Positions 1-64,000 are shown, numbered from the stretch's first letter. The stretch is 64,000 nucleotides of DNA from Cirrosporium novae-zelandiae (GCA_026023565.1 JAPETS010000002.1:434001-498000), one strand, 5' to 3'. The notes: generated by a model from the sequence alone, not told the origin. Made by a program: numbers and translations.

Positions 1-277
1 TTTGGCTAGATTTACAAAAAGCTGGTATAAAGGATCAGGATTTTGTTAATGCTGCTAAAGAGGAGGGAGTTAGCGTTCTTGATGGAAGAATTGTGACACA
101 TCACCGTGAGTTCAATAGTCATTCTTTTGCATTGAGAATCTTACCTTTTGTTATCACGTACTCTAACGAACGGAATGCGATTCTACGCCTACAGAAATAA
201 GTCTTCGTGCTGTTGACGCTCTTGAGCGTGTTTTCATACGTGTTCTCGCCGGTAAGAACACGGATGCACAGTTATGA
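1..277 (+). CDS. GLY1: Low-specificity L-threonine aldolase, 3' end (5' part outside window; intron 106-194)
   Basis: Spliced translation WLDLQKAGIKDQDFVNAAKEEGVSVLDGRIVTHHQISLRAVDALERVF...QL* resembles the fungal threonine aldolase C-terminus (WLDL..AG...GR.V.H.QIS). Intron GTGAGT...CTAAC...CAG; stop TGA 275-277. Confidence 0.7.
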
Positions 278-476
278 TAAGCCCATATTTACGAGACGAA
301 TACTTGGATGAAGATATTAGGTTTTCAGGCAGGTTGACACTTAAAAAGCTAATTCTATTCCCACTATATGAACATATTTTATGAAAGTATTCATCTGTTC
401 GACTAAATGGCCCATTTCAATATATGTTATATTTTGTCTTCCTGTCTTCCTTGACCCACCGGCCCGTCAAAATACT

Positions 477-1223
477 TCAGTTTCTGAGTTCAAACCTTGA
501 GGCAAAGGAGAATCCATAGTATACAGAACTCAGAATAGTAATGAGATTAAGATGAATGCTCATAGCGTGCGCCCTAGAGAAAGCTCTATTTAACCGGGTC
601 ATATCTTCGCTCACATCTTCTAGATCATTACATTTGCGCCCATCTCGAGTTTCTAGAAGATATTCCGATTAGCCGCCCATGTTTCCCCAAATTCATCAAC
701 GAAGCAGCAAATGGAATTACCTTGGTGTACTCGCTCCATCATGATGGAATTAGTACGCGGTCCAAACACCATTAAATTTGATATGGCGCTTGCTAGCATA
801 ATCCCGAATGTGATAGCATCATGGGCCTTCTGGCTCATGACCAATGAGCTAATTGAAGCCGGTGGGTGCGTAACGGCGGTAGCGATAATAAGCAGGGTCT
901 GTATTTGAAAGTATGCAGGAAATACCCGCTTCTGAAGCTGGGTGAATTGCGAAATTGGGAGCGTGCGATGACATATCTTTGTCATAATAAAAGTCTAGGA
1001 CATATCATGTATGTCTATTAAAACAAAACCTTTGGAAGGTCATTGGGCTCACCAGATACTCACTTGGTATAGTTCTGTGCCTAACAATGTTCCATATGTT
1101 CTAAAGCACCAAGGATGTAAGTAGTATTCCTCATATCTCTCCATATTGTCTTGCCTTTTGCAATTGAAGAATCTTGGAGAGAAAGACCTACAAAATATGA
1201 AAAGGTTGTAGCGAGAGAGACAT
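477..1223 (-). CDS. DUF4149/TMEM205-like membrane protein (4 exons)
   Basis: Spliced MSLSLQPFHI..YGTLLGTELYQTFIMTKICHRTLPISQFTQLQKRVFPAYF...LNRAFSRAHAMSIHLNL matches the family pattern as recalled; ORF 653-985 is the middle exon. Confidence 0.75.
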
Positions 1224-1946
1224 GTCTGTTATGCTGGATCACCCGTGAATCCTATACCCTTGAGAAACTGTCCACAGAGAGGAGATAGGATAATGTAAAA
1301 TGTGAATCCCGGGTCAATTGAATGAAACTATCGAGCTGGTACAATTGGATTGATACATCTAGATTGGTTTATATAGTCAAAGCATGTTTATCGTTGCCTA
1401 GCAGGGTGTAGATGAAGGATCCTAATTTATAACACTAGTTCTATTTTCAGGTTCCTTGAATAACCTTGAGTTGGACATCAAGCCTGTAAAGCGTCTTGGA
1501 AATGTATACCTCGAAATTTCGGTGTGCATTTTTCCATGAGAATTGATACCAAAGTTGGACGTAGTTATCTCGCGGCTTTTTGCTTTCGCCCGCGGCCTGG
1601 GTACTACGGTAAGATTCGGGACTACTATCGGCCCGCATTTTAAATCATCATTTGCCCTAAACACCCCCCTAAAGCGGACAGGCAACAGCTTTTCAACCTA
1701 CCACATTATCTTATAATTATGGTGCAGGTTATTGTTGATTATTCGTCCATTATGAGCACATTATGATTGGCCTTTGTGGTTTTAGATTTTCTCATGCTCT
1801 TAATATTGCTGCCTGAATTATCATGCTGCAAAGTACTTTATTCCTTGTGGTTTCAATGATGGAACGTGGTAAATTGACACCACTCCGCAATATTAGCCTT
1901 TGCTTGAAGCTTCCAACAAATTAGCCCTTTCAGAAACATTTAATTC

Positions 1947-2387
1947 ATGGCCTCTTCTAACAATGTTATTGGTACCTCCAAAGTCATTGCCTCCATAGCC
2001 TCTCCACCCGAATCAGGTCGTTCGGTGTGCCCTCTTCGCCGCCTTGACCGTAAGGCCATCTCACAAGCCATCGATGGAATTGCTCGTGGCCAAATAATAC
2101 TCCCTCCTTCCCATCATATTTGTATGAACAACTTCCGCCAGAACGAAGACTTGATCAAAGGCCTAGATGATCGATTTGGCAATGATCAGGATGCAATGCT
2201 ACTAAGTCTCTGGGAGACACACAAACCCTTGTTTGAGAGGCGACGAAGGAAAGACAAGAACCAAGCTATCACTGAATGGTTGAAGAGGACTTCGACGCCG
2301 GAAAACCTTTCCACCGATGATCTTACTCCTCATGAGGAAAATATCGATGCTATAGATGCGGAAAGCTCGAGAACAGAGGACAGATAA
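1947..2387 (+). CDS. Hypothetical orphan ORF (146 aa)
   Basis: ATG-initiated 146-codon ORF with protein-like composition in an intergenic gap; no family recognised. Confidence 0.35.
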   Translation: MASSNNVIGTSKVIASIASPPESGRSVCPLRRLDRKAISQAIDGIARGQIILPPSHHICMNNFRQNEDLIKGLDDRFGNDQDAMLLSLWETHKPLFERRRRKDKNQAITEWLKRTSTPENLSTDDLTPHEENIDAIDAESSRTEDR

Positions 2388-3253
2388 TTATGTGTACCGA
2401 AAATTGCTAATTTTGTGTTACTGCTCTAAAAAAAACTCAAGCTTCTTAGGCATTCACAATTAGTGAAGTTGATTGGGTAACACCATATTTGATCCCTTGT
2501 GCTTGGAGGAAATACTCATTTCTCTAATGAAGACCAGCCGATCTCCCAGTATTTTCGTTTGCTAAGCTTCATATCTAGCAAATGATGAAAGCGTTTCAAA
2601 AGTAGCATTGGAGAAGATTGGGATTCTTAGCGAATGAGGAAATGTTGGGAAAGACCCTTTGGAGTCGCCATTGTTCCCACAAACGCCAAACGGCCGAATT
2701 AATCGAGAATGGTTGGATATGCATCCCCAAACAAAGGAGAATCGAAGTGACCGTCAACCAGTCTAGTGAACGAATACCAGTGAATGGCTTAAGGCATCCC
2801 TCCCTTCTCATATATAATTATATCATGCCATCTCCTTTTTCCCTTCGATAATCTTATAGTTTGCACTATTAGCAGCTACCAATATCTTCAAGAGCTGCAG
2901 ACTTTCTTTGCTTACCTTGACTATATATTTGCATGGAATGTTGCGGGAATATATTTATTTAATGCTTAGTTGTAGTGACGAAAGAAATGGATGATAATAG
3001 AGAGTTGAAGGTTCCGGAGAACCGGAGTTAAACGGACCGTGTAGACCCTAAATGACGTGCGTAAAGGCCGAACGAGGTCTCAAAGGATATCTGGCTGCCT
3101 GAACTATTTGATCCTTTTGTCACCTGGAATTTTTCTTTCTTTATTTTCGTATTTCTTCTCAAAACATAAAGATAGACCCCGTCGGTTTACTGATAGATAT
3201 TCATTCTCTAAATTATGAAAACATGAGGTGATATAGCAGGCCTCGCAATCACT

Positions 3254-5443
3254 ATGCGTTCTTTCTACTCTACTCAGTCGTCCTGCATTCTCAGAAGCCA
3301 ATATAGAACCTCCTCTCATCTGTTATTCAGCCATGGCTCCAAACATCGGCTCCAGCTCTCTACTAATGCTTCCAATTTAAAAACTCCTCTCCAACAAGTC
3401 AAGCCACCGCGAACAAGGCGTCGCTTTCTAAAAGCTACCCTCTACTCTGGATCCTTACTTGGCGCCCTCTACCTCTACGATAACACTTACAATTATTCAA
3501 TTTATACCCGCGGAGTTCGTGCTGCAGTAACTCTTTCTACAATCGCTATTGATAATTGGTTTCATAAAGATCTCGAGGATGGTGATCCCCGCCTCAGCGC
3601 CCTTCTTGAAAGAGTTGCAGGTCGGATGAGCAATCTTATTCTTGAGAATGGTGGAATTTACATGAAAATCGGACAGGCCATCGCATTGAATGCGCGAATG
3701 ATGCCGGCCGAGTTCCGCGTCAAGTTTCAGCGATTCTTTGATGATGCGCCGACGGTCGGGCTGGACGAAATCGAGAGGGTGCTAAGGGAAGAGTATGGGA
3801 TAACTGATCCAAACGTGAACGTTCTGGACACTATATTTAGTCCTGGAAGCTTTGAGCCCGAGGCTGTGGGAAGTGCGAGTATAGCGCAAGTACATCGGGC
3901 ACGGTTAAGGGAAACAGGTGAAAGGGTAGCTGTTAAGGTGCAGAAGCCAGCCATTAAATGGCAGATTGGGTGGGATTTATGGGCCATACGGTAATTCATA
4001 CTCCTTTATTGCCTTTGCCCATTATCACCGATCATCCTTATCTTCCAACCCATAAAGTTTTCCTCATGGAGACCGAATATACATTATGCCTAAGCACACA
4101 GTTATGAGGCATTAATTGGCAGCCACAATTTCCCTCCCTCTTAATTTTCTCATCTATTAATACTAAATTTATCTCCAGGACCATGGTCCGAATAATGTCC
4201 GGCTCAAAAAACTACGGTGAAGTCTTCGGAACTGTAACAGAATTCATTGCTGAACGGCTCTTCTCCGAAACCGACTTCGTGAATGAAGCTTCTAACTCGG
4301 AGAAGACTCGACAATTCATATCCCAGGAACCGGGATTAAGAGATTCGACGTATGTGCCGAAAATATTCCCAGAATATTCTACGAAACGTGTGTTGGTTGC
4401 CGAATGGATCGATGGGGTCAGCATCGCACAGAAGGAGATATTGACAGGACTATGGAAAGGAGAGGAATATGTCGGAAAGCCATTGCTGCAAAGCGAGGTT
4501 AGCCCCCATGCGTCAGATGGTCAGTCTGAGGAAGTCTATGGCCTCGGTCTCCAACCTAAGGAGATAATGAATTCTGTCATGAACCTTTTTAGCGCCCAGA
4601 TATTCAAGTCTGGGAATATCCACTGCGATCCGCACCCAGGAAACATTCTTGTTCGACGTCTACCATCAGGTGTCGCCCAGCTTGTACTTCTGGATCACGG
4701 TCTCTACATGGAAGTAACACCTAAATTTCGCCATCTTTATGCGCAGCTTTGGGATGGCATATTGAGGTTCGATAAGGAGAGCATTGTCCATGTGGCCCAA
4801 GAATGGGGAATTGGGAATGCGGACATGCTGTCTAGGATGAGTAGTATGCGTGGGCCGCCTAGACATGGGTTCCGCAGGGGAAGTAAGGCCAGCGATCGCG
4901 AAGCCGAGAAGGCACCAAAGACAGATAAAGATGAGAGTGGCCCTCCTGGTTTCCCTAGCAGACGAGAAGGCAAAAGACCCAACATGGAGGACTTCTTTAC
5001 GGATCAAAAGAAGCTACCGAAGGAACTTTTCTTCATTTTCAGAATCATGCGCACCTTGAATGGAACGAACGATATATTCAACGAGCCTGTGAGCCAGATA
5101 AAGATAATTGGTGCCTGGGCTAGCTCTACATTGTCCTCCAATGCTGCACAACAGCACCGGACATGGAGTACATGGTTCACGAGTGCCATGAGCAATCTTC
5201 GGTATTCGATGGTAATGTTGGTACGTATAGAACATTTCCCTAAGGTCCCACATAATGGATTTGTAATTGCAATAGATGTGGTTAATAGAGTATCTTACTA
5301 ATCACTCATCACAATAGGTTTTCGAATGCGTGCGGCTATCAAGGCGGGTTAAGAATGCATGGAACCCTTCGAACTCTAGGGAGAGAGCTGGCAGGCTGGG
5401 AGATATGAATGATGAGCGGGAGCTGGGTGCTGCAGCTGCATAG
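3254..5443 (+). CDS. ABC1/UbiB (ADCK) atypical kinase, probably mitochondrial (introns 3991-4178 and ~5221-5317)
   Basis: Motifs NGGIYMKIGQ, GSASIAQVH, VAVKVQ, EWIDG, HCDPHPGN, LLDHG; Arg/Ser-rich N-terminal presequence; last exon ends ELGAAAA* at 5443. Confidence 0.9.
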
Positions 5444-5891
5444 GGGTTTGACCCTGGACCCTTGACGAACATATAGAGCACTGAAACCCGTTTCAGGGCG
5501 CTGGTTGTACAGTACAAATAGTTGACTAAAGCATATATATATATATAATAGCTCTAAAAACCCCTGACCGATTGTCACAATCGTATCTCGTCGGTTAATC
5601 AAAACATAATTCCCCTCTTCAATGTTTTGGTTCTCGTATATCTAATTAGTAAACGTGCTCCCTTCCAAGAGAAGAATTGTTTATATGACCTGTTATTATT
5701 TGCGCCTTAGGCACCAATACCGGCGGTGGTACGTACTCTTCCTTCAGGGTTTCCTCGGCCTAGCAGCAGTCGGTAGCTTGCAGTGACGACCTGTCTTCAA
5801 GCTCCGACCAAGCTCCCCCCCATTTCAACAGCAATGCCCTCAAGACAACGACAATAAAACCTTCGCATTTCAGATTTTTATACTTCTCACC

Positions 5892-6684
5892 ATGGATAAT
5901 CCCACCCCTGGCACTTTGAGCTGGCGACTCAGCGCCCATCCCATAACCTTGTTGTTCTTCTTGGGCTTCAGGATAGGTATTGTGCATTATCTCCCTTCCT
6001 AATTTGATATAGGCAACAATAGCTAATGAATGTCTTGTGCTCTACAGCAAGTCTACTTGTCTACCTCTTTGGCCTTATTTTCATCAGAAGCTTGTCCGTC
6101 CTCTAATTTCGTCCTCGATCCCAACTTCCGACCACCATTTACTAACCTAACCATTCCTCCAGTATCCTCGTCTTCATCATAACTATCCTCCTCCTTTCAG
6201 CCGATTTTTACTTCCTTAAAAATATTGCTGGGCGCCGCCTCGTAGGCCTGCGTTGGTGGAACGAAGTTGAGCCTTCAGGCGACTCACACTGGGTCTTTGA
6301 ATCCTCAGATCCCAATACCAGAGAGGTTAATAAGACAGATGAACGGTTCTTCTGGCTGGCAGTATATGCGCAGCCCGCACTGTGGGTCGCGTTGGCCATC
6401 TTGGCACTGGTGAGGTTGGAAAATCCGGTTTGGTTGAGCTTAGTTGGTACGTTGAACTACTTTACAGAGAAGGGGGTAGAGCCAGAATGTTGTAATAGTT
6501 AAATGCTGACCTAGTTGAATGATACACAGTTATCGCACTTGTCCTAACTTTAACCAACACCGTTGCCTTCTCCCGCTGTGACAAATTCAGCCAAGCCACG
6601 AATATCGCATCCACTGCCTTTTACTCGGGCGGCCTCGCTAAAACCGTTGCCAATGGTTTCTTCAGCCGAATTTTTGGCCGTTGA
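5892..6684 (+). CDS. TVP23: Golgi membrane protein Tvp23 (4 exons; missed by the ORF track)
   Basis: [27 protein letters not shown]...[22 protein letters not shown]...WVFES...[10 protein letters not shown]...FFSRIFGR*; canonical introns. Confidence 0.9.
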
Positions 6685-7655
6685 TTTTCTCTCCATCGTA
6701 CTTTCTTCAATACCAAAAAAGGCCCCGGCTATTCTTTGACGGGATTCGGTGGCGGCAGCGGTGGTGGTTTCTAAATCGGTTTCCCTAGGGGGTCGAGGGT
6801 TGGGGCTCGGGGTGGTGAGGGGTTATAGGAGCATCTATAAGAGAGCCAGGCACAGTTGTGGCATCTCAATGTGACATTATCGTGTAGTTTAGACCAAAAA
6901 AAGGAGATATCGGAAGCGGGAAATTTCCGGATGGAGAAAAATGGTACCCTCTGGTGATTTTTATTTTCTTCTTCTTAGAAATCTACTTTTTTATATTTCA
7001 GGCGTGGTCGGGGTGTGTAGGTGTGGTGCAATTTTTGCTCTGGAAGCAAGTAAGGAAATAATTCACATATTTTTTTTTGCTTGTTGCTTGTTCCAAATGT
7101 TCAAATTTTTGGTCTTTGATAATGAATCAGAATATACAATTAAAGAGAGTATCATATCCATATCATATCAGTTAGTCTAGAGGCGTTTATGGATTAAAAA
7201 AAAAAACTAATTACTATATATAGTAGGAGAAACTTCAAAGCTTGGAATATTGGGATAACTACTACATACGTGGACATGCATGGTAATGGTAATGATAGTC
7301 TATTCATCTATCCCTTCCCTAAGATAGGTTTATTGGGTTTCCCGACAATGGAATGGAATGGGAAATCCTTATATCCATCTTCTTCTTGTTCTTGTTCTTG
7401 GTCAAGATCGATCAACCATCGAACTAGCATATCAGTATATCAGTATATCCGCTTCTTATTTTATCTCGTCTCATCTCGCGTACAGACGGATATACATTGT
7501 ATAGATCTACCTCTACCGACCTACACCAGCACTAGCACCAATGCTGAAGAAGCCCCTCTCCCGCCCCTAAAAGGCTAGAAAACTTGAATACGCATAAAAG
7601 AAAAAAAAAAAAAAGGCTCTTCTCCTTCCCCTTCCGCCCCATTCCAAGAAATCCC

Positions 7656-10600
7656 TTAAAGAAACCCCAAAACCCCCCCCACGCCCACCGCTCTCAAATC
7701 CTCCCTAACATCCCCCCCCTCCGCCCCAAGCCGACTTTCAATCTCCCTCTTGCGCACACACCCAATTTCATTCCACCGATCCACAACCAAGCCATCTACA
7801 ACTGCCTTCCCCGAACCGGCAGCCAGGCCCAGACCCTGACCGGAGCCGGAGCCGCCGGCAGGTGCGCGGTAGGCGCGCGGGTTTAGGGATGCAGGGTGTG
7901 GGAGAGAGGGGAGGAGGAGGGAGTGAAGCGCTGAGAGGCGCCGGTAGAGGGGCTCGGAGAGGGGGGTTAGCAGGGAGAGGGTTCCGGCTGGGGAGGTTAG
8001 GAGGAGGGAGTAGGTTGGTGGGGTTGTGGTTGGGGTTTTTGTTGAGGGGTCGTCTTCGGTGGGGGTGGTGTCCATGCCGTTGAGGGGGGTTAGGGGGGTC
8101 GTGGGAGCGATGGTGGTGGTGCTTGTGGGGCCTGTGGACGGCACCAGCGTCATGCTGCCTGGGTAGTGGCCCGTGTGGAAGGTGGTGAGGGGTAGGAGAC
8201 GCGTGCCGGAGACGGATTTTGGGTCCTCTGGGTCGAAGCCCCAGATGCGGATGTCGCCTTCGCTGTCCGCGACGACAACTTGTAGTTCCTTGCCGCCGTT
8301 TACGGGGACCAGTTCCCCGTGGATGGCTTCTAGGCCTAGTGGACCCTGCTGCTGTGCGGCTGCCCCGGCGGATTTGGGTGCTTTGGACAGTACCCGGAGG
8401 CGGTAGGGTTCTTCTTCGTACCCGACGAGCCAGAGACCACCGCGGATATCGCCGAGGAGGACGAGCCCCGTGGTGCGCAGCTCGCGGAGGATGGTTGTGG
8501 CGGCCATGACGTCGAGGAAGGCTACGGGTAGGAGGGATCCATCGTCCTTGAGGCCGCGTACTTGGATTTTTAGCCCCACCGATACGAGCAGGAAGCCCTG
8601 TGTTCCTACGCTGCTGATGTTGCTGACGCCGCCGCCTTTGACTGTTTCTGAGCAGAGGAGCTTGAGACCACGGTCTGTCTCGGGACGCGATGGGTCGGGC
8701 ACGAGTTGGATTAGTTGGAAGATTAGGATTCGTCCTGTTGTGGGGAGGTCGAGGCCGCGGATGTGGGTCGTGCCGACGCAGATGAGCGGTTGCGGGTTGG
8801 GGTTTGTTTCTGAGGTTTCGAGCGTGAGAGTGTGGAGGGCGAGGGCTACTTCGTTGGGTTCTAGCGGGTAGTTTTGGATCACCGTCCAGGTGCGGGGGTT
8901 TACGACTTTGAGGCTTCCGTGGGGGATCTGGGGGAGCAGCGAAATGTCTGCGTATGCGGTATAGACGTTAGTATTCTCAAGGTTTGTTTTAAAAAAGACG
9001 AAGAAGAGACTCTAAGGGACGAGGCTGAGAGAGAGAGAGAAAGTGAGATAGCTTATTTGGTGATGCTTTCAGAGTAGATACGTACCTTCGCTCCTCCATT
9101 CATAATGTAATTCATCGTCATTGGGTAATTTGAATCCGCTCTTCTTTGTCGTGCTTAGAACATAGCATTGTAGCTCGGCATGGTAGGTCAGTCGACGTAT
9201 TTGTTCGCCAATGCGGACGCGTTTGGTCACAAGACTAGAGTGGGTGAAGAGGTTGTTTGGTGGGAGGTTGGCAATACGGATGACTCCCTAGTGGAATGAC
9301 AAGATTTTGCATCAGAAGCTGCCCTATAAAAGCTAGAACGCTAGCAGTAGAGCAGGGGGACATACCTCAACATCCACAAAGATAAAACCTCTGCCTTTCT
9401 CTCCATAGAAGGGACTCAATGCCTTAACTGCCTTTCCTCCAGCCGTTCTAAATCCTACAACCTTCAGATCCGTTCTTGCATCCTTCAAGACAAAACTCGG
9501 ATTCGCTCCAGGCAAAAACACGGCACTGTAACCATTCAGATCTGGAAGCACGCGAAGTGGGTCTAGTTTTATGTCTGGGCCCGCTGGATCGGCTGGGAGT
9601 TCTACAGCGGCTTCGCCGGGTGGCTTTGCAAGCTGTGGGTTGGACACTTTGAGAAAGCGTAATTCTCCGGTAGATAATTTGGGGGCGGTAGAACTAGCAC
9701 CACGAGGCGAAGGAGAACGGTAGGGAGAGTATATCACTAAGTCATCAGTTGCGGCGCGAAGAATTAGGTATGGGGATTTGAATGTTTGGTCGCCTAAATC
9801 GGCCACTATGAGCTCTGTAAGGATTTCTTTGGCTTGGAGACGCTTGGGAAGGTATTCGGGCGTCAGAAAAGGGGGAAGGAAGCTGAGACCATCAGCGCGG
9901 TAGATTGGACTGCTGAGGTTAGGAAGATGAAAAACCTTTTATAGTTAGATATGGTTAGATGCATCCATGGTAATGAATTGGAGGTTATTAGTATAGCACA
10001 CCTGTAATCCTCCCTCAGCACTCAATAAGAAGACCAAGACATTCTTCCTATCGTTCCTCCCAGCATCCATCTCTCCAATGAACATGCCAGATCGATCTTC
10101 GTACAAGCACCCAGAGAGCCATTTCGTTTTCAGAACACCATCGCCTCGATCTACTTCATCCAAGTCCCCGCTGGCATCTGCTTCAAGAACAATAACACTT
10201 GAATCATCTCGCAAAACCAGCATGAAAGGGTCTGCGAAACTTGTGCTAATGACTTTTGGCTCGGCGCCAGTAAGTTCATCTGTCATTGGAAATATTTGTG
10301 CTAAGCCGAATTCTATTGAGAGGTTTCTCGTTAGCATACCCTACTTGGTTATACTGGCAATATCAAGGTGAATGGTGATCTAGATGCACATGGATGTGTA
10401 GATGGTATTGAAAATTGGCACCAAGATTTGGGAAATCTTATTTCATTGTTGCTATCAAACATGACTTGACGTCTGTTTCTGAGGTACAGAAAAAGTGCCT
10501 GCTTATATGCCAATCCAGAGAGTTTGAAATTCTCTCTACAGCACGTCTTTGCTTGGGACCTTTCTCCAATCTTGGCTGCAAATAGCAGAAATCCCGACAA

Positions 10601-12694
10601 TATGCACTCCAGTCTTGCTATATGTAGTCTCAAGCAGGGTCGTTCTCGTGGGTAAGATGTACAAATGATATGAATGGCGCTTCGCTCATTATAAAGGATG
10701 AAAAAATCATACTTGCACTTACCTGAATCATAGCTTCTGATTTCTCCTTTTAGAGCTTGAACCAATCTTGTTCCACCAGCAAGGGAGCCAACATCTATAG
10801 TGGCTCCAGCCGAAGGATCAAATTCAGTATCTTTTAGTTCTTTAACCCCGTCAGCTCCTAATTTGTAAACTATTGACTCTTCTTCTCCAGCTTTAGTTAT
10901 TTCCGAAGTTACTAGATATTTATCATAGTTTTCGTCTTTTGAAATCGTCCCGCCCTCATTTGTATTGACGTTCCTCAGGGCTTTGGCAGGCTTGGCACCG
11001 TGTATAGCCCAAGCGCCATTGACATTCTTAATATTGAGCTTCATTGAAATTTCAGGACTAATTTCCTTTTGAAATACCGATAAGCCTCCTGCTCGTTCAC
11101 GGCCACAAGTGGCGACAAGTTCAAGAGATGGAAGAATAGCATCAGGGGATGTTTGATAGGGTTTCCCTAATGCGACATCTTCCATTGGCCCAAGGTTCGG
11201 TAATGTATCATGAATCCTAAACTTGTAGCCGCCAGCTGTATCCTCAACAGACGATTTTCGTCTCGTTTCTATGACACCATCTGTTTCTGCTGAATAAAGG
11301 TCATCCTCGTCTAGATCGTCCATTTCTGTGTCACTAGACTCCTCCTCTTCGTTTGCTTTCTCGGTATTGGTTTTTCGCCTTTTAAGTTGCAATAACGGAT
11401 TGTTCCACCCAATAATAGTGGAATCCATGTCTTCGCTACCAATAAATAACCTTCCGCGGCTAATCAGACTGGAACAAGAAGCCCCCGCTGCCAGGCAAGC
11501 ACCTCCATTTTCTTCTGTTACCTGATGGATTGACAACCCAGAGACCGACCTTCCATCTATCCTGAAGCTTAAGACCGCCATATTGCCATTATTCGAAACA
11601 ATCAGCATGTCGCCGCTATCAGCGGTCAATTGTTCGACCACGCACCCTTCTAGCTTCATCCCTAAATCAGACTGATCAGCCATGGAAAAAGAGGAGCAAG
11701 CCCTAGCAAATTCGTTGACCCCTAATGCATTTGTCTTGCCCGCTTGGTCGACATGAACTATTTCATTGCTACCAAGGAGCAGTGTTCCCCCAACTGGCTG
11801 TGGGAGTGGTATAACCCTGTCCAAGTCATAAGGAAGACCAGCAACAGAAAGCAGCATCGTAGAGGCACGCTGCTCTAGATCGAGGGTGAACACCGCGTAA
11901 GAAAGTATATCCCTTCTTTCCGATAGCAATCCGGACGATGGCGACTTTGTTGAGTAAAGTATGCCAAATGTAGGTTCACGGTACTCGTAGAGAAAGGCTA
12001 GATGGATTGGGTGCCTTAGGCTATGATCAAGAGCAGATATGGGAAGGACGAAAGACGAAGAATATGGCGTTTCTGAATCTATAGACTCGGCTATGGTTGC
12101 TTTTGAAGGGGAATCGTGATTAGGTTGTTCTCCATCAAGTTCGGGGTCGTAATCATCCATAACCAAGTCATCGCCAGGCTGATGGAAAGGAAGAATCGCA
12201 AGATTACGCTGTCCAAATTTGAGGGCAGCGCATCTGCTGCTTGGATCAACTGTCAAGTAGCTTGGAGATTGTCCAATGTCAGGACCCCATGGACTTCCCT
12301 GAAGATCTTCTCGCTCATAAAGATGGATAGATATGGTAGAAATCGTATGTACTTCGGGATCCCACTGCAGTAAGCTTAGTTTTGCATCTTTGATGGAAAT
12401 CAGCAGAGCTTCACCCCCGCTTTTTGAGTTCATTATCTTAACCCGAGCAAGTGATGTTATTGTGCCCGATAGAGGGTATTCGGCAACCAAAACCAATTTA
12501 GATGTATGCGACCGATCATTTCGGATATTTGTGTCTTCAGAGGGAGCGTCATGGCTGGTAGTAGATTTAACACTGAAGATTTGAAGAAGGGATGTTTTTG
12601 CGACGATGAGGTTATTCGAAGTGGCCGAGATGAAGGGAAAGTAGATTGAATGAGTTACTGCCGTAGGAGGCGCAAGTTCAGAGTAATACTGCAT
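7656..12694 (-). CDS. CFT1: Cleavage/polyadenylation factor subunit Cft1 (CPSF160), multi-exon; intron 1 is 10313-10722
   Basis: MQYYSELAPPTAVTHS..., YSSSFVLP, FLYEYREPTFGIL and a C-terminal CPSF_A region (LLPVAFLD, LNPRAYR) across four ORF segments joined by GT-AG introns. Confidence 0.93.
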
Positions 12695-13068
12695 GGTTGG
12701 TGTTTTAGAGATTTGGAGGTGGAGGCGTCAAATTGAATGAACTAAAGTGGAGGCTTGGTCATTTCAGTAGATGTAACTCTTTTAGTTAGTAGATCTGTAA
12801 ATTAATTTTAATTTTGATCAGGTAAAGAAGACATGGTTGATTGTGGGAGGAGGATTTAGAGGAGATCAGTGAGTATTGTTGCACAATAATTACCAAGGTA
12901 CTTCAAAGTAGGGATGGATTGGATAGCTCAGTGAGGTAAGGTCAAAATAGAAGTTGGAGAGGTGGAGAATACTGGGGAGGAGTATTTGAACCACACCATC
13001 TAGTGAGTGATGCCTTGTGATCTAGGTATCCAATATATACAGTCACGTGCTTTTTCTACCAAAGTAAT

Positions 13069-13070
<2 letters not shown>

Positions 13071-13096
<26 letters not shown>
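13071..13096. repeat. (TTG)n microsatellite
   Basis: About 8 tandem TTG units seen directly. Confidence 0.9.
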
Positions 13097-13100
<4 letters not shown>

Positions 13101-13871
13101 TCATCTTCTTCTTCTATTAGTCCAAAAACATATCCCAATATATGTACCTAGGTAGTTATTGCATATATAAACGCCAGAGGCTTATTCTATTCGAGTCAAT
13201 CTTGTTACTATTAGAGATGTGCATATGTGCATCTGTTACATCTGTACAACTGTACCGGAGGTCTTCGGTCTTCCAATCTTTCATACAACAGCTGTACAGT
13301 ACATGTAATTAAAAAAAAAAAGGGACGAAAAATGGTTTTTTTTAAAAAATGGCACTCAAAGGTATGGTTTTAAATGTAATTAATTGTAGTTTTTGTAATT
13401 CAAAGCCATGCGAAAAATGCCGACCTTGGCTGATGATAGTTGAAAGCTGAACTTCTTGGGTATTATTGGGTCATACTGTTCCCTCCCATCCTCTCTGCCT
13501 CTGAGAGGAACCAGAAAGCTCACGGCCCTCTCTCCTCCTCGCTCTTCTTCCCCATCTTCCTGAAACTTCAATCCAAGTCACTTTCACTTCTCCTTCGCAA
13601 GTCGCGCAAAACCCCATCATCGCAAACTTAATCGACCTATTTTTTGGTCGTCATCATGTAGAGGTCTGGATACCTCTAAGACGCTGTTTTAATTTACACC
13701 CCCGCCTTTTCTTTTTCTCTTGTCCGTTTCGTTCATGTTCACTGGCCGCTTCTCTCGCTGCAACATCTGCTTACCAAACCCCCAACTAGTAACAGAACAA
13801 TACAATTGGTTCTCTCTCATCTCGACCTTCCTCGATTGATCATTTATTTCGACATTTGTCCAACGTTCAAA

Positions 13872-16270
13872 ATGGTTTCGGACGCTATTTATGACATGTG
13901 CCTACCGGTACTAGAAGACAAGGATGTGGAGGATGAAGACAAAACGGAGAAACTAGAGGAGCTTTTGCGCAAGGAAACCTCTCTCTCAGGTCCGCCTCTT
14001 GAAGATGCTGTCCTCAGCATCCTATGGCGCTTTCGCGATGGTTCTGCGCCTGTGGCCGCTTCTCCATCCATTCGTCCTACAATCATTCGTAGAGCTTCTC
14101 CTGCTCCTTGGCAGATACCCCGCGCCTCGTCTCCTCTTACCTCCCCTCCAATTTCCGGAGTCAGCCTGAACCCCCCGCCAGGTTTTGGTATAGCTCCTTC
14201 TGCATTTACAAGAGCAAGAACAGCCAGTGCATCGCCTTTCTCGTCTCCCCGACCTTCACCGCGACTTGCATTTGCAGCTCCGATCCCCCATAGCCCTAGT
14301 CTAAATGCCTACGAATTCAGCGAACCGAGTCCGGAGCCTGATGAATATGGAGATATTGAAAGTGACACGGTGGATTGGATAGTCAATGACGATACCGCTA
14401 GTAACGTTTCGTCTACTGGCGGTGTTAGTGCAGCATCCTGGATGCAATCACAGCAGTCAGATATGAGCCCATATGATATGCTACGTTCGGTGTTAGGTGA
14501 TGGAAGGACAGATGAAGAAATAGAAAAGGCCCTTGACGAAAATGGTTATGATCTTAGTGCAACTATTAATGCTTTAATGGCAAGCCAATCGAATGATGGA
14601 TCCCAATCCCAAAGTTACAGCGAGGATGGTACAGTATTGGTTGGCAAATCGATGTTCATGGATCAAGCTAGGCCAGCGACTCCCTTAGCCCATGGAAGGA
14701 GTCCCGTTTTGTGCAAATATTGGGTTTCTACAGGACAATGTCTCCGAGCCGACTGCAGGTTTAGCCATGATCTAGGAAATCATATTTGCAAGTACGCATT
14801 CAATGATATTTGCTTTTATTTCAAAGTTTTAGGTTTGATACTGACTTTTTAGATATTGGCTCATTGGCAATTGTCTTGCCGGGGATACTTGTATCTTCTC
14901 CCACGATCCTTCAGCACTTGTCAGCAGTCTAAGCATGAACGACAGTGGTGTTTCCATGAGCGCGACGCCAGCCGAACAGGCACAATCACAGCACAACCTA
15001 CAACTTCAAGACTACGCTTCCTTCCCTGCCCTCCAACCTACTATCTCCAACCAATACAGTAATATCTACCAATCCGGCCTTGGGAGTCGAAGCAGTTCTT
15101 ATGGTAGTTCGGGATTTAGTCCGCTCTCACCAGCATTCCAGGCCCGTAGTCTCAACCGCGCCGCAGGAAATGGTCCACAAACTTCACGTAATCATTCTCG
15201 CCCAAACAGCCGTCATCAATCTCGTCCATCGACTCCCGCTCTCGCCGTTGATGACACGGATGCTTTTCCATCTCTTGGTTCTATTGCCGCTGTCAAGAGC
15301 AAAAAACACCATGGCAAGCGTGGTGGTCATGGCCATAACCACAGCAAAGAAACCATGGTTGCCAAGGAAATTGCTGCAAATACCCTGGCCGACGTTGTCC
15401 GTATGTCTCCGTCCCCTGCGGCGGCAAGTCCACTTCGTAAAACCGTCAAAGGGGGCGGGAAAGGGGTCGCTATGAGTAGAGAGAGTAGTGCTGCTGCCCA
15501 AGCTATACCGCCTCCTCAACATGTTCCATGGCTACAGACCGGAGACCATGCAAATCACCAGTACCTCAAGGCTCGCCAGGAAGCCATTAAGCATGGTAGT
15601 TTGAGAAATAAGTTCTTGCAAAGCGCTGCGCAGGCGTGGAATCGTAACGACGCTCGCGCTGCCAAAGCACTCAGTCTGCGTGGGCAAAGTGAGAATGAAC
15701 TTATGCGGAAAGCACACCGGGAGGCTGCGAGGGTGCTTTACGAGGAACGGAATAAAAATTCTAGCGCCAACGGTGAAATATATGTAGATCTTCATGGTAA
15801 GAAGCTGTTATTTTTTAACCCACTAAACAGAACTAAATGTAAGGAAATGGTGTACTAAATCTTCAATGTGCTATACAGGTCTCCATCCCGATGAAGCAAT
15901 AACTTACCTCGGCTCTACTCTTTCTAACCACCACAAATCGGTCTCCATCTCCCCCCCATCAATGCCATCCATCTTGTATGTCATAACAGGCACAGGCCAT
16001 CATTCTAAAAACGGCAAAGACAAAGTTGGCAAAGCAATCCGCTCCTTCCTTCTCTCCAACTCTTATATCTTCCGTGAGTTTAGCGTCCCTGGCGATCGGG
16101 GGAATGTAGGGGGCATTTTGGGGGTTGATTGCACCAGCGGAAGATTGAGAGCGGGAAAGGATAGGGGAGAGGGTGAGGGTGAAAGGAGGAGTGGAGGAGG
16201 GTTAGAGATGGGCAAGGTGAAAGTTATTAGAAGAGAAGATGTTGATGGTGGTGGGAAAGGAAGTGGATGA
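13872..16270 (+). CDS. CCCH zinc-finger and SMR-domain protein (3 exons)
   Basis: Two CCCH fingers (CKYWVSTGQCLRADCRFSH; CKYWLIGNCLAGDTCIFSH after splicing), DUF1771-like AAQAWNRNDARAAKALS, and SMR motifs VDLHGL and ITGTGHHS. Confidence 0.88.
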
Positions 16271-16789
16271 TGATATAGGGCTAAGAAGGGGCACGCCCAA
16301 TGGGATATTTAGATAGACATCCTTGTGAAATAGCATCTATTCTCCCTGCTGTCAGTCAGAGGGCAACATCAACCGATGATAAATTGAAGAAAGACAACAC
16401 AATCCCCTTATGATTAATTTCATGTGAGATAATATATAGTGCGTGGTATATAAAACATTTGTTGTTTGTAAGACATTGGGTGTAGTGGACTAGGCTGAAA
16501 AAGGAAAGCACTTGACGACATCGCCGTTACCTTTGCACTCAATGCTTGTTCGTTGATTGCGATAATTGCGATGAAGAGGTACAGTACAAGGCATCTAGCT
16601 TCAACCCTAACAACCAACAGACCGCAGCCCTCCGCATGTCATCTCCCCGCTAACTATCACTGTTTTTAATTTAACTCTACCGCCATTGAATTGAATACAT
16701 TCTATCTATTTCCAACCCTTCGTTCGCCTTTCAGCTTACTCTTCTGCCTTTAACGTCGCTGCCTGATTAAACTCGATACCTCTCCGACC

Positions 16790-18320
16790 ATGGATCCAGG
16801 CGACTTCGACAGCGTCTCTGGCTCATGGAGGGATGAGGCAGAAACTGAAATTGCCGGTGGAACACATAATCTCGTATCCGATGAAGATATCACACCTAGA
16901 AGAAGCTTGAGTGGCAAGCGAAGGCTGGATCCGCCCCCTCTACAAGCGGGGTCTACTGCTGACGCCGTTGATCTTGCTGGAATTGGGGATGGAAGATTGG
17001 ACTGTACTGTTGATACACCACTGAAAGAAAATGACGGAACCAAAGATGCTTATATTTCCTATCTTGTCACGACGCATGTAGGGCTGCCCTCTTTGTTCCC
17101 TGAAGTCTCATCTCTTCTATGCTTCCTGGTGGCTGATATCTGTGGTATAGACCGACTTCAAGACCTTCCAGAAACCAGATTTCGCTGTCCGTCGCCGATA
17201 CACAGACTTTTATTTTCTGTTCAGGACGCTTTCACGCGAATACCCTGCCTGCGCGGTACCCCCTCTTCCGGATAAGCACAAGATGGAATATGTCCGAGGG
17301 GATCGATTTGGATCCGATTTCACTACCCGTCGTGCAAACTCGCTTCATCGCTTCCTTCGGCGGTTAACTCTTCATCCTGTTCTCCGTCGAGCGACTCTTC
17401 TAGCTATATTTCTTGAAAGTCCTGATTGGAATGCCCACATGAAATCCCGGCCTAACAGAGGTTCTTCGGTGTCTGAGCAAAGCAACAGTGTATTTGACAA
17501 CTTTGCAGATACATTTGTCAACGCTTTCTCAAAGGTCCACAAACCCGACAAGCGATTCATAGAAGTGAATGAGAAAGCCGATAAACTTAACGAGGACCTG
17601 GGCCACATCGAGAAGATGATAGCGCGCGTTGCACGACGTCAAGCCGATTTAGAAACAGACTACAACGACCTAGCCATCCAGTTCCAGAGACTTGTACCTC
17701 TTGAACCTGGTGTGGAGCGTCCACTTAACGTTTTCGCGGCCTGTGTTACAGACACTGCCAAAGATCTCAAAGTCCTCAAAGATCATATTGACCAAAATTA
17801 TCTTGGTTCCCTCCGTGATATGGAAGCCTACATTGTCTCTCTCCGCGGCCTTTTGAAGACTCGCGAGCAAAAGCAGCTCGATTTTGAGGGTCTATCGGAT
17901 TATCTAGCCCGTGCTTCCACCGATCGCGACAACCTTGCTTCCTCCACTTCGTCTTACTCCTCCTCCATCCTCTCCCAAGGGCCCACCTCATTCCTTCGCT
18001 CCAAACTTGAAGATGTTCGAGGCGTTGACCATGAAGCAGCTCGACGGGAACGTGTCCGTAAACTCGAGCTTCGCATTGAAGATCTCGTACGCGAGGTTGA
18101 AGACGCAAGAAAAACGAGCGAAATGTTTGATGAACAAGTTGTAAGAGAAGTAACCGATTTTGAGCGGATTAAGAAGATTGAGTTCAAGGAGCAGCTAGGG
18201 ATGTTGGCAGACCGACAGACAGAGTTTTTTGCAGCTGTGGTGGAAGTTTGGGAAGGTTTCTTGACGGAGATGGGAGAGGAAGTGGAGGGGAAAGGGAAGG
18301 ATAATGACAAGGGGAGATGA
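16790..18320 (+). CDS. SNX4: Sorting nexin 4 / Atg24 (PX-BAR), one intron ~17078-17150
   Basis: PX motifs KDAYISYLVTT, VRRRYTDF, PPLPDK, DRFGSDFTTRRA; BAR region AFSKVHKPD...KQLDFE. Confidence 0.92.
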
Positions 18321-18957
18321 CGAATAGGGAAAAAAAAGTCGAGGACAGCCAGCACTCTGGAAGACTTTTTATCCCGTATCTTTTACATCTATATGCTTTA
18401 TGGCCATTTTGGGAAGGGGCAGGATCTTGAAGGGATTAAAGGAAAGGGGGTGTTTCAATATTCATCATGAGGGTGGTTTGGTTGGTTGGTTGGTTGGTTG
18501 GTAGGAAAGATGAGACTATTATCTATTATGCATGTCCCTGTAGGGTGGATGTGGGTTTAAAAAAATCACATCACTACTACTACAACTACCTACACAGAAC
18601 AGACATTTTGTGGCTTGGAGTTTTATTATTATTATTAAATGGAATGAATCGATCAAATGGGGGTTAGGAAAGTAGAAGAGCTTATATTTTAATTTTATAT
18701 CACCCTCTTTTTTTTCTCCAAAAAAACTTGATGAAATGTTTTATTTTTTGTAGATTTTTATTTTGTTTATATACAAAAAGCCTCGTAAAAGACGACGACG
18801 ACTACTGCTACAAAAACTACTATAAAAACTATGTAATACCCTCCCCCCCCCCAGGAATTTTTTAATGCAGTATAAGACAGACATACTTGGGGCCTCAATA
18901 AGGAAAATTTTGCCAATCCAACAACAACTTGAACTTCCTTCAAGAGCGATGAGGAGC

Positions 18958-21900
18958 CTACGCAACATCCACAAACGCCCTCTTCTTACTCCCACCAGTT
19001 CCATTCGCATCCGCTGCCGCATCTTCCTCCACCTCCCCATCCACAAAACTCTTCCCCTTAATCTCTCCCACCCTCCGTCCAATAACCCTAACCGCCGCCA
19101 AATTAAACCCAACCTGATCCCTTCCCCTTCCCAAAACCCTCTTCAAGCGTTCCCTCAATCCCTCCAACATGCCCCTCAACTCCCCACTACTCGCTACAAT
19201 CTGCTTCTGATGCGTCTTCAGCATAAAAAACAGGATGCGGCATGTGAGCGGGATGTTTCGTTCCTGATTAATGAAGAGGCTCAGGAAGGTGAAGAGTGGA
19301 GGGAGTTTGGAGAAGGGGAGGATGAGTAAGGCGTCTTGTAAGGCAGCGGGGGGGATTTTTTGGAGGATTTTTTGGAGGTAGGATTCGCAGGTTATGTTTC
19401 CCAGGGCGAGAAAGATGGGGTTGCGTTGGGGGGGGGCGAGGGTGGGGTTTTGGAGGTGCAGGGTTTGCCAGGTTTGGGTTAGGTGAAGGTCGGAGAGGCA
19501 GAGGTCGAGGGCTTCGGAGATGCGTTCGCCGGCTATGAGAGTTGTGGTTGTTTGTTTTGAGGCGGGAACGGCTTCGGCGGGGGTCGTGTTGGGGTCGTTG
19601 TTGCTGTTGTTGGGGTCATCGGCTTCGAGGGAGGCGGTAAGGGTGGATTCATAGAGTTGTTCTAGCTCGCGCTCACGTTCTTCTTCTAGGAAGACTTGCT
19701 CGTCGGTTTGGATCCAGGCGCGGATGCTCTTGTCGTGGCTGGCCGAGACGAGGAAGTCGCCTGTGCGACTGACAGCTAGCGCCCAGATCTCCCCGTGGTG
19801 GCCGCTGAGCTTCTGGATCTGCTCGAATTTATCTGCATCCCAGTATTTAATTGTCATGTCTTTGGACGCGCTGAAGAAGTGGTGGCCGTTTCCGTCTTGG
19901 TTGTGCGGAACGAATGCTACTTGCATGATACTGTCTGTGTGGGCGAAGAAGGCTTTGTGGCAGTCGCCAAAGTCGAGGCCCCATAGTCGGACGTTTTTGT
20001 CCGCTGAGCATGTCACGATTAGTTTGCTGTCGTAGGAGATGGACATGTCGAGGACGGGGAGGCGGTGGCCGTAGAGGTTGAGAAAGAGTTTTAGGCTGTC
20101 GGTGAAGAAGACTTTGACTGTGTTGTCGAGGAGTGCGACGGCGAGGAGGCGGGAGTCCGGGGAGAAGCGGAGGGACAGGATATCATCTGAGACTTTGAGG
20201 GTGCGAGTGTGTGTGAGTTTGAAGTGGGGGGTGGTGCGTTTGGTGCCGGGAATGGATTCTTGGATAATGGTGAAGGTCCAGAATTTGGCGGTTTTGTCAG
20301 CGGAGCCACTGACGACGGATTTTCCATCTGGATGGACTTGGAGGGTCCAGATGGGCCCGTCGTGCGCTTGCACCGTGTCTATGAGGGTGGAGGAGGCGAT
20401 GTCAAAGAGTTCCAGTTCACCGTTTTTGTTCCCAACGATGACGATTTTGTCGCCGGGCAGAAACGAGGAGCAGAGGGCGTAGCCGCAGTCCAGAGTCCTG
20501 ATGCAGCTTTCGGTTCTAACATTCCATATCTTGAGGCTCCCGTTTGCGGCTGAAGCTAACATTCTATCGTCGGAACTTAAAGCCAGCGATCTGATATCGG
20601 TTCGATGGCCTGGCATTTCGACAGCGGATGTTCGGTTGTACTCTGGAGGCTCGTCACTTTTCGATTTCTTCCCTACGACCTTGGCGTCTATGTCATAGAC
20701 TTCCAGCTGGTTATTCGTAGTAGATGCCACCAGTCGTCTAGTCTTGCTAGATTTTCCACCAGCCCAGTCCATAGACCTGACCTTACCACCAGTTCGAACG
20801 ACGAGGTGCTGTACAAAGACATCAGACACTTCTGGAGGCCCTAAATCATTTATATCCTCCGTGATTACTTTCCCGTCTTTTCCCTCAGCCTCGGCAGCTT
20901 TCTCCCGTCTCCTTTTCCTTTTCCTAGCAAGCACCTTCTGAATTTCAACCTCTGATCTCACTCGCCATATCTCAACTGCCTTTTCTGAACCATGTACAGC
21001 AAAATAGTCCATTCTCGGATGGAAACGAACTCCAAGTGGTCGATCTCGGCCTTGTCTATTGATAATTCCATGTTCTTTCAATACCTTCGTCTCGCCACTT
21101 TCCGTAATATCCTTTGCAGCAGCTAGAAGATTCATATGACTAATCGACCACATCTTTAATTCACCGTCATTGCCAGCCGTGATACATCCTGCGTCGTCTG
21201 GATATACCCCCATTGCCCAACACTCGCCATTAGTTTGCGCAACATGGGTCTCGATGCAGTGTTGTGAAGATAGGTCCCACAGTTTTATAAACGAGTCTTT
21301 TCCGGTCGTTAAAAGAAACCCTGGGTGATCCTCATTAACATGTCCATTGGTTGTTAGTGCTTTCTCTTCGATTTCGCCATCTGCCTCAGTCGGTGGAGCA
21401 GCTGGCAATGGAATGAAATGTAGCGCTGTGATCTGATCCTTATGTCCACGAAGCTTAAATAATCCAACTTCGGCCACTAAATCCCATATGATGATATCCG
21501 TATCTCTTGATCCACTCGCAAGTATCACACCAACTTCATCGAAGCTCAGCGTAGTAATCCCAGATCGATGGCCATTGAAGCTTATAATAACCTCAGCGAT
21601 CCTCATATCCCATATTCTAATACTGCCATCATCGTAGCCCGCGGCAAACAAATCTTTGTCGGCTTTGCTTTGCGCAATCGCTGTGACCCTGGAATTGCAA
21701 TCCGGATCACGACATCGCACCAATAGCTCTCCTTTCTTCAAATCCCAGCAGAATAGCTCTTCATTGGCGCCCACGACAGCTTTTCCAGCTCCCGTTTTAC
21801 GCGAAATTGCATTGTGCGATTCATCGTCGGCGGTCCATACGATATTAGCAGAAGGAGAGGTGATCACACCGAAGGTCTTTGAGCGTTCATACTTCCTGTA

Positions 21901-21966
21901 GAAAGTAAGAAATTGATATTCCGTACAAAATTCAAAAAAGCAGACTTACAGATATGATTTCACCAT
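18958..21966 (-). CDS. DIP2: U3 snoRNP WD40 protein Dip2/Utp12 (short first exon, intron ~21897-21949)
   Basis: Spliced start MVKSYLKYERSKTFGV; many WD40 repeats; C-terminal Utp12 domain (ALLILPF, GFNLAA). Confidence 0.93.
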
Positions 21967-22196
21967 CTTGTCGCATTGGCAGTTGTAGGAGATCTTCAGC
22001 GAAATTATTTTTGAGCTTTGGTTAGCCGCGGCTTATCGATAGCGGCTAGCGGCTAAGCTTCAGTCCCACACGACAGGCCAACTTGGTACTCGAATGAACA
22101 TCATTCCAGCTGCCTTGTCATAATCTCCTCGTTCTTTAGACCACCCCGATTTACTAAAGCTCAATTCCCCATTGTCATGATCACACTTGAGCCGAA

Positions 22197-23400
22197 ATGC
22201 TTCTTCTAGACTACCAGAACGTACTCATCGAGGCCCTCCTCACGGAACGTCTCTCCGGGTTCGTACCTCCCCACTCCAAACGCTCAGTCCCAATCTCATA
22301 TGCAAACCCCACAGTCTCCCTCCCGCCTCCATTGATCAAGTCATTTCTGACTTCGACGGCGTCCAATACCATTTGTCAACACCTGAATCCAAAACCAAAA
22401 TCCTTGTCTCCATCTCGGTGAAATGCTTCCAAGAGCTCATTCAATACGGAGCCCAAGATGTTCTGGAGCGTGAATATGGACCCTTTATCGTAGCTCCTGA
22501 GACTGGATATGACTTCTCCATCCAAATCGACCTTGAGAGTCTGCCTGAGGATGCAGAGGCCAGGGCGGACCTGGTGAAGAGAGTTTCCCTCTTACGGCGT
22601 AACGCTATGGCTGCACCATTTGAAAAGGCATTCGATGATTTTGCTAGACTACAAGAGGAGGCTTCGAAGTTTACTACCGAGTCGGCACCAGAGGGCGTGA
22701 GAGAAGGTGGGGAGGTCATGGCCATACATTACCGAGACGAAGAAGCCATATATATCAAGGCCAGCCACGACAGGGTTACAGTAATTTTTAGCACCATTTT
22801 CAGAGAGGAAACGGACAGGATATTCGGAAAAGTATTCTTGCAAGTAAGGATTCAGAAAACCTTGACTTTGATGAGTTTCCGTAGTCTAACATTATTGGTC
22901 CTTTAGGAATTTGTCGACGCCCGTCGTCGAGCGATTCAAAATGCCCCTCAAGTCCTATTCCGTAGCGATCCTCCTCTAGAAATTCAGAATGTCCCGGGCC
23001 TCCCAAATGGCGAGACAGGAGAAATCGGATATGTTACTTTCGGTAGACTCCCTTCTCCCCACCCTCTAATCTACCTACTAACCATCTGACCCAATGTCAA
23101 GTCCTCTTCCCTCGACATCTGACCCCCCAGCGCCGCGAAGCCAACATTTCGCACATCCAGACCTTTCGCGACTACTTCCACTACCATATCAAAGCCTCAA
23201 AGGCATATATACACTCACGCATGCGAAGACGTACCGCAGACTTCCTTCAAGGTATATATTCTCCCTCTTCACATCATATTCTATGTGTATACGTATATAT
23301 ATATTTACACAATACACCAGTCCTCAACCGTGCCCGCCCCGAAAACGAAGAACGTGAACGCAAGACCGCCAGTGGGCGTACATTCAGAGTGCAAGGATAA
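22197..23400 (+). CDS. ARC35: Arp2/3 complex 34 kDa subunit (ARPC2), multi-exon
   Basis: [11 protein letters not shown]..., [60 protein letters not shown]. Confidence 0.95.
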
Positions 23401-24056
23401 ACAGTTCACCGTAACAAACCATTCCTCATCCTTAAGAGGATTTAGAAACCCATTGTCAAAACACTTTACATGTTATTTCCTAACCCCGTATCATTTCTTC
23501 CCCTCCCACCCCCACTTAAACTTCTACTGCAATAATGTATGGTAATATTTCCGATTTTGGAGAATCCAAAAAGGGAAGAGAAGAACCTGCTACCAAAAAA
23601 AAAAAACATCCTATGTACTAAGTGGTTTGCCGAGGGGTTGGTTTTTTTTTCAAAAAAAAATCAAAAAATCTGCAGTAGAATCAATGTTCATAGAATTGAT
23701 AGCCTCTCTTACTCTCGGGCATTGCGATAAGCTTGGAATGTGGAAATGAGAAGTGGGGGGAAAGTTATGACCCCGTTGCATGAACGAAGGATGATGGTTT
23801 TTTTTTATTTAGAGAATATTATATCAAAAGTCATGAGTAATTCGTGGGAACAGTAATTCTTGAACCCTTAGATGTCGTTTTTTATTTTCATGTGGAATGT
23901 TTTCCGTCAAGGGCATCCACCAAACGTATATGAAATATACCCACCCACCCATCCATTCATCTATCCGTCCATCTACCCCCGCATCTTCAACCCTTTATTT
24001 ATAACCCACCCCAATCCCATCCCCCATCCCAAAACCAACCAACACACTCTCCTCCC

Positions 24057-24471
24057 TTACCCCGCTCTAACCCCACCATACCCCCCCGCCCACGCCAACC
24101 CAAACCCCCAAAGCCCCCCCACCATCTCCTTCAAATAAACATGTCTCCTCCCCCCCTTACCACCCTCAATTCCAAAATACCGACCGGGTCGCCCGCCACA
24201 AACCACAATATCAATCAGGAAAGAAACGAAAAGCGAGCCGAGGATGTAGAAGGCGAATCCGAAGAGGGATTCTAGACCTAGGATCCCGGCGCAGAGGCCT
24301 AGGAGGGAGGAGGTTAGGGAGTGAATTTGGGTTAGGACCTGGGAAGGGGTTTAGGGTTAGTGAGGGTGGGGAGAGGGTGGGGGCTGGGGGACGTACGTGT
24401 GCATTGTGGGCGAGGGATTCGGGGACTATGGGGCTGATGTAGAGATCGCGATCGCGGTCTGAGGGGGGCAT
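24057..24471 (-). CDS. EMC6: ER membrane protein complex subunit 6 (2 exons)
   Basis: ISPIVPESLAHN / LTSSLLGLCAGILGLES..GFAFY...GLWGFGLAWAGGYG matches the EMC6/Rab5ip pattern; intron GTACGT...CTAAC...CAG. Confidence 0.82.
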
Positions 24472-25999
24472 TTTTGTGGAGGGTGTAGTTGTAGTTGTGA
24501 GGAGGGTTGATGATGTGGGAGATCCGGGATTGTGATGTCAAGTGTAGTGTAGTATAGCTTCGTCGAGTCGAGGTATGCTATAATTCCGTACTCCACCCTT
24601 GCTCTTCTGCTTTCTCTCTTTCTCTTTCTTTATTTGTTTTCCCTTGCCTTCCGGGCTCTCTTAATCAATTGATGACACAGAAGCCCAGCGCTTGTTGCTA
24701 GAGCTCAAGTAAATAGCAGAGTATGAAAGTTTTGGGATATTTGAAACGGCGATTGAATAGCCCTCTCTCTCGAACCTGGGGGTGAGATACTCGTAAGATA
24801 TCGATATCTTGAAATCGTAGGTTGGCAGGTCCAAATCAAGAGTACAGTAGCTGTGCAAAAAAATAAAAGATAAGCTTGTTGTTGATCGGCAGGTAGATAG
24901 ATCGAATTGGTGTGTCCAATCTCGGGACCATGTATATGTATGTATGTACCTCAGTACCCTATAGAAGAGCCGATGTCACTTTTCCTTTTTCCGCTCCAGA
25001 AAGAGTTCTCGGGAAGAACGGGATTTGCGGAATTGTTCGTGGGAACAGAGAGGGGAGGTGGGGGAGAAGCGTGGGGTTTGAAAGGATCTTAAGATTTCGT
25101 AATAATTGGTAAACGTTGAGGGTTTCGATATTTTGGAAAGTTCGCCGGTAGATAGAGTAAGCTATCGTTTCACTACCATGATTTCCCGTGGTATGTAGTG
25201 GACTTTTGGTAGTAAAGTACCACGATCTACATCTTGCAACTCAAAAGATTCCTGGGATCCCGAAGAATTATCATCTAAGGTACCATTATGCAGGACGGCT
25301 TCACTAGTAAGCATCTAAACCTAAATAATATAATTAAACTTGTTTACATAGTAATCATAATTGCTTTATACCGAGGTGGTCAAAGTTGAGCCTTCATATG
25401 ATGATTGTAGATAACATAAATCCATTGTACAAGTTGCACAAGTCCCCAACTCTTTTATAACCAGGGATGAATAAGACCAGACAGTTACCCGAATATGTTT
25501 TATTAAATCTCTATTTATAAGATTATTTATACAAATAGAAGATCATTACACTAGGCTATTGTCAAAGCCTAAAGCTGGCTTATGACCGCTAATATAAGAC
25601 CAGCTACCAATAGCGACATGTAAGATTGAGTTGAAATCGAATGGAAATAAAGAGGTGTTTCCTGTTCCATATCCCCCTTGCGTTTACCAAATGAGGAAAT
25701 CCCCGTCGTCATGTAGAAAGGAAGGAGAAGCACACAGTTCCTAATCTTACAGCTTTCTTTATATCCTCCAATCTCCCTTTGTTGCTTTGCGATACGCCCG
25801 CTAGAGCCCCAAATCCCGCCAACGTTGGATGGAATACTCATCTTAGGAACTCTAGAACGGGCGATAGGAATATTAATCGGCTCCCGTCAAGATTGCTCGT
25901 GACGTTTGTACTTTGTTGGTTATTCGTGCCGAAGCTGCAGCAAATAACTTAGTTTTCTTTAAAATATATGACCACTAACCCAGAGGTAGGGCATAACCA

Positions 26000-26974
26000 C
26001 TAATTTAGAAGTCGCCCGTACTCGTGTAGGTAGCTATTGGGCGTATTATGTTAGTGATGAGGAGTTTCCTCAAGAATGGGAAAGAACTGACTGTTGAAGA
26101 TAAGATGGAAGTTGATAGCTGGGCACTCGTGTTGCTCTACCAAGATAATCTAGAGCTTGTCGAAAATGGTGCTCGTTGACACTGGAGTAAGACACATTAC
26201 CCAAACTCATAAAAGCCTCTGCTGCCTATAGATTGTAAGCACTACTAGCAATTCGGAGAATAAATACGCTTACAAGAGCCAACAGCTCTCCAGTAACTAA
26301 CCCCCGAGCTTCTGCAATATCTACAGCTCTTCGGAAGAAATCTGTAGCAGGAAGAAGCATACCACGCGCCTCTACATAATCCGCGTTGTGAAGTCGGGAA
26401 TCAGCGTCGACCGTTGCTTGCACATTGTCACGTTCGTCGTCACTTGCAGTGTAAATGATGCTGCTTGTGCTCGTGTTAACTCTATGGTTCAGGAGGCTTC
26501 CGCTACTAGAGGAGCTTCCATCTTCACGGTGAATGTTTGCGATCAATCTTTGGGCTAAAGAAAGCCATGACTGTCCGAGACCTGTTGAGAAGTTAGCAAG
26601 TACCATGGGTTTATAACCATGGAATAGAAAAAGCAAGAGCAGCAACGGCAGGAAAGACCTTGAAGTGTTTCGACGTCTTCTGGGTTATTCTGCAGAACTT
26701 GCAACCATTGAGCCACGCACCATTCCGCGATATCTCGTACCCCTCCCTCATCTGGCTCTTGGTAGGCTAGATGTTGAAGTGTTGAGATGATCCAGGTCTG
26801 CTCTCGGACCCGGTTTGGTGTGGTCATAAAGTCAGTCCTGTCAATGCTAGAAGTTAGAGACCTTGCAAGATTGATATAACCCCGCCAATCTTGCGGGTTT
26901 CTCTGGAGCATGTCATGGATCCGTTGTATTGACTGATTGCATTCAGCTATTACAGCATCTGAATCACTCTCCAT
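26000..26974 (-). CDS. Fungal hypothetical helical (TPR-like) protein, 4 exons
   Basis: Spliced ORF MESDSDAVIAE...IAEWCVAQWL...LGQSWL...DYVEARGMLLPATDFFRRAV...AAEAFMSLGN...YLHEYGRLLN* with consistent intron phases. Confidence 0.7.
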
Positions 26975-29513
26975 GTCGAAGAAAACAAAGGGATCAACAG
27001 TTTTGGCGCGATGCCGATGGTAGATTTTGCGGTGATAGATGGCGGAATTAAGGATGCGAAAAAAAGATAGAAGTAGACACGAGATGGACGCGGTCATATA
27101 TAGATAGTATTTTCAAGGTGGTTTATTCCTAAGCTCGTTTACAAATATGAATCAACTGAAGGGGATATTGAAGCCACAACGCCGTGAATGGTAACTGCAC
27201 CTTGACTGTAGTCCAAATGAAGAAGATACGAGGAAGGGTTTTCGTTGCATGGAACTGCAGACATTTATATATTGAAAAGAAATTTCTCAGCCCTAAGTCT
27301 AGTTACCCATGATCTTGTTTGTACGTCAGCGTATGGGGCTTCCGACAGGCAGGTTTGTAAAGTTATATCTTTCTCGACCGAATCCAGCGAAGGGGCTAGA
27401 ATGGTAGTTAAGACTGAAGAATTAGAACGAAACCAGTTGAAAAAGCCGATAGTTACGAGGCTTCGCAAAGCCATACGAAGCCACTGATGGAGAACGGGTG
27501 ATGCTAGAGGAGCCAAGGGAGCCATTATTTCCATTCAAGGGTACAAGTCGGCATTGGTTTTTTTTACCACGGGATCAATTTTGGTCAGGGCTGATCCTTA
27601 GGCAGATGTTTGGATTGTAGACTGATTCTGGGTATAGTAAAGTAAACACGGTCTCAACAGTGGCGAAAGTTCTAGGGGGACGGTACACCCGCGATTTGTT
27701 TGACAAATCCCTGACCGAGGGAGCGTCGGCAGTAAAGACATCGGCATGAACAGAATTGAGGCCGCTAAACCCACGACGGGAAATCAGAAGCTCCTTTTTA
27801 CATACAGTAAGGCTGCATTGGCTGGTCCATTAAGAAACTTTCGCTTTCGGGGAACGCCAGCGGAAGTTACGAGGAGAAAGGTTCAGGGAAGAGTTGTCTT
27901 CCTTGAAAGCATTTTAATGTACTTGTATAGGACAATAGGACACGATGATAAGGTGAGGTGGTCATGAGGAAAGTCATGGAGTAGGCAGGTGTAGGCAAAT
28001 AGGCAGGAGACCACTTGGACTAAGAGAGAACTAAGTAGAAAGCACTTTAGTAAAGTAGGACGACTAAAAATGACTAGGGAAGGTACTTTCTGTAGATGAG
28101 TAGATGGGTGCCCCAGAAATGAGGCTGAAATTCTCGGCAATGGACCACAGGGTTCGGTCCGTGATCAATGCTTCTTCCTTTGTGGCAAACCAAACTCTCA
28201 TCGGAAGTCCGGAGCCTTTCATTTTTCTCTCGGAGACTTCGGAGTAACTCCCAAGCGAAGAAAAAAAGAAAAAAAGAAAAAAAAATACCACACATGCCAC
28301 ATAAGCCACAATATGTCTGTGTGAACCTGGTGAATAAAATTAATTCATTCTCCACCACTTCAACCTTCCTTCATTTCTTGTCCCACTCGGTCGAATCGGA
28401 CGAAGAAAGATAGTGACTAAATATCCATCTTTCCCTAGTTCTACTGGTTCTAGTACTGTACTCTCTATTTAGGTAAATAAGACCAGGGATACTTATATAA
28501 AAATCCAGTGCTTCGTATATTGTTGAGAAATAAATCCAGTGATGTGGTATTTTGCCCTCTTAATTCAATTGATTGAATTGTGGCCACATGCTATTAGCTG
28601 AAGGGGTCAAATACATACCATTGCCGTTACATCAAAGACACCACTCACCACTGGTGGAGAAACAGAGCGGGTGAAAGTCTAAATGCATTTGAATCGCCCC
28701 AGCTTTACTAGCTTCTTCCAACACTTTCACCCGTATTGCTTTCAGGAATCATGGCATTGTAGGAGAGGTAAATCTCGGTGTCTCCGTTTAATAAAGAGAA
28801 AAATATGTTCATCCCAAGGCATTATTGAAAATTAGTTGGTTCTCCAGCGTTCGTAGACGATTGGCTATGATAAGCTGGAGACAGGATCCGAAGACACGAC
28901 GTTGGAATTGAGTCGGAATCCCTGAAAAGCCGGAGCCCTATGACAGTCAGACAGTGGCTGAACCGTCTATCAATTGCAGAAAATGCATTATGCAAAGAAG
29001 AACTTGGCTTTCAGAGCACACCCAGCCCCAATGCCCTGGCATATTCACCCTCCCAGTCCCCACATTCAAAGCGCTGCAGAGCACTTTAGTGAAGTACGAG
29101 AGTGGAGTTACACCAAAGTACGCCACAAGAGTTGATATCGAATAGCACACGACTGGGAGCGAGAATCATCTAGCAACAACCAGAATGCTGGTTTTATTCT
29201 GAATCATGATCTAATCTTCTGAAACAACGGGTCTTTGGCAGGCACGGTAAAGTGGGGACAAGAAAGGAAAGACAAGAGGCAAGAGCACACTGGATGGCAT
29301 TTCAAGAGTCAAAAAGTAAATGCAAGAGATGGAAATTAGAATCAATAGTGTTTGCTGCAAACCAGAGACACGATACGAGATATGAATCAATAGTGTTGCC
29401 TTCAGCTTTCCATGAATTATAAATTAAAAGTATGAGTCAATAATAATATCTAGTTATCTGATGCTAGTCAAATTTGATTTCTTTTCACAGAAAGAGACAC
29501 ACGATATAATTAT

Positions 29514-29607
29514 CGAGGTCCGAACATAAACGGTATAAACGTATAAACATAACCCGTATAAACGTATAAGCAGTATAATCCGTATAAACAATATATTTGA
29601 ACCCTTG
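29514..29607. repeat. ~94-bp element with six GTATAA repeats and degenerate terminal inverted repeats (MITE-like relic)
   Basis: Left end CGAGGTCCGAACATA versus the reverse complement of the right end CAAGGGTTCAAATATA: one gap and four transitions. No clear target-site duplication. Confidence 0.4.
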
Positions 29608-29919
29608 GCTTGGGTTTTATGCATAATTCCCCTGAAAAGATGAACATTAAAGTTTTTATGCGTGAGGCTGCAGAGCGATCGCTGACTACTCCGGATGACC
29701 TCTAAAGGCTACCACCAAGCCACGATGAGAAACCACCCTCTTCACCATTCAACATCCATTCCTTGCCACAAATCACGATCCATAATGCCCTCATTCTCAT
29801 TACCTTCTATTCTTCTATTTTAATTTTTGCATTCTACTATCTTATCAAACCTCTATTCTGAATCCAAGCCTTCCTTATCTTCTGGCTATGGATCATTGGT
29901 CAGCCGTTTCAAGCCGATC

Positions 29920-31978
29920 ATGGAAACAATAATCTTTCAGGACTCGCCGTTGGCTGAATATCTCGAAGGCATGCCATTTTCTCTCGGCCGCCCGAACCCT
30001 TGACAACCATGCCTTCTTTATTGCTAACTTCGATATCCAGGTCAAGGTGAACGCGACCAAGACTGGCTCCCCTCGGAAGCCCCCAAGGAACCTACCGATT
30101 TACAGACAGATCACTTTGCTCCCCGAGGGGCATCCATTATTCCTTCCCGATTTAGTAAGAGGAAAGTGAATACTATAGGCGGCGCCAACTCTACTCAAGG
30201 GCTTGCCGGTCGGCTTCGCGATGCTTTCTCTGTACGAATATTCCATCACCATGGGCTTCATCCCCCCCTGTCCGTCACTGACCGGCATGCAGTTAGCGAT
30301 CGACTCGAGATTAGGTAACTCGGAAAATACCAAATTCATAGAACAGTTCCGGTATATTATTGTTGCTTCACAACTTCTCAATGAGCATTCTACTACGACT
30401 TTCTTCAAACCGACAAAAGGCGTCGCTTTAGATCCTATCACCCCCACCCAAAGATCTGAATATGACCTTAGAGGTGTTGCCGTTACTGCGGCTATTGCGT
30501 TTACGGTTGCGCTACTACTACGATGGGCTCGAGGTCACGAAAGAGCACGCTGGCCTTGGCCAAGACTCTCGGTTGTAGGAATTTTCTTTTCTATTATGAT
30601 CGCTATATTCTACGTTCATGTCCGGCGCCAGTGGCTCAAGCAACTTCGCCACCAAGCCATCGACTCTACCGCATTAATGATTTCCGAATCTCAGGCATTA
30701 GATGGTGCAGCTTCATCGGCCATTACTTTGATCCAAGAAGTTGAACTGGTATCTAGAGGATATCGCTTGTGGGTATGACGTCCACTTTCCACCTATCGGA
30801 GACTAACATCCTTCTAGAAGTACGCCACTACCTCCAGTATCGAGACTTGAAGAGCAAAGTCAGACGAAACGATGTGCTCGATTACGTCGCACTCTTCGTA
30901 GCTCCCTTACGGGTTTAATAACCAGTCATTCTCAAGCATACCAAGTCGTCAGACCTCTAATAGATGAAACTGGCTTAGAAAAATACTGTGACATATATGA
31001 GGTAACGCCCGGCGACTTAGAGCAAATCGAGTTAAACATCACCGATTTAGATGACGACCAGGGCGATTCACTCAAACTCCTAAAAGGCCTTTACATGCAA
31101 CTATATACGATTCGGAAAGTCCTTTTATGTTACTTTCTAGCTATTGAGGCCAATGGCGACCACAATGACCTTTCTCGATGGAGCACAGCGGTAGCGGAGA
31201 TGGACCGGCTTTCTTCAGCTTCAGCTCAATCTTCAGAAAGACTTGGGAATATCCTAAGCGAAGAAGACCGTATGTGACATGAATTATATCTGAAGTATCA
31301 GTTGTTGACTTTGATATAGGCATTCTACCTCCTACTCCAAAACATCTTTCTTTACCACCTGATCGACAACGCCTACGATCACAACTCCGCAAGCTAGGTT
31401 CATTCTCTCAAGGAATCCGAACCTTGCAGGCTAAAATGCATGTTCTCCGCGAAGAATCCGATAAAACTCTTGACGAGTCCGCGGATGTTAGCGAACTAGG
31501 TGCAACCCTGATGAACCAATATGAATCCATTGGAAATGACCTGAAGGGTCTCATGGAAGATTGGGAAAGAGGAAAAGCGGCCCTTGCAATCAATATCGAC
31601 AAAAACGAAAAGCGCGTTTCAAATTCATCCACTGCCACCACTAACCTAGTGTCTCCTTCCTCGCCAACCTTTAGTCTAGGTGGACTAACGGCTGTAAACG
31701 AAGGCCCTTCAGAAGCCCTTAAAATTCTAAATGGCGAAGACGTAGCTCATTCCAGCGGTAGCGCTTCTGACGAAGAGATTTTCGAGGCAGTCGCCCTTCC
31801 ACGAAAAAGGTCTTCTTTGACCCGTGAAGAAAGAATTGTCAAGATGAAAGAAGAACGTGAAAGGCGTATTTCCTCTCGTCAAAGTATTAACACAAACACA
31901 GCCATGTTAAGGGAACTGCAAACTGTCATGAATCTCAGACCCAGACCTAGGGGTTCCAATCGTATCACTTCGATTTGA
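29920..31978 (+). CDS. vezA: Vezatin-family (myosin-binding domain) protein, 5 exons, first intron GC-AG
   Basis: METIIFQDSPLAEYLEG..., FIEQFRYIIVASQLL, two TM segments, IQEVELVSRGY, LQAKMHVLREES, C-terminal LTREERI..MKEER..MLRELQTV. Confidence 0.8.
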
Positions 31979-32945
31979 ATATTTCACATACATACAAAAA
32001 AAAGCTGCAACTCTCATTCAGGTCGTATTAGCAGTATTTTCTACATATCTAGGCTCTCGTCTTACACGGCGCTTAACATTTTATGGATTTTGCTTCACCT
32101 TGATCGGTGATGGGTTTTGTACAGCGCAGATTTGTTATTTGAAGCCACTATTTGGGGCTCGGCGTTTGGTTTGCGCGACAGAGACTTTGATGATACCCAA
32201 AAGCTCCTGGGACACAGCGTCGGCGATGATGGTTAATTTTTTTTTCTAAGCTCATATCATAGAAAGGTTGGGACATCTCTTACATAGTGAAATCTACATA
32301 CAGTCGTTTCATAATGATGAATATATTTTCCTTTTACCTGTATTTTTATTTTTCTTTTGTTCTTTTTCTTTTGTTTTTATTTTTATTTTTATTTTTTTCT
32401 TTAACATTAAATCCCTATTGCTATTTTTTTTTCCCTCCTTTCTTGGTGTCCATATTTTTTTCTCCACGACCAAGCATATTATATATCTATAGCTATATGT
32501 ATTAGGTAGATTGACCGAACCAACAAAAAAAACAAACCCAATACCCACCCACCCCAAAGGAAACCGTGTATTACTTCTCTCTCTAGTAAAAATAATGGTT
32601 TATTTATTTAGTCCATTGCATTTTTGTAATAGATTAGCTTTATCGCACCAGGAGGACCTACAGTACCTTGTTGATTAATCCCCATGGAGATGCGTGGTAG
32701 CACTGTCTGGTTCGGTACAATGGAAAAGAGGAAATTTGAGAAATGTTGTTAGATCCCCGTCAAATCGAGCGAAGTACCTATCTTTCAAGCGGGAACATTG
32801 AATGAATGTGACCATGTAACAATTCTATATGAAAAAAGAATGCCAGTATGTCTTTTGGGAACCAAAAAGTGATATTTTGATGTTGAAGGCACTTAGGGTT
32901 CACTAGAATTCACTAGGATTTGCAAGTTGAGCAAACACTTTACTA

Positions 32946-32985
32946 GCGCGAAGGTTGGGTCAGCGAACGCGAAAGTTGATCGCGT
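32946..32985 (+). promoter_or_regulatory. Cluster of MCB/SCB-like CGCG elements upstream of PCNA
   Basis: GCGCGAA 32946, ACGCGAAA 32967 and TCGCGT 32980, about 170-210 bp before the start codon; PCNA is an established G1/S (MBF) target in yeasts. Confidence 0.6.
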
Positions 32986-33157
32986 CTTGATCTAATCTTT
33001 CCACCCAAGTGGATCAACATCTTTCTCATTGTACACCTCTCTCGCCCCCCAAATATTACCTCCTCCATTAAAATTCACGCAATAAAACTATTACAGATAT
33101 CCACCTCTACGATTCTCAAAGCCAATTAGCACTTTAAAACATCCTACAGACGCTAAT

Positions 33158-34155
33158 AGTGAGCTGATGATCCCCTTCATTCGTGTCACTATATAATGCT
33201 AATAACTATAAATTAGTGCTCGAAGCACGTCTAGAACAGGCAAACCTTCTGAAGAAGGTGGGTTCTACCTAGGGAATATCCAAACGACTTGCTGATTCAA
33301 CGTCATAGGTGGTGGATGCCATAAAGGATCTAGTCCAAGACTGCAATTTTGACTGCAATGATTCTGGAATCGCCCTCCAAGCCATGGACAACTCTCACGT
33401 TGCCTTGGTATCCATGATGCTCCAAGCCGAAGGCTTTTCGCCCTTTCGATGTGACCGGAATATTGCCCTAGGAATTAACTTGACATCCCTTACAAAGGTC
33501 CTCCGAGCAGCACAGTCCGATGATATCCTTACACTCAAGGCAGACGATTCACCAGATGTGGTTAATTTGGTGTTTGAAAGCAGCGAGAGTGATCGGCTGA
33601 GCGAATATGATATCAAACTCATGGATATTGATCAGGAACATTTGGGCATTCCAGAAACGGACTATTCAGCGGTCATCACTATGCCATCAGCAGAATTCCA
33701 AAGAGTTTGCAGAGATTTGAACCAGTTATCTGAATCCGGTATGTTTCATGATTCTTGTTTTGTTTAATAGTTGCTGATATGGAGCAGTATCTATTGAAGC
33801 AACCAAGGACGGTGTAAAATTTGCTGCGTCAGGAGACATTGGGAATGGTGCCGTAACCATTCGTCAACACAGCAATGTCGACAAGCCTGAAAACGACGTG
33901 TCTATTGCTTTATCGGAACCCGTTGCTCTTACTTTCTCACTTAAATACCTGGTCAATTTCTGCAAAGCAAGCGGCCTTTCAAGTTCCGTGAAGCTATGTT
34001 TGTCCTCTGAAGTCCCTCTACTGGTAGAATATGGCTTGGCAGGAAACAGCTATTTACGATTCTATCTCGCTCCAAAGGTAGGCCTTCCCGCCATGATTGG
34101 TATATATGTACTTTTCTAACTTGATATGATACTATAGATCGGAGACGAAGAGTGA
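33158..34155 (+). CDS. POL30: PCNA sliding clamp (5 exons; start codon split A|TG by intron 33159-33216)
   Basis: [49 protein letters not shown]...[13 protein letters not shown]. Confidence 0.97.
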
Positions 34156-34558
34156 TGAGAAAAAATACGAGTAATACGACAATCATCTTCACTTTTTTAC
34201 ATAATGCATAGTTGTGCGCGGCATCGGAAAGGGAGGAAGTTGGGAATCCGGTAATAAAAATTCACTCTTTGGCAGTAATGCTATGGGTGTAAGTTACTCG
34301 GGATGGAGAGATGTCCGAGAAGTCCTTCGTGTGGTCAATTTTCTGTTGAATCTACTCGATGAAGGATGGGTTTTCAGCGAGGTCGGTGGGAAGCGGCGTG
34401 ACAGAAACCAGAGCAGGTTAGATTATCATAAGCGAGTTTTTTATTTTACGATAAGAAATAACATCTTGACATCTGACGCCACCATCGAATAACCATTTAC
34501 TCATTTCCAACGTCTCTCTCAATAGACTTTTATTTCCTTTTTAATCTCACATATAGAA

Positions 34559-36016
34559 ATGCCTTCAGATTTTCCAATACCCGAAACAAGGGTTTTGGCC
34601 ATTGCCAGCCATGTAGGTAGGGACTTTTATCCCCAGGCCCTTGGGGCACATGAGCAACTCGAGAATTAGCTGACGTGATTTACATAGGTCGTCTATGGGT
34701 GAGTCGCAAAGCGAATTGCAGAGGTCTAGGTGGAGATACAAGGTTCTGATGACATTAGATATGTCGGAAACACCATGGCGACTTTTGTCATGCAGTCGCT
34801 TGGCGCTGAGGTCGCTGCCCTCAACACCGTTCACTTCAGTACGTCCTCCACTCGATTGAGTCATACCCGGAGCACAACAACCTCCTCCTCTTTTCGTTAC
34901 CTCGTACTCCAATTAAACCCTTCCTATGGAAACTAACAAAGGGATAAGGCAACCACACCGGCTATGGCCAAACAAAAGGCACCAAGACTACGGCCGATGA
35001 AATCGTCTCCATCTACTCTGGTCTCCAGCAAAGCCATCTCACAGACTTTGACATGATGCTCACGGGCTACGCGCCTAGCGCCGAAGCTGTTAGCGCCGTC
35101 GGGCAGATTGCAAAGGACCTAAAGAAAAAGGCACAAGGAAAACCAGGCTCATTCTTCTGGGGTGAGTTTAATCCAAGAACCTCCCTCATGAACCCACCCA
35201 CAAAAAGAAAAGAAAAAAGAAAAGAAAAGTGAAGACCTATGTCACCGACACTAACTTACTGACCAACAACCAGTCCTCGACCCTGTCATGGGCGACGAAG
35301 GCCGCCTCTACGTATCCCCCCAAGTCCCCCCAGCCTACCAAGCCCTCCTCCCCCACGCAGACCTAATCCTCCCCAACCAATTCGAAGCTGAAACGCTCTC
35401 CTCTATAAAAATAACCTCCCTCGCCTCCCTACACCGCGCAATCTCCTACCTCCACACCGAGTACCAAATCCCGCACGTGCTCGTCACCAGCATCAGCCTG
35501 CCGTCCCCGCCGGGCATGCTAACGGTCGTAGGTAGCACCAGCACGTCAGACGGAAGACCTAGGCTATTTGTCCTTAGGGTGCCAGAGCTCCCAGTCCATT
35601 TTAACGGCACGGGCGATATGCTCGCGGCGCTTGTGGTTGTCCGGTTGCGGGAGGCGGTGCTGGAGGCTGGGGAGGCGGTTGCGGGCGCTGAGGGGTGGAG
35701 GTCTCCTGATGACGTAGCGCCCACCCAGCTACCGCTTGCCAGGGCGGTTGAGAAGGTACTGAGTTCCATGCAGATGGTGCTAGAGCGCACGACGGAGGTA
35801 TATCAATCCGAAATGGAGAAGGTAGATGCGAGGAATGGTGTCGTGGACGGCGTCGTAGACGAGGAGAAGTTGCATCGTCTGCGGTGGAGTAAGGCCGCCG
35901 AGGTGAGGGTCGTCAGGAACGTCGAGTGTTTGAGGAATCCGAAAGTGAGGTTTCGAGCTGAGGCTTTGGATGTGCAGGGCGTAGAGGAGGGGACCAATGG
36001 CCATTTGCCCAATTAG
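34559..36016 (+). CDS. BUD16: Pyridoxal kinase (includes 11-nt microexon 34688-34698)
   Basis: RVLAIASH-VVYG-YVGN, NHTGY, DPVMGDEGRLYV, PNQFEAE, FNGTGD motifs. Confidence 0.92.
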
Positions 36017-36044
36017 TATCCTATAGTAGTTGGGCTTCGATTTT

Positions 36045-36092
36045 TCCTTCCTTACCTTCCTTACCTTACCTTCCTTACCTTACCTTGCCTTA
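36045..36092. repeat. CCTT/CCTTA low-complexity tandem repeat
   Basis: Seen directly just downstream of the pyridoxal kinase stop. Confidence 0.8.
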
Positions 36093-36510
36093 CTTTCTAG
36101 GAAAGATGGATGCGTGTGTCAGTTCGGGGTTATATGCTTTTTTTTCTTCCATATTAGATATCGCATGCTAGCATACATTAGATAGACAAAAGTCAAAAGA
36201 TGACAGGAATTCTTCTAGATATTTTTCAACTGTTTCATTGTTTTTTGGTTTCTTATGTCCATGTCCCTCATATCCATCATATTCATTCATATCCCTCATA
36301 TCCCTCATACCCATATCCTTCTGCTCTATTCTAATAAGTGTCTTTCTTATTCATCCCCATCCAAAAGGGAAAAAAAACATGAGCTACAATCCTCTCCTCT
36401 AGTGTTCCCCTCTCTCTCCTATCTATGAACCAGTAACCCCCTCCTACATTTTTATCCCATACCCGCAGGAATCACACCCCCACCCACCCACCAATAATTG
36501 AATTTAATAT

Positions 36511-37434
36511 TTAATTTTTCCCTGTACTTCCAAAACCCCCAGCACCTCTCACACTCTCTTCCAATTCCTCGACCACAACGATTTCAGGCGTGTAGATCTA
36601 TAAGATAGTCAAGTCAGTAAACACCCAAAACTCAAAAAAATAACTCACCCTCTCAAGCACCAGCTGCGCGACCCTCTCCCCCTCCTCAATCTTAAACTCC
36701 GTATCACTGAAATTGAATAGTAGCACTTTCACGGGACCCCTATAATCGGCATCGATGACACCCGCACCGGTGTCGATGAAGTGTTTTGAAGCGAGGCCGG
36801 AGCGCGGGGCGATGCGGCCGTAGGTTCCGGCGGGGGTGGCGATGGAGAGGTCGGTGTCGATGAGGGCTTTGCCGTGGGCGGGGATGGTGGTTGGGCGGGC
36901 GCTGGTTGGGGAGGGTTAGTGAGGGGGTTAGGATTGGGATTGGGGGAATGTAAATATAGATGAATATAAATGAAGATATGCGTATGCCTTTTTCTTGTGC
37001 TTGTTCTTCTTCCTCTTCCTCTTCTTTGGGCCAGAAACAAGAATTTGCTTTCCCAGCTCCCAGCAACAAGTCCATATATATGCAATTGAGGAGCCAATAA
37101 ATATCCTTCAAACTCACCTATACAAATCATATCCAGCCGCAAACTTGCTGCCCCTCGTCGGCGTGCGTGCCTTGTCACTCAGCTTCTTGATCAGTAATGG
37201 TGGTTCCTGTTCGATTTTCGTTGTTGTAGGCGTAGATTCTTTCGTTGCTGCTGCTGCCTCCGCCATCACGGACGATATCGTAGCTGGAGGAGCTGCGGAA
37301 GAATCAGAGGGATCGGCGACTTTGGTTCGTTTGGGCAATGGGGAGCCCGGGAGTGAGGGTGGTGGATGGGCGAGTGCTTCTGTGTTCTTGCTTTGAGCTG
37401 GTGGTGGTGCTGCTGGTGGTGGTGTGGAGGGCAT
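36511..37434 (-). CDS. DUT1: dUTP pyrophosphatase (introns 36903-37117 and ~36598-36649)
   Basis: [55 protein letters not shown]: all five dUTPase motifs. Confidence 0.96.
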
Positions 37435-37613
37435 TGTATGTGTTTTCTTTTTTCCTTTTTTTAAAAAGGAATGACGGTGTATGTATGGGTAGTTGATTTA
37501 TAAAGTAAGGTAAGGTGTGTTTTGGGGGGGGGGGGGCCACTCTTGTGGAGGATTTCAATTGGAAAAAATGTAAGAGGATACGTTGGAGGAATGAATGCCA
37601 ATGGGCGGTGGAG

Positions 37614-37635
37614 ACGCGTCGTGATCACGTCGCGT
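37614..37635. promoter_or_regulatory. MCB element (ACGCGT) within a 22-bp near-perfect palindrome in the DUT1 promoter
   Basis: ACGCGTCGTGATCACGTCGCGT, 180 bp upstream of the DUT1 ATG. Confidence 0.6.
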
Positions 37636-38027
37636 TTCCCAGATGAGGAAGTTTGTTCTTTGAATTAATTAATGATCCGCGTGGAGGCGGTGGACCTCGG
37701 CAGTACTCGCAATTGATGGTGTGGGGTAAACTCCAGGTCGAGGGGGAACCAAGATATCGGATATCGTCATCTCCGGTGTAATGGCACTCCCCTTCCGGAA
37801 AAAGTACAGCTCAATTCTCGTTTTGCTTTTTGCCTCTTGTTCCTCTCTTTCCTTTTTTTGATGTTTTTGGGGGCAAAGGGTTGGGGATTATTCTATTTGA
37901 ACTCCTCTCCTCTCTTCTTCTCGTTTTCTCTCATTAATCTGGTTATTGTTTCTCTTTTCAAAAATGCTTGATTGATTTGTTCCATACCCTATTTTGCAGC
38001 ATAGGAGTAAGAGATAAGAAGAGGGCC

Positions 38028-39363
38028 ATGGGTTCCATTAAAGCAGCTTCGACTATTCGGAGGGCTTTGCTCTATGGTATTTTCGTTTCATAATCTCTTG
38101 TTCGAATGATGTTATCTTTTGGTTGGTTAGGGGGTGGTTATCCTAACATGTTATCCATTTCCATGAGTCGAAGCAATCACCCACCTCTCATATATAATAA
38201 TTAACTAACCAACCGCTTACAAAAGTCCCCTCTTCATCCATGAAATTCCTCGAAAAATCGCGCGCCCTTCCTTTCCCTGTTGACAACATATGCTACGACC
38301 TCGAGGACTCTGTCACCACGGGCGATAAGGATTCAGCAAGGGAGAATGCAAAAAAGATTTTGAGTTTGGAGAAGGCAGCGGGGATTAGGGAGCAGGGCGT
38401 TAGGATCAATAGTCTAGATAGTGGGCTGGCGGAAAGAGATTTGAAGGTTGTGGTGAGTTTGGTTTTTCCTTTACTGGGGTTGGGGGGAAAGGGAAAGAGA
38501 TAGGGAAAATATGAACATGGGATAGCTCAATTGAATAAAAAAAAGAGCTTGATCATCCAAAAAATACACCCCGTCATTGTCCACATAACTGATATTCCCC
38601 TTCCCTACAGCTCCAAGCCCCCCACATTGACACCATAATCGTCCCCAAAGTTCACAGCAAAGCCTCTCTATCCGCCATCTCAGACATGGTAATGCACCTC
38701 CGCCCACCACCCGTGCACAAAACCCCCACAGAACTAGACCCACCCACCACTACCAACTCAAAAACACCCACGGAGCTTGACCCCCCCACCCTCAAACTCC
38801 CCAAGATCCTCGCGCTCATTGAATCCGCTCGCGGAATCACCGACCTCCCTGAAATAAGTACCGCCACCTCCCTTCTCGACGGTTTCATCTTCGCCGCCGA
38901 GGACTTCGCCCTCGACCTCAGCCTGACACGGACACCCAGTCTCACCGAATTTCTATACGCACGGAGTGCAATGGTGACAGCTGCGCGGGCAGCCGATCTA
39001 GGTAGCACAATCGATCTAGTGTGCACAGCGTTTCGGGACGACGAGGGGCGGCGGAGGTTAGAGGAAGAGTGCAGGAACGGTCGCGGTCTCGGGTTTAATG
39101 GGAAGCAGTGCATTCATCCCACGCAGGTGCCGGTCGTGCAGGAGGAGTTTTCGCCGGGAATGGGGGAGGTCGAGTGGGCGGTTAAGGTCATGGTCGGGGA
39201 TGAGAAGGCGGAGGATAGGGGTAGGGGGGCTTGGACGCTGAATGGGATGATGATCGATAGGCCTGTTGCGGAGAGGGCGAAGGCGGTTGTGAGGAGGGCT
39301 GAGGGATGTGGGCTTAATGTTGAGAAGGTGAGAAGGAGGTGGGAGGGGTTGGAACCGGAATAA
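38028..39363 (+). CDS. HpcH/HpaI aldolase / citrate lyase beta-like (CitE/CLYBL family), 3 exons
   Basis: [54 protein letters not shown]. Confidence 0.9.
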
Positions 39364-40792
39364 CTGAATGAGAGGCTTTTTTTTTGGTGGCTGAGTATTT
39401 TTCTGTTCGTATAGCTGTTGTCCGTTCCTCCATGTCCATCTATATCTATTCATCCACCCATCAAGAGTATTCCGCAACCTCCTAGAAATCTTCTATACCC
39501 CTAAAGTGTGATGGATATACGAATGATTCGAGTACGTACATACATCCTCAACCTCAAACCCAATAGCGATATCTCCTTGCTTTGTTTTTTCTTTTTAATT
39601 TTATTGTATTCTAAACTAACCTCGGTTTTATATCTAGATGAATTGGAAGACTTGCTCTCCTGCTCCTCCTCCTCTTCCTCTTAATGTCAGATCATACCAC
39701 AGGCTCCAGACCGTCCTTGTTCGATCCCCAACGATATCGGGAAGGAAACCATGTTCGTGTTAGAGTTTATTCCCTATCCTTATTTTAAGTTTAGTTGCGG
39801 AAGAGTATAAACTAACCACTAACCATCTTCGTCCCCCTTTCTCTCTCTCCCATCTAACCTCTACCCTCAACCACCACCCTAAACAAACACACGCATACGA
39901 TACAACCACAAGACCAAGAGAACCGGGCATCCCTCGTCCACTCTACCATACAGACATAAACTTGAATCGGCACGATTGCAAGATTCTCTTTCTTGATTAC
40001 CGTCTCACCCTTGCCTCATCTGGTTTCTCGCCCTAGGAATTGCAACAATGCTCCCTCCACTTCTTTGGATTAGTAGACATGGCCATCGTGGCTTGCTTTG
40101 CTGTTAGGAATTACAATTCTATTTATTGCTGATGCTCTTATAGAGTCTTCTGGAGAGTCTTTTATCCTTGGGCATTTCAATTTGCATTTATATACCCTCA
40201 TCTTCCTGGGAGGGGGGAGAGGTAGTGGTCAATTTGACTATAGATATACTATACTGTAACTGACTGGTCTCTATCTTACTATAGCATTCAGAATATGGAT
40301 GGATCGCAAGACTATGAATTTGAATTGACCACGAGAGTACTATCTGATAATCTTTATACTAATTACGTGGATCATTTTCTACTGATCCTGACGCTCTTCT
40401 CTTTTACGTTCCTATCAATCTTATCGAATCTGCGTCCAATTATTGGTCTTCTTTATTAGGCCTAATGTTGTGTCTTTTCTAAAAAATGGTTAGACGTTCT
40501 TGGCGAACTGTAATCCTATTAATTACTTCTCATAATTACTGATTGAGCCCGTCTTGCGAGCTAGCCCCGCTCTGAATCTACTACCACTACCACCACACCA
40601 CCACTACTACTATTACTACCCTCATACTGGCTGTAGTCACATTTGTCTGTTGTTAGTCACCCTTACACTTGCTCACCAGTGGCATCTATTAACTTTTGAG
40701 TTAGGAAAATATCGAAGCTAGCAGGTTGCAGTGCTTAATTTGTCACTGTTCTTGGTATCTTCTACACTTCCGCTCAGGAGACACTGTTGACA

Positions 40793-43238
40793 ATGGAGGC
40801 TCTTCCGAAAGCAGCATCTAGAGGGGATAGAGAGACTGTGGAAGCTCTTATTAAAACAGGTGTAGATGTCAACGCTCAAGGCGGGGAATATGGGAATGCT
40901 CTCCAAGCAGCAGCAAACCAAGGGAATAAAGAGGTCGTGGAGATCCTTATTAAAGCAGGCGTAAATATTAACGCTTAAGATGGCTACTATGGGAATGCTC
41001 TCCAAGCAGCAGCATATAGAGGGAGTAAAGAGATTGTGGAGATGCTTATCGACGCAGGTGCAAATATTAACGCTCAAGGTGGAATATATGGGAATGCTTT
41101 CTAAGCAGCAATAGCAAATAGGAATGAAGAGATATTAAAAGTGCTGCTTAAAAATCAAGCATCAGCGGACATTCAATCGTCTAAGAATTCTTCGGGCCAG
41201 ACACCGTTCCATCTTGCAGCCACGTCTGGGGATCTACAGCTTCTTGAAATGCTCGATCCTTTATTAGACTCGAACTCGATTCTTAACGAAAAAGACATTG
41301 ACGGGCGAACGCCTCTCCACCTTGCAGTAGAGGAGAAAGCTGTTGATGTTACTAAGTGGCTTCTTAGTAAAGGTGCCGAAGTTAACATTCGGGACTTTGG
41401 TGATGTTACGCCATTTCAACAGGCATCTCAACTTGAGAACTTTGAAATATTATGTCTACTTTTTCCAAAGATAACCGAGGACCTAAATTTAATTAATGCT
41501 TCTAAGTGGAGGTCTATTTTAGGTCATGGTTCCGACAAAACCATCATGATAACCAACGGTGAATCGGCGACTATCAAGGCTATCAGTAAAAGAGAATTAG
41601 ACCAATATATTGACGATAGGTCATATTCTCTAGCCCCTTCCACCTTAGAATTACCGGCAAAGGATAAGTCAATGGCAAAGGACACGCTTGAAAAACTGAT
41701 ACTGTGAGCCTCCTAATTCCATATTATAGCGGCATTACTTACCTGGCAAAATATATTTACAGATAATAGTCTCTTCGGAAATGGGTCTTCGTCGGGATTA
41801 CAATACCGGTGGTGGCGCAAGACAACGAAAACGGAGGGAAAGGAGGGGAGTAGAAGGGACACCCGTCAGATTTGGAGGGTACACTTGAACACGGTTCCTA
41901 GTGCAGTCATCATAAGTCAACTTCCATCTGGAGAATGTAATCATACACCCTGTACTAACATGTATATATGAATTGTTGGGATCGACGTTAAGCACTTACT
42001 AATATTTAAAAGGTTTTCTCGAATGCCGCTTTACATTACCGATTTTCCATTCAACTAACCAAGAAAATATTTTAGAATCTTTAATTAAACCTTTAGAAAA
42101 CCTGAAGAGGAAGCACGGCATCATTTGGATCATGGTCAAGCCTGAATCTTCAAAGACTGAAATGGGGTCTTTGAAGGCTGGACCGGAGGCTAAGAGGCCA
42201 ATTCTTAAGTCCAAAACTTTCTTCAGCACCCTTGAATATGCAACGGTGCCAAATACGGCCACTGACCTTTTTCTTCCATTAATTCAACAACTTCGAGAGG
42301 AATGGGATGGTATTTCCAAAGAGGCAGGACAACATCTTAATGACATGGCAAGGATAAGCATCTTTTTCAAAGACCTTAGCTAACCATTTAATAGCGTACA
42401 AAAGTGTTAGAAGCAACTGGTATTGAGTCAGAGACCATCAAGACTCTATTACATGGCGCCAGGCTGTGGGGATTGCTTAGCAACCTGCTCGAAAATTAAA
42501 TTATGACCCTTAAAAACTTTCAAGGGGACTATGAGAATAAGAATTGGATAGTACTACGTGAGCAAGACAAGGATAAAGAAGTGGTTCAAAAATTCGCAAA
42601 AGAAATAGTTGAACTGGATAAGGAAGTGCGCGAGAAACTCAAAAACTTGACTGCAATTTCTCAGGAGTTAATTCAACTGATCAAACAACTCATTCTTACT
42701 TTAAGATTGCCGGCTAATGTGGTAACAGGAATTTAATCTGACATCGATTGCGGAAGCACAGAAGTCAACTTCTACAAACCAAAGTATGAAGCGTCTAACT
42801 TGGATAACGGTGAAATGTTTATGAATCTTATTTTTTTAATCATAGGCTTACAATCATACCTTAGTTCATATTTCTCCCGCTCACATTCATTGCAGTACGA
42901 TCACCTAAGTCTATCCAATCAAAATGATATTAATTTTTAATTTAGGGTCTCTTTGGCATGAACATCGATATTCTTCAGTCCAATCCTAGCTGGTGGCTGT
43001 ATCTTACACTTGCTGCTGGTACTACCACTCTGACATTTGCAGTGTGGATTATATTCAAAGGGAGTGAAAATGTCAGTATGATGATTCCGGAACTTGTGAT
43101 GAAAATATTACTAATATATTTAATCTGTAGCTGGAGGGTCGGATTGAAGGAAATTTCAGATGGTTGACGAAGCAGAAGATTCGGGACGAAGAGACGGGAT
43201 TGGGGACGGGGACGAAGAGAAAAGTGAAGAGCTCCTAG
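40793..43238 (+). pseudogene. Ankyrin-repeat protein with C-terminal CorA-like two-TM (GMN) domain; disrupted
   Basis: GNALQAA-type ANK repeats plus two TPxHLA repeats; C-terminus MKRLTWIT-FIFLPLTFIA-GLFGMN...WW. In-frame TAA at 40976, 41102 and 42497; expected intron donor reads AT at 42680. Confidence 0.8.
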
Positions 43239-44368
43239 GGTTTGTATTGGATAAAAGGGAAAAAGGCCCAGTTTATAATTGATCGTCTTAGGAAGAAATG
43301 TCTTCTTGTCTTATTTTTCTATAGAAGACTTCCTTCTAGCTGAATTATATACAAAATTGTCTGCATACGATACCGGATCAAATCTTGTCAGATAAGGTGG
43401 AACATGACGCATTCCGGTTTTGGACATGGTGCCGTTTTGGTTGGAGGACTAGGAGCTGGATGGTCGCTGGTAGGGGAGAGGGCGGAGGAGAGGGGTGAAT
43501 GAATGAATGTCTTCGATAGGGGTGGAGAAAGGGCCGTGGGTTCGTGGTTTTGAGAGGAAAAGAGGAGAGAGGGAGGAAAGGTGAGCTAAGCTAAGCTTGC
43601 GCAAGACAGCACAAGTTTAGAACAATCAAAACCAGTGACTATTAGAAGCTCGGGTAACAGCATTCACGAGGGATGTCCAGGTCCAGGCAAAGACCGTCAT
43701 AACGGGTGGGATATATAGATACATACCTAGGTAGATAGGTAAGGAGAGGTAGGTCCCCCCCTTCTCTTTTTTTTCTTCGTCTTTTTTAGAACCTAGTAGG
43801 TTGGTTGGTGGTTGGTGGGTTGGATGAAATTTTTTGTAAGGGATTTTTGGGGGGATGGGATGGATGGATGGAGGTTGATTAGGGTTGTGGGGTGAGGCAA
43901 GAAGAAAAGAGGATTGGATTAGGTGTTATATACATATGTAGAAATAGAAATAGGGGGCGTTATGATATCGATATCGATATTCACATCATAAGAACCTATG
44001 TAGGTAGTCTAGAGAGAGGTGTGGAGGAAGTTCTCCCCCCTTAGCAAGCGAGTAAGGAGAGAGGAGTGGAGTGGAGCGGGACAGGAAGGGCTTATAATGA
44101 GTGATCTATTTCTTTTTCTTTTTCTTTCACTTTCTCCTTATAAACAGGCTTGCCTTTGTCTTGTACTCCTACTCCCATTCCTACTACCCCTACCCCTATA
44201 TAAAATAAAAACTAAAAAATGGAAATAAATCGTACGGTACGGTTTGCTGTATGCCTAGGTATCTAGGTAGGTAAATAGTAGCCAGCCTACATGCTCTTGA
44301 ATGACCTGAATAGCTTGGAAGGGTTTTTGGAGGGAAGTAGAGGATGTGGGTATCGATAAATGGGAAGA

Positions 44369-44393
44369 GGGGGGGGGGGGGGGGGGGGGGGGG
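44369..44393 (+). repeat. Poly-G tract (25 nt)
   Basis: Seen directly. Confidence 0.9.
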
Positions 44394-45501
44394 ATTCTTG
44401 ATGACGGAGCAGAGAAATATATATATATTCCCTCTAGTCCTGGTCCTGAAGTTCTATTCAACAGTAATAATAATAACCATACACAATAATACACAATCAT
44501 AATAACCCGAAATAGACTAGACTTGACGTTTCTGATAATCTGGATGCTGAGACGTAGCTAGTAAAGCTACCTTTTCCCAGGTCCTCTATAAAAATTCCAT
44601 GATCGTGAGAAGGGGGCTGGTTTCCTAACAAATAAGTTGGAGTACGGAATATCCTATCCGAACGATCCGAACGATTGCCAGAGTGTAATTCCATTCGCAT
44701 GGTTGGAATTCGTGGCCTTTAAAGGTTAATTATCATAGAAATATAAGAGAAAGACGGAGCATAAAAGGAATAATTGAGATACTCTTTTTAAATAGGGTGC
44801 TAGCTTTAATCGAAAGACTAGCCTTGCTTCTAGAAAATTGAGTAGATAATAAACACCGCAATTGAATGATTTTTTTCCTCTAGAAAATATGTATCATGTT
44901 TCCGGTAATCAAATCTGGTCAGGATAGGGAATTGAACCCAACCTGGTATTGATGGCATCCGACAGCCTGCTCCATCGAATTGAGGCCCTCGCCAATCGAG
45001 TTGGTTGTTGAAGATAGATGATGGTCTTGCCTGTGAGCATCCCATGGTTAGAGATAAAAGAGGTTGTGCTGTGTATTATCGGTGGGTGTGGCTGGGTTCA
45101 GGGATATTTGAAAATCCATGAACGCTGCTAGTCTGTGAATGTTTTGAAAGATGAGGGGTAATTTCCGTTGTTAGAATTTCAAAGCCATGGAAGGATAAAT
45201 ACGGAGATAAAAAAGAATGATGCCTAGCTGAGTGGCCGTTGAAATTCCCCAAGTACCTACTTACCATACATAGTAGTAGGTAGTGGATGGATTATAGATT
45301 ACACACCAAGGCCCCCACACCACCCTCGACCTAAAACAATTTATCTCAAGATAAGCATTAGTGAGGTATCTACTCGAGTAATAGCCGAGGCACTTTCAGA
45401 TCATCCACCAGCTTTCATGGGAAAACAACAAGGTTGCTTGCTTGCTTTCTCTGCATTTACTGTATGCATACTCATATTTTTAATACATTTTGGGTTGCTT
45501 C

Positions 45502-46700
45502 ATGAAAACAACCATGGCTCGTCTTCTCTCACCTGCCATCTCTTCCTCCCTTTCCCGTCCACTTCCAGTACTAGCAGCTATCCCCTCATGTACATCACAG
45601 CTCTCAACTTCCGCTCCCTCCCCTCCCATAAAAGATGCCCGCTTTCTTACTACAACTAAAGCACGTATTGGAAGATGCATGACATTTGGTCTTCCATCAG
45701 AATACATGGGGGAAGCAACGGTCATATTACGAGAGCTGGCCCAAGATTGGCGGGAATTGGTTGCAGGGAGTGAAGGGTTCTTGACGTCGAAGCGGATGAG
45801 TGGATTATTTCGACAAAAGGTTGTCTGGGGAGAGATGGTAAGTTATGTTGATGTCGCGTTGACCGATATATCTTGGGATGACAAAAGCCAGGCTAATTAC
45901 TTTGGATGAGGGTTGGCGTAGGATGTAATGGTAAGCTATTCTAACATTTCCCCAAAGCAGTAATAGCCAGTTCATTCTGCTATAAAACAATCGAACCAAG
46001 CCATGATAGATATTGAGAATTTTCTAGGGTACTTGAGTCCATCTACAAATAAGCGGAACCATTGGAATCTAATCATGAAAAAGGTCATGTTAACAATGTT
46101 ACTTATTTCCGCTATGCCGAGTCTGCACGGATAAACTGGGCATATAATTTTGCAATACATCTCGACCCTGGGCATAGACGTGAATGGAGTGATATGTGGA
46201 CACCAAAGGGCCACGGACTTATATTGAGGAGTATGCGGACAGATTTCAAGTTTGTATGTTTCATTTTCTTCCTCGGTCTTGTCCTTCCCTAGATCGTTCC
46301 TATTACTATCGAGTGTAGAGAAAAGGGCAGAGACTAATCCTAGCATTATAACTGAAAGCCAATGGCTTGGCCAGACCATGTTACTGTTCTTCATAAGCTA
46401 AGGTCAATGCCCGATCGATCGACAGATTCATTCGTTCTTGACGTTATCATTCTCTCGGAGCGACATCAGCGGCCGGCAGCGAGATGCGAAGAAGACATAG
46501 TGGTATATGATTATCGCCAGGGAAGAAAAGCTACACTACAGCCGTTCATGGTGAACAAATTTCAAGAAGTATTTCAATGGCAAGAGGAGGCCAAACAAAA
46601 GAATAGTAAACGGGTACAGGGTTTACTATCTAGGGTACGAGCGTTAGAAAAGGCAAGTTGGGATAGAGTGGACGCCAAGGAAGACTTTGGAGACCAATGA
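45502..46700 (+). CDS. Hotdog-fold thioesterase (4HBT-like), probably mitochondrial, with microexons
   Basis: RIGRCMTFG, WRELVAGSEGFL, VVWGEM-DVM-GHVNNVTYFRYAESAR, FKFPMAWPDHVTV, AARCEEDIVVYDY. Start could also be 45514. Confidence 0.85.
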
Positions 46701-47966
46701 AGCTAAAAAATGGTGGAGGCCACGGAAGGCTCGGTCGGACAAAAGACAGTAATAAAGATGTGATATTAGGTACAACGTAGGAAGTGAATTATTATTTGGC
46801 GGTATGGACCTCCAGTGGTCTACCAATAGGCAGTGCCGGCAAGAAGATAAAGATGTGGGGTAGTTATACATTTGGAGGAGGGAAGAAGAAATTCGCACGA
46901 TATTTCCGAGGCACTTGAGGGTACAAATGATGGAGTTTCGCTATCAAAAAGTCGGTCCAGGATGCGAAGGCGTTTTTGTGGACAAGTTAGAAGGAGAAGC
47001 ATAAGAAAAGCCCTTGGATAGTAGTTGCTCCCGACGATCCCCAGACCAACTGTCAAAAGCAACAGGGTCTTACTGGAGTATCGGCATCAGATTTCAATCG
47101 GTCAATGGGTATCACGAGTCCTTCACAGGATCAATTGCCAACCGATTGCCTACAATTACCTACTTTTGTCTACTTTTTTTCTAATTTATGAGACTATGGA
47201 TGCAAATTTCCCCAAGTCATGCACATGTGTTGTGAAATAATGACTGGCTGCGGGAGTGGCTGATTGACTAATTGATCAAAGGAACTCCACATTTGATGAT
47301 AGTGACGATGATGCTATTTATTTTTTTTGTTTAATTTTCTTTTTGTGTTATTTTGACTTGATTAGTTTGGTTACTTTTTCTGTGGTGCTAACTAATAAGA
47401 CTTACCACGAAGATATGCCGAGGGCGATCAAATTGAGGATAGGAATAAGCATAGGCTGAGATACATAACGCGATAAAAACAAGCATCTTCCTGGTTCGGT
47501 AATGCAAAAGAGTACTAATTAACTATTACCATCGTACTCGGATACATGAAGAAAAGAAACAAAAAGAAAAAAGCAGATGAGATTGATAAGCTTGATTGAT
47601 TGATGTCTTGGAATACCTTGGGACATCTTGGACAGCTTGGGCACTCAATACACTCAGGATACAGTAATATTAATTAATTACCAGATTCCCACAGTAGCCA
47701 GGATTCCCCTTTTGTCCTCTTGCATGATTTTTTATTCAACTTTACTAGTGAGTGAGATAACTGTCATTCGTACATCAAGTTATTTATTTCATCTTTATTC
47801 GAGGGAAAGCTTAGTAGATCATGGCGTTTTACCTGTTCAAGTCTTTAGGTCTTCCCTGCCAGTCTTTACTTTACCCTTGTTGATGGAGACAATTGTTTTC
47901 ATTTTAACCAATCGCATTCCATTCTCACTCTTCCACCCTCTTAATACGTTAATACGCCTATGAATA

Positions 47967-48038
47967 CCCAGTTAGACCCCCAGTTAGACCCCCAGTTAGA
48001 CCCCCAGTTAGACCCCCAGTTAAACCCCCCCCCCAGTC
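47967..48038. repeat. 12-bp minisatellite (CCCCCAGTTAGA)n, ~5.5 copies
   Basis: Perfect copies at 47977, 47989 and 48001; variant copies flank them. Confidence 0.92.
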
Positions 48039-48336
48039 ATCTCAAAAACCACACACTCAAACTTCTTAGCTAAACTAACTTGGAAAGACTAGAAACGACT
48101 CTTCTTACGCCCTCGCGACCTTCACTTACACATTATTACTTCTTAACCACAAACAATTTCCTTACCCTACTCCCGCCTCAAACACCCACCCCTCCAAAAT
48201 ATCCTTCAAAATTCCGTTCCCTCTCTTTTTAATTGTTCGACTCTGCTGCGGTCTTCTCGGTCTGGCTTGGATAGGTATCCTGTCAAGCCCGCCTGAGATT
48301 GGTTTGCCGCGGTCGGGGTCGTCGCGCCTTCCTTCC

Positions 48337-51297
48337 ATGCCGAAAAACAATGGTTTGAAGAAACTGTCTGCAAACCAGCACAACTCTCGCCATGAAAACG
48401 GTCTTGTTGGTCCTGGGAAGAAAGTGTCTAAACAGAAATCCAACGGTCATTTGAACGGTTCTGCGAATGGCTCCGCGAGAGCTCAGTCTCGTACTCCGCC
48501 GCTTCCATCTCCAGTCCAGTCAACATCCCCGGTATTAGATGCGTCCGATAACCCTTCAGACGGAGTTATGGCAGAGTCACGGCTGCAGAGTGGTGGTGCA
48601 CATGGGTATACGCAAGATGATGGGAGTAGGAGACGGTCGTCCAGAGGTTCAGATTCTTCAGGCTACAGCCCAGAGATTTATCAAAATAGTTCGGTGCCCG
48701 TCAACAATGAACAACCACGACGGCGGATCGACGTCAATGCTGCCAAAAACCCTGCCGTTCATGATAGCACTTCTCCTTATTCAGCAACTACATTGATTCG
48801 CTCGTGCCCATTAATTGATACTATTGCCATCCTTATCATCTTTCTCCAGGTCCCCCCCGCCTTGGTTACCTTTTTCCAATTCATGTTTGCCGCCTTGACA
48901 TTTCCTTCGGGGGGGACTATATTTTCCCTTTCCGCTATTGACATCTTCCAAGGTACTAATGGAGGGCCCTCTGTTGCTACAATCCTAGTTGCTGACACGG
49001 CCCTATTGCTCGTTTGGTTAATGCTGTCAAACCCTGTTCAGAGTTTTGCGTTGGACTTGGCTTCCGCACGCATTGCCATGACCCTTGGTGGTGGACCATC
49101 GCGTAAAGCAGGGCTGTTTGATAGTATATTACTATGCATCATGATCGTTAGTATTGCCCAGCTGAGTCGTAGCAAGTATGCGCAACGGTACCTCATGGAG
49201 CATTTGTTACCCGCAGGGGTCGAGGGAGATTCCTATTCGCTGGAAAACCCACAGACTTCGTCGTTTTCATTTTTCAGTGCTACCTCAACCTCGACACCCG
49301 CTGGCGGGATCAAAAGCATGCTTACAGTCCATATACTTGCACAAGGCCTCATCTTAGGAATTAGGCGTTGGCTGATTGGACGGGAGAAAACCAAAACATC
49401 TCGCCCAGGTAGATCGACGGACCCCGAAGCCAGTGCTGGCTCCCATACGCCGGACACCCAAGTTCCCGCCGATTCTACGAGCATAAGTAGCCTATCGGTT
49501 GCTTCGGATGTGCCTCCTCCCACCCCTACGATTACCAAGGATACCCGAGACAAAACTTCAAGCGTAAGACGAAAAAGACGGCAAGGAACATTGGTCAAAA
49601 GCCAACAGCCCTTGTGGGCAGCCATAGCCCAGTGCAAAGTAAATTACCAACGAGATGGTGATGGGGCCATCCCCGCCCGAGGAGCCCCAGGATCGAGGCC
49701 AGAAGATACGGAAATTCTGCCACCGGCAACATTTGATCGAGAAGCTGGGAAGGTTTGGGTTACCGATGTCGAAGCCACCAAAATTCATTTCAGCACCAGC
49801 CCCTTTTCTCTTTACTACTCATCGTCAACCGATGACGATGACTCCGATAGGGACACGGCAAGCCGTCGTCCGTGTGCGGACCAACCGAAGCCCTTTTACA
49901 TCCGTGTCAATGGCGCCGACTGGACGTCTGTTATTTGCAATAAGCTGCCGGAACTTGATATTGGTGGTGGCAGATATGGAGAGCAGTGGTATGGTGAAAT
50001 CTTCGGACTTGCCCCTAAATGTACCTATCTGTGTACGTTTTTACGTAGCTCTGATGACCAGGAGCTGTTTTCCGTGAGCATCACCACTCCAGCTGCTCTC
50101 AATGCTGAGCAAGGTTTGTATATCGTCGCATTCCATATACGTAGATCGATGCTTATTTAGAGAGTAGTACCTAATGCCACATCCCATCGTGCGGGCCTGC
50201 CTCTACGACCGTCTTCTCCGACCACGACCCTGAAGAACTCGATAGCTGCACAGGAAACCAAACTTCAAGAGGTTAGGTCAAAACAGAAGCGGATCCGCAA
50301 AGACCATAAATCTTCCGTTGCCGCCCAGAAACGGGAAGTCGATGCTCTTAGCCAACGTCTAAATTCCTCTGGAACAACAGATGAACGACAGCGTCAACGA
50401 ATTCTTCAAGTCAAGCAAAGCATCAAGCAAGCCGATGAAGCGACCGCAGAGATGAAGAACAGAATTGAAGAGCTAGCCAATGTTCCTGAAACAGAGACAA
50501 GCGCTTGGAAACAAGGGAAAATGGATTGGGATGAAGAGAATTCCAAACAAGCTGCTACTGAGATTGAGCTTACAAAGGCCAAAGCCAATGCCGAACGTCA
50601 ACTTAATCAAACCTCGTCCGACATTTCTACCACTTCACGTGCTCGGGAAAGGCTTCAGGCTCGCGCTGCCAAGCTTACGGAACAGCATCAGAAGGCTAGA
50701 ACTACTATAGCCCCGGCAATCAACGAGAAGACACAACGTATCGCCGACCAAATTGCCAAGGACCATCAACGGCAGCAGGTCGAGTCAGATTACCAAAATC
50801 AATTCAAAAGACTAGAGCAGGACACTTTGGAGTCTAAAAGCACGACTCAGGCACTTTGGCAGCAGATCCAGCATCTGCATTCAAGTTTGGAAGAAGCTGC
50901 TAGTCCTGTGTATAATCTTAATGATCTCAATGATCCTCCGCTCCAGACGCCTGAAGGAGATTTGCCAGGGACAATGCCTCAAAATTCGCAAAACAGCATT
51001 TCTCAAGCATTCAGCTACTTTCCAAGCTTCACAAAGCTAACTCCCATCCCGATAGAAAATCACGACATGGTGGTCAATGAATCTGCTTCACCGCCGCATA
51101 CTGTGATAACGGTTGTAGATCATGCCTACGGTCGTCCGCGAGGGCGGTCTAGTTCGATGCTTTCAGGTGCTAGTGGCACTACAGATTTCTTTGACGCTGA
51201 TGCCAGCATGACCGAGGGTCGCCCGCCATTTGGGACCGTGCTTGGAAACGTGGGTGGAGATGGTAGCCAGCGGGATCCGATGAGTCCGCCTAGGTGA
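48337..51297 (+). CDS. acrB: Ubiquitination network signalling protein AcrB-like (TM region plus coiled coil), one intron from 50114
   Basis: N-terminal SRHENGLVGPGK..KQKSNGHLNG, CPLIDTIAILI.LQ.P, QQPLWAAIA..K, RVNGADW, LRPSSPTTTLKNSI, then a long coiled coil. Confidence 0.8.
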
Positions 51298-51849
51298 TGC
51301 TGGAAGGCATGACTGGCTACTATTAGTGGTTGCATGTTTGAATGATAGCCCTGTATTCAACGGCTCATCCAGGCGGGGGCATCTTCTAATTCTTGTAGAA
51401 CATGCCATCTTTGGAAATGAATTGAAGGGGTTTTCTCTTCTGGTCACATCTCGGGTTCCTGTATTTCTTGAATGCTGTAAGATTCGTAGTTAGTAATTCT
51501 CCACGTTAGCTAATTACTGTGTACCTAATGTAGGTATAGTCTCGAGTGATACAAAGGTACTTGGGTAGGTACGTAGTAGATCTAAGAGACAAGGCGAGAA
51601 GTAAGCACTAAAGACGACTGTAGACACGGGGAGGGTTATTATAGCGATTAAAGGAGAGAGATTGTTGGAAGAGGCCGATTAAGATCCCCGCAATTTAGGC
51701 TCCGAGCTCGCTCCGATCAACAGCTGGTAATTACTGTAACTTGGTAAAAACTAATATTTGCGTCACATCGAAGAGAGAAAAAAAAACCCCCCCCCCATCT
51801 GAGTTTAATCTTCAGCCCCTCCATACCCTCCTGTACCTCCCAGGGCCTG

Positions 51850-51856
51850 TGACTCA
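51850..51856 (+). promoter_or_regulatory. Gcn4/CpcA response element TGACTCA upstream of CPA2
   Basis: Exact consensus about 345 bp before the ATG of an arginine-biosynthesis gene. Confidence 0.7.
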
Positions 51857-52196
51857 ATCCCCAAGGGAAGAAAAAAAATTATTATTTATTTCGTCTAATT
51901 ATTCCCTTCATTCCCTCAATTGAATCATCCATTTTGCATTTCAACACAGCTTTTGTTACTTGTTATCTGATAAGCCAATAGTTGGCTGGCTAATGAAAAG
52001 TTACCAAAACCGAAACCCTCATCAAGGCGAACTCCAAAGCTCTGACGACTATTTTTTTTTCTTCTCATTATCCCACAACCCACAAATCCCATGAATAAAA
52101 TTTGAACCATTGAGGCCTACCCCCCATTTTACTTGCCTGTCTCCAAGACTCATCTTTTGAGCTTTTGATAGCTCTTTGCTGCCAGCGCTTCGCGCA

Positions 52197-55100
52197 ATGG
52201 CTCTCCCAGCTCGATTCGCTGCTAGGGCTGTTGGTCCATTGAGAACGCCTATCCTCGCCAGGACTCCTACCTCCTCCCGACTCTTTGCGAGTGCAAGCAC
52301 TACTCGTATTCATGCGCTAAAGCTCAATCGTCCAGCTTATGCTCTTTGTCAACATGCTCGACAATTTTCTAAGAGCTTAAAATGCCGGGCAGCCCAAGCT
52401 CAGACAGCTCCCAGTGCTTCCGCATATATCCAGAGTGGTGTGATACAAGGCGCACAGAACCTCGTAGATGTGAAAAAAGTAATTGTCATTGGAAGTGGAG
52501 GGTTAAGCATTGGACAGGCTGGAGAATTTGACTATTCTGGTATGGACTCGAATGACTCATTAACAAGATGCCTCCCAAGATATACAGTTGCCATTGGGTT
52601 GCCAATTGCCTTTGTAAATATATGATAATGAACTATGGCTAATATGGAAATCATCAGGGTCACAAGCGCTCAAAGCTTTGAAAGAAGCTGGCGTTGCTTC
52701 GGTACTCATCAACCCGAACATTGCTACCATCCAGACGGATCATAAGCTCGCCGATGAGGTGTATTACTTGCCGGTCACCCCAGAATATGTTACCTGGGTC
52801 ATTGAAAGGGAGCGCCCCGATGGTATCCTACTTACCTTTGGTGGGCAAACAGGGCTGAACCTGGGTGTCCAGATGAATCGCATGGGCATTTTCGACCGTT
52901 ATGGTGTCAAGGTCTTAGGAACTAGTATCAAGACTTTGGAAACTAGTGAAGATCGAGACCTGTTTTCCAAAGCCCTGAAAGAAATTGACATTCCAATTGC
53001 TGAATCTGTTGCTGTTGGTACCGTGGAGGACGCCCTCGAGGCCGCCGAACAGGTCGGATATCCAATCATTGTCCGATCCGCCTATGCTTTGGGTGGTCTG
53101 GGGTCTGGGTTTGCATCCAATCCTACGGAACTACGAGATTTATCTTCGAGCTCTCTGACCTTGTCACCTCAAATTCTTGTCGAGAAATCTCTCAAGGGAT
53201 GGAAAGAGGTGGAATATGAGGTGGTACGAGATGGCAGCAACAATTGCATTACGGTATGCAACATGGAGAACTTTGATCCTTTGGGCGTCCATACTGGAGA
53301 CAGTATTGTCGTTGCGCCAAGTCAGACTCTCAGTGATGAGGAATACCACATGCTCCGAACCGCAGCTATTAAGATTGTCCGACATCTTGGTGTAGTAGGA
53401 GAATGTAACGTACAATATGCTCTCCAACCGGACGGGCTTGACTACAGGGTCATTGAAGTGAATGCTCGTCTCTCTCGATCATCTGCGTTGGCATCAAAAG
53501 CTACTGGATATCCGCTTGCATACACAGCAGCTAAGATTGGTCTTGGTCACACTCTACCAGAGCTTCCTAATGCAGTTACCAAGACCACGACCGCGAACTT
53601 CGAACCTAGCCTGGACTACATCGTTACCAAGATTCCTCGATGGGATCTCAAAAAATTCACAAATGTGAAACGGGATATCGGCAGCTCCATGAAATCTGTT
53701 GGAGAAGTTATGGCTATTGGTCGAACCTTTGAAGAGTCCTTCCAAAAGGCCATTCGTCAGGTTGACCCGAAATACCTTGGATTCCAGGGTGACAAATTCG
53801 ATAACTTGGATGAAACACTTAGGAATCCAACGGATCGTCGGTGGTTGGCTGTTGGCCAGGCTATGATTCACGAGAATTACTCGGTAGACAAAATCCATGA
53901 ACTGACAAAGATCGACAAATGGTTCCTCTACAAGCTCCAAAACATTGTTGATGCCCAACGTGAGTTGGAAGCAATCGGGAGTCTCTTTGGTCTCGAGAAG
54001 GAAACTTTGCTCAAGGCCAAGAAATTGGGATTCTCAGATAAACAGATTGCAAACTTCGTTAACAGTACTGAAGATGAAGTTCGAGCAAGGAGGACCAGGT
54101 TTGATATCAGACCTTGGGTCAAAAAGATTGATACTCTTGCAGCCGAATTCCCTGCCGATACCAATTATCTCTACACCACCTACAATGCCAGCTCGCATGA
54201 TGTTACCTTCAATGACCACGGTATCGTTATTCTTGGCAGTGGCGTCTACCGTATTGGAAGCTCTGTGGAATTCGATTGGTGCGCCGTCAATGCTACATTA
54301 TCTTTACGCAAGATGGGCAAGAAGACTGTCATGATCAACTACAACCCTGAAACCTACTCGACTGATTTTGATACTGCTGATAAGCTGTACTTTGAAGAAT
54401 TGAGCTACGAACGTGTTATGGATATTTACGAACTGGAAGCCGCCAGTGGTGTCGTTGTTTCTGTCGGCGGCCAGCTTCCTCAGAACATTGCTTTGAAATT
54501 ACAGGAAACTGGCAAGGCTCGTGTCCTAGGAACAGATCCTAAGGATATCGACAAGGCTGAGGACCGTCATAAATTTTCCGAAATCCTTGACAGCATTGGC
54601 GTCGATCAGCCAGCATGGGAAGAACTCCACACTGTTGAAGAGGCCTCGCAGTTTGCAGATAAGGTGGGATATCCTGTCCTTGTCCGACCTAGTTACGTTT
54701 TATCCGGTGCTGCGATGAGCGTTATTGGAAGCAAGGACGAACTTGAAGAAAAACTCCTCTCCGCCAGCTCGGTGTCTCCCGATCATCCCGTTGTTATTAC
54801 CAAGTTCATTGAAGGTGCTCAAGAAATCGACGTCGATGCTGTTGCATCGGGCGGTAAAGTCATTGTGCATGCTGTTAGTGAGCATGTAGAGCCCGCCGGT
54901 GTTCATTCTGGTGATGCCACTCTCGTACTGCCTCCTGTAAATCTGGACCAGTCTATCCAGGACAGAGTCAAAGAAATCGCGGAGAAGGTTGCCCAGGCCT
55001 GGAGTATTACTGGCCCCTTCAATATGCAAATTATCAAGGCCAATGACCCTGAAGGTGGTGAACCGCTACTCAAGGTCATTGAATGCAATCTGAGAGCATC

Positions 55101-55870
55101 TCGTTCATTCCCATTCGTTAGCAAAGTTCTTGGAAAGAATTTTATTGATATTGCCACCAAGGCGCTGGTCGGCCGCGATGTTCCTGAACCGACTGATCTG
55201 ATGGCAGTCAAACGCAACTACGTTGCTACAAAGGTTCCTCAGTTCTCTTGGACCCGTCTTGCTGGTGCTGATCCTTACCTTGGCGTCGAGATGTCCAGTA
55301 CCGGTGAGCTTGCCTGCTTCGGAAAGGACATCATTGATGCATACTGGGCCTCCCTTCAAGCGACCATGAACTTCCGTCTTCCCCAATCTGGAGAGGGCCT
55401 CCTGCTTGGCGGCGATTGCCAAAAGGATTTGGCCCAAATCGTCAAGTACCTAAAACCTCTTGATTACAAATTCTTTGCAGTGAGTCCAGAAGTTAAGCAA
55501 GGTCTCGAGGCCAGTATCGAAGATTTGAACATTGAAGTGATCGAGTTTCCCAAAAAGGACAAGAGAGCTCTTAGAGGAGTTTTTGAAAAGTATAACATTC
55601 ATGGAGTTTTCAATCTTTCCAGTGCCCGTGGCAAAACTCTGTTAGATGAAGACTATGTAATGCGTAGAAATGCGGTGGATTTCGGAAGGCCTCTTTTCAT
55701 GGAACCAAAGGTATGTTCTTCTTCACCATTGACCCTCAAACTAGACTGACACGAGATGCTAGACTGCCATCCTTTTCGCCCAATGCATGCACGAGAAGTT
55801 ACCCCGCCCTGAGGGCGTTCCTCAAGAGGTTAAGAGCTGGAGCGAATTCGTAGGCGAAAAACTGATATAG
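52197..55870 (+). CDS. CPA2: Arginine-specific carbamoyl-phosphate synthase large chain, mitochondrial (introns 52540-52657 and ~55711-55762)
   Basis: [22 protein letters not shown], two ATP-grasp halves (GWKEVEYEV, EVNARLSRSS; GSGVYRIGSSVEFDW, ECNLRASRS); N-terminal presequence; no fused GATase or ATCase. Confidence 0.97.
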
Positions 55871-56462
55871 ATCTTTAAGAACACCATAGGGTTGGTCGGC
55901 CCGGGCTTTTATTACAAGCGGCGGTAAGAAGGAAAGACGGAATAATTTTTTTCTGTACAAATTCCTCGCTGGTGTTCGGACACTACAAAAGTTTGGTATT
56001 TTGTTTATTTCAAGTAGCCTGAAGACTATTTTGGGACGGTGTGTGTAATTGGATCAGTAAGCTCTTCACTCCAAGTTCTCTCTGCTGCTAGGGTTTATGA
56101 CGTGGATGATTTATTGCGAATATTTACCCACATTCGAACCTACAATTATATAGGTAATTAGTTTAATACAAAAGTACACTGGAGTCTTCCCCATAGGTAG
56201 AGCCACGTGACTAGCCATTCAGCTATCCAGCCACTCCCACGTCATCCCGAGCTTCCCCACGGTTCCCAGAGAGCCTCGGCATCTTTTCATCCTGGAGCTT
56301 TCATTCTCTCAGCTCTCAATTGACTTGGGCGGGGGAAATCTCACTCTTTAGTTCTTCCTTCCTAACGGGCTATTGTACTTTTTTCTAGTCGCGCGTCTTA
56401 ATTCTTCATTCCCAATTCTTGTATTTCCCCATGAAATTGCTTCAAAGCTATTGGTATTATTC

Positions 56463-57939
56463 ATGGCTGGAAAAGTGCGCCAGCCCATAGACGTCGGTTC
56501 TTTGGAGAGATATCTTGATCAGCATATTCCAGCCATAAAAACACCTCTTGAGGTGAAACAGGTATTACTTATCATTAATCACTATCACTATGAGCCTCTC
56601 TACTTTATAATTGTTCTGTTAATCACTCTTGTTCAAGTTCGGATACGGACAATCCAATCCAACCTACCTTCTCACCACTTCTACGGGCTCTAAATTCGTC
56701 CTCCGCAAGAAACCCCCTGGTACGCTCTTTTCGAAGACAGCTCATAAGGTCGAACGCGAGTATCGAATCATTCATGCACTCGACGAGACCGATGTTCCAG
56801 TCCCCAAAACATATTGTCTGTGTGAGGATGACAACGTCATCGGGACTCCATTCTATATTATGGAGTTTCTAGATGGGCGAATATTCGAGCAACCTTGGTT
56901 CCCGAATGTGAGCATAGAGGAGAGGACGGAGATGTAAGTAATTAAACCGCTTCTGCTTCTTCATCATGGACTTCTAGACAGAGCTTGGGCTTGCATTTAT
57001 CTATGAGCCGTATATTTACATAGATCACCTCTTTAGGTGGCGCTCTGCAATCATCACCCTCGCAAAACTTCACCGCATATCTCCGTCCTCAGTCGGTCTC
57101 TCTTCATTTGGCAAGCCCTCTGGCTTCTATAATCGGCAGCTTGCGACATTCGGCACTCTTTCAGTCGCACAATCCAAAGCCGAGGACGTGGATACTGGGG
57201 TGCCTGTGGGACCAATACCCCACTTTAATAAGTTGGTGGAAGTATTCAAGCAGGAGGAAATGCAACCAGAGGATCGAGCGACAATAGTACATGGAGATTA
57301 TAAGATTGATAATTTAGTTTACCATAAGACGGAGCCAAGGGTTATTGGAATTCTGGAGTAAGTTGACCTTGTTTTTACTACAATGAACTTATCTACACCA
57401 GTCGTATGGTCACTTGCTGCCTTCACCTTATCATTATATTCTACTACTACTTCCCAATTCTCCATTGGCCTTATATGATCCATTATATCCTTCTAGAACT
57501 AGGCTAATATCTGTCCTTTAGCTGGGAGATGTCTACAATTGGTCATCCCCTTTCCGATCTCGCCAATCTCCTAACGCCCTTTCTTCCACACCCTATGTTC
57601 TCTCGCTCCCAACGGGATTCTCACACCTTACCCCAGGCTTTTCGGCCACTCCCACAAATCCCCGGCCTCCCTGCCCGGCCCACCCTCCTCACTCTTTATA
57701 CCAACGAAGTCCAAACGTGGGACCCTCACCCGGATATGTCATGGGGCGACGCGTTTGGAATATTCCGAGGTGCGATTATCTGCCAGGGAATAGCGGCGCG
57801 CAGTGCCAGGAGGCAGGCTAGCAGTGCAAAGGCAGGAATGTATGGAGTGCTAGTCGCCCCGTATGGGGAATGGGCTTGGGGGCTAGTCGAGAAAATGAAA
57901 AAAGAACGAGCAGAACAAATGGGGAAAGCAAAGTTATAG
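56463..57939 (+). CDS. APH/ACAD10-like phosphotransferase, likely peroxisomal (4 exons)
   Basis: [57 protein letters not shown]; ends in -AKL (PTS1 variant). Confidence 0.9.
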
Positions 57940-58025
57940 CCTAGACCTAGCATATCATGGGTATCCAATAGTGTGAAAAATATCAGGGGATTAGATAATT
58001 ATGATTCCTTTGGAACAATCATTCT

Positions 58026-59177
58026 TTAATCATGATCCTCCTCTGTAATCCCCGGACATCCATCCATATCTGGATCTGGATATCGATACTTGCACCAGAA
58101 GCAGTAATGATACGTAATACGTAAATATTCCACCAGCCGTCGTAATTTCTCCTCGGGTTCCAGTGCATTGTATTCGTCCAACTCCGGATCTTCCTCTTCA
58201 ACCTCTTCTTCTAGCGTATCCGTCTTGCCTAATGCCCTTCTATCCTCGGAATCTTCATCGGGGTCATCGTATGTAGGAAGTTTTGATAGACTTTGGAGTA
58301 GGTCATGACGCATCCTTTTTTCACGGTCTTTCATCTCTCGTTCGCGAATAAGACCTCTCCATAGAACATTGATATCTTTTGTTGGTCTAACCTTTCTCTT
58401 GTTCTTGTTCTTGTTCTTCTTCAACGTCTCCCCGATCTCTGCAGCAGGTCCTCTGTCAGCATTTCCTTCTATCCCACTTATATCTTGCGACTCCTCTTCT
58501 TCTTCTTGCTCAATATCGAACTTTTCGCAAACTCTCATGGCCCCCCACACCTGGCCCTCTAACCGTTTCTCCTCCCGCTCTTTTGCAACTCTGTCTCTAT
58601 ATTCTCCTAATTCCGCTTTCTCCATCTTCGCTACCCCTTGTAGTTCCTCAACAGCTTTTCTTTTCCTTTCGCTATCAAGTCCTATTCCTCCCCGGCCTTC
58701 TTTCATCTCCATTTTTATGGGTTCGATCAGTCCCTGGGGGGTTGGCTTTGCTAATGGATCGGCGGAGGAGGATGATGATGAGGAAGGAGCTGGGGCTTTG
58801 CCTAGGGCGGTACCAGGTTTATATCCAAGTTTGGATAGCATGGCGAAACCCTTGGAAGATGTGGGTAAAGAGTTCGAGAGGGCTTCATCCAGACGAGCTT
58901 TTTCCTGGGCTGCGCGCTCAGCCTTTGTTGGTTGACGGGATTTGGCTTCTGACTGGGTGAAAGGTCAGCATCTGACCTTATAGAATGGATAATTAGATAT
59001 AATGTTCAAAGAGAAGATATTGATTGGATTTGATGGGGGATCATTCACCTCGCGCTGTTTGCGAATGCGCCGTTGAGTATAGGTCTCTTTTTCTTTGCGG
59101 ACAGGCTCTACGATTGCCATGGTCATATAATCATCTTCTGCCTCTTGTGAAGGAGGGGAATTGGATGGGGTCGCCAT
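58026..59177 (-). CDS. G-patch domain protein with DUF4187 C-terminus (GPATCH11-like), 2 exons
   Basis: EDDYMTM, SKGFAMLSKLGYKPG.ALG, GRGGIG; YLRITYHYCFWCKYRY...CPG.TEEDHD. Confidence 0.9.
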
Positions 59178-59454
59178 TGTGTGGTTTTTGTTATAAAGTG
59201 CCTATTTTAGTAGAATGTTGATGTGTGGTTGCTAAGTCGTTGATAGTTGACAGTTGGATATGCGAGAGGCGGAGGTGCCACCAAACTCCGCGATCTTCAA
59301 AGCTTCAACTACTAGCCATGTCTTGCATGGATTTTACACGTAGGAATGTAAACAACTACCTTAATCACCACCACGGACGTTATTATAATTTGATGAAACC
59401 CACTCCCGTTAATTTAATGTGTATATCCGACTAATATCCATCTCCGCTATCTCA

Positions 59455-61380
59455 ATGCCGCCGAAGGCCTCCGACCCACCACCCACCACCCTCCCCGATC
59501 TTCAATCATCCTTCTCCGCCTACATCAAACCTGCTTCCGAAATTCTCAAAATCAGACAAATTCTAACTCTCTATTTGCTCTCGAATATCTCCGCTACGCC
59601 CGATCTCCCAAATGCTACCTGCCATCATATTGATTTATTATCTCCGCCTCCAAATCTGAAGCCACATCTCATCCCGCCCGAGGTAACGAATTTGAGAAAA
59701 GATTATTTGAGAGCGTTACAGAGTCACCTGCGGGCAAGAGAGGAATACGAGAATCTAGCACGAAGGAATGAGCGCCTACTTGCTCCAAATAGCAGCAATG
59801 GCACGGCTGGGGAGACTACCCTCCGCTCAATGGCCTCGAATCGAGGTCATTCACACCAACCCTCCCACTCTTCCTTCACACGCACCCTCCAATCCAAACG
59901 ACTATCTCTGACTTCTTTCACCCCGCCTCCTCCCACCTTTGAGGGACCTGATACCCCGTTCCTTTCGACCCATATGCAGATCTTGCATTTTCGACACCGC
60001 CTTTCTCAACTCCACGCTCTACATCACAACCTAGATTTACTGGAAGGCACAAGGTCAAGCCATCTGCAGATCCTCGATGGGGAGCTGTCGGCTGGGAATA
60101 ACGGGAATGGGATTGGTAAGGGGTTGGGAAAGGAGTTAGAGTATAATGTATCGGACATGGCGTACCTCAAGACGGAGCGTGGACGCATGGATGAACGTAT
60201 CCAAGGGTTAGTTTACGAGCTTCAGAAAGCGGTTGCGGGAGCACAAGCAGGCGTGGTTATTGCAAAAACGCAGTTAGAGGAAGCCCGAAGAACAACGAGG
60301 AGCGGTGCTAGCGGGGTGAGCGAAAAACAAAAAGCGAGAGCATTAAGAAAAACAAGAGACGAACTTATCGGATGGATCGAAAGGGAACTAGCCATGGCGG
60401 GCCAGGGAGTCCAAGAACAAGATGCCTCTCCACGAAAACAAGCCTTTCCACCGGCGCCGCCACCGACGGAACCCTCCATCGCAGCAGCAGCAGCACTTCT
60501 ACAAGAAAAACTAACAACCATAAAACAAAACTACGCAACCTACACCAACCGCCGACGCACGCTCCTAACCACCATATCGCAAACAACCCCGACTCTCCCC
60601 ACACTCCCAACAACCCTCACAAACCCCACCACGCTCTCCTCCCAACCGCCTAACGAACAACCCCCCACGCTCCCCACACCCCTCACAACCCTAACCTCCG
60701 CCCTCCTCCCAACAACAACCTCGCTAACCCAAACCCACACCCTCGCCACCTTCCTAACCACCCTCCTCCAATCCCTCACACGCGAAACCCACTTCGCCCT
60801 CTCCCGCCTCCAGCACGAATCCCACCTCCTCCCGGCCCACCCCATGCCAGCCCCAAAACCAAAACACAAAGCCCCGCGCCCCACAAGCTGGTCCCAGCGC
60901 GGCGGCATCAGCGCCCGCCAGCAAGCAAAACTCTTCGACCACCACCATCACCAAGCTTCCAGAAGCCAGAGCGGTATCGGTCCTATTGGGGGTCCTGGTG
61001 GCGGCGGAGCACTAGCAGAAAGCCCCCAGCTCGGTCCCGGTGGTGGCGACGGCATCAGAGAACAGTGCGAGGCGTGGGCTTATGCAGCTAGGATATCTGG
61101 AGCGGAATTGGATAAGTGGGCGCAGTCCAACATCGAGAAGGCGAAGGCGGATGTGGAGGGTGCGAGGAAGGATGTGGAGATTCTAGCGGAGATGGTGGGG
61201 GTTACGTTGGATGATATGGATAAGGATAAAGATGGAGATGAGGGTGGGGATAAGGATGGAGGGGAGGGGGATATTTGGTTGGAGAGTGTGGATATGGGTG
61301 CTAAAGGGAAGAAGAGGAGGAATAAGAAAACTGGGGTTTGGGGTAGGTTGAAGGGGGACGTTGGGGCTGGGAGTAGTTGA
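59455..61380 (+). CDS. Hypothetical coiled-coil protein with low-complexity Thr/Pro and Gly tracts
   Basis: Uninterrupted ~640-codon ORF; helical segments (LRKDYLRALQ, ALRKTRDELIGWIERELA, LSRLQHESHLLP). Confidence 0.7.
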   Translation: MPPKASDPPPTTLPDLQSSFSAYIKPASEILKIRQILTLYLLSNISATPDLPNATCHHIDLLSPPPNLKPHLIPPEVTNLRKDYLRALQSHLRAREEYENLARRNERLLAPNSSNGTAGETTLRSMASNRGHSHQPSHSSFTRTLQSKRLSLTSFTPPPPTFEGPDTPFLSTHMQILHFRHRLSQLHALHHNLDLLEGTRSSHLQILDGELSAGNNGNGIGKGLGKELEYNVSDMAYLKTERGRMDERIQGLVYELQKAVAGAQAGVVIAKTQLEEARRTTRSGASGVSEKQKARALRKTRDELIGWIERELAMAGQGVQEQDASPRKQAFPPAPPPTEPSIAAAAALLQEKLTTIKQNYATYTNRRRTLLTTISQTTPTLPTLPTTLTNPTTLSSQPPNEQPPTLPTPLTTLTSALLPTTTSLTQTHTLATFLTTLLQSLTRETHFALSRLQHESHLLPAHPMPAPKPKHKAPRPTSWSQRGGISARQQAKLFDHHHHQASRSQSGIGPIGGPGGGGALAESPQLGPGGGDGIREQCEAWAYAARISGAELDKWAQSNIEKAKADVEGARKDVEILAEMVGVTLDDMDKDKDGDEGGDKDGGEGDIWLESVDMGAKGKKRRNKKTGVWGRLKGDVGAGSS

Positions 61381-61719
61381 GTTGGGTGAAGGGGGGGGAT
61401 GGGAGAAAAGGAAACAGGCAAGAGAGAAAGGAAAGACCCCCCAAAAACAGAAAAAACGACATTTTTCATATATTTTCATGTTTTTATGTTTTTCACGTTC
61501 AGAATATGTATATACCTAGGTAATTAGTCTAAGATGTAGAAAGGGGGGGGGATTTTGGATGATTGTTTTTCATCTCCACTGTGATTTGATGGTGATGGCG
61601 ATTAGTTTTTTTGAAATCTAGCCTTGGTAATTTCAATTCTATTCTAATTTTTTTTTGCCCCCCCCCCCCTAAACAAAAAAAAAAAGTTCTCTGATATATT
61701 TTGAATATTCTTACATCCT

Positions 61720-64000
61720 TTATTTTACTTCCACGCCACCTTGAATCCTCAACCCCCCGACCCCCATCTTCCACGCCACGCTCTCAAGCTCCCTATCCAA
61801 ATCCCCCCCTTCATCCATCAACCTCGCCCTAACCCCTATGATAAACTTGGTTACAATTCTCATGTGTAATTCGCCCTGCAACTGTAGATCCCCATCCAGC
61901 TTCTCGTCATCGATGCCGCTCTCAACGAGGGCATCGCTCTCCATCTGCGTGATCGCCTCCAGGATCTTAGTGACCTGCTCTGTGGTTCTGGGGATGTTTG
62001 GGATGTTACGCATGCGACGGCCACCGCGGCGCTGGGACGGGGAGATACTGGCATTGTGCTCTGCGACGATGCGGGAGATTTGGAGGACCAGCATTCGTAG
62101 GGTTGCGGGGGAAGGATGGAAGGAGAAGAGGGCGTGGAGGGCGTGGATTGCGACGAGGGTCCCTGGAAGGTCCTTAGAGAGGCAGAAACAGCGGACGATT
62201 TGGTTGTAGAGTGCTGGTGTGAATTCCTGGCGGTAGGTTTCTTGGATGGGGGTTGGGAGGGTGGAGAACCAGTTTTCGGACATTTCGGCGAAGAGGCGGC
62301 GCGGAGCGGGGAAGCTGGAGGATTTGGCGGTTCCTGAGAGGCGCGCTTTTTGGCAGTCCCAGAGGCAGGCGAAGGTTTGGAGGTCCGGGCCGGCGCCCCC
62401 TGGGATGAGGCGGAGGGTGGTGGTGTAGTCGGTCCAGATCGGATCGATGCTGTGGGCGCGCAGGGAGTGGTAGAAGAGATGGTTTAGGAAGTACGAGTTT
62501 GGTTGGATTTGGGCGGCGGACATGGCGGTGCGGAGGCGGGGGATTGAGCTTTCTTCGAACGGGTGTCGCGTGTAGTAGAATAGGAGGATCGAGAAGGTTT
62601 CGATTGTTGCGGGCGGGGTGAGGCGTTGGAGGAAAAATGGGATGGGGGGGTTGTTGTTGTCGGTGGTGGTGTTTCCTCTTGTTTGGTCTTGTTTTTGTTC
62701 TTGATCGCCTTGTGGTTGCTGCTGCTGCTGCTGCTGTCGCTGCATGACGAGCTCCAGTCTTTTTTGAATCATTGCCCATCCCATTTCTTTGGCTTTCTTG
62801 ACTGATCCTCGTTGTCCTTTGCGTAACCAGGCTGCCATGATCCCATTCAGGTGTCTCGCATCCGGCTTGACGCCTCGTTCGTACATCAATTCAATCACCT
62901 GGGCGGCCGAATCAGCTTCCCCCATACCTATCAGCTTTTTCATCCAGCTGGCGTAAAAAAATTTATTTTGCAATCGCCGCGGAAGAATTGTCAGTGCGGT
63001 TAGCGAGACCTTGTTGACTTCGGCTTCGTCGAGACTGAGGGTTTGGATTTGGCTACTGAGGCCGAGTGCTCTTCTGTATAGAGCACTAGAGTCTTCAGAT
63101 GTTGCCTTTCCGGTGAGCATCATGTCTCTAAATACGGCGAGAGCGAGGTCTGTCCGTGCAGAGTGTAGAAACATGATACTAATTTTGTCGTAATCGTCCA
63201 TCGTCATGTCGTTGCCGAGAGCTTCTTTCACTTTCATGTACAAGGCCCAAGCATGCTGAAACTTGGAGGGTTCGCAAGACCTTGTCCATGCGCCAATAAT
63301 TGGTATGAGGATTCTGCGATCAATGTCCTTCTCGTACTTTAGAATCGAGATGGCCATTTCTTCGGCCTGCTGGGGTTCCTTTTGGGATGCCACCATCGTG
63401 ATACCAAACGACCAATATTCTGTAGAGGTATCCGGATGGGCCTTCAAACGACCCGTGGCTTTTTTCCATCGTTCGAATGCTGATTCTTGTTCCCCGCTTT
63501 TAAAAAGTACTTCAATATAGAGCAATTCCTGTACGGGACTTAGTTCTCTTCCTCCAGCAATCATATCCTCTGCAAGTGTCTTTAGACGTTGAATCCTTTC
63601 CAAGTCGTTCACTTGGGATTGGGTACTCCATAGCACATTCCAGGCTTCAGATGGCATTTCGCCCACCAGAGCGGGAAGGTTGAATTTGCAGCGAGAGTAC
63701 CATCGCCATACCTCCTTGCGGTGTATATCATTTGTTGGGTCTTCCGAAGCTCTTTTTAACCAAGTAACCAATTCTTTGAGATGGATTTGTTGGTCTAAGG
63801 GGACTTTCAGGATCGCATCAAACCCACTAGTATCGGGTAGTGTGAATGAATCCCCTCGTAGGCCTTCAATTTCATTTGAGGTCTCGATGGAATCGGCTTC
63901 ATGTTCAGGCTTGACGTTCCCAAATTCATCAAGAGGAAACTCATTTCCACTCTCCCTTCGATACTTCAATATAATTTCCCTAGCCTCTTTTTTCTGGTCT
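61720..64000 (-). CDS. Pentatricopeptide-repeat-like (probably mitochondrial) protein, 5' part outside window
   Basis: At least 749 aa ORF with PPR-like helices (ALAVFRDM, LMYERGVKPDARHLNGIMAAW, PTIETF-like PATIETFSILL, IQPNSYFLN). Confidence 0.75.
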   Translation of the reverse strand, partial: DQKKEAREIILKYRRESGNEFPLDEFGNVKPEHEADSIETSNEIEGLRGDSFTLPDTSGFDAILKVPLDQQIHLKELVTWLKRASEDPTNDIHRKEVWRWYSRCKFNLPALVGEMPSEAWNVLWSTQSQVNDLERIQRLKTLAEDMIAGGRELSPVQELLYIEVLFKSGEQESAFERWKKATGRLKAHPDTSTEYWSFGITMVASQKEPQQAEEMAISILKYEKDIDRRILIPIIGAWTRSCEPSKFQHAWALYMKVKEALGNDMTMDDYDKISIMFLHSARTDLALAVFRDMMLTGKATSEDSSALYRRALGLSSQIQTLSLDEAEVNKVSLTALTILPRRLQNKFFYASWMKKLIGMGEADSAAQVIELMYERGVKPDARHLNGIMAAWLRKGQRGSVKKAKEMGWAMIQKRLELVMQRQQQQQQQPQGDQEQKQDQTRGNTTTDNNNPPIPFFLQRLTPPATIETFSILLFYYTRHPFEESSIPRLRTAMSAAQIQPNSYFLNHLFYHSLRAHSIDPIWTDYTTTLRLIPGGAGPDLQTFACLWDCQKARLSGTAKSSSFPAPRRLFAEMSENWFSTLPTPIQETYRQEFTPALYNQIVRCFCLSKDLPGTLVAIHALHALFSFHPSPATLRMLVLQISRIVAEHNASISPSQRRGGRRMRNIPNIPRTTEQVTKILEAITQMESDALVESGIDDEKLDGDLQLQGELHMRIVTKFIIGVRARLMDEGGDLDRELESVAWKMGVGGLRIQGGVEVK

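Follow-up and report, generated by a model that had tools for sequence, protein, structure and literature searches.

A single guanine at position 46028 of the analyzed DNA of Cirrosporium novae-zelandiae is, with a probability of about 85% as judged from this sequence and its relatives, a genuine and constitutive one-nucleotide exon between two complete introns. It is located in a predicted thioesterase gene, the catalytic motif of which would be interrupted by three short GT-AG introns of the U2 type within only 10 coding bases (WGEM/intron 1/GATGTAATG/A/G/B/GT CAT; slashes denote exon-intron borders throughout). A donor, a branch-like element, and an acceptor of its own would be present in each of these introns, the lengths of which (84, 97, and 55 nt) are normal for fungi. 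All coordinates refer to the window, i.e., the whole stretch of 64,000 nucleotides that was analyzed (GCA_026023565.1 JAPETS010000002.1:434001-498000), and all exons and introns of the gene are on its plus strand.

Results

Structure of the gene and its splice path

Exon 1 (45514 to 45837) shares its start codon, the ATG at 45514, with the deposited protein, while a second in-frame ATG is present upstream at 45502, and it ends in phase 0 with ...VVWGEM, GAG ATG being its last codons. Intron 1 (45838 to 45921, 84 nt), the position of which recurs in many orthologues, has the donor GTAAGT, the acceptor TAG (45919 to 45921), and a CTAAT element (45893 to 45897) 25 nt before its 3' end. It is followed by the 9-nt exon GATGTAATG (45922 to 45930), which would encode Asp-Val-Met (DVM) and has the form GAYNNNATG in the orthologues, with its Asp aligned to the Asp of the motif D-x-x-G-H-V-N-N. 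Intron A (45931 to 46027, 97 nt) begins with the donor GTAAGC (45931 to 45936) and ends with TTTTCTAG, the last base of its TAG acceptor being 46027; its branch candidate ATGAT (46003 to 46007), 21 nt upstream of the acceptor, is weak. The one-nucleotide exon G (46028) would supply the first base of the codon for Gly in G-H-V-N-N, an assignment that is based on the reading frame, the orthologues, and the transcript-like contig L052. Intron B (46029 to 46083, 55 nt) has the donor GTACTT (46029 to 46034), which lacks the G at +5, a CTAAT element (46069 to 46073) 11 nt upstream of its acceptor, and the acceptor AAG, which ends at 46083. The whole unit TAG/G/GTACTT spans positions 46025 to 46034.

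The HVNN exon (46084 to 46253) starts at 46084 with GT CAT GTT AAC AAT, i.e., with the remainder GT of the Gly codon, and continues with HVNNVTYFRYAESARINW up to DFKF. A 105-nt intron (46254 to 46358; donor GTATGT, acceptor AAG) separates it from the last exon (46359 to 46700, PMAWPDHV...EDFGDQ, stop codon TGA at 46698 to 46700), and the junction DFKF/PMAWPD agrees with the orthologues. The translations of the three long exons are stop-free, and that of the last exon is 100% identical to the deposited protein P0004.

A first-pass annotation, made from the sequence alone, had described much of this arrangement, and re-reading of the sequence from 45300 to 46800 returned the same coordinates: the phase-0 end of exon 1 at WGEM/GTAAGT (45838), the 9-nt exon (45922 to 45930, DVM) between TAG and GTAAGC, the acceptor, lone G (46028), and 55-nt intron with the donor GTACTT and the acceptor AAG, and the last acceptor before the HVNN exon, which ends at 46083 and leaves GT-CAT. 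WGEM-DVM ends on a codon border (phase 0), and two bases of a codon stand at the start of the HVNN exon. Its judgment that the donor GTACTT and the branch point of the second intron are weak fits the sequence, in that the donor lacks the +5 G and the branch candidate of intron A is just ATGAT; these are the two points within the window that speak against the proposed structure.

The possible splice paths were enumerated. The 17 GT and 21 AG sites can be combined into 6037 GT-AG paths with at most three introns of at least 40 nt each, and 262 of them are open and reach HVNN in frame. The sequence WGEM-DVM-G-HVNN results from only one of the 6037 paths, namely the one with the introns 45838-45921, 45931-46027, and 46029-46083, which bears out the earlier proposal that inclusion of the G yields WGEM-DVM-GHVNN. 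The simplest competing path has a single intron (45842-46083) and yields WGEM-VS-HVNN. An alternative with a 7-nt exon, which yields GWRH, was rejected because it is devoid of the Asp kept by the orthologues, in agreement with the preference stated in the first-pass annotation. A further 260 open paths were discarded because the conserved Asp-x-Met-Gly is absent.

Integrity of the assembly and surrounding sequence

A deficit of one base beside GG runs looks like an indel error, and a G missing from the assembly at 45930/45931 or 46083/46084 would mean that the gene contains an ordinary phase-0 or phase-1 intron at this site. However, a Logan contig of the DNA run X1 (3625 nt, word depth 340.6) is identical to the window from 44800 to 47200 (2401 bases) with 0 differences and 0 gaps, so that the loss of a G at 46083-46084, considered previously as a possible refutation, is not borne out by the second assembly. 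X1, a DNA run, was the only one found to contain the stretch; runs X2 and X3 of the same study gave no match, and no RNA run was listed for the organism. Run X1 is the probable source of the window DNA, and the contig thus represents another assembler applied to the same data rather than independent data. Because this assembler gives the same numbers of G at 45930/45931, 46027 to 46029, and 46083/46084, loss of a G during assembly is unlikely; in addition, 28 other distinct loci, taken from many assemblies, show the same deficit together with the same motif. The probability of an assembly error is, in our view, very low.

The surroundings of the gene contain several further features. A short dispersed repeat is located at 44927 to 44965, about 38 bases of which are matched with two to five differences by many other contigs of run X1, and the summed word depth reaches up to 3596 at the repeat versus about 340 alongside. 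It presumably resembles the T-arm of a tRNA on the minus strand; neither ARAGORN nor Rfam yielded a match to it, and no tRNAs or other RNA families were found in the regions 44000 to 48000 and 44700 to 46900. Downstream of the thioesterase gene, a 618-codon open frame extends from 48304 to 50160 on the plus strand; no Pfam family was found for it (E ≤0.01), nor for an antisense ORF (45972 to 46394) and an ORF at 47628 to 47963.

Orthologous loci

Metagenome contigs were scanned with an alignment of 13 intact-model proteins, which yielded 80 orthologous fungal loci, and these were classified on the basis of the DNA between V-x-W-G-E and H-V-N-N. The one-nucleotide exon class comprises 39 complete loci and one incomplete locus (L019) with the layout ATG/GT...AG/G/GT...AG/GN-CAY, and has introns A of 49 to 344 nt and introns B of 48 to 80 nt. 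Seven loci have a 2-nt exon (...AG/GG/GTGAG...AG/N-CAY), and one nucleotide is left before CAY. Fifteen loci contain a single phase-0 intron in which the last AG is followed by a complete codon and an internal AGG(G)GT is absent, and 10 have no intron at this site. The remainder consists of one spliced copy (L052), one odd locus (L080), and six loci that could not be classified (four without the HVNN region, two cut inside intron B).

In 335 kb of related loci AGGGT has a density of 0.89 per kb, which corresponds to a probability of about 0.11 for one occurrence in 130 nt, and the layout in the window alone is within the reach of chance. It is the orthologues that lift the one-nucleotide exon above chance. 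After collapsing copies that are at least 95% identical and excluding L019, the intron A of which is cut, 28 distinct loci remained, which together with the window make 29. In all 29 distinct one-base-short loci AG/G/GT splits the gap into two introns of at least 48 nt, whereas it is present in 0 of the 15 loci in which a whole codon is left. If the loci were independent, 29 of 29 by chance would have a probability near 1e-28, but the loci are related, and therefore the counts are not independent events and the true figure is weaker.

A frame deficit of 0, 1, or 2 bases predicts no motif, AG/G/GT, or AG/GG/GT, respectively, with L080 as the one exception. The seven loci with the 2-nt exon GG (L014, L020-L023, L058, and L059) read AAG/GG/GTGAGT...CAG/Y-CAT, so that their intron B is shifted by one base compared to the one-nucleotide loci and has a strong consensus donor, which is GTGAGT or GTGAGC in the four distinct loci of this class. 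In L080 (1240-1270) a 23-nt remnant, in which the start of intron A is joined to the tail of intron B, is present between DSM and HVNN. It is shorter than an intron can be, is out of frame, and has no internal motif. A further intron is present downstream, and therefore the contig is genomic; over 1315 nt downstream of the remnant it is 100% identical to L078, a contig that ends exactly in the tail of intron B. L080 represents either a mis-joined assembly or a gene that is broken.

Splice site signature and order of splicing

Alignment of the 29 distinct loci revealed that the two donors and the two acceptors differ. The donor of intron A has G at +5 in 29/29 loci. The donor of intron B has A at +3 in 29/29, C at +4 in 16, and G at +5 in only three loci. 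At position -3 of the acceptor A is present in 24, T in five, and C in none of the loci for intron A, compared to C in 13, A in nine, and T in seven for intron B. The unit has the consensus AAG/G/GTAY, and a branch-like motif precedes the AG in 25/29 introns A and in 27/29 introns B. The alignment that the first-pass annotation had called for, with a conserved YAG-G-GT in mind, showed AG/G/GT in 40 of the 80 loci, with A at -3 in 24/29 and T in 5/29 of the distinct loci.

By this comparison, the putative introns A and B are shown to be separate introns around a G that is kept, and we infer from the relatives that the one-nucleotide exon is used in Cirrosporium itself. The 3' splice site of intron A and the 5' splice site of intron B are only one base apart and cannot be engaged together, and therefore the two introns would be removed one by one, by intron definition in a recursive-like manner. 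Either of the two might be the first to be removed. After the first cut the G would be the terminal base of a normal exon. The weak donor of intron B and the preference for AAG might reflect U1 pairing across AG-G-GTA with one G bulged, or they might serve to avoid competition between the two overlapping sites. If the signature is a functional one, a weak or bulged U1 site might fix the order of the two cuts.

A transcript-like contig from relatives

Additional evidence comes from L052, a contig of 1346 nt, whose identity to the genomic loci L074-76 is 99.4-100%. Compared to L074, precisely intron A (57 nt) and intron B (80 nt) are missing from it, and one G is kept (GATAGCATG-G-GC CAT). Two further canonical GT..AG introns are also missing, while intron 1 is retained (L052:408-513, between WGD-M and the 9-nt exon). 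Because the precise loss of four introns from a near-identical genome is implausible, we interpret L052 as the copy of an RNA that was partly spliced. In this molecule the introns around the one-nucleotide exon are gone before the intron upstream of the 9-nt exon. A weaker second line of evidence is the Logan-derived protein P0014 (201 aa, encoded by a contig of transcript size, 1044 nt), which is 84% identical to P0023 of Diplodia corticola. It reads WGEMDSMGHVNN with DSMG where the genome model P0023 reads WGEM-VR-HVNN.

L052 contains one G more than excision of a single GT..AG intron would leave, but taken alone it also fits a non-canonical intron that is shifted by one base, because its product ATG-G-GC would be the same. 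In the window such an intron would extend from 45931 to 46082 (GT..AA) or from 45932 to 46083 (TA..AG) and result in the same mRNA, and GGT CAT is indeed contiguous in the genome (46083 to 46088). However, a shifted intron does not explain why AG/G/GT is present in all 29 one-base-short loci and in 0/15 of the non-short loci, why branch-like motifs precede both AGs (25/29 for A, 27/29 for B), and why the two-bases-short clade has AG/GG/GT. Moreover, both halves are at least 48 nt long, which is the size of a whole fungal intron. A single shifted intron has, therefore, only a very small probability compared to two introns around a one-nucleotide exon.

A different question is whether inclusion of the G is regulated. 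Skipping, i.e., joining of the donor of A to the acceptor of B, would lead to a frameshift and could act as an on/off switch, which is compatible with the presence of a genuine exon. The weak donor of intron B, with G at +5 in only 3/29 loci, would fit, and it has been cited that an artificial one-nucleotide exon in the potato invertase was skipped in 33% of the transcripts (available text of PMC4674806). The skipped form has not been seen, the sole transcript-like contig, L052, includes the G, and an essential catalytic residue that has been conserved for so long speaks in favor of constitutive use. Regulated skipping thus seems unlikely.

The predicted protein and its catalytic motif

The gene product is predicted to be a hotdog thioesterase of the 4HBT_2 family (PF13279), as the HVNN exon and the last exon reach 26.1 and 32.8 bits, respectively, at a Pfam cut-off of 25.5; it is probably a mitochondrial enzyme. 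Inclusion of the 9-nt and the one-nucleotide exon yields a predicted product of 281 residues with an intact Asp-x-x-Gly-His-Val-Asn-Asn, and an N-terminal Asp-x-x-Gly-His-Val-x-Asn motif is present only in this model. The consensus of intact database models is VVWGEMDSMGHVNN, with DSMGHVNN at the motif. A profile of the orthologues matches the solved thioesterase PDB 5byu with an E-value of 2e-10, WGEMDSMGHVNN being aligned over WGDMDALGHVNN. The motif of 5byu is DALGHVNN, and in 5dio, an entry for the same protein, this Asp is replaced by Ala. We take the Asp of this motif to be catalytic in 4HBT-type enzymes. Because the Asp of the Cirrosporium protein aligns with the Asp of 5byu, the 9-nt exon would encode this key residue, and the one-nucleotide exon would start the next Gly. 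The earlier recognition of a D-x-x-G-H-V-N-N thioesterase motif thus agrees with both the alignment to DALGHVNN of 5byu and the Pfam 4HBT_2 scores above the cut-off.

The deposited model of the gene lacks the motif. P0004 ('MAG: hypothetical protein M1834_002829 [Cirrosporium novae-zelandiae]') has 265 residues and the N-terminus MARLLS, and its intron 45838-46121 joins WGEM to SARINW, so that the whole catalytic motif is dropped. This raises the possibility that the gene is broken or that its product lacks the motif, either as deposited or via the intron 45842-46083 (WGEM-VS-HVNN), a path that is open and requires one intron only; the annotation of Diplodia P0023 as WGEM-VR-HVNN is of the same type. 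Nevertheless, the Asp is lost in both models, and in the deposited one HVNNVTYFRYAE with its invariant columns is lost as well. The GTTATG donor at 45842 comes 4 nt after a perfect GTAAGT. No exon is interrupted by a stop, and the last one shares 57-71% identity with most orthologues. Furthermore, P0014, which is 84% identical to P0023, has DSMG in place of VR. The intact motif WG[ED]x-[DE]x[MFV]-x-H[VI]NN is missing in 29 of 46 database homologues, some of which are merely incomplete proteins, and this frequency indicates annotation failure rather than biology. A product without the catalytic motif has, therefore, a low probability.

Among the models without the motif are the deposited one of Cirrosporium and some from Alternaria, Pyrenophora, Bipolaris, and Diplodia. 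As the single G cannot be placed by gene finders, the catalytic motif is deleted or garbled by various work-arounds. In Alternaria, Pyrenophora, and Bipolaris an upstream phase-1 donor is joined to GT-CAT, which results in '...DC-HVNN'; P0006, P0008, P0009, and P0012 from these three genera read '...ILQET..DC-HVNN' and lack, besides the 9-nt and the one-nucleotide exon, another exon of roughly 90 nt (RELVAGSEGFL...WGEM). In Diplodia exon 1 is extended by 4 nt, which yields 'VR', and in Bathelium intron B is read through.

Distribution and evolution

A quick phylogenetic tree (IQ-TREE, LG+G4) was calculated with the trait columns masked; its deep nodes are mostly open, and well-supported branches are starred in the following. 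Loci with the one-nucleotide exon adjoin reference proteins of Alternaria (97*), Venturia (96*), the Imshaugia group (95* and 92), Aulographum (92), Pleopsidium (85), and Pyrenophora (84); L065-67 are the neighbors of Alternaria and L038-40 those of Pyrenophora. Alternaria belongs to the Dothideomycetes, Imshaugia and Pleopsidium to the Lecanoromycetes, and Cirrosporium novae-zelandiae is placed in the class Xylobotryomycetes by the NCBI taxonomy. The one-nucleotide label requires nine changes on the tree, at least six of which are forced by starred branches, compared to a mean of 27.1 after shuffling. The loci with the 2-nt exon form one clade (100*), and the clade with Pseudogymnoascus, Cadophora, and Drepanopeziza contains mostly single-intron and intron-free forms.

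Several loci nested among those with the one-nucleotide exon have lost introns. L029 and L055 contain a single intron with a donor of type A and the acceptor AAG/GGT, which may be read as a precise loss of intron B, and L001-4 have lost both introns. It is conceivable that the one-nucleotide exon is ancient, that it predates the split of Dothideomycetes, Lecanoromycetes, and Xylobotryomycetes and has been kept as the minimal unit AAG/G/GTAY, and that the signature represents a functional rule for abutting introns; we propose this tentatively and rate its chance slightly below even. If it is true, the 2-nt clade, the AAG/GGT single-intron forms, and the intron-free forms would represent a series of a one-base intron shift and stepwise intron loss.

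Discussion

The thioesterase gene adds a further gene family to those with an exon of one base, the smallest size an exon can have, after APC11, CYP621A, and 13 unnamed genes of Coprinopsis. It is apparently the most widely conserved case so far, and thus the smallest possible exon seems to be able to stay stable over long evolutionary times. The 29 distinct AG/G/GT variants together with their 2-nt, single-intron, and intron-free relatives represent a natural data set on how abutting introns are recognized and ordered. In addition, a simple rule might enable the detection of more cases, namely, adjacent exons that are one or two bases out of phase combined with an AGG(G)GT inside an over-long intron, which it divides in two.

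In the literature searched, which covered subscription journals only in small part and excluded supplements, we found neither a one-base exon nor a stwintron in a thioesterase gene, and nothing relevant on a microexon in a fungal thioesterase. The thioesterase family, its breadth, and its series of derivatives are therefore new to print as far as this literature goes. As one-nucleotide exons have already been reported for APC11, CYP621A, and Coprinopsis, the thioesterase gene represents a further case of a known kind.

At the protein level, the similarity to 4HBT-type hotdog thioesterases (PF13279; 5byu, 5dio) consists of exon translations above the Pfam cut-off and of the aligned motif. The fungal proteins differ by a long N-terminal extension and a C-terminal tail, both of which are absent in the solved protein 5byu with its 133 residues.

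The first-pass annotation had compared the two abutting introns with the stwintrons of fungi. In a stwintron, the donor, the branch point, or the acceptor of an external intron is interrupted by an internal one, and the external intron comes into being only once the first excision has taken place (PMC8469720 and PMC5587772, as far as their text is available). The idea of two abutting introns stands, as complete introns around a one-nucleotide exon are indicated by 40 of the 80 loci, L052, and the second assembly; in the strict sense, however, the arrangement is no stwintron, because the splice signals of either intron are left uninterrupted by the other one, and the G is retained. The accessible parts of these reports on stwintrons of the Pezizomycotina nevertheless reveal common features, i.e., a compound intervening sequence, consecutive U2 splicing, and one-base differences of intron positions between orthologues. 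In contrast to stwintrons, both thioesterase introns would be complete in the primary transcript, and the one base between them would stay in the mRNA. A recursive ratchet point, in which the AG is directly followed by GT and nothing is retained (model in the available text of PMC4674806), resembles the thioesterase gene in its workings, but this zero-length exon was also rejected, as the G between AG and GT is needed for the reading frame.

The closest relatives of the thioesterase exon are thus the reported one-nucleotide exons. In Coprinopsis cinerea, a long-read annotation lists 13 exons of 1 nt and 57 exons of 2 nt (PMC12230235), and both exon sizes of the thioesterase loci are therefore on record in a fungus. 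That fungus is a basidiomycete and the counts are genome-wide; in the part of the report that is accessible, neither a thioesterase nor conservation across classes is named. The APC11 gene of Arabidopsis contains a constitutive one-nucleotide exon between two GT-AG introns (Guo and Liu, 2015, PMC4674806). According to the accessible text, its authors proposed intron definition and recursive-like sequential removal, as is suggested here for the thioesterase gene, and the base of the exon is an A, the identity of which is immaterial. APC11 is a plant gene for which the case was proven with GFP fusions and RT-PCR, whereas the thioesterase exon of Cirrosporium is predicted from sequence.

The one-nucleotide exon of the P450 gene CYP621A of Fusarium is, by its own description in the text available, the second case overall and the first in fungi (Nelson and Syed, 2026, PMC12940212). 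As described there, it shares with the thioesterase gene the unit AG/G/GT, a G exon inside the Gly codon of a conserved motif, and two short introns with a joint length of about twice that of a usual intron; it was likewise found through misfitting exon phases and it also breaks automatic annotation. The case is backed by an alignment of orthologues and by RNA reads. In CYP621A, a member of a different gene family, the G occupies the middle position of the codon, compared to the first position in the thioesterase gene, and the CYP621A exon is limited to Fusarium with 20 orthologues in the account accessible to us, compared to neighbors from the Dothideomycetes and the Lecanoromycetes and a genome from the Xylobotryomycetes. 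The thioesterase gene furthermore differs from CYP621A by the 9-nt exon directly upstream and by the existence of 2-nt, single-intron, and intron-free derivatives.
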